Below are positions 1 to 64,000 of a DNA stretch of 64,000 nt, piece by piece (position 1 is the first letter of the stretch; each line of letters begins with the position of its first letter). The stretch covers positions 33,914,001-33,978,000 of the forward strand of contig NC_083239.1 of the NCBI RefSeq assembly GCF_032191835.1. The letters run 5' to 3'. A program made the position numbers and the translations under genes. Under the pieces are notes generated by a model. That model saw only the letters and a list, made by a program, of their open reading frames with translations, was not told the origin of the DNA and ran no database searches. The DNA comes from Heteronotia binoei. Taxonomy: Eukaryota.

Positions 1-281
1 CCCTCGTGCTCAGTTGCACGGATATTGGTATGTGAAAGACAAGCGAAGTCGGAGGCCACGTTTAGTGGCCACCAGTAACCCAGACAGAATTAAGGAGATA
101 GACCCTCGCGTTCAGCATCGTTTTGAAGTGTCAGGGCCAGAACTGAACCAAGGCAACTGCTCCCTCGCCATCCATCACGCCGAAGCAGCTGACCAGGCGA
201 TTTACCACTTCCGAATGGAAAAAGGCCACAACAAATACAGCTACTCTACAGCAGAAGAAAGCCTGTCCGTCATCGTGACTG
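1..281 (+). CDS. CD33/MAG-like Siglec, V-set (sialic-acid-binding) exon, 5' part outside window
   Basis: Frame open from base 2: ..HGYWY..LVATSN..RFEVSG..GNCSLAI..IYHFRMEKGHNKYSY..LSVIVT. Carries the Siglec essential Arg (FRME) and the KYSY aromatic motif. Phase-1 donor G|GTGAGT at 281/282. Confidence 0.85.
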
Positions 282-438
282 GTGAGTGCCTGAAAGGAGG
301 GTGCTGGGCTCTCTCTTGAAGTCCCCATCTGATACATTTTCCCCATCATTTTGCAGCAGAGTTAGATCGGCTTGCCCAGATTGTCTCTTTCAAGGCAGGC
401 AAATGGAATAGAGAGGGGATCCAAAGGCAAGGCTGGGT

Positions 439-731
439 TAAAGGTAAAGGTAGTCCCCTGTGCAAGCACCAGTCATTTCCAACTCTGGGGTGACGTCACA
501 TCACGACGTTTTCATGGCAGACTTTTATGAGGTGGTTTGCCATTGCCTTCCCCAGTCATCTGCACTTTTCCCTCAGCAAGCTGGGTACTCATTTTACTGA
601 CCTCAGAAGGATGAAAGGCTGAGTCAACCTTGAGCCGGCGACCTGAACCCAGCTTCTGCCGGGATCAAACTCAGATCGTGAGCAGAGCTTCAACTGCAGT
701 ACTGCAGCTTTACCACTCTGCCCCACAGGCT
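439..731 (-). mobile_element. Sauria-type SINE
   Basis: Reverse complement of the 752-1043 copy; ends in an (ACCTTT)-like tail on the minus strand. Confidence 0.75.
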
Positions 732-751
732 GGAATAACCATATGCTAATA

Positions 752-1043
752 GGGGCTCCTGTGACGGAGTGGTAAGCTGCAGTACTGCAGTCCAAGCTCT
801 GCTCACAACCTGAGTTTGATCCCAGCGGAAGCTGAGTTCAGGTAGCCTGCTCAAGGTTGACTCAACCTTCCATCCTTCTGAGGTCAGTAAAATGATCACC
901 CAGCTTGCTCGGGGGAAAGTGTAGCTGACTGGGGAAGGCAATGGCAATGTAACAAAAAGTCTGCCAAGAAAACGTCATGATGTGACATCACTTCATGGGT
1001 TGGTAATAACTCAGGGCTTGTAGAGGGGACTGCCTTTACCTTT
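752..1043 (+). mobile_element. Sauria-type SINE
   Basis: Head ggggctcctgtg..gagtggtaagctgcagtactgc, body ..ttccatccttctgaggtc..ggggaaggcaatggcaa.., tail ggggactgcctttaccttt. Confidence 0.75.
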
Positions 1044-1249
1044 AATAGGGGCACCTTCTGTAATAGGATCATGTTCCAGGGGAGTGGGGAAAGAAGAGAA
1101 ATCTGTCTTGCGGTTCCAGTAATTGAAATGAAGGGAAGTTGGTGAGCTGAAATACCAGACTGGATGTGGCAGGAAGGAGATTGTAAGCCGCTCTGAGACT
1201 CTGAGTGGAGGGCAGGGGATAAATCCAACTTTTCTTCCTTTCTCTTCAG

Positions 1250-1534
1250 AAAGAAAACCAGATATAACTCTTTTTGGATTACTGAGGGCAGGGCAGGTAG
1301 CAACCATCACTTGTATAGCCTATCGGAGTCCTTCTTCAGACCAGCCCAAGATCACCTGGACAGGCATTTCCGGAGGGAAAAGCTTTCAGCGTGTGCGCAA
1401 TGATAGAGTGGAGAGTTACCTAGACTTCACACCTACAGCAGCAGACCATCTCCAAAACATCACCTGCAAAGCCACTTATTTCAGAGTGTCTGAATATGTG
1501 ACTGTGGACAGGACAATCACCCTCAAGGTCAACT
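1250..1534 (+). CDS. Siglec-like gene, C2-set Ig exon
   Basis: Acceptor ttctcttcag|, donor T|GTAAGT, phase 1-1. Peptide ERKPDITLFGLLRAGQVATITC..PKITW..LDFTPTAADHLQNITCKATY..RTITLKVN. Confidence 0.85.
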
Positions 1535-2695
1535 GTAAGTGGATCCTCAGATCGCAAGCCCCATCGTAAAGGGTGTTCATTTACACCAGGTGCCCCCAAC
1601 CTTTTTGAGCATGCGGGCACCTTTGGAATTCTGACAAAGTGATGGGCATAGCCACAAAGTGGCTGCCATAGGAGCTGGAGCCAGCAACAAAATGGCTGCC
1701 AATCAAACCTTCAAAGGCCAATCAGAAGTCTTGCTAAGTAAAAGTTCCATCTGGTCCTGCCCACTTCATAAAAACACTTGGCAGAAACTGGGAAAGTTGT
1801 CAGTGGGTGGACATCATGTTGGGGACTCCTCAATTATAACAGTGCTGATCTAAAATATGGGTCATTACTAGGGATGCCAGGTCATCCTTGGCCACTGGCT
1901 GGGGATGGGGTTTAGGGTTGCCAGATCCAGACTGGGAAACTCCTAGAGATTTGGAGATGTAGCCTGGGGAGGACAGTGGGGTACAATGCCAAAGAGTCCA
2001 CCCTCAAAACCATACATTTTCTCCAGTGATTGGAACTCTGCAGCCTGGAGATGAGCCGTAATTCCAGGGGATCCCCAGGTCCCACCTGTAGGTTGGCATC
2101 CCTGCATCTGGACCTAGGTAGAGTCTGGCAAAAAGTTAGATCAAGTGAATTCTAGTTAAATTGTGTTTCTGAAGGGTACTTCCTCAAACTTCTGGAAACC
2201 GAAGCACACTTTTTTTCTCTGAATGAAATGAGAGATACACTTTGCTCTTATGCCCCAGGGTAGAGTGGGTTGTGTAAGGCCCCAAACTAACAGCTGTTTG
2301 GCTGTGGCTAAGCTGCATCTTCCTAATACTGTTTTAGACTGAGCCAAGCCATTGGTCCAGCCAGTTCAACATTCTCTGTACTTTTTGACTGTGACTTTCC
2401 AAAGTCTTGGCCAAAGAAAGGCCATTCCCAACACCTCTCTGCTGCCCCAGCCTTTAAATGGAGGTGGCAGAACCTCAACCCAACCTGCATGTTGAATGCA
2501 AATCATTGCTCTTCCCCTCCCACTAGAAGCTGTAGGGCAATGTGGGAACTGTGATGCCAAAGCCTGTCTGTGGCTGGAGGGCTTAGACAAATACAGCAAG
2601 CTTAATGTATTTTCTTATTCCTGACTGAGGATGGGTATTCTTGGAGATTCTCTCCTATGCTTTGCTGCCACCTCACCAGAGAGATCCCTTATCGG

Positions 2696-2878
2696 CAGGG
2701 CTTTTTTTAGTAGCAGGAACTCTTTTGCATATTAGGCCACCACTCCCTGATGTAGCCAATCCTCCTGGAATTTACAGTAGGCCCTGACCTAAGAGCCCTG
2801 TCAGCTCTTGGAGGACTGGCTACATCAGCGGGGTGTGGCCTAATATGCAAAGGAGTACCTGCTACAAAAAAGGCCCTG
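2696..2878. mobile_element. Palindromic hAT-type MITE (cagggc-tttt..aaaa-ggccctg family)
   Basis: Terminal and internal inverted repeats; 8-bp flanks cttatcgg/attatcag (6/8). Related copies near 7325-7455, 13395-13527, 47700-47868 and 63870-63990. Confidence 0.65.
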
Positions 2879-2909
2879 ATTATCAGCCATGCTTGTCTCT
2901 GTGTTACAG

Positions 2910-2960
2910 ATCCCCCAAGGAAACTACAGTTCCCCGGGCACCTTACACGTCCCAGCGGAG
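2910..2960 (+). CDS. Siglec-like gene, 51-nt linker exon
   Basis: gtgttacag| and G|GTAAGT, phase 1-1. Peptide YPPRKLQFPGHLTRPSG, in the position of the short linker exon of CD33-related Siglecs. Confidence 0.75.
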
Positions 2961-3677
2961 GTAAGTTTTCAATCTGTTTGGGGAGCTACACATTCGCACA
3001 GATAGCCACACTAAATAAACCGACCCACACATTGCAGTACATATTTGACAAGCTCTTCCTCTGACTTTTCCATGTTTCTGGAAAGACAGCGAGGCCCAGT
3101 CTAGTTTTACGTATTCCGGTATGAGAGTTGCCTTCAGTTCCTTCCTCTGTGGTTTCTCTGCTCTTGTGCAAATCAAACCTTCTCCGCCTATCTGTAAAAC
3201 AGGCATAATAAGCAACTAGCAGTCACAGAACCTTTATTGGCGTAACAACAACAGTATCAAATCAAGGAAGCAGGGGGGAAAAGGTGGTTAATTAAACATT
3301 CTAAACAGACTTCTCCTCTTATAAGCACAGTAAAGGAAGTTTGCCACCACTTCGATGGTTTCAGTCTTACTTGAGGCTAGTAAGCTTACTATCTTGCTTT
3401 CATCAGATTTACCCTCCAGAGATTGCAATAGAGGATCCAAGTAAAATGCATGTCAATCACAATAGAATCTACAGGATAAAAGAACATAGTCTGTTCCTTC
3501 CCACAGGGAATGGTATTTTTTTTAAACCTCCTGTATAACATGGCAGAAGGAAGCACATTAAAATGCTATAAAATGATGATGATGATGATGATAATCAACT
3601 AATTCCAGATTATCAAAGATTTCAGGTTTTCACAGCTGGTAACATCATTAGGGTTTGTAGAATCTTTCAGACTCAAG

Positions 3678-3842
3678 NNNNNNNNNNNNNNNNNNNNNNN
3701 NNNNNNNNNNNNNNNNNNNNNNNNNNNNNNNNNNNNNNNNNNNNNNNNNNNNNNNNNNNNNNNNNNNNNNNNNNNNNNNNNNNNNNNNNNNNNNNNNNNN
3801 NNNNNNNNNNNNNNNNNNNNNNNNNNNNNNNNNNNNNNNNNN
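3678..3842. other. Assembly gap (165 N)
   Basis: Run of N in Siglec intron 3, flanked by inverted copies of the same ~30-bp sequence. Confidence 0.99.
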
Positions 3843-4087
3843 GGCACTTGAGCCCGAAAGATTCTACAAACCCTAATAATTCCAGATTATTAATCCATGT
3901 AAACCAGACCCTCCTCCCCCTTTTCAGCTATCCATTCCTAAAATAGGCAACTCAAATCCTCTTGTGTTGTGCTGGGGAAGTTTGCTTATTCAGTGGTTTT
4001 TTGATAGGGAAGATAAACTAGGCAGGGCTGGTTGCCAAAGTTTGAGAGCCATGATAGGCAATGCCTTGTCCCTCTGGATTCTTGCAG

Positions 4088-4347
4088 ATGTGCGGCACTT
4101 CACAAACTTCTCCCAGATCGTTCCCCAGGAAGGCGACTCTCTCGTGGTTCATTGCGAGGTGGACAGCAACCCTGAGAGCTTTGTGAGCTGGAAGCTGAGA
4201 TTCCCAGGAACTCGCCTCCACATATATAATGACGAACTGAGGCTTTCAAAAATGGAATCAGAGGATGAGGGTAAATACGAGTGCCGGGCAAGCAACACTG
4301 AAGGTTACACTGAAGGCAGCATCTACATCCGCCTACATCGCGAGTGA
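4088..4347 (+). CDS. Siglec-like gene, third Ig-domain exon (reads through to TGA at 4345-4347, or is spliced at a GC donor after 4339)
   Basis: Acceptor cttgcag|. Peptide DVRHFTNFSQIVPQEGDSLVVHCEVDSNP..SW..LRLSKMESEDEGKYECRASN..IYIRLHRE*. The expected phase-1 donor position reads C|GCGAGT rather than GTGAGT. Confidence 0.8.
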
Positions 4348-4657
4348 AGCAAAACTTGGGACTTCGCGAGAGGCCGTTTGTTGGGATTTGCCAGCCATCA
4401 GCACAATATAGAAGCACAGTACAAAGAAAATGTCCTGGTAGGGGGAGACTCAATATATAGGAATTTGCAAGGCAGCAGTGAAGTTTACTGCTATTTACCC
4501 CATCTCACCCTCAGTTTCCTGATGTGGTAAAAATATGTTTTAGTGGATCTTCATCTCTCTCTGCACTGTTTGTGTTCCACTCTTTTTCTCTCCCTTCTTC
4601 TTGGGTTCCCATATGATATCTATATCTTGGCATTTTTGTTGTCTTTTCACATAAGAA

Positions 4658-4968
4658 AAGCCATGTTGGATCAGGCCAACGGCCCATCCAGTCCAACACT
4701 GTGTGTCACACAGTGGCCAAAAAAACCCCAGATGCCTTCAGGAGATCTATCAGTGGAGACAGGGCACTAGAAGCCTTCCCACTATTGCTCCTCCCAAGCA
4801 CCAAGAATACAGAGCATCACTGCCCCAGAGAGTTCCAACAATACCCTACGGCTAATAGCCACTGATGGAGCTCTGTTCCATGTTTATCCAATCCCTTCTT
4901 GAAGCTGGCTATGCTTGTAGCCACCACTACCTCCTGTGGGAGTGAATTCACCAGGGTGTGGGAAAAAA
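4658..4968 (-). mobile_element. CR1 LINE 3' end fragment
   Basis: Reverse complement matches the ORF2 end and 3' UTR of the CR1 at 24406-25243 (gaattcact..caggaggt..ccatcagtggctattagcc..ccaacatggc). Further tail-only copies at about 8755-8935 and 14070-14356 (+). Confidence 0.75.
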
Positions 4969-5942
4969 ATCAGACGACTATACTGCAATGGCAGGGCCCT
5001 GAAGTCAGAAACCCCCACACACACACCAGCTGCTCAACCATTCACCCTTTTCATGGTAGTGCAAAGTGCTGCCAAAGCCGCATCTGGCTTACAGTATGGA
5101 GCGCCCAAGGATAGCCAAGGCTGCATTTCCATGCACTGTCTTTTGTGAGCTAAATCTCTGACCCTCCCCCTCAACCTAGCTTCCAAAGATTGCAAAATCT
5201 CTGGGGCAAGGACCGCACCAACTCTGTGGGGGGTAATGCCCTTCACAGACTGTGGCAGTTCAGTAGCACCCCCCCCCAATGGTAGCAACGTTAGTACATC
5301 TTGTCAAAGGAAGTTGCTCATTTCCTACATTGTTGACAAGTTGGCTCCATGTGCTTTTTTTGCATGCCCACCATCCACCAAGCAGGCATAACACATACGA
5401 AGAATGAAAACACCAAAAATCTCTTTCCGTCTTGCTTAATCCTGGCTGGCTTGTGTTGACTACTGAAGCCATGAGATCTTGTAAAACTGCTTTACAAAAG
5501 GCCTAAATTGAACTTGTCACACCAAGAGCACAGACGTTTTGTTTATTCAGCAAAAGGTCATCAGATGCTGCACATTCTCCTCTGCTATTTTATTCTAGTT
5601 CTCTCTTATCTTCCAAGTTTTCTTTTGGGTGAACTATTCCTTAGAGCAAGGGTGGCCAACCTTGCTTAACATAAGAGTCATATAGAATAAATGTCAGATG
5701 TTTGAGAGCTGCAAGATAGGGAGGGAGGGAGGAAGGAAAAAATAGATGGGGGAGAGAGGGAAGGAAGCAACTTAAAATGCATTCTCCAAACTGCCAGCTG
5801 GCTTGGAAAAGTGATTTAAAGAGACAAATGCCTTCTCCAAGCTGGCTGACGTGGTAGTGGGGGCTTTGAGAACCACATATGTGCGAAAGAGGCATGTGGC
5901 TCCCGAACCACAGTTTCAGTAATAGCATTAGAAAACAGCACG

Positions 5943-6069
5943 TGTCCAATAGCACCCTAAAGACTAACAAAATTTGTGGCAGGGCATGAGCTTTTGTGAG
6001 ACACTATTCTGACTCAGGAAAGCTCATACCCTGCCGCAAATTTTGTTACTCTTCAAGGTGCTACTGGAC
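5943..6069. mobile_element. Inverted pair of Penelope-like terminal-repeat ends
   Basis: Arms of about 51 nt (5943-5993 and 6019-6069) are near reverse complements and carry the aaagctcatac..ttgtta..aaggtgcta tail seen in other copies. Confidence 0.6.
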
Positions 6070-6189
6070 TCTTGCTCTTTTCTACTGCTATGGCCTAACA
6101 TGGCTACCCATCTGGATCATTAATAGCAAGAACAGATATAGAATTAGCATTCGCCATTTGATGAAATATAACCACCGATGTGCTTGCAG

Positions 6190-6263
6190 TGGCTTCACCT
6201 ACGACGGACCTGATCCATTTATCATTCACATTGCTGTGCCATTTCATTCACATTGTCTTGTAA
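6190..6263 (+). CDS. Candidate terminal exon of Siglec-like gene (hydrophobic C-terminal tail)
   Basis: Acceptor gtgcttgcag|, phase-1 compatible with 4339. Encodes (L)ASPTTDLIHLSFTLLCHFIHIVL*, with AATAAA at 6319-6324. Confidence 0.4.
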
Positions 6264-6872
6264 CGAAGAGCATTAAAAAAGTCAATGAAACATACAATTT
6301 GTTTGCAAAAGTGCTTCAAATAAACTGTTGTAATACCGCTAAAACACCGCATCTGTGTCTTCTTACCCACCAGAACCAGAAAAAGGAACCAGGTCTACAG
6401 ACCAAAGAGGAAAGTTGTATAGCTCTTCCAGAAACGATACAGTTCCAATAGATTTCCAAGGAGTTTCCCCTATTGCAGGGTAGCCATCAAGTGACTTTTG
6501 GCATTTGAATGTGAGGCACGGAAAGCACACACTTGGCATTGATCCTAACAGTTGTGAAAATACAGGAGGCAGAAAGAAAAAGTAGCCTCTATGATCTTAG
6601 GCCAAGCCATTCATGTAAACAAACTAGATGCCATGATGTGAGTGGACCCTCCACCCCACAGCTATTTCAGAGTCTTCTTTTGCAGCTGCTAAGGTCTGCA
6701 ATTCAAACCATGAAGAGAATCACGGAAAGTGACTATTAAGCAACGGAAAGAGCCTTGATAAATAGCTAATACAATATTAAATTCTGATTTATTTCTATAA
6801 CGCTCTGTAGAAGTACATATAAAATTCCTATAAGCAAAAATTCATATAATATAAATATGAATATAAAAACTC

Positions 6873-7116
6873 ATAAGCAAACAAAATTTACAAAAGGCAA
6901 CAGGCTCAGAGTTGAACAACAAAGTGCTTGTGCAAAAAGTCTATGAGGTTTCAAAGCCCATAATATATCCAAAATGTGGTAGTTTTGGACGTCTAACTAC
7001 CAGATTTTGCATCCATTATAGGCTCTGAAGCATCATAAAGACTTCCTGCGCAGGCATTTTGTTGTTGAAAGTAATAACTCTGAGCCTGTTGCCATTTGTA
7101 AATTTTGTATGCTTAT
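6873..7116. repeat. AT-rich fold-back (long inverted repeat)
   Basis: Outer 41-nt arms match at 39/41 positions; the inner arms are similar with indels; ~10-nt loop at 6985-6994. Confidence 0.75.
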
Positions 7117-7877
7117 ATGACCTGGTGAATTCTTATATGCTTATATATACTTATGCGAAGCTTTATATAAATTAATCAAAATTTAATAATCAAAATTTAT
7201 CACAGATTTTCCCCCTTGCTAAGGTCTCCAATGCAGCCTCGAGAAAGTGGCATAGCAGAGGATGACTATTTCTCCCCTACCGTGTTTTCAGATTTGGATT
7301 CTAATGCTTGTTTTAATCAGGATGTTGCTGTTGTTTTTGTATCAGGAACTACTCTGCATATTAGGCCACTGCCCCTGATGTGGCCAATCCTCCAGGAGCT
7401 TACAGGGCTCTTATTACAGGGCCTACTGTAAGCTCCTGCTACAAAAAAAAACCCCATGGTTTTAATACTGATAATTTTTATGCTCTTGGTTTTATTGCTG
7501 TACTTTTACTTTGTGAACTGCCTCAAGCAAGTCCTAGGAGCAGCAGCCGATGTATCTTCATCATTCACAAAATATGGGGGGCGTCTCAGCTGAGCTTCAA
7601 ATAATAGCACGGCTGAGAAAGCCAACCTGTTTTAAGATCTTGTTGCCCAGAAACCTATGCGGGAGTAAGTTACGGAACACCCTGGCGGTAGGAGGAATGA
7701 CCTGCTTCGCTGTGGAAGGAGGGAACATCCAACATCCTAGGTACTTATTTATTCATACGTTACTTTCATTCCTTGAAACGCCAAAGACACACAATATAAG
7801 ACTCACACTACCCCCCCCCCCCAAAATCCCCAAGGACTGAGACAACCACCCCAGCTCCATCCTGCTTTCCCCAGTTT

Positions 7878-21209
<13,332 letters not shown>

Positions 21210-21360
21210 TTCTGGCCCTCTATCCGAAGCCAGGCCAGGCGACTAGTTGCCGCTTCCGGGAGCAGATTCCGGAAGCTGGCAAAGAGCCTGATGGGACTTG
21301 TAGTCCGTCAAAAAAAAAAGCCATCAAGAGGGAGGGACTCTGGGAGTTCTAGTCCAGTGA
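21210..21360 (-). promoter_or_regulatory. PSMC4 CpG-rich promoter
   Basis: CpG-rich from 21000 to 21300; ETS-type TTCCGG/CCGGAA pairs at about 21253-21275; two ZNF143-associated ACTA(C/G)AA.TCCCA motifs on the minus strand at 21292-21304 and 21341-21353. Confidence 0.7.
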
Positions 21361-21678
21361 GAGCGGGCAGTCCTAAAAAGGGTCTATTCTGAGTTCTACT
21401 AGGGTGTGTTGAGTGTTTGGTTTACTTCTAGGAAAGTTTTCTAAGGAACGCACGGTAGGAGTTAAAGATTAGAATGAAACAGAAACTGAGCAGCATTTTA
21501 AACAGTAACAAAATTTACACCAGCATAAACTTTCAGTAATGAAAGGTCACTTCATTTCATTCATTAAATTTTTATGCATTTTAGGTAAGCTTTGGCTGCA
21601 ATGAACGTTGTTAGGCATTGTTAATTATTTATTTATATCCCGCCTCTCTCCCCAGTGGGGACCCAAAGCACTTTACAG

Positions 21679-22192
21679 CAGTGGTGTCAGACATGCGGCC
21701 CAGGGACTGAATCAGGCCCCCAGAAGGCTCTTATCAGGCCCTCGAGCAACTGACTTTTCTCTGCTTCCTTCTCTCTCTTGCTTCCTTCTGCATCTCAACT
21801 TGCTTTGCAAGGCTTGCTCAATTGCACAGGAGCTACAGAGCAAAACCTCATTTTTTTCCATTGGTTGAGGCTCCTCTCCCCCCCCCCCTGGTTCCCTGGG
21901 GAGGGAGGGAAAGAGACAGAGCTTCCTTGCCCAGTTCCCTGGATCCCATGCGAGAACAACAAAGAAAGCACCTTTAAGACCAACAAGTGCTAATGTTTTA
22001 AGCATGTTTTAAGTTTGTTTGTTTTTTAAAAAAATCTTTAGTTGTGTTTGTGTCCTTTGAAAAGTTTATATCTCCGCTACCTAATCTTAAATGGGTACCC
22101 ACATGGCCTGGCCTGATATAGCCTGGCCCAGCCCAACAAGCTCTCATTAATGTCAGATCTGTCCCTCATAACAAATGAGTTTGACACCCCTG
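21679..22192. mobile_element. hAT MITE (caggggtgtcaaac family)
   Basis: Degenerate left TIR and intact right TIR; flanking ctttacag repeated. Confidence 0.75.
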
Positions 22193-22699
22193 CCTTTACA
22201 GCTTACATCATTTGCCTCTCCTCTTTTCTATCCTCACAACAACCCTGTGAGGTAGGTTAGGCTGAGAGCGCCTGCCTGACCCAGTCGCCCAACAAGTTTC
22301 CATGGTGCGAGTGGGGATTCAAACCTAGATTTCCCAGATCCTTGTCTGACACATTAACCACCACACTACGCTGGCTTTAAAGTTCCACAGGTTTTGTTCA
22401 TTGTACGTTATGTTCATACATTATCGCAGTCCATGGTTGAGCTTTATTTTACCATTTTCTTCCCATTAGCCCTTGCCCCCATCCGTGCTTGGTTCCTGAG
22501 CTATGGTTATGCGGCTTGTTATTATTTTGTAACCTGCAGCCTGAAGAAGAGTTCTGCAGAAGCCTGCATGCTGTTCTGCATCATTTTGTTGAGCCAGATA
22601 AAAGGTAGAAAAGAGCAAAAGTCCAATAGCACCTTAAAGATGAACAAAATTTGTGGCAGGGTAGCTTTTGAGGGTCACTGCTCACTTCTTCAGAAACAA

Positions 22700-22860
22700 A
22701 ATAGTAAAGAGTCCAGATAGCACCTTTAAGGCTAACAAATTTTATTGTAGCATAAGCTTTTGAGAAACACAGCTCTCTTCATCAGATGCGCTGTGTTTCT
22801 CAAAAGCTTATGCTACAATAAAATTTGTTAATCTCGTGCTACTGTACCCTTTACTATTTT
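22700..22860. mobile_element. Fold-back Penelope-like remnant with a perfect 41-bp inverted repeat
   Basis: 22733-22773 is the exact reverse complement of 22790-22830 (16-nt loop). The minus strand reads GCAT-CTGATGA-A-GAGAGC..TCTC-AAAA-GCTT-ATGC. Confidence 0.7.
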
Positions 22861-23120
22861 GCAGTAACAGACTAACACAGCTAACTCCTCTGGATCTATG
22901 ACCACGGAAAGCACCTTCTGCAGATACTTCTCCGGATCAAGCATCACACTTGAGCGCACCTTGCATGGAAAGTACTTCCTATTCACCAAGGAACTCACAA
23001 AAGTTCATACTCTGTCACAAATTTTCGTAGTCTTTAAGGTGCTAATAGACTCTTGCTGTTTTCCATTGCTGCAGATATACTAACACCACTATCCATCCAG
23101 ATAAAAAGTAGTGTGTAGAT

Positions 23121-23442
23121 CAGGGGTGGCCAAACTGCGGCTCGGGAGCCACATGTGGCTTTTTTACACATATTGTGTGGCTCTCAAAGCCCCACCCCCA
23201 CCCCGTCGGCCAGCTTGGAGAAAGCATTTGTCTCTTTAAATCACTTCTCCAAGCCAGCCAGCAACCTGGAGAAGGCATTTAAATTTAAAGTTGCTTTCTT
23301 TCCACCTCTCTTCCTCCCCTCCCCCCATCTATTTACTTTTTTTTCCACCTTCCTTTCAGTTTTTCCATCCTCCCTTCCCTCTCTCAAACATCTGATATTT
23401 ATTCTATGTGGCTCTTGCGTTAAGCAAGTTTGGCCACCCCTG
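23121..23442. mobile_element. hAT MITE (caggggtggccaaac family)
   Basis: TIRs and perfect 8-bp TSD gtgtagat. Same family at about 5647-5915 (truncated), 26913-27173 (TSD 7/8) and 44660-44877. Confidence 0.88.
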
Positions 23443-23649
23443 GTGTAGATTGTATGCTCTGGCAACTGGATTCGCTGGACCGCACAGAAAAAACGTGTTG
23501 CAAATGGCCGCTGCAGCACAATATCCAAAGACATACGGATGCAGGGTCCTCCAACTGGTATTCAAAACCAGCATTCAAATTACAATCTTTTGCCATTCAA
23601 ACACAGCAAGATGGAGCCTCCACCGAACCAAAACCGGAAATTAGGGGGA

Positions 23650-24300
23650 GTGCGTCCTTCCACCCCTTTGACCCTCCGTAGCCCACCCACAGATGCTTGG
23701 AAAGAGAACGCGTTTTACTCTCCCCTCTGCCCTCGGATTGACAGGCAGCCCCATCAGCCAACGGGCCTGCTCCGTTGCAGCGGCTTTCCCTTTGATTGAC
23801 GCGACGCTCGACCACTCCTCCCTCGCCGACTTCTTCGCGAAGGGGCGAGGCAAGGATCCCCAGCCACCCGGCTCTCGATTGCCCCTTGATTGACCAGGGA
23901 ATGAACCAATCCACACTCTCCTCCATCGCTCTCGTTGGTCGGGGTGGGAGGGCTCTGCGAGCGAGGACGGCTCCTCCCCTTTATGGTGGCTCTTTAACCG
24001 CAGGTAGGTTGGCGATTGGTTCCGTTTACCACAGAGTGGGGGGGAGGGGAGGCCGGCTGAGGTAACTTTTTTTTACCTCCGGGGGTGGCGGATTGCGAGA
24101 GGCTCGTTTAGGCCTTCGGGCTGCAGGTAGAGACGGAGGGCCTCTCGGTGGCTTCCCTCCGCTCCTCTCCACGTAGCGGCGGGTACCCGTTTGCCCTTCA
24201 GCGGAGAGCATCCTCCTGCGCTCCAGGCCTCGCTTTCCTTTCAGTGCTCCGTTTTCTGAGGCGAGGATGCTTTAAATCAGTCGGAGCACGGCCTTTCCCT
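23650..24300 (+). promoter_or_regulatory. CpG island / probable promoter and non-coding first exon of the Myb/SANT-SCAN gene
   Basis: High CpG density, CCAAT at 23906-23910, plus-strand donors CAG|GTAGGT (24003/4) and GAG|GTAACT (24061/2). No other plus-strand gene lies between here and 31858. Confidence 0.55.
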
Positions 24301-24405
24301 CCTCCTTTTCCCAATGAGCCTTTGCATTGTTTGTGGTCGGATGAGAATACTTTCATTTTTTAAAAATTAGTTATTTAGCTTGAAATAGAATAAAGTAGAA
24401 GTCAA

Positions 24406-25243
24406 CGTGGCAGATGCGGTTCAATGTGGCCAAGTGCAAAGTAATGCACATTGGGGCCAAGAATCCCAGCTACAAATACAAGTTGATGGGGTGTGACCTG
24501 GCAGAGACTGACCAAGAGAGAGATCTTGGGGTCGTGGTAGATACGTAACTCACTGAAAATGTCAAGACAGTGTGCGTTTGCAATAAAAAAGGCCAACGCC
24601 ATGCTGGGAATTATTAGGAAGGGAACTGAAAACAAATCAGCCAGTATCATAATGCCCCTGTATAAATCGATGGTGCGGTCTCATTTGGAGTACTGTGTGC
24701 AGTTCTGGTCGCCGCACCTCAAAGAGGATATTATAGCATTGGAGAAAGTCCAGAAAAGGGCAACTAGAATGATTAAAGGGCTGGAACACTTTCCTATGAA
24801 GAAAGGTTAAAACGCTTGGGGCTCTTTAGCTTGGAGAAACATCGACTGCGGGGTGACATGATAGAGGTTTACAAGATAATGCATGGGATGGAGAAAGTAG
24901 AGAAAGAAGTACTTTTCTCCCTTTCTTACAATACAAGAACTCATGGGCATTCGATGAAATTGCTGAGCAGACAGGTTAAAACGGATAAAAGGAAGTACTT
25001 CTTCACCCAAAGGGTGATTAACATGCGGAATTCACTGCCACAGGAGGTGGTGGCGGCCACAAGCATAGCCACCTTCAGGAGGGGGTTAGATAAAAATATG
25101 GAGCAGAGGTCCATCAGTGACTATTAGCCACAGTGTGTGTATATGTGTGTGTGTATATATATAATTTTTTTTTTGCCACTGTGTGACACAGGGTGTTGGA
25201 CTGGATGAGCCATTGGCCTGATCTAACATGGCTTCTCTTATGT
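24406..25243 (+). mobile_element. CR1 LINE, 5'-truncated (ORF2 C-terminus with frameshifts, plus 3' UTR)
   Basis: RFNVAKCKVMHIG..DLGVVVD / QCAFAIKKANAMLG..LEYCVQFWSP..LEKVQKRATRMI / LFSLEK.RLRGDMI..KYFFTQRV. tcaa is duplicated at both ends. Confidence 0.92.
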
Positions 25244-25343
25244 TCAAGTTGCACCTTTAAGACCAACAAAGTTTTATTCAGAATGTAAGTTTTTGTGTGC
25301 TCTAAGCCCACTTCATCAGACCAGGAATCAGGTGTAGTGAGCA

Positions 25344-25856
25344 TTTATGTATTTTATTTATTTATTTCTTAAAATTTTTATCCTGCCCAGTCCGCAAGCA
25401 GACTCAGGGCGGCTAACAATCAGTTATATAATGCGATTTGAAACCAATAAAATACATTTAAAAACATTTTGTGGTGCTATACAACTTTAATATGGCAGGA
25501 TCTTTCTTTTTTCTGTTAGTGATCCTATGATATTCGTAGCACCTCAGTGGTGTGAGGTGGTGGTTCTCTCCCGGTTCAGGTGTTGAAGGCCTGTCGAAAC
25601 AGTTCAGTTTTGCAGGCCCTGCAGAATTGTGAAAGATCCCGCAACGTCCTTATGGCCTCCGGGAGGGCGTTCCACATTTCTGGTGCCGCCACTGAGAGGG
25701 CCCTAGCCCGTGTGGAGCATAGCCTGGCTTCCTTTGGTCCAGGGATGGACAATAGGTTTTGTGTCCCTGAATGCAGTGCTCTCTGGGGAATATGCGGAGA
25801 AAGGCGGTCCTGTAGATAGGCAGGCCTCCAACCATAAAGGGCTTTAAAGGTCATAA
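25344..25856 (-). mobile_element. L2 LINE 3' fragment
   Basis: Peptide TFKALYG..PAYLQDRLSP..RALHSG..LCSTRARALSVAAPEMWNALP is homologous to the C-terminus of the 51104-54046 ORF and has the same 3' tail. Confidence 0.88.
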
Positions 25857-26170
25857 AGCAGAGCTACATATAGCTGGTAGGCAGCGGTTTAGAATGCAAA
25901 ATGGTACACATTTAAGATCCAATGACGGAATAGTAAAAATAACAAATTGAGCAAACCTTTGCTCTGGGTAACGTGAGTGTGAGAAACCAATAAAACAGTT
26001 ACATGTCAAGATGTTACTATTTAATTGGTTTCTCACACACATGTTACCCAGATCAAAGGTTTGCTCAATTTGTTAATTGTATTGTTTTGTCATTGGATCT
26101 TAAATTTGTACCATTTTGCATTCTAAACCACTGCCTACTAACTGTATCTAGCTCTGCTCACTCTACCGGA
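25857..26170. mobile_element. Central palindrome of a fold-back Penelope-like element
   Basis: About 135-nt arms (25858-25991 vs 26024-26157) are close reverse complements. The arms continue beyond the nested insertions at 25244-25343 and 26469-26600. Confidence 0.7.
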
Positions 26171-26460
26171 GGAGGAGGAGAGCCAGTTTGGTGTAGTGGT
26201 TAAGTGTGTGGACTCTTAGCTGGGAGAACCGGGTTTGATTCCCCACTCCTCCACTTGCACCTGCTGAGATGGGCTTGGGTCAGCCATAGCTCTGGCAGAG
26301 GTTGTCCTTGAAAGGGCAGCTGCTGTGAGAGCCCTCTCCAGCCCCACCCACCTCACAGGGTGTCTGTTGTGGGGGAGGAAGGTAAAGTAGATTGTGAGCC
26401 GCTCTGAGACTCTTCGGAGTGGAGGGCGGGATATAAATCCAATATCATCATCTTCTTCTT
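26171..26460 (+). mobile_element. tRNA-head / L2-tail SINE with TSD
   Basis: Full-length copy flanked by the direct repeat ctaccgga (26163-26170 and 26461-26468). Confidence 0.88.
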
Positions 26461-29400
26461 CTACCGGATTCCTCGTCTGATGAAGCGTGCTTAGAGGGCA
26501 CATGAAAGCTTACGTTTTGAATAAAACTGTTGGTCTTAAAGGTGCAACTTGACTTCTGCTTTGTTCTACTGCTTCAGATCAACACGGCTGCCCGCATGGA
26601 TTTAACTTAAAGTATTTATTGGTTTAGAACAGACCAGTTAGCTGAGCGCTACTTGGGACCCATACTTCAGTCCCGCAGCCTTGAAGGGGGAAAAAAATCC
26701 CGTGTCCCTTGAATCAAGACTTAAAATGCAGAAACGGGCGATTGAAGGTTTTAATGGCATTGAGGGTAAAGAACATCCCCTGTTAAGCAACATCCTGTTA
26801 AGCCTCTGTTAAAGGGGCAGGATATTTTTCTCCAGGCCTGTTGGTAACCTCAGTTTTAGCCCACTGGTTTTAGTGGGGCAGCCCTAGAGGATTCTACTGT
26901 GAGACCCTTGGCCAGGAGTGGCCAAACTAGCACTCGAGAGCCACATGGTGGCTCTTTTACACATATTGTGTGGCTCTCGAAGCCCTTCCCTGCCCTGTCA
27001 ACTGGCCTGGAGTATGCAGTTAACGTTGCTTTCTTTCCATCTATCTCCCTCATCCCATCTATTTCTTCCCTCCTTTCCCTCCCCTCCCTTTCTCCTGCCC
27101 ATTAATGTCTTGTAGCTCTCAAACGTCTGACATTCTATGTAGCTCTTACATTAAGCAAGTTTGGCCACCCCTGCCCTTGACCACCGGGCACTCAGTACTG
27201 AGCACTGGATACTCAGGCTGTGAGTGGCATAGTGCTGACCTGGAATTTGGGGGTCACAGCCCCACTTGAAGCTTGCTAAGTAACTGTGGGCCGGTCATTC
27301 CCTCTCAGCTTCATTTATCTCACAGGAGTCTTGTGAGGATGAAAGAGGTCTGGGAGAATTGCATACGCCATCCTGACGTTTTTGAAGAAAGGGTGGGGTT
27401 TAAAAAATCCCAAAATTGCAGAGCCCAGCCTACAAAATGGAACTTTTTTTTAATGCTGTTTTTTGGAAAGACCTACTGTTGCTACATATGCATACGCAGT
27501 AAGTGTGTGTACTCTTCTTGCTTAGGGTAACCAGCAGTCTGGAAGTGGGGGGAAAGAGGGAGTCCCTTTAATTGAAACTTGATGGGAAGCCATGAAAAGC
27601 TTCACTTGCCCATTTCTATGTATTAAACCTGTATCTATGGGGCAGGACATTTTTTCTCCTTCAAGCTGTTGGCAGCCCTTCTCCTGCCTTTCTTGGTGCA
27701 CCTGCTAAAAGGAGCAATAGGGCAATGAGGTGAAGTCACTCAGTGGTGGAGAGGATTCCTTCTTTGGCTCATCCCTCTCGGTGCTCAGATTATGTTTCTT
27801 GTCCCCAGCGCTCTGGGTCTGTTGCACATGGCCCTGGCCTTCAAACCAGGTCATAACACTGACTCTCCTTTATTGTATCATGTCACTCTCGTTGTATGCG
27901 CTTGCAACTTAGTTGACCACTGTTGCCTCAACCTGTTTAATCAACTATTTCACACATCTGATGGGTTTAGGATTTTACTGTCCCAAAATGTTGGGGTAAT
28001 GGCTCCCTAAGCTTATTACGTTGATACTTAGTTTTCCTGCCAGATTGGCTCCTGAAGGCATCTTACAGTTCAGATGCGTAGCAATAAATTGTTTCAGTAA
28101 GGCCAGTTCCAAATCTATCAATATTTTGCATTTAAAATAAATGCAGAAATACAACATGGGCTGACTTGCCATTGATCTTCTTTCTCTGAAACCACCAGAT
28201 CTTGGCTGCTGTTTGTGGGCAACTGGGAGTGGAGGGTATTTTCCTATAATTTTGTATTTCTTTGCTGCATTGATACCTTTTTTCATCACAAAACCTAAGG
28301 TGACTTGCCTTAGTTTCCCAGGAGCCCTCCCATCTAGGCAAAACCCAGACCTACTTAGCTTCAGCAAGAATACTGTGTCATGTGCCTTTCAGCCTACTTT
28401 GGGACCCCTTCCAATTACAGAGTAAGGAGGAGATGAGGCTCATCAGTGATGATGAAACTTACATGGAAAGAGGCAGTATACCTCTGCAATAGGAGTTTTT
28501 TGTGGGCAAACAGCAAAGGGAGGTTAATGCTTTCAAGCAGTGCTTGAGGATTTCACAGAGGCATCCAGCTGGCCGTGGTGCAAACTAGGGCCTTGGGCTA
28601 AATGGACCTTTGGCTTGGCCCAAGCTCTGTATCCTTGCATTAAAACTGTAATTTGGGAGTGATCCCCATGGAACATTGCAGGATTTATGAAAATGTTAGG
28701 CTTGAACCATAAAGCTACTGTTCTGTTCAAGAGGACTGGACTTCAATCCATGACATGCTGACTTGTAAGTAAGTGCCAAGGAATATAGGACTTTAAAAAA
28801 AAAAATAGGAAATTTTACTAGTGTTGCACTGTGAGGCTGCAATCCTGTGTATATATCTGGGAATAAGCCTTGTGGAATACAATATGACTTTTTAGCAAAT
28901 GTGTGGGAGTTGTAGGTACACTTATTCGTAAGCAAGTTTCATTGAAATAGGCTGGATGTGCTTATATGCATGCATAGGACTAGGCTCTAAAAAGTCCTTT
29001 TTAAAGATAATTTGTACTATATTTGATTGTTTTTAAATAGCATGGAACAGAACCCATCTTTAAGTGAGGTGTATATTCTAACTGCAGTAAATTTTTATTA
29101 TTGAATACAATCTTACCCTGTTCTTCCTCCAAGGAGCCCAAATCAGCTTTTCAAGAAGGTTGCCATTCAGGCAGCTTACAAGGCTGATGAGGTACTATGT
29201 GCATCCAGGCTCTTATGTGGTTGACCCATTTTGTGATTCCTGTGGCCAGTTTGTCAGCAGTGAGATAACGAGAACAGGAATTGTTCCATCAGCAAAGCTG
29301 TAGCATCCCCCACCCCTTTATTCACTATATCTCTCTGCCCTTTTAGACCTATACTAGTTCCACTCTTGATACACATATATTTATATTGTTTCACTTTCTT

Positions 29401-31857
29401 TCCAAAGCTTTTGATGTTAAGCATGTGCAATCTATTATAGTCATAGAATTACATTTTGTGATGTTAAAGAATGTAGAATTTGTGCCTAAAATTCTAACAA
29501 AGTTGTTGCCTGTTGCTGGCAACTAATTAAAGACACAACATAGATAGGATAACGCCAATTGCCTGAATGTTTATCTGCCAATTTTCATCAAATACTCATG
29601 ACTTTTTTTTTTTTTACTCTTCTTGGTCCCAACCTCCCTTAACCTCACTATAATCTCTGCTTAGTGCTCTCTCCCTGGGCATGTACATGGTGCCCTCTTC
29701 AGACCCCACCTTTTCAATGATGTCTTCGGCTTAACTCCATAATCCTCATCTAAGGCTGTAACATAGTTTAACCACATATAACTTTACTCATACGTTTCTT
29801 ACTACACTGGGGTCTCTCATCCTCTCCCTCTTTTTCCCCCATTATTAATTTTAGACAGTTAAGCTCCCTGTCAGATAGCTCTTATTTTGCTTATAAGATT
29901 CAAACAGTGCAATCCTTTACAGTGTTATTCCAGTCTAAACTCACTGAAATCAATGGGCTTGGAGTAAATCTGCATAGGATTTTACCGTAAATCACTGTGA
30001 TGGGTTGCATACGTGATAATAATGCATTTCATTAAAACGTGATATTACCTAGACTAGAGCAATGGCTGGTGATAATAGCAAGGAAGTTTATTTTTTTAAA
30101 AACCACAGGGTTACTTCCTAATGCAAATGCTGATGATTTAATCTGGCTTGAGATAACAGAATAGTTGTAAAATATATATTACCCACTTAACTAGTTGGGG
30201 AAATGCTGATGCAGTCAGGGAAAGAGAAGCTTGCCCTGAAGTGGGAGGACAGTGTGTGGTTGCCTACTTTGCTGTCCTGCATTCCAGGTCAAGAAGTTTG
30301 TGTGAACATATACTGGCATCCTTGGACAAGAGTATCGTCACATCAGGCATACTGGTTTGTCCTTTCTCCCCAAAGAAAAGTCAGCCCACGTTGCAGGTAT
30401 CTTTTTAGATGCCAGACAGTGAAGAAGCAAGTAAATTGCTGGTATGAAGACAGCTTTGTGTGTGTAAAGTGCCATCAAACTGCAACCAACTCATAGCAAC
30501 TCCAGCAAGGAGTTTTTGAGGCAAATGAGAAGTAGAGGTAGTTTGCCATTGCTTTCCCCTGTGGGTCATCTTTGGAGATCTCCCATCCAAAATACAAAAC
30601 AGGGCTGACCCTGCTTAGCTTTCAAGATCTGATGAGATCAGGCTGTACCATGCCATCTTCCCTCCCAAAGACAGCTTTAAAACACAACAGGGGCTTCCCC
30701 TGAAGCGTTTACTGAAGAGTGCCCTACTTAATAATCAGGTCCCTGTCTGGCTTGCATTTATTGTGGCTCAGGACTACATTTTTTAGTCAAATGCAAGCTT
30801 TTGAGCGCTGCTAACTTCTGCATCTCCAGATGTTTTGAATAGGAAATTAATCACTCATATAGCAAAACTTGCAAACAGAAAAGCAAACTTCCAAGTTTAT
30901 CTGAATGAATGGATTTCAACCATGGGACACTGAATAATAGAGTACATTCAGCAGATACCCAAAAAATGTAGTTCAGTACATCATTTCAAATCCCAGTGTT
31001 GCCATGAAGCTTTTTGCTGGGTAAGCATGGGCCACTTAACTGGCTCTCTGCCTAGTCCTCCACAGGGGTGTTGTTGTGAATACAACATTGAGAAAGTCCC
31101 ATTCTGCCTTCCCTTGGATACTTGGAAGAAAAGTATAATAAATATTTTTAACCCTTAGTCCTGGGCAGGAATGGAAAATGTATTTAATTTTCCCGTAGTC
31201 ATATCATATTTTTAAGACACTTGGACATTTAGGATTTTTCCAGCAGTAACATCTTTTTTAAATTGATTTCCCCCCTGCTTAGTGGCACTCCACCAAGCAA
31301 AGCTGGAAGGTCACTAAGTAAAGCTGGAAGGCCAGATGCCTATGGATGAGCCGTTTAAGTCAGAGAATGGCTCCTTAGGCTGGAGGAAGGCTTCAGACTT
31401 TGCTGAGTGGAGCGCTAGAATACATGCCAGTATGATCAGATGTGGTCTGTATTGGATGTAGACACAAGGCCAAAGACTTTCTGCTTGGGATGTTGTCTTA
31501 GGTAAACTAAAGCTTCCTTCCCCCAGGAGAAGCAGTGCCCGGATGGCATTTTCTTACGAGTTCTGCTCTGGAACAATTCATATTGGGTATGAGCGAAAGA
31601 TGAAGCAATTGCAACTGCCCTAAGTTGAGGTTCTTTGTTTTGGAGGCTGCAGAACTTGTTTAATCTGTGTATAGAGGATATATGGAAACAGAGTGAGTAT
31701 CATCGAAGGGGGATTGCCTACAAGGAGACTGGAAACCCTGAATTTCTTTGCATTTCCTTTTCTGGCATCTGAGTTGCTGGTGCTTGAATTCCCAAAAGCC
31801 TGACCTCTTGTGCATCAGCTTCCATCAGCAAAGCACTTTGGGTTTGTCTCGAGAACA

Positions 31858-32461
31858 ATGAGGCGTGACAGACCCCAAGAGCGGGCAGCCAGCTGGCCAG
31901 CAGAGCACATCAAGGTGCTCCTTGCCCTGTGGACTGAGGCAGCAGTGACTCACGATCTCAGCTCCCACGGGAGGAACCGTGCAGTGTATGACGGCATTTC
32001 CCAGCGTCTTGCAGAAATGGGCATTTATCGGACTGGGGACCAATGCCGGGAGAAAATGAAAGGTCTGAAAGTGGCCTACCGCAAAGCCAAAGAAAACAAC
32101 TCAGTGGGGCGGCCCCCCATCAAATGTCCATTCTATGATGAGATAGACCAGATAATGACACAATACATCAACTGCAGGCCAGGCTTTCCCTCAGAAGCTA
32201 GTGAAGGATCCAGCACCATTGTGGACAGGCAGGAAGGACTCCCCATCTCGGAGCCCTGGGGGTCCCAGTCTGGCATCTCTGAGCGATGGGGATCCCAGGC
32301 CTCGGGACATTGGTTATCACAGGCTGCTGCTTCCGAAAGTCAAGGGACTGATGAATTCAGTTATGTCCAGGCAGAGTCTCAAGATGCCTTTGGTGAGATT
32401 CAAGTCATTCCGGTCCAAGTGAAGGAAGAGGAATCAGAAGATGAGATATCACCTGAGCTTG
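31858..32461 (+). CDS. Myb/SANT-SCAN gene, first coding exon (Myb/SANT-like trihelix DNA-binding domain)
   Basis: MRRDRPQERAASWPAEHIKVLLALW..RNRAVYDGISQRLAEMGIYRTGDQCREKMKGLKVAYRKAKE..CPFYDEIDQI, plus a VKEE SUMO-type motif. Donor G|GTAAGC, phase 1. Confidence 0.88.
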
Positions 32462-33920
32462 GTAAGCACTCTCGTTTGTTTTGCCTGAGTTTATGTCAGT
32501 GGACTCTTTGCAGGAGGATATCTCAGGTCGGATTGACTCCTTGCTCTATGGAGTATACTGTTGGTCCTTTGATTTGAAGTGTTTATTTAACTTGAGACAT
32601 TAATTAGGTCTTCAGTCCCCAAAGGCTCTGATCAATCCTTTCTTAATTCATTGGTACCCATATGTATCTCAAGCACTGGCCTTTGCTCTCTTGTGGTGTC
32701 TCACAAGAACTGCTATTGTCAAAATTATGCTACCATCAAATAAGCAAATAACTCAAAAACATATCTGACTTGGCAGGCAGGACATATTTTCAGAAAGAAC
32801 ATTAGTTCAGTGGGCTGTTAGGACACCCACTGTATATTAGGTAGCTTGCTCATTCTATATCTTGATGCTTACTTGACTAACACACTTCATCCCTTTGGAC
32901 TGCAGGATCCTTCTCACAAGGATAACATACCCTGTGAATATTCCTCAGTGGAAATATGCTAGTCTTCAGAGACATTGGCCAATTCTGCACTTCTTTAATC
33001 CTGGTTCAATCCTCTTCCCAAACTGATTTTCTACACTAGAATCACAAACTCATAGAGTTGGTTTCTGTGATTCCATGATTCAAGTGTAGAATGTCAGTTA
33101 ATGGACAGGGCTGAACCAGAATTAAAGCTCTAGTGCAGAATTGGCCTTTCTCTTCAGAGTCCAAAGATCCTGGCACCCTAGATATACCTAAGAAGGGGCC
33201 ATCATAGTATTTCCAGTAGTCTAGTTAACTGCAGCTAGCTCTTTCCCCACTGTTTCTTGCTTCTGGAAATTTTAGATGAGAATTCAGTATCCCAAGCTGA
33301 AATGGTAAACGGAGCTGCCCACAGATCCATCTGTAAAAGGAACACAAATGGGCAATTCCATTATATGTTTGTTTCTGTGTATTCATGAAGCCTCTGGAGA
33401 AAGGGAAACTGCAAGTGGAGAAAGTTCTGTTGCAATCAAATCTAATCAGCAGAGTATAATGAAAATTAATGTGCTTGGGCTTGTGTTCTGTATATTAAGT
33501 TTTCTGCATCTAACCTTGCAACCAGATTCCTGTAATACCTAAACTCTCTTTGTCTTTGGCTGCTAAAGCCCATTCAAACAATCAATGTGTGTGTGTGGGG
33601 TGGGGGGATAAAATGGTACTTATGAGGCTATATCATTTTCAGGGGTTCACATGTTTGACTGTTCTCCTCCCCCCAGTCTGCCTTCCCATGTTCCAAACAT
33701 AGTGACTGGTTATATAGATGAGTATAATTGCATGTTCACAATCTTCTTGTGAAGACTGGTTTCTCTGAAATTTGTTTCACTTTTCTCTGAAGTTTGTCCC
33801 ATCAGTCCTTATAAATCCTCTTGCTTTCTCACTCAGGTTATCCCAACTATTAAAAGTCTTAGATATATGTACATAATGGCATTCCTCCAGATGTTCACTG
33901 GGTGTTGTTGCTTTTTATAG

Positions 33921-34936
33921 ATGTGCCCTCTCCTATAGTGATGGAAACACAACCTACGCCAAGGCATCTCATTTCCATGCTTGACCAGCGTCCTCACCTT
34001 CGAACCCGGAAGCAAAAAGTTCAGGGAGAGGGCCAGTCAAGCTATCAAAGGGGAGCTGGCCAGAAGTACAGCCGTTCCCATCATCTGGAGCTGCAGAGAA
34101 TGCAAAGACAGGTGGCCAGCCAAGCCGAGGAGAAGCAGAGCTTAGCAGAGTTCATCCAGCATGACAGGGAGATGCGCCGGGAGGACAGGGAATTCCAGGC
34201 CCAGCTCTTTGAGAAACTTTTCCAGAAACAAACGGAGCTTGTCCAGGCACTGTCTCAGAAAGCTCCTGTCAGCCCTACCTCCACTGCCTGTCCCAATGTC
34301 CTACAGACCTTGCAGGTGTCTGCCAAGAGTGGAGCAGGAACAGCTGCAGGCCCTGGTTCTCAGCTGCAGGCTTTGCTAGAACAGATAATGCAGGCTGAAG
34401 TATCAGGGAAGGGCCTAACCAGGCTTGCTGTGAAGGAGGCTCTTGGAGGAGCTGTGAAAGTGCCTCCTGAAGTACAGTACTGGACAGCTGAAGAGATACT
34501 GAGATGGCTGCTGTCTCAGCAGTCACCTAATGACCAGTGCCAAGAGGTGTTAGCAACTCCCAGACCAGGGACTGGTCCTGGTAAGGGCCTTAACAAAGCC
34601 CAGCAGCTCTGCGGTAACAACTGTGCTAAAGAGACAGAAACAGACATTGACATTGAAACCCAGCGGCAGTGCTTCCGGCAGTTCTGCTACCAGGATGCCT
34701 GTGGACCCCAGGAGGTTTATAGGTGCCTGTGGGACCTTTCGCATCAGTGGCTGAGGCCAGAGGTCCACAGCAAAGAGCAGATCATGGAGCTGCTGGTGGT
34801 TGAGCAATTCTTGAGTATCCTTCCTGAGGAAATCCAGACCTTGGTCCGAGAGTGTCAGCCAGAAAATGGCAAGGAGGCTGTGGCCCTGGCAGAGAGGTTC
34901 CAGCTTCACTTTGAGTCCAAGAGGAAACGGGACCGG
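33921..34936 (+). CDS. Myb/SANT-SCAN gene, coiled-coil + SCAN exon
   Basis: tttttatag| acceptor, phase 1. [19 protein letters not shown] coiled coil; [66 protein letters not shown]. Donor CGG|GTGAGA, phase 0. Confidence 0.88.
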
Positions 34937-35573
34937 GTGAGATCATATTGAGAATTAGTTATTTGTGATTTGGGGGGAATATGAGACATCACACAGACTC
35001 CTCTTTGGCCAAGGAATCATGAGAATCCCCATCTCTGTTTTCAGTGGCAATTCTAGCCTCCCAGTTCAAGGATGGGGAGAACAGGGAACTGGTGCCTGCA
35101 GTCCAATTACTGGAAGCCATGCCTTTTGGCTCCCTCAGAAATTGCAGGGTTTGGCAGACACTGCATTCACATCTTCTAAACTGCTATGATTGCTAGAAAT
35201 TTGCTTTTTAAAAAAGGTGAAAATCTCATGATTACAAAACACCAGATTCAGAACCACACATTAATATCCTAGAATATGTTTAGTCCTGTGAAAAGGACTG
35301 GAAGCACATGCAGTTGGGTTTTGTCTTTCAAGGAGACTTTTAAAAGGGGGGAGGGGTTCCTCAGCAAGAATTTTTTTTAAATAATCAGCTTATTAATAAC
35401 ATAGTAAATCTGTATACATCCATGGCTTTTACAGGGGTCTTGATGGACCAAGGGTCTGATTCAGTATAAGGCAGTTTCATATGTTCATATATGTTCAACA
35501 GCTCCTGTATCCCTTATGGAGCCTGTTATTTGAGCAGCAAGTGATGAATACTGGTGTGACATTCTTGTTCCAG

Positions 35574-35691
35574 ACACGAGTGTCATCTGAGGACGTGGTT
35601 CCAGTCTCTTCCAGAGGAAAACTGGATGACAATGAAACACAAGTGTGTGTCAAAGATAGCCAAGAGAACCCTGGGAGGGCTGGCTTACTTG
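35574..35691 (+). CDS. Myb/SANT-SCAN gene, degenerate KRAB-A-like exon
   Basis: ttgttccag| and G|GTAAGG, phase 0-1, 118 nt. TRVSSEDVVPV..KDSQENPGRAGLLG keeps the V..EDV and EN....LG landmarks of KRAB-A exons. Confidence 0.65.
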
Positions 35692-37028
35692 GTAAGGATT
35701 TGCTCATTACATTGAACATGTCTTTTGCTGTAATAGCGCACACTTCTTCGCTGAAATTCGCATAGCACCCAATGATTCATGCAAGTGTAGCAAACTTCAC
35801 AATACCGGGGAAGGCAAAACATACCTGGAATCAGTAGAGCAGCCAATGGACAAAGGGTGGGGGGAGTAGATTCCTGATGACAAGGGAAGCTAGTCATATC
35901 CATTACCTAAATACTCTCAACCTAACAAGGCATACAAATAAAAGTATTCAGATGGATGTTTGAAGATACATGGGATCAATGCTCCCTCTAAACTATGGAG
36001 TCTTATGAGCAAAAGTTCTACTTTGTGAGCTACTGCATAAATTAGTTTGCTATGGGGCTATTTTTCCTGAGCTAAGACAAAAATGTGTGAGTCAGAGGCT
36101 AAAAAACTGTGAGCTAGCTCAGCTTAGAGGGAACACTGCTTGGGGTATCACTTTAATTTGTGACAGTAACAATGCCACACTCAAATAGTATCATGTGAAT
36201 GCTGGTCATTAATTACGGTTTATTAAGGAAATTAAAGTTTATCTAGGAAACTCTAATATATGAAATGGCTGTATGGCCTGAGCACCCTCTGTCCCTGCTC
36301 TGAAATATTATTATTCATGAATTGTGATAGAGATTTCACTGGTAGATGGTGTTCTGCAATTTAAGATCTAGCCAAGTTCTTAGGAACTGCAGATGTATCT
36401 TTGTAGGGTTCTTGCTGTTCCAAGCAACACTGTCTTCTGGAGCTGAGCTGGTATTATTTGTTCAGTGCTCAGAATGTCTAGGTATTTCTTCTGCTGCTGC
36501 TGCTTCTGACTTTGTCAGCGGGACCCAAGGGCGATTACAAGTATGATGAAAATTTGTCAGTCAGTAAAAAGATTACAAGATATGATAACATTTCAATCTA
36601 ACAGCAGAATTTCCTAGTAAGATAGGGAAAAATGCAGTTTGCCTGGGGTCACAGAACAGGGGGGAAACCCGAACAATCCATGCAAACATTTCTAGGGCAG
36701 CAGGGCAATCAGTGTAGGAAACACTTTATCCCTAATAAAAGTTACCTCCTGGAGTACCACAAGATTATTGTGAGGTTAAGGAAAGACTTCCAAACATTTT
36801 TGCACAACTCTAAATGCTGCATTCATGATTACTTTGGCTGCATCAAGCCTCCTCCCTGAGGGCTTGTGTCTTCAGACACCTGGCTATGAAGTACAGAAGT
36901 ATCATCCAGGGATGCTGCACCTGAGGGTAAAGTGCCCATTCCCAGTCTAGGGCCGTAACCAAAAGCCCATCTGTTATTTTTTTCTATCTTGGCAGGTCTC
37001 TCGAGATAAACTTATTCTCCATCTTCAG

Positions 37029-37661
37029 GTACAGAAGCGCACCTTCGGCTGAGGAAGAGACCAAAATCGGGTCTGAGAGAATGGGTCACATCCAGGCAAG
37101 GTGGAGAACATGGAGAGGCAACAGCAAAGCACAGGAAGCTGGATAATAGCTTAGACGAGCAGGAAGTGACTGAGGTTGTGGAAAGAACAAACCGCAGGCC
37201 AACTCCCAGGCCAGGAAAGCAAGATGGAAAACCAAAAGGGCAGGAAAGATCTGTTCCAGAGCATTCTCTCGCTGTGGCTGGGGAAAGCACAGCTGAGGGG
37301 CAAGCCAAAATGGAGGGCAGTGGCAGGGCTTCAGAATCTCTGACTGGGGCACTTCCTTGTGGTACATTGCGCACAGGAAAGATGCCAGTAGGCCTCATGC
37401 CTTCTCAGCTGGCTTTCGACAAGGATGACATTGTCTCCAGCCCTCGGCGTAGGAACGACAGCCGCACATCTCCTGAAGCAGATGGACCTTCTCTCAGTGA
37501 CAGCATTGACCTGCTGCTGGATTCTCCGTGGAGCGGAAACGGCAGTGGTGACACAACCCACGATGGGCCCTCTGATCCCAGGGTGCAGCCATCCTGTGCC
37601 ACCTGCGCTGTGCTGAAGGCTGAGCTAGACACCATCCGTGAGGAGCTCAGGATAACTCAAG
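37029..37661 (+). CDS. Myb/SANT-SCAN gene, low-complexity exon ending in CxxC plus a coiled coil
   Basis: ccatcttcag| and G|GTAACC, phase 1-1; 633 nt with no stop; ends PSCATCAVLKAELDTIREELRITQ. Confidence 0.7.
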
Positions 37662-38763
37662 GTAACCAAGGACATGAACAGCAAAGGCCACATCGCTGGC
37701 TTAGGTTGCCAGCCTGTCTCTGACCATGCTGTTTTTCAAGAACGTGTATTGTGATTGCATGCTCATGTGGCAGGCAGTAACTCCCTTTCGCATTGCTAAT
37801 GCTTGCTGTTACTGCTGTATATGACAGTGGTTTAGCACGAACAGTGTGCTAGCCACAGACTGTACACATGACGCCGCTCCACTTGACTGAGAGCAGCATC
37901 CCTGGGGAAAGTCATTTCCCTACTCCCCTCGCTCCTTAACATCTAGAAGCATTTGCACCCAACCCAGAAGCTTCGTTTTGGTAACCAGTCCCCTGCAAGC
38001 AGCAGCCAACATCATGGGGAAAACACAAGTACAGAGAGAATCATGGGGGGGAAGTTTGGCAAGAGTGTACACTTTGGGATTATACTAACCAATAAACCTT
38101 CTAATAAATTCCTTTTTTTAATTTAAGGATATTTTATATAACCTTTTCCTATAGAAATTTCTGAAGTGCTTGAATCTACAATATTTCATTCCATAATGAC
38201 AAAATAACATTAGCTCAACGTCACAGAAGTCCATTTAAACATCGAAGCAGTTATTCCTGGAGAAAGTGGACCTCATGCAACTCAATGTGTTACCAAAAAG
38301 TTCTGTTCACCAGTTCTCTTAAGTATACTCGGTCCTATGCTGTTCCACAAAACTATTCTTCCTTAGAGACTTAAAAAGGAGAATTAAAGCATACCTGTTT
38401 TCTCTTGGACATTCAATAGGTAAAAATTTACATTCCTCTCACAACTCCAGCCGGCCTTGGGATATCGTTTCACATGTAGCTTTTTCAAAGATTCCACGAC
38501 CCAAGTTGTACTTCTCATTAACAAACCTCTATGCAACTTCATCTCTTTAATGCAGTCGATCTGTCTGCTGAGGTATCCTTGCTCCAGAGCGTTCTCTCCC
38601 TGCGGCTGTTCCCTTGTTCATGTTCATAGTGATGATTGAATTCACGTCTCCAAGGAAGAATGGCTTTGCAGAGCAGCATAGGACTGTGAGCTGCCCTCTT
38701 CCTACCAGTCACTCTGTGTATTGACAGTGTTGCAGGTCAGTTTCATTTTTGTTGTTTGTACAG

Positions 38764-40191
38764 CTTCCACACTGTATGGACTCAGTGGGACCTCCTTGCG
38801 AGACTTATCGGAAGCTCTTGGGACCATTGCACACATCCTCAACAACAGGATGTCTTCATCAACGACAAATGCATCCCAGAAAGTTGCTGAAATCCCTACT
38901 AGGCCAGTATGGCAGGAGAGAAATGTAAGTCCTCTCCTATTCCTTGTCCTGTGTTTAAAAAATAAACTGGTTCTTCTCTTATTATCTGCTTCCCACTTTT
39001 TGTTCCAGGATTCTCAATCAATCTTTCTCTATACTGAAAGCAGGTAAAAGGGAGGAGGGAGCACAAATGCAAGAATATGGTTTAGTGGGAATTTATATTC
39101 CCTAAACATTTGGCCTTGTTACTTGCTTTGTAAGGTGGAGCCTGCCACTTTCCCCTCACTCCAGAGCAGGTGCCTACACAAAAACAGCTTCAATAGCGCT
39201 TTTAAGATAGGAAACCTGATCTGAGCAGGGTATAGAAGAACACTTTTGTTCTTTGTCTAAATCTACCATCCAGCACTCTCAGAGGACTGCTCAGACTGGA
39301 TGACTTCAGAAGTGAGTGAGGATTGGTATTGGGGATCAGATCAGACCAAAGTCCACCTCCTAAAAGGATTCTGAGATGAGGGAGAGACAGGGGCTAGGAC
39401 TACGGTGTATGTATGAAGCGAATATTGAGGATAAGGGACCCCGGTCTAGGTCATGTGGAATAGCCCTCCTTGAGGAAATGCAGCACAAATAGTACAATTG
39501 CAAACCCCCCTTTCCCCCTTTTTTCTGCAGAGTACTGTTCCTTAAGGAGCATAATGCATCCAGGTGTGTGCTTTTCATCTCTGTTGCATGATAACTGGTT
39601 GGGGCAAGCCCTGAGGGTTTTTTCCCCTTAGGCGTTTGTTTTCAGCTTCATTCTGGACTGAATGGTTTTGTTCCTACTGTGTTCCTATAAATCACTGCCA
39701 GACATCTTGAATGAGAGAGAATGCCACTAGTTCACTTGGCCCTCCTAATCCTAAACTGTTGTGACACCTGTGAGAGGTTCTAACAGTCATCCCTCCAAAC
39801 ACAGAACTTAACGAGTGTTGTTAAACCAGAGTTTCCAAATGTTTGGGTTACAGGGAATGGAAAAATACTTTAACAGCCAAGAACTGTTGAACGGGACAGG
39901 CTTTTGGAAAAGCTTTCAACCTTTTTTTAGTGTGCTTAGAGAGCAATCCTAACCAGGTCTACTCTGAATTTTACTACAGTCCTATTCAATGGGGCTTACT
40001 CCTAGGAAAGTGTCCTTAGGCATGCAGTGTTAGTCTGCACTTGTTAAAGAGAATATATGTGAAACTTCTGCTTGATTCACTAACAGGTTTGTTTGTTTTT
40101 CTTTTTAAAATATATTCTTAGCGTTTCTGAACTGCCGAATGGCCTGAACATATACCAACACCAAGGCAACCAAGAAATTCGACAGCAATAG
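38764..40191 (+). CDS. Myb/SANT-SCAN gene, candidate 3' exons
   Basis: Phase-consistent chain 38764-38924, 39009-39043, 39531-39563, 40122-40191 (stop TAG). The whole model would total 2670 nt (889 aa). The last three exons are tentative. Confidence 0.45.
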
Positions 40192-41584
40192 TGACAGCAT
40201 TAGGATGAAGGCCTCAATTTTAGCAACAACAGTGCCCTCAGCTCCTGTTCTGTGACTGACCTTGCTAGACTCTTTCTCCCCCTCCCCTCCTTCGAACATC
40301 ATGTATGTTGCTCAGGCTGCAGCAAGACTTAGAAGCTCCAGAGACGATGCTCTTTGCCTGCAGTGGTGCTGATGCTGACTGTCATGATTTTGTTTGCCTT
40401 TTAAATGTTAAACTAGGGTTTATTTGTGTTTGTTTTTTATACAGTAGTAGCTGTTTCTTCCCTCTCCTGCTCAGACCTCAAAATAAAGCAACTAGGAACC
40501 AGTTTTTGCTTTTTTACTTCTCTCTGTGGGCAATAAATCCCATCCATGTTTGAGGCAATGGGGCTGTGGTATCAAAATATAATAATTTTGCAGGAAAAAA
40601 GGCACACTTTGCCTCTGGAAGGAATCTTGGGCTAGACAGCTGAAAAGATTTAAGTGGTATGGCCTGGTTTTATAGCAAACAAAAGAGTGGATATTTTCTA
40701 ATTGAATCCTGTTATTTCTCAGTCACTCAAGCAGAAGACTTTTTCCCATATAGATTCTGTGATTCCTGCCATCAGCCTCTTAATTCTTCTCTAAATAAGA
40801 TCTGTTGTTATTCTTGAACACAGTGCTTGATATGATAAGTAAGAACATTTGTTGAGAGTGGGTTGGATTTGGTCAGCTTGCCCATACAATTCCACCCAAT
40901 TTCCCCTTTACCAGAGCCCCTATCCCATATTACTTCTGTCCTCCATGCATGTCCTGTAATCTCCAGCATAGCCTTTTGGGTGCAAAGCAAACTCTCTCCT
41001 TTTTTCAGCAGCAGAAAAGATGGCTGGATCCAACCTAGTATTCTATGACCTGAACTTCTGAAATTGCATTATATCCCATCAGACCATTAATCTGTTAAGT
41101 ACTGTTTTCTCTGGCTCAGCCATAAAAATCTTACATCTTACATATTATTTATGAATCCATTTTTATTTCAGTCTTCCTATTAAGAGATCAAAGCAGCATA
41201 GATGGTTGTGCAAGTTTTTCTCCTCACAACAACCTTGTGAAGCAGGTTAGACTAGGAGCTGGGGAGCCAAGATTACTCAGTAAGCTTCGTAGCTGTGTGG
41301 GTACTCTGAACACATAACCCTTGATCAAAGTCAACCAAGCTGTTTCTTTTCTCTTGTTTTATTTTTACTTCATTTATACCCCACCCTACCTATCACCCCA
41401 ATAATAAAACAAAGCAGCTTACATTGCTTCCCCCCTCCATTTTATACTCACAACAACCCTGTGACGTAGATAATGCGGATTGTGTGACTAGCTCAAGGTT
41501 ACCCTGAAAGCTTTGTAGCAGAGTGGAGATTTGAACATAGGTATCCCAGATCCTAATCTAACACTCTAATCACTGCACCACATT

Positions 41585-41702
41585 GGCTGTGATCACACAT
41601 GCTAAATAATGCACTTTCCAACTGGATTCTCCTGTGTGAACTGGCAAAATCCAGTTGAAAAGTGCATTGAAAGTGCATTATTCAGTGTGTGTGATCTCAG
41701 CC
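41585..41702. mobile_element. Short palindromic MITE (ggctgtgatcacac..gtgtgatctcagcc)
   Basis: Inverted termini extend about 30 nt inwards; superfamily not determined. Confidence 0.55.
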
Positions 41703-43099
41703 ATACAGCCTTCAAATCTAGCTTCCAACACGGGAATAATTTAGTTTAGTTTTATTTACGATTTATATCCCGCCCTTCCCACCAAGGTGGCTCAGCCATG
41801 AGCCCCTTAAGGAGGGGGAAAGTATGGGGTATGAATGTTTTATTGATAAATATGGAATACTGTAACTAAAGTTCACTGTGCCAACACATAAAAACTAGCT
41901 GTAATGTGTTACCAGCAACACTTCTAACATCTCACTTCCAAAACTTGGCATAAGCAATACTATCACAGGCTAGGGCTGGCCACCTGACTAGAATCACAGA
42001 GTTGGAAGGGGCCATACAGACCATCTAGTCCAACCCCCTGTTCAGCACATCCAGCCACTGCTTGTGACAGTGGGTTGGGTTTTGTCTTTCCTGGTGAATT
42101 GATCTGTCAAATATTGGTCACCTATATTAAGAGAATTACCATGATTAAAGTACCTTTCTAACAAATCATCTAATGTGATATGCTAATCATGAAAACTAAT
42201 TGTCATGAAATAATAAGTAACTTTTAAAAACCCAAGAACTGCTTATATAAAAGGTCACAGTTAAAGTAATCTAGTATACTGTGTTCTGTCAATTATGAGA
42301 TTAGGGAAGAGTTCAAATACTCTCCTTTGGGCCTTTGGGCAAATTGCTATCTCAAACTTGGCTGCAAATCTGTAAAATGGAAATTATAGTGTTTATTGCC
42401 GTCATAAAGCAAACACTTTAAATAATTCAGTTCCAAAAACAAATCTTAGACCTGGAAGGTGTGAAATACTAAAGAAAATGGATCCTATTAGAATATGTGT
42501 AGGTCATTTTGTAGAAACAGGTGGCAGAGCTCATTCAGGGATTGTTATGCAGCTGCACCTACTATTCAATGGACAAGGTAGGTAGGTGGGGAGGAGGAGG
42601 GGGAACCCTCAGAAAGGTTCAGGAGCTGTGCTCCCGTGAGCTCCTGCTGAATTCAAGGCCTGGATATGTATAATGCATTTAGATCACCCATCGATTTAAC
42701 ACTTTTGAAGACTTGACTGTTGAGGTTAGCTACCATAAAACGAAGCAAATTTCACTTCATGCAAAGCCACCAAGGGTAGGTGGGTGGGGGAGCTTGGAAA
42801 CAAAGTTTAGGGTGCAAGAATCCCTCGAGTATCCCATGGAATTGAGCAATGCGTGGAATTTACTTTCATATGATATCTGGATTGGGGCTGAAGGAGGAAT
42901 GTGGGGGTGGGCAGTGTTCTGGGCTTTTTGCACTCCTGCTTGCTCTGTCGCATCTAAGATTCTGGAAAACCGAAATGATCAAACCGACAAAAAAGATGGG
43001 GAGGGAGGTTGTTCACTGACTGCAAAGCTGGGGAGCCGGGTTTTTTATAAGCGTCTATGCAGTACGCCGCCTGCACATTTTCTCTTCTATCTCAGCTAT

Positions 43100-43400
43100 G
43101 TATTGGAGATTTAAAAAAAAAAAATCCGGACAGCGAGCTCGTTTAACCGAGCCGCGCGGCAGCCGCCTACATTTTCTCGCAGATGCCTTTAACCAACTCT
43201 CGCTCCGAATGCCAAAGATGCCACGACGCAGAAGGGCGCCATTCTGCTCCCATAGATCACAAGACAACCAATGGAGGCTTACACTGTATACCGGAAGTGG
43301 ATTCTTTGCAAAAAAACATTGATTAGCTCCTTCCCGGAAGTGAGGTTGGGAGGCTCAGTCGCAGCTTGGCCTGGAAGCAGGTAGGTGCTAGGAGGGGGTT
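43100..43400 (+). promoter_or_regulatory. CpG island promoter and non-coding first exon of the SCAN-only gene
   Basis: CpG-rich from 43100 to 43800; CCAAT near 43267; CCGGAAGT ETS motifs near 43291 and 43334; donor CAG|GTAGGT at 43380/43381; candidate acceptor near 45104. Confidence 0.65.
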
Positions 43401-45136
43401 TTGCTCGGCTTCTCCCTTTTGTTAGGCTTTTCTCATGCAGGGAGAAGGAGCGGGCTGGGCTGAGATTCGGGCTCGGTTTGCAGCATTCGGGGCCGTTTCC
43501 ACGCAGCGGGGTCTGCACTGGTTCGAGCTAGCAAAGGGGGAAAGAGCAGCTTGCTTTTCGGGTGTACCCGACGGGCCTCGATGCAGTTGCAGATCCCGGT
43601 CTGGAAGGTGGCGGCGGAGCGAACCGCAGAAACTTGCATTCCGGCCCCGCCCGCAGCCGCCTTCTGAGCCGTGCAATAAAAAAGGCGAGAGGGGAAACAA
43701 AAGGGGGGAGAGAGGAAGGAAGGGGCCTTTTCTTTTCCGCCTGAGCCAGAATCACTCGAAGGGAGGCTTCGTTTTAAGAACGCATTCCTTGGGAATTAAA
43801 GGTGGGAGACCCATTTTTTGTTTTGTTTTTTGCAAGACTCGCTACAGGGGAAAACATACGATGAAGTTGCTCAGGCTTCTTTTATTGTTTAGAGGACACG
43901 CGGGAGAAGGAATAACTCGTTTGCTTTGTTATAAAGCCCTTGCAAACAGAAGGGGCGTTGAAAGATGGTGAATGGTGATGCGCACGTTTTAAATGTGTTC
44001 TCCGAAACTGGCAAAGGGTTAGCTGTGCATCCCGGGATCGTCTGCACTTGCAAAAAATGAGTTTCGCAATGGCGGCTTTGTTGTGAATTTTTTTGCACGG
44101 AAGCCTTACGCTGGGGTCTACAAATGCACGACCTTTTCTTATTAGAAATCATTGTCGGGGGAAACAGCATGCAGGGAAAAGAAGCTTGGCAATTTTAGCA
44201 GTGGGTATATAAACAATAAAGGTCTGGTAGTTTAAATGGTTATTTGCATCCTTAGTGTTTGTAAAGTAAGAGTTGCATTCTTATTACAGATCCCGGCAAT
44301 CTGAAGCTGTTAAGGGTGCAGCTACTCAGGAGTAAGTCCCATTGGGCTCACTGGGACTTACCGAAGTCATTAGGTGATAGATTGATGCAGGACAAAGCTA
44401 AAGAGGAATTAACCAATGAAAATCACTCCCCTGGGATTTATTTATTTTACTTGCTTTCTGCCTTGCCTTTTTCCGGAGTGGGGACCCAAAGCAGATTAGA
44501 GACACTGCCCTCTCCTTTTTCATTTTATTCTCAGAACAACCCTTTGAGAAATAGTTTAGGCAAGAGAATGTGACTGACTCAAGGTCACGCAGCTAGCTGC
44601 CACAGGAGAGCAGGGATTCAAACATGGTTTTTCAAAGTCCCTGGTTCAACCCTTTAACTCAGGTGTCGCCAAACTGTGGCTTGGGTGCCATATGTGGCTC
44701 TTTCACACATATTGTAAGCCCCCATCGCCCAGTCTGCCAGCTTAGAAAAGGCATTTCTCTCAGCCAGCCAATGCATTTAAAGTTAAACTTGCTTTCTTTC
44801 CACCTCTCCCTCCCTACTCCAAGCATCTGAAGTTCATTCTAGGTGGCTCTTGCGTTAAGGAAGTTTGGCCACCCCTGCACTATGGGAATGCAAAATCCAG
44901 CACCTAGAAAACGATGAGGGCAGATCCTCTGATCTGGAGGGAATGTTTTTATTTGGGGAAACTTTCGATCTAAACTGCGCGCATATCTAACAAAAAGTTC
45001 TGTGCCAAAGTGTGGCTTGAACAGGCATTCTTTTTTTCTCTCCCCCATTGCATAGTGTTTTATAGGAAAGAAAATTAGACTTTGCTCCCCACATCTCAAA
45101 TCAGACAAGCGTCAACAAACGGCCTTGCCTTGAAGA

Positions 45137-45985
45137 ATGGACACAAAGGTCCAAGAGCCGAGCCTGGAGACTTCTCATGCCGACCCAGCGGAGGAGAGGA
45201 ATCTGGCCAGCGGCAGCAGAGCCGGGCATCAAGATTTGGAGAGAGATGAGCCCAACGCAGCTGGCGACTGTGCAGAAAGCGGAGGAGCCGAGCGTTCAGA
45301 GATGCCGCCGCAACCTGCTGATCAGCGCCCGGCTCCAGCGAGTTTGCAAGTGAAACGGGAAGAAGACTCAAAGACCGAGGCACCCTCGACGTCCTCTTCG
45401 GCTGAGGTCGTCACACCAGCTCCCATGCCCTCCGTAGCAGAAGGGAAGGGATCAAAGAGGATGATGGAGGATGATACTGACGTCTTTAAGGAGATGCCTG
45501 ACGTCTGCCAAGATGCTCGGGAGCCAGGGCGTGCGATGCTTCTGCCTGACCTCTTTGGGGACGCCCAGCATGCTCACGGCAGCCTGGAGGCCGGCAGGCC
45601 TGGGGGCTGCGGCAAAGTGGAGCAGGCCATCCCGTGCCTTTCCAACATGGGCGTGGAGAACCAGCGGAAGCGCTTCCGGAGCTTTGCGTACAAAGAGACT
45701 GAAGGCCCCCAGGTGGCGTATGAACGGCTGCAGGAGCTCTTGTTCCAGTGGCTCCAGCCGGAGGCCCGGAGCAAGGAGGAGATCGTGGAGCAGCTGGTTC
45801 TCGAGCAGTTCCTGAACCTGCTGCCCGACGACGTGCAGCGCTGGGTTCGGGAGCGCCACCCGGAAAACGGGGACGAGGCTGTGGCCCTGGCGGAAGACTA
45901 CCAGTTCCTGCACCCCGAGCCCGGGAGGCGGCCCTACCCCGAGAGGGCAAGGCAGAGGGCTTCGGCGAGAAGTTGGCTCCGCTGA
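45137..45985 (+). CDS. SCAN-only protein (SCAND1-like architecture), 282 aa
   Basis: Single ORF with an acidic/Pro-rich N-terminus containing VKREE and a C-terminal SCAN ([60 protein letters not shown]), then TGA. Confidence 0.85.
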
Positions 45986-48900
45986 ATCTCTCACGAGTGG
46001 ACGACCAGGACTGGTTATCAGTAAGTAGCAGAAGGGAGCGTTGGATCACTCTAGCGCAGTTCACAAGCTACAGTGCATAGTGTTCTTGAGAGCCAGTTTG
46101 GTGTAGTGGTTAAGTGTGCAGACTCTTATCTGGGAGAACTGGGTTTGATTCCCCACTCCTCCACTTGCATCTGCTGGAATGGCCTTGGGTTAGCCATAGC
46201 TCTCGCAGAGTTGCCCTTGAAAGGACAGTTTCTGGGAGTGCTCTCTCAGCCCCACCCACCTCATAGGGTGTCTGTTGTGGAGGAGGAAGGTAAAGTATAT
46301 TGTAAACCACTCTGAGATTCAGAGTGAAGGGTGGGGTATAAATTCAATATCTTCTTTTAAGCTGAGTTACTGTAAGCTAGCTTACAGTTTTTTACCCTCC
46401 GGCACACACATTTTTTTTGCCTTAGCTCAGGAAAAATGGCACCAGAGCAAGCAAATATATGCGGTAGCTCACAACTTTAATGCCAATAGCTCATGAAGTA
46501 GAATTTTCTCTCACAAGACTGTACAGCTTAGAAGGGAGTATTGCACACACGTAGAATCTGTGCTGTATACCCTTGATTTTTCTTCATATGTGCATCGGGT
46601 AATTCTCATGTGACATTCAACACACATGTACAGCTCTGTGTGTGATCTGAAACCCACAGATATCCAGATGGAGATCCTGTTTTTGTTTGGAAAGCGAACA
46701 TATTAGCTTTTTCTTACAAACTGATGTATGCCTGTATATTCAAGTTGTCCATGCGTTCACTGTAGTGCAAACAGGGCTTGTATTGCTAAGGAAAGTATGG
46801 GGGGGTCCTATTAGCTATGCTTCAGGGGTTCTTTTTTCTTTCGGTTTCTCATGACTGCTCAACTTCCCTTGCAGACCTGAGAGAATCAAAGACCTAGTTT
46901 ATCTACCATGCCAGAGAGAAATCTAGATTGGCCAGAAGACATGGAAAGCCAGAAACCACTCAACACATGTTTCCCGAGCATGAGAAAGACTTGACTGCTG
47001 GACCCGAAGGAAACCTACACTTCATCTTACATTTGTCAGTCTCTTAAGGGAGGGTGGGGAAGGGGGAGGGTAAATCAAAGCCATGCTTGGTCTTTGCTCC
47101 ATCCAGTGGCACATGAAAAGGCAGGAGCAAGGACCAAGCATGGGGGAAGGGGCTGGATAGCGGGGGTGAAAAGATGAATGTACAGTGTATGTGCATATTC
47201 GCCAATGAGGTGAAAAGGGTAATTTTTGGAAGCAACAAGGATCATCGAGACTAAGATTGATCTCTCAGGCACCCAAACCAGATTTTTCAGGCCCTTCTGC
47301 AAGCTTATTTTCTGTCTCTTCCCTGACCTCAGATACGGAAGCTCCCATCATCCAGCCCGTTAGCTGGCATGTGACAGCCAGGATGATGTCAGCCTCTGCA
47401 TTCCCCCCCTCCCCTTTCCTTGTTTCCAGGGGATAGAAAGAGGGTGTGGCCTGTCTTCTCCTTTAGGGGAATGGGGAAATAGATGTATGTTACAAGAGAA
47501 GCCCTGGCAAGTTAGAAGGTGTGCTCTCATCTCCAGATTCTCTGGGAGGAAAGGCAGCTGTGTGCTCTGTGACCACCGCAAAAGGTCTTGCCTTGGCTTT
47601 ATAACAGAAATCAACTTGGGCTAGCTTTGTACACAGTAGCTGCAGCACAATGGTTGCTGAATCCCATCTCACACAGGTCCTGTTCAGCTTACTGTAGCCC
47701 AGGGGTAGAATTCTAGCAGGAGCTCTTTTGCATATTAGGTCACACACTCCTGACATAGCCAATCCTCCAAGAGCTTACAAGGCTCTTTTAGTAAACTCTT
47801 GGAGGATTGGCTACATCAGGGGGTGTGGCCTAATATACAAAGGAGCTCCTGCTAGAATTCTACCCCTGCAGTAACCCAAACACTTTGTTCCTCGTGTTAT
47901 TCTGCCTGATCTTATGGGCAGTCCTTTATGCTGTCACTTGCTTCCTTGCAACGGCTGGCAGGGAGATTTACCACGTGGTTGGACTAACCCAAGCGGGAAA
48001 CCAGCTCCACAATACAAGGTTTCACAAGCCAGGTCACAGCTGCGGTGCACAAAGCCATCCCAAGAGTAACCTCTAGCTAGCCCTAAGGCTTCTGTTCAGG
48101 CCCAGGTTTGAAAGCCCACCCAGCACTTCCACCACAAGCTACCATTTTTCTCATTGTTAATTGCCACAAATTGCGCAACTTGCTGACATTGTGAAGGAGA
48201 TCTGGAGCCCAAAGGTCTAATTGGTGAGGTCAAATCACTTGACTGCCAAACCCTTTCATTGGTCTGGATATGGGGATGTCTTTTAGATATTTTTTTTGCC
48301 TTTCTGAGCAGCCACCCAGGAAGCAAAAAGAAACCTCCCTCCCCCCCAGCTACAGCCTTTAAATAGAAGCTGTGTTTCCACATTTGTGGGTACTAAGTTT
48401 TTGACTCTTTTCAAATGTCCTGATGATGACATAGCTTAAGCTTGATATCAGCTGGTTGGATTTTTAGCTCTGCTTTCTTTGTGTAAATTTCCAGTGTGCG
48501 TATGTGTGTATCTGTTCACTATATAGAATTAAAGGAGCTTCTTCCCACCCCACATATGCAGTTGTTGCCTAAATTAGAGATCCCCCTAATTACTTGGGGG
48601 AAATTAGCTTAATGGAGACAAGCAAGAGGGGGTGATGGGGATCTCCACCAATGTATGCCGGGATTTTCCCTCAAAATAAACCAGTTAGATGTTCAATTGG
48701 AAGTTGTTTTCTTGAAAAATAACAAAAGGGCATACACAAAACAGAACACATCAACTGAGAAGAAATTTAGGGTGGAGCAAGGGAGATTTTTGAGGTAATA
48801 TTTACCAGTCTAAAGGAGGTCCATGGAGGCAGTGAAACAACCAGCATTTCATGGAGAAGAGAAGACCTGGATGTGATTGGGAAGTCTGAGATTTGACATC

Positions 48901-49347
48901 AAGAACACACCTGTGTGTTCCCTGCAGCAGTCTGATGTGTCTGCCCCCAAACTGATTTGATGGTTTTTCATGAGAAACAAAGATCTTGGGAGTGTTCACC
49001 TGAGTTGGGCTTATGATGCTAATGTTCCTTGATGATCTGCTAAGTACCAGGCAGGGAAGGGCTATCAGGATTTGTGAATAGTGTTAAGTATTGCCTCAAG
49101 GGGGGGAATGGCCAAGTGGGAGGTGAGACTGGGTCTAGAGGAGATCAATTAAAGGTGAGAAGATTGCTTTCTCAGGCTCATTGTCCTCAACTATGCATCT
49201 CCTTAGGGTGAGGAGGCAGTGCTAACTGACCAGCTGTTCTGGCTCACCTTCCAAAATGGATGTCTAGGCTCTTGCTGACATCCATTTTCTGTTTCAGGTC
49301 ATTTCCATTTTGTTTTCATTTTTAGGCCATTGAGGTTTCATTTTCGA

Positions 49348-49623
49348 CTTCTGCTACACCTGTTTCAAAGCCTTTATCCACAAGGGATATTCCACAAAAT
49401 TTACCAATAGTCAATATCACAAATACTTAAACCGCATTCATAAGGAACACACAGTCTCCAAAACGAACTCTCAGTTACAACTCATGTAATTGAGCATGAG
49501 CCATAATTGAGAGATCGTTTGGAGACTGTATGAATGCAGTTTAAGTATTTGTGATATTGACTATTGGTAAATTTTGTGGAATATCCATTGTTGATAAAGG
49601 CTTTAAAGCAGGTGTAGCAGAAG
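49348..49623. repeat. 276-bp fold-back (long inverted repeat)
   Basis: Arms of about 125-135 nt are highly similar reverse complements, including the identical stretch ggatattccacaaaatttaccaatagtcaatatcacaaatacttaaac; loop near 49478-49503. Confidence 0.8.
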
Positions 49624-50280
49624 ACAAACCTGTCCAGGGAATTTCAAGGCGTTTTTGCTCTTCACATGCTGAAGGAATTATTGGTATCCAGAAGAAGACA
49701 TCCTCATTGAATCATTCAATACGAGACACAGACATTTTTCATATGTACTTTTATTAGGGACTTGGTGTGTTGACGTTTGAAGAATTGCACATGTATACCC
49801 TGCCCTTCTCTCTGAATCAGACTCAGAGCAGCTTACAATCTCCTTTATCTTCCTTCCCCGCAACAGACACCCTGTGAAGTGGGTGGGGCTGCGGGGGCTC
49901 TCACAGCAGCTGCCCTTTCAAGGACAACCTCTGCCAGAGCTATGGCTGACCCAAGGCCATTCCAGCAGGTGCAAGTGGAGGAGTGGGGAATCAAACCCGG
50001 TTCTCCCAGATAAGAGTTCACACACTTAATCACTACACCAAACTCTTGCAATATATTAGTTTTTTGGTCACTATAACGGGGTTGTGTTTGTGTGTCCCAC
50101 CTGGAGCCTGGCAACCTACAGCAACCCTGTGATTTAATGACCTCCCAAATGTCCTGTTAACAGTCTTGCAAACAGGGCCATGGCTTCCTTGATTGAGTTG
50201 CATGAACACAAGAAACTGCCTTATACTGGATCAGTCTATCAAAGGATTGTCTACTCAAGACTGGCAATGGCTCTCTAGGG

Positions 50281-50676
50281 CAGGGGTGTCAAACATGCGG
50301 CCCGGGAAGGGCTCCTATCAGACCCCTGAGCAGCTCACTGTCATCTGCTTCCTTCTCCCTCTCTCTTGCTTCCTTCTCCATCGCAGCTTGCCTTGCCAGG
50401 TTTGCTCAATAGCGCAACAGCTATAGAGCAAAGCCTCGATTTTCTCTATTGACCAAGGCGCCTCCCTTGCTTTGCCAGGCTCTCTCAATAGCACAGCTTC
50501 AGTTTAAGTTTTTTCTTTTTTAAAATTGTGTTTGTCTGTGTCCTTTATGAAGTTTATATCTTTACTACCTAATCTTAAATAGGTACACAGATGGCCTGGC
50601 CCGACATGGCCCGGCCTGACGAGGTGTCATTAATGTCAGATCCGGCCCCTGATAACAAATGAGTTTGACACCCCTG
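50281..50676. mobile_element. hAT MITE (caggggtgtcaaac family)
   Basis: TIRs and perfect 8-bp TSD ctctaggg. Same family at 55925-56382 (TSD 7/8). Confidence 0.88.
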
Positions 50677-50834
50677 CTCTAGGGTCTCTGGCAGAGGTCT
50701 TTCCCACCCCCTACTGTTGGATCTTTTTAACTGGAGATTGAACCTGGGACTTTCTGCATGCCAAGCAGATGCTCTACCAGTGAGCCACGGCTCCTCAGTC
50801 AATCCATCTCATTCTGGGTCTCCTTTTCCTAGTG

Positions 50835-53800
50835 TTATTATTTATAATAATAATAATAATAATATTTTATTTTTTTATTATTATTTTTTATTTTTTTATT
50901 TTTATTTTTATATCCCGCCCTCCCCGCCAAGCGGGCTCAGGGCGGCTAACAGACATGGGAGTCCCATGATTCATATAAAACAACATAAACAGTTTTAAGT
51001 ATATCAATTACAAATAAATTATTTAAAATAGATAAAATATATAAAATAGGTGCTAAAATACTGTAATAATGTACACAAGATGGCTAGATGTCCGCTCGTT
51101 GAATTAATCAGGTTCTATCTCGAAAGCCAGCTGGAAAAGAAATGTTTTGCAAGCCCTGCGGAATTGGTTCAAGTCCCGCAGGGCTCGCACCATCTCTGGA
51201 AGGTCGTTCCACCAACGAGGGGCTATCACCGAGAAGGCCTGCTCCCTAGTAGCCTTCAACCTAACTTCTCTTGGCCCAGGGATTGTTAGTAAGTTCTGAA
51301 AACTAGATCTCAGCGCTCTCTGGGGCACATATGGGGAGAGGCGGTCCTTTAGGTAGGCAGGTCCTCGGCCATATAGGGCTTTAAAGGTGATAACCAGCAC
51401 CTTATAGCGAACACGGTATACAACCGGCAGCCAATGCAGACTCCGCAGCCCAGGCCGTGCAGGTTCCCACCGTGGTAGTCCCTCCAGCAGCCTGGCCGCC
51501 GCATTCTGGACTACCTGAAGTCTCCGTGTTCGGTACAAGGGCAGCCCCATGTAGAGGGCATTGCAGTAGTCTAATCTCGAAGTGACCGTTGCGTGGATCA
51601 CAGTTGCTAGGTCGGTGCGCTCCAAGAAGGGAGCCAACTGCCTCGCCCTCTTAAGATGAAAGAAGGCGGATCTAGCAGTGGCGGCCACCTGGGCCTCCAT
51701 TGATAAGGAGGATTCCAGTAGCACTCCCAGGCTCTTGACTTTGCGCACTGGTACCAGTGGCGCACCGTCAAAGGCCGGTAAAGTAATCTCCCCTCCCGGT
51801 CCGCCGTGGCCCACGCAAAGGACCTCAGTCTTCGCCGGATTCAACTTCAGCCCGCTCAGCCTGAGCCAGTCAGCCACGGCTTGTAATGCCCGGTCCAAAT
51901 TTGTAGGGACATCACCAGCCCGGCCGTCCATCAATAGATAGAGCTGGGTGTCATCTGCGTATTGATGACAACCCAGCCCGTACCTCCGCGCAATCTGGGC
52001 AAGGGGGCGCATGAAGATGTTAAACAGCATCGGGGAGAGAACTGCTCCCTGGGGCACTCCACAATGAAGTGGGTACCTCTGAGACCGCTCCCCCCCAATT
52101 GCCACCCTTTGTCCCCGACCATCAAGAAAGGAGGAGAGCCACTGTAAGGCTAGCCCCCGAATTCCTGCGTCGGCGAGGCGGGTCAGCAGCCGGTGGTCGA
52201 CCATATCGAACGCAGCCGATAGGTCTAGCAACAGCAATACCGCCGAGCCGCCTCGATCCAGTTGTCGTCGGAGGTCATCCATGAGGGCGACCAAGACTGT
52301 TTCTGTCCCATGGCCCGGGCGAAAGCCGGACTGGCATGGGTCTAGGACGGAAGCGTCCTCCAGAAATTCCTGTAACTGCACCGCCACGGCCCTCTCGATA
52401 ATTTTGCCCAAAAAGGGCAAATTTGAGACCGGCCGGTAGTGTGCCAATTCGGCCGGGTCTGATGACGGTTTTTTCAAGAGAGGGCGGACCAATGCCTCTT
52501 TCAGGGGTGTTGGGAAAACACCTTCTGAAAGGGATCGATTTATAATATCCCGTATAGGATATCTTAATTCCTCCTGGCAGGCCTTAATTAGCCAGGAGGG
52601 GCATGGGTCCAGGTCACCGACTTCCTCCAAGCTGAGCGGGTCGAAGCAATCCAGAATTAAATCAGAAGACACGCATTGGGCTTCGAGTCCACTTACTGCC
52701 TCCAAATTGGCGGGGCAGTCCTGGCGGAGCGATTGGACCTTATCCGCAAAGAATTTCGCAAAAGCCTCACAGCCAATCTCCAATTCCTTAGCTTTTGAAT
52801 TGCCTTGAGGCAATGTAGTCAGATTCCGAATTATTCTAAATAATTGGGCTGGGCGCGAATTTGCAGATGCAATCTTAGCCGCAAAGTATGTTTTCTTTGC
52901 GGCCTTGATTGCCATCTCATAGGACTTCATAAACTTCCTGTAAGATGTTCTAGTCGCCTCGTCACGCCTCGTATGCCGCCATTGCCTCTCTAGCCGTCTA
53001 AGGCCTTGTTTCAGCTGGCGTAATTCCGGGGTATACCACGGAGCCAGCTTAGTCCGAGGTCGCAGAGGGCGCCGAGGTGCGATCTCCTCGATGGCCCTAG
53101 AGAGCCGGCTATTCCAGGTCTCAATCAGGCCATCGAGGGAGTCGCCAGAGGGCCAGGGGTCCCGCAGAGCCATCTGGAACCGTTCCGGGTCCATTTGGCT
53201 CTGCGGGCGAGCCATAATCGGCTCCTCGCCTAAACAGGTTTGGGGGAGCATATTTACACGGGCCTTGAGGGCGAAGTGATCAGACCATGGCACTACCTCT
53301 GCGGTTATATCGCTCACTACAATCCCGGCCGCGAAGATCAGGTCTAACATGTGTCCGGCCTGGTGAGTGGGGGTTACAACAAATTGAGAGAGTCCCAGTG
53401 TCGCCATGGAAGACACTAGGTCCGTCGCCTGACTGGAGGACGGGTCATCAGCATGGACGTTGAAGTCACCCAGGATTATCAGCCTTGGGTGCTCCAGCGC
53501 CCAGCCTGTCGCCGCCTCGAGCAGGGACGGTAAGGCGTTGGCCGGTGCGTTAGGCGTACGGTACACCAGCCAAATCGCCAACCCCTCTTCACCCCCCCAC
53601 GCCAGACCGGCACATTCAATGCCCTCAATCTTTGGGGCCGGGAGCGCCCTGAAGGAGTAAGCCTCCCGTGCAAATAATGCCACTCCTCCCCCCCGCCCGC
53701 TAGTCCGCGATTGGTGGAAGACCGAGTAACCTGGGGGAGCTGTTTGCGTGAGGGCTACTGTATCACCCTCCCGGATCCAGGTCTCAGTCACGCAAGCCAG

Positions 53801-54080
53801 GTCCATATTCTGCTCAAGCATAAACTCTCGGAGAATTGAGGTCTTATTATTAATGGACCTGGCGTTGCATAGCACCAATGACGGAGACGGGTTACACCTG
53901 GCCCTACTGCCTGTCACCCTTGGGATGGGCCGCAGATTGGAGGGGGGCCGAGCACCGACTTGTCTCTGTCCTCCTCCCTTATAATATCTGCTCCCACCGC
54001 CATACCTCCCCCTCCCCAGGAGCACTGGAATCCCTGAGCCGGCCATTCCTCGCTGGCAGCAGCTGCGATAAAGACCACTA
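50835..54080 (-). mobile_element. L2-clade LINE, young copy without a recognisable ORF1
   Basis: Open ORF2, 3' UTR, terminal tgttagccgccctgagcccg..gggcgggatataaa and an (AATAA)n/(ATT)n tail; many intact CpGs. Confidence 0.93.
51104..54046 (-). CDS. L2 ORF2: APE endonuclease + reverse transcriptase, 980 aa
   Basis: APE motifs CNARS, VTETW, GDFN, PTH..GH.LD, SDH; RT motifs YRPVS, QSGFR, DLSAAFD, GVPQG, YADD; C-terminal RLDYCN. Confidence 0.93.
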   Translation of the reverse strand: MAGSGIPVLLGRGRYGGGSRYYKGGGQRQVGARPPSNLRPIPRVTGSRARCNPSPSLVLCNARSINNKTSILREFMLEQNMDLACVTETWIREGDTVALTQTAPPGYSVFHQSRTSGRGGGVALFAREAYSFRALPAPKIEGIECAGLAWGGEEGLAIWLVYRTPNAPANALPSLLEAATGWALEHPRLIILGDFNVHADDPSSSQATDLVSSMATLGLSQFVVTPTHQAGHMLDLIFAAGIVVSDITAEVVPWSDHFALKARVNMLPQTCLGEEPIMARPQSQMDPERFQMALRDPWPSGDSLDGLIETWNSRLSRAIEEIAPRRPLRPRTKLAPWYTPELRQLKQGLRRLERQWRHTRRDEATRTSYRKFMKSYEMAIKAAKKTYFAAKIASANSRPAQLFRIIRNLTTLPQGNSKAKELEIGCEAFAKFFADKVQSLRQDCPANLEAVSGLEAQCVSSDLILDCFDPLSLEEVGDLDPCPSWLIKACQEELRYPIRDIINRSLSEGVFPTPLKEALVRPLLKKPSSDPAELAHYRPVSNLPFLGKIIERAVAVQLQEFLEDASVLDPCQSGFRPGHGTETVLVALMDDLRRQLDRGGSAVLLLLDLSAAFDMVDHRLLTRLADAGIRGLALQWLSSFLDGRGQRVAIGGERSQRYPLHCGVPQGAVLSPMLFNIFMRPLAQIARRYGLGCHQYADDTQLYLLMDGRAGDVPTNLDRALQAVADWLRLSGLKLNPAKTEVLCVGHGGPGGEITLPAFDGAPLVPVRKVKSLGVLLESSLSMEAQVAATARSAFFHLKRARQLAPFLERTDLATVIHATVTSRLDYCNALYMGLPLYRTRRLQVVQNAAARLLEGLPRWEPARPGLRSLHWLPVVYRVRYKVLVITFKALYGRGPAYLKDRLSPYVPQRALRSSFQNLLTIPGPREVRLKATREQAFSVIAPRWWNDLPEMVRALRDLNQFRRACKTFLFQLAFEIEPD

Positions 54081-54678
54081 TCAGGCTGGTATCTGATTAT
54101 TGTGAGTCTCTTCTCATAATGTGCCCAAAGTGCGATAGACAGCTAGATAGCCTCAGTTTTGTCATTTTTAGCTTCTAGGGAGGTTCCTAGAGTAGACCAT
54201 TTTAGCTCCTTACATTTTTTGTTTATCCTTTTAGAAATGCAATCCAACTTGTGTTCACAAGAAGCAAGCTGCCTTTCAGGTAACACAAAGCCCCTTTTCT
54301 AGAAGTAGCAAAATGGTGCTCCCCCAGGACCAGCAATCGAGAGTAACACCCTTGTGTCTTATCCAGGAATAAGGACATTGCTTTATTTTTTTTCTCAGTT
54401 GTCTGATTTCAGAGCCAGACATTCACATCAGAGTTGCGATTCTAGCATAATGATTCAAGATTTCTAACACTTGGTGAGGGGGATCTATCCAAGGATGGTT
54501 GGGGTAGACGGGACAACGGAACACATGTATCCAGGGGTCAGCCCCATTCAATTTAATGAGACTTCCTTCTAAATAAAAGTGCTGACAGTCTGTTTACAAG
54601 ATGGGTCACTGGAAAAAATGGAAATAGTTTCTGGGAGGCGCTTCCTCACTCCAAGAGGCCTCTGCCAGAATTACATGC

Positions 54679-61901
<7,223 letters not shown>

Positions 61902-64000
61902 AGCGGAAGCTTTGCCTGGTGGTGTGTCCCTGCACCGTAGAGGGTGAACTGGACCAAGCGATTAGGAAAACAAGATAAAAACAGGCCCAGCGCTGTTTGG
62001 CTTGCATACAAAGGTCAGCGCACAGGTGTCTGGAAGGCTCCACGTTCTCACCATCCCCCAGCTGGCAAAGAGAGATTGGGTTTGGTCAGTTGTTTGACAG
62101 AAGGAGATCCATCGAAGAAGAAGATGATGATATTGGATTTGTATCCCACCTTGTACTCTGAATCTCAGAGCGGTCACAATCTCCTTTACCTTCCACCCCC
62201 CAACAGACATCCTGTAAGGCAGGTGGGGCTGAGAGAGCTCTTGCAGCAGCTGCCCTTTCAAGGACAATTCCTAGAGAGCTATGGCTGACCAAGGCCATTC
62301 CAGCAGGTGCAAGTAGAGGAGTGGGGAATCCAGCCCGGTTCTCCCAGATTTGATTGCCTGGTCCAACTCAAGAAATATCTGGGGACTTTAGGGGTGGAGC
62401 CAGGAGACTTTGGAGGTAGAGCCAGGAGCAAAGGTGTGACAAGCATGATTGAACTCTAAAGGGAGTTCTGGCCATCACATTTAAAGTGACCGCACACCTT
62501 TTAAATGCCATCCCTCCATTGGAAATCATGGAGGATAAGGGCATTTTCTTTTGGGGCTCACAGAATTGGATCCCCTTGTCCAATATTTTTGAAACTTGGA
62601 TGGTGTTTTCAGGAGAGGTGCTAGATGCTATGCTGAAAATTTGGTGATTGTACATCAAAAACAGCCCCCTCACATTATACCATACCCTATGGGGACCAAT
62701 GCCATAGGGTATAATGAAGTGCCCAGCAGATATTTCCCTCCCCACCCCTGCTTTCTGATAACTCTAAAGTGGGGGGGGGGAGGGCTTCCCAATCAGGGGA
62801 TGCATGGTAATTCCAGGGGATCCCCAGTTTCCAGCTGGCATCCCTGGGCACGGGACACAATGTGTCCAAGAACCTGCTTCCTCTGTTCTGCCCACTACCA
62901 GGCCTATGTTTCCCTTTCTGCCCACCAGCTTTCATGCCACCTGGCCTGTTCCCCCCACTTAAAATTGCCAACCTCCAGATGTAATACAAGCATGGTGTGC
63001 AAAGTCCAACAAAACAAAGAAAACACTACGTATATAACAGACAGATCTAGAAATTATATAATAAAAGCCAGTATATTTGCAATTAAGATGTGTAAGCGTG
63101 GTTGATGTTCAAAGAATATACAGTGAAAATAACAAAGCTCAGTAGAGGCTACAACATTTAAAAAAAGCATACACACTCAGAATTATAAACTACAATGTAC
63201 AGAGTTCAATAACATTGACTTATTAATATGGAAACTGGTGCCCGGTGTTCTTGCTGTTTCAGTGATAGTCTTCTTCAAATCTCCTAGTAAGTTAGTGCAT
63301 CATCTATAATATGTGCATAACATACTACACATTACAGTGCTACAGAGTTACAATAAAATATTTTTGCACAAATTCAATGAATGTATGACTCACCAGTGCC
63401 TTTATCAGCAGAGACTACAAGCAGCCAAAGCAATCTAAAGGATGCATGCTCCGTTTTTGAAGGTCAAGAGATCTATAGAAAACAAAATTACCAAAGAAAT
63501 TCATGTACCAAAGAAATTCATGTTTCCAAATACAAACTTATGCAAGTTCCTAAAACAAAGTAGAAAGTTGAGGACTTACAATTTGTAGTACTGTACAGAT
63601 TTAAACCACACCCTTTAAATTGTGGAAATGTGTTTTATTGAGGCAGGAGGCACAATTAATTTTCAAATTGATAACATATTCACTTTATGTTCTGAATCAA
63701 TCATAGGATTTGTCCCCATTCTTGTAGGTTTTTTCTTATTTATTTATTTTAAACAACATAGTACTTGGGACTTCTGAGGAACAATTAAAAACCTGTCCCC
63801 CTTTTAAATTTGTCAACTCTGATCCACCGGTGTCTTTAATGAATGAGACCTGGAATCTGTTTAATCTCATACAGGGTGGTTGCTTTTTTAGCAGGAACTA
63901 AAGAACACAGTTCTGATTGGCTACCTGTCAGGGGGTGGCCTAATATGCAAATGAGTTCCTGCTGGGCCTTTTCTACAAAAAAAGTCCTAATATCTTGTAT

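Follow-up and report, generated by a model that had tools for sequence, protein, structure and literature searches.

Siglecs are understood to sit in the membrane, recognise sialic acids as 'self' and pass signals into immune cells, and to our knowledge soluble Siglecs are known only as side products. The locus analysed here, at the start of a 64,000-nt stretch of the gecko Heteronotia binoei genome (the window), resembles the extracellular part of such a receptor with no exon for a membrane segment or tail, which raises the question of whether it encodes a secreted lectin, an anchored protein completed by a further exon, or nothing that is maintained. We consider it likely that the locus is a maintained gene for an ectodomain-only, probably secreted Siglec-type lectin, in which the third Ig exon became terminal after decay of its splice donor.

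Exon structure and Siglec identity

The preliminary description of this DNA had reported three Ig exons and a linker exon. All four (A to D) were found on the plus strand, joined in phase 1 at canonical GT/AG sites (exon borders are marked by a slash).

1..281, plus strand: V-set exon (A), 3' part only, from Pfam and structure matches; phase-1 donor ctg/gtgagt
1250..1534, plus strand: first C2-type Ig exon (B), phase 1 to phase 1; RNA contigs start and stop exactly at the exon borders
2910..2960, plus strand: linker exon (C), 51 nt, Y PPRKLQFPGHLTRPSG, phase 1 to phase 1; 81-88% identical in Gekko
3678..3842, no strand: assembly gap, intronic (linker exon to exon D), centred in an inverted repeat
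4088..4347, plus strand: third Ig domain, coding part (D), including the stop TGA at 4345-4347; C-terminus ..GSIYIRLHRE
4344..4345, plus strand: vestigial donor GT (cga/gtgaag), aligned with the working donor acag/gtgaga of the Eublepharis paralogue
7878..7991, minus strand: last coding exon and stop of the convergent neighbour PSMC4, whose 3' UTR reaches down to about 7459

The window start cuts exon A, of which the 3' 93 codons are covered; the beginning of the V-set and the signal-peptide exon precede the window. All searches were run exon by exon, not with a joined spliced protein. Exon A matched the Pfam V-set family (E 7.9e-8) and exon D matched Ig_3/I-set (E 3e-10 and 9e-10), all above the cut-offs, whereas the Ig_3/C2-set_2 matches of exon B (E 4e-4 and 6.5e-4) were slightly below them. 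A word search with exon D alone gave zero matches, with a length window that took in no full-length relatives. Among solved structures, the V-set was best matched by Siglec-8, CD33, Siglec-5 and Siglec-7 (E 4e-12 to 8e-9), and the predicted fold of the orthologue in G. kuhli was best matched by the ectodomains of MAG, CD22, Siglec-10 and CD33, in MAG and CD22 over Ig1-3.

A conserved arginine on strand F of Siglecs binds the carboxylate of sialic acid. The V-set had been said to keep this residue, and it does: the window reads YHFRMEKG, in which FRMEKG aligns with FRLERG of Siglec-8, and the arginine is invariant in 10/10 aligned gecko proteins. The cysteines also follow the Siglec pattern, with the E-strand Cys (NCSL) present and YHF in place of the YxC of ordinary V-sets; the B-strand Cys, whose site lies upstream of the window, was seen only in orthologues (IPC). 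As in mammalian CD33-related Siglecs (CD33, Siglec-5, -7, -8), the F-strand arginine stands in a YxFRxExG motif and C2-type domains and a short linker exon come after the V-set, with matching folds; a KYSY segment in the V-set is shared with CD33.

Two features set the gecko gene apart from mammalian CD33-related Siglecs. The disulfide between V-set and first C2 domain, typical of Siglecs, is absent, as both partner Cys are replaced (GLR in orthologue V-sets, YRSP/HRSP in C2); this replacement is common to the window gene, G. kuhli, G. japonicus and P0001, whereas the paralogues keep the Cys. In mammals these receptors span the membrane as type-I proteins and carry either ITIM tails or a charged transmembrane segment; the window gene has neither a transmembrane segment with an ITIM or ITIM-like tail nor a charged one of the DAP12 type. 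We infer a CD33-related Siglec-type lectin gene that encodes the ectodomain only and is predicted to bind sialic acid.

The terminal exon and its transcripts

Exon D is followed by c/gcgagtga. Reading through C/GCGAGT had been proposed to give a protein ending in ..IRLHRE, and the letters agree, with TGA at 4345-4347. The same spot had been considered as a phase-1 donor of the GC type; the GC letters are there, but alignment with the Eublepharis paralogue places the homologous donor at the GT at 4344-4345 and not at the GC at 4340. With A at both -1 and +5, the vestigial donor is weak, and it shares letters with the stop codon.

The RNA data were assembled contigs from three small metatranscriptome runs of one study, without strand, tissue or 3'-end information, and the source animals were near-identical lizards, 97-99% identical to the window. 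In these contigs, exons B, C and D were spliced together. One contig (X1 record 3, 394 nt) ran from 4086 through 4339-4347 to 4489 with no joint; it differs from the window at 11 letters, nine of them listed, and base 4341 of that animal lies outside the listed letters. Further contigs covered 4491-4677, 4706-4814, 4910-5670, 6051-6306, 6336-6533 and 6074-6638 at a depth of about 3-14, as for the exon contigs. RNA coverage thereby continued past the stop at exon-like depth until about 6640, whereas depth was 0 in unique intron bins (2201-2600, 3001-3200) and in 6801-7000. No splice joint from 4339 was present among the RNA joints listed (51 further joints lie outside the list). Between the 4339 to 6190 junction and the read-through to 4347 offered by the preliminary description, the contig follows the latter. 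Therefore, given the read-through contig and the exon-like coverage to about 6640 against the zero depth of unique introns, exon D is the terminal exon and carries a 3' UTR of about 2 kb.

4348..6640, plus strand: 3' UTR of the terminal exon, from RNA contigs; collinear with Gekko, 74-78% identity
6190..6263, plus strand: putative GPI-signal exon of the preliminary description; not an exon but part of the 3' UTR, from RNA contigs and Gekko alignment
6319..6324, plus strand: poly(A) signal AATAAA, shared with G. kuhli, G. japonicus and the Eublepharis paralogue

The end of the 3' UTR was placed between about 6340 and 6640, and repeat insertions lie inside it at about 4651-4946 and about 5594-6011. 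The conserved block 6309-6555 was tried as a cytoplasmic exon (..TVPIDF) and rejected on account of stops and non-triplet indels in Eublepharis; it holds the poly(A) signal and, by this comparison, is conserved 3' UTR.

In the Gekko introns nothing corresponds to window 3219-3883, which comprises the gap together with the inverted repeats flanking it, and the alignment places the gap inside a lineage-specific intron insertion. Another contig (X2 record 9) passed from exon B through 49 letters to exon D, and these with 2 shared letters make up the 51-nt linker exon; therefore, no exon is hidden in the gap.

Gecko orthologues and alternative explanations

The proteins closest to the window gene were gecko models that lack a transmembrane segment. 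Syntenic orthologues, at 70-88% identity per exon, are the Gekko kuhli hypothetical protein K2H54_039745 (P0164) and a G. japonicus 'Siglec-12' model (P0161); in both species the gene has the same position, convergent with PSMC4 downstream. PSMC4 had been named as the downstream gene in the window, and it is indeed the next one, on the minus strand. P0164, 70-81% identical per exon, ends in ..IQRQ two residues past the Ig domain, and the G. japonicus protein ends in ..IQR at the same stop place. The orthologue alignment suggested earlier thus put the stop of both Gekko species where the window gene has it, at or overlapping the old donor in 3/3 gekkonids. In G. japonicus the TGA precedes the GT, and the stop is therefore exonic with or without splicing.

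The sister group of these genes (Eublepharis, Sphaerodactylus, Gekko), which includes Eublepharis macularius XP_054855609.1 'Siglec-14' (P0003), has three Ig domains and likewise no transmembrane segment, whereas the Siglec relatives of non-gecko squamates have one. The P0003 group splices to a small terminal exon for an acidic, Tyr-containing tail of 10-15 residues, in contrast to the window gene, whose protein stops two residues beyond the Ig domain. No counterpart of the Eublepharis mini-exon could be clearly recognised in the window, where it would be expected at about 5000-5050. P0164, P0161 and P0003 are automatic models named by similarity.

The missing transmembrane and cytoplasmic exons, the decayed donor, the lost interdomain Cys pair and the differences between the window and the X1 contigs, mostly non-synonymous (6/9 in exons B and D), would also suit a Siglec copy that has lost its 3' exons and is drifting, as a decaying pseudogene or a truncated duplicate. 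This is unlikely, as the dN/dS of the ectodomain, pooled as a sum over per-exon codon alignments, was 0.41, 0.34 and 0.29 (bootstrap upper bounds <=0.57), with a bootstrap fraction of 0.000 at dN/dS >=1, and the 861 nt compared were free of indels and stops at a dS of about 0.34. These substitution patterns indicate that the ectodomain coding sequence is under purifying selection. The absence of expression and the disabling mutations that the preliminary description had named as signs of a pseudogene were not what was found, as the transcript is correctly spliced and the frame intact; the stop position is common to three species, and the joint loss of two Cys suggests a coherent change and not decay. 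The same architecture and stop in two Gekko species, together with purifying selection, therefore argue for a maintained gene rather than a wreck. By contrast with the exons, the downstream DNA is less conserved between the window and Gekko, with frame-breaking indels and zero conserved open frame, and the interval from exon D to the convergent PSMC4 yielded no transmembrane exon, whether in the window or at the two Gekko loci. The gene had been described as Siglec-like without a transmembrane or ITIM exon, and the stop at 4345-4347, the RNA read-through and the orthologues agree with this, as they do, with the signature of selection, with the soluble three-Ig protein proposed from read-through.

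A membrane-bound or GPI-anchored isoform would require a splice joint between 4339 or 4343 and an exon further downstream, either 6190-6263 or the frame at 4544. Both candidates have AG acceptors and hydrophobic phase-1 translations, and the Gekko species carry GT (CGT codon) at the donor site proposed earlier, but we regard such an isoform as quite improbable. In both Gekko species GG stands in place of the acceptor AG before 6190, a 4-nt indel breaks the 4544 frame in Gekko, the contigs cross both sites unspliced, and in G. japonicus the stop lies upstream of the GT. The GPI-type protein of the preliminary description was accordingly abandoned: its exon falls in non-coding 3' UTR sequence that is conserved and shortly precedes the conserved AATAAA, and the actual C-terminus, ..IRLHRE, is hydrophilic. 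A hydrophobicity scan of all plus frames over 4300-8000 gave transmembrane-like stretches at 4544, 5574, 6040, 7029, 7283 and 7459, all in CT-rich or AT-rich sequence; the candidate at 7459 was set aside because it lies within a Gekko-conserved block downstream of the PSMC4 stop, taken as PSMC4 3' UTR. When the C-terminal 160 residues of 160 fetched relatives were compared with 4300-7900 by tblastn, only noise was returned (best E about 0.01). It is very improbable that the truncation is an assembly or base-call error, with a true GT donor at 4341 and the missing exons lost in an assembly problem. A gap is nearby and the homologous base is T in the Gekko species; the gap, however, is upstream and intronic, 4340-7900 is gap-free and collinear with two Gekko genomes that likewise lack such exons, and RNA contigs read through the site. 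Even with T at 4341 there is no downstream exon to join, and the earlier concern over a variant or sequencing error at the GC is unlikely to matter, as the stop has the same position in two other species.

Comparison with soluble Siglecs and possible role

In the maintained-gene reading, the product would comprise a signal peptide, a V-set with the sialic-acid arginine, a C2 domain, the linker and the third Ig domain; the signal peptide is seen in the orthologues and is assigned from them, as the N-terminus lies outside the window. The old splice donor after the third Ig exon would have decayed, with the in-frame TGA overlapping it, and the mRNA would continue as about 2 kb of 3' UTR to the conserved AATAAA. 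Because the product lacks a transmembrane segment, a cytoplasmic tail and a hydrophobic C-terminus, it is expected to be, and probably is, secreted. A role as soluble competitor, decoy or opsonin beside the membrane-bound Siglecs that belong to this gecko gene family is plausible.

The protein resembles sSiglec-5, sSiglec-9 and secreted Siglec-14 in being an ectodomain only, with sialic-acid binding predicted in the gecko case. Those soluble forms are by-products of membrane-receptor genes, whereas the window gene encodes the soluble form only, and no transmembrane form from the same gene was found. PMC5125011, PMC5579055 and bioRxiv 10.64898/2026.06.24.734204 report anti-inflammatory or competitive effects of soluble Siglec isoforms. 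The decoys of the CEACAM family, as presented in PMC11646289, derive from immune receptors and follow the same concept, keeping a pathogen- or ligand-binding domain with the original signalling removed or changed; they belong to a different family, and for the gecko gene a decoy role is putative. A literature search for secreted-only Siglec genes or reptile or gecko Siglecs found none; soluble mammalian Siglec isoforms were found.

On a broader reading we are evenly divided: geckos may possess a small, old germline gene family encoding only secreted Siglec ectodomains, both lineages under purifying selection, as dedicated soluble sialic-acid binders (decoys, opsonins, membrane-Siglec regulators). 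At least two secreted lineages are proposed, one adjacent to PSMC4 and the other the Eublepharis/Gekko/Sphaerodactylus group with 'FYLHV + acidic Tyr tail'.

The present reading corrects that of database models labelled simply 'Siglec-12/14', and the locus would be a clear example of a receptor gene turned into a secreted-protein gene by splice-donor decay that creates a stop. If true, a soluble-only lectin gene kept across geckos would be a natural experiment on the free Siglec ectodomain, which may compete with membrane Siglecs or mask or tag sialylated pathogens.

Gene structure and the terminal exon

Four exons of a candidate secreted Siglec gene were located on the plus strand, with every joint in phase 1 and canonical splice sites (a slash marks the exon boundary):

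1-281, + strand: exon A, V-set; donor ctg/gtgagt; 5' part cut off by the window start
1250-1534, + strand: exon B, first C2-type Ig domain
2910-2960, + strand: linker exon, 51 nt
4088 onward, + strand: exon D, third Ig domain (Ig3)

Searches were done exon by exon, with no joined protein model. In Pfam, exon A matched V-set (E 7.9e-8) and exon D matched Ig_3/I-set (E 3e-10 and 9e-10); exon B gave only sub-threshold matches to Ig_3/C2-set_2 (E 4e-4 and 6.5e-4). Among solved structures, the top matches of the V-set piece were Siglec-8, CD33, Siglec-5 and Siglec-7 (E 4e-12 to 8e-9). In that alignment, YFFRLERG of Siglec-8 pairs with YHFRMEKG of the window; therefore, the ligand arginine is present. 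On the 3' side of exon D (atc/gcgagtga), the continued frame reads ..IRLHRE and then stops at TGA 4345-4347. The exon layout, the arginine and this ending had all been described accurately in the preliminary description.

RNA from the locus was found in only three small metatranscriptome runs of one study (X1, X2 and X3), as assembled contigs; the animals matched the window at 97-99% identity, and such contigs give neither strand nor tissue nor a true 3' end. Exon B ended exactly at its splice sites in X1 record 1, X2 record 9 and X3 record 16, and splicing from exon B through the linker to exon D was visible. X1 record 3 (394 nt) began three letters 5' of the acceptor of exon D and ran unbroken across 4339-4347 to 4489, other X1 contigs covered 4491-4677, 4706-4814, 4910-5670, 6051-6306 and 6336-6533, and X3 record 23 spanned 6074-6638. 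Contig depth downstream of exon D (X1 2.7-14.4, X2 3.5-4.4, X3 4.3-5.2) equalled the depth of the contigs on the exons (8.4, 3.9 and 3.2, respectively), and depth was 0 in all three runs in the unique intron bins 2201-2600 and 3001-3200 and in bin 6801-7000. The silent introns served as a control. Among the joints listed for these assembled contigs (51 further joints and 65 letter differences lie outside the listing), exon D forms a long terminal exon, about 2.3-2.5 kb in length; a minor spliced form may also exist, and the base at 4341 may differ in these animals.

The intron that separates the linker exon from exon D contains an assembly gap (3678-3842), which is flanked by the two arms of an inverted repeat (about 3644-3677 and 3843-3880). 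The orthologous G. kuhli and G. japonicus introns align on either side of a 665-nt stretch around the gap (3219-3883) but lack the stretch itself, which is probably a transposon insertion that forms a hairpin and thereby broke the assembly. In X2 record 9, exon B is followed by 49 letters and by exon D from 4086; as these letters plus two shared at the junction make up the 51-nt linker exon, no coding exon is hidden in the gap. The reading frame of the Siglec gene is unaffected by it.

The exon-D boundary and the DNA downstream

At this boundary, the donor of the Eublepharis paralogue (..cat gta aca g/gtgagac) is functional and is joined to a mini-exon 1.4 kb further on, which encodes GQQDAYKDYSEYYEP.

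Exon-D boundary aligned to the Eublepharis paralogue
Window: cgc ga/gtgaagc
G. kuhli: cgt ca/gtgaaac
G. japonicus: cgt tga/gtgaaac

By this alignment, the homologous GT is that at 4344-4345 and not the GC at 4340, and it is a poor donor because of the A at -1 and the A at +5. In G. kuhli, as in the window, the TGA stop and this GT overlap; in G. japonicus, the TGA lies just 5' of the GT and is therefore exonic with or without splicing. A phase-1 donor had previously been placed at 4340. Both Gekko species do have GT at that point (codon CGT), which leaves some plausibility to a donor lost there, but the alignment to Eublepharis puts the donor at 4344-4345. Whichever position holds, no downstream exon is left to join.

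The other features located downstream in the window were:

7878-21300, minus strand: PSMC4 (26S proteasome AAA-ATPase), exons over about 13 kb; last coding exon ending at 7881, stop 7878-7880
51107-54142, minus strand: open frame of 1012 codons, probably a LINE ORF2 (endonuclease and reverse transcriptase)
about 56550-61320, minus strand: trypsin- or kallikrein-like serine protease exons

The block from the PSMC4 stop down to about 7459 was 82% conserved with Gekko, and 7459-7880 was taken as a putative PSMC4 3' UTR. As the two genes are convergent, any Siglec 3' exons are confined to 4340-about 7450. Both Gekko loci aligned collinearly to window 4343-6706, with identities of 74-78% (exons, 83-86%), apart from two extra repeat insertions in the 3' UTR of the window gene. 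The one at 4651-4946, not in the G. kuhli orthologue, had an RNA contig depth over 240,000 which places it in a repeat family that is transcribed and very abundant; the other, at about 5594-6011, is partly palindromic (5923-6000 against 6012 onward).

A GPI or membrane-bound form was rejected. The terminal exon earlier proposed at 6190-6263 did not hold, as its AG acceptor is GG in both Gekko species, with +1 and +6 indels just upstream of the acceptor position in G. japonicus, and as it lies about 60 nt 5' of an AATAAA (6319-6324) that the two Gekko species and the Eublepharis paralogue share. A second candidate, a hydrophobic frame plus HIRK behind a phase-1 acceptor at 4543, was also discarded, as it is CT-rich and a 4-nt indel breaks it in Gekko. 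Finally, the C-terminal tails of 160 relatives gave no match in 4300-7900.

Gecko relatives and selection

Gecko proteins were gathered in two ways: the V-set piece was the query of a full HMMER scan, and the best annotated match was that of a word search. In this set, the closest to all four exons were P0164 (G. kuhli hypothetical protein K2H54_039745, 399 aa; 77, 70, 81 and 73% identity for A-D) and P0161, the fused, truncated G. japonicus 'Siglec-12' model (82, 74, 88 and 79%). At both Gekko loci the Siglec gene is followed 3-4 kb downstream by a convergent PSMC4; therefore, both proteins are orthologues of the window gene. P0164 ends in ..GIYVHIQRQ, two residues beyond the Ig domain, the same as ..IRLHRE in the window.

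Beyond the signal peptide, no hydrophobic segment was detected (best 19-residue Kyte-Doolittle mean <1) in P0003 (Eublepharis, XP_054855609.1), P0162 and P0163 (Gekko), P0165 (Sphaerodactylus), P0166 (Heteronotia) or P0167 (Eublepharis); one was present in P0017 (G. kuhli, four Ig domains) and in Varanus, Anolis and Rhineura relatives. In the Ig1-3 tree the gecko proteins formed one clade (support 100/100), in which the orthologue pair of the window joined the P0003/P0165/P0162/P0163 group with moderate support (84/74); the transmembrane-bearing P0017 paired with P0166, outside the joined group.

In the G. japonicus locus (L004, 28593-30579), the linker and Ig3 exons occur in two copies 1.2 kb apart, the first Ig3 copy showing a frameshift and then a string of N. 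Either the assembly or a recent tandem event may have produced the duplication, which accounts for the odd 641-aa database model, fused and truncated. In the Eublepharis locus (L001, 23856-25490), another Siglec-like gene is present 8 kb downstream of XP_054855609.1; as its V-set is closer to that of the window (64% versus 56%), this gene may be the true orthologue in Eublepharis.

When the four exon pieces were aligned by codon (861 nt), no indels and no stops appeared, and dN/dS was pooled as the sum over the per-exon alignments.

Pooled dN/dS (bootstrap 95% interval)
Window vs G. kuhli: 0.41 (0.27-0.57)
Window vs G. japonicus: 0.34 (0.22-0.49)
G. kuhli vs G. japonicus: 0.29 (0.16-0.50)

By single exon, the values ranged from 0.21 to 0.71. 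These ratios show that an ectodomain-only protein is under purifying selection, in a lineage whose three species all end it after Ig3. The ligand arginine and the V-set cysteines are retained in the orthologue group (protein alignment A2), whereas both cysteines of the V-set-to-C2 disulfide are replaced (GLR; YRSP/HRSP) in the window, G. kuhli, G. japonicus and the relative P0001, and retained in paralogues; in the same alignment, the replaced C2 cysteine falls at window 1310-1330, in the C2 exon. This joint loss points to a coherent, coordinated structural change and not to random decay. For the G. kuhli orthologue, the best matches of a fold model (mean pLDDT 72) were MAG Ig1-3, CD22 d1-d3, Siglec-10 and CD33.

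Proposed role as a soluble protein

The orthologues are already in databases as automatic models named 'Siglec-12/14', and a literature search found nothing on reptile or gecko Siglecs, nor on a dedicated secreted Siglec gene. As soluble Siglec-5, -9 and -14 show, free ectodomains can be active; those forms are by-products of receptor genes, whereas the window gene encodes the soluble form only.

Gene structure, read-through transcription, the truncation shared with the orthologues and selective constraint are established here; beyond these, a mode of action may be proposed. The protein would enter the secretory pathway through the N-terminal signal seen in the orthologues (MGC..LLLWEGVQC) and, having no anchor, would be released. 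The free protein could then bind sialylated ligands via the conserved arginine site, and it may compete with the membrane-bound Siglecs of its own gecko family or, alternatively, act on sialylated microbes as a decoy or an opsonin.
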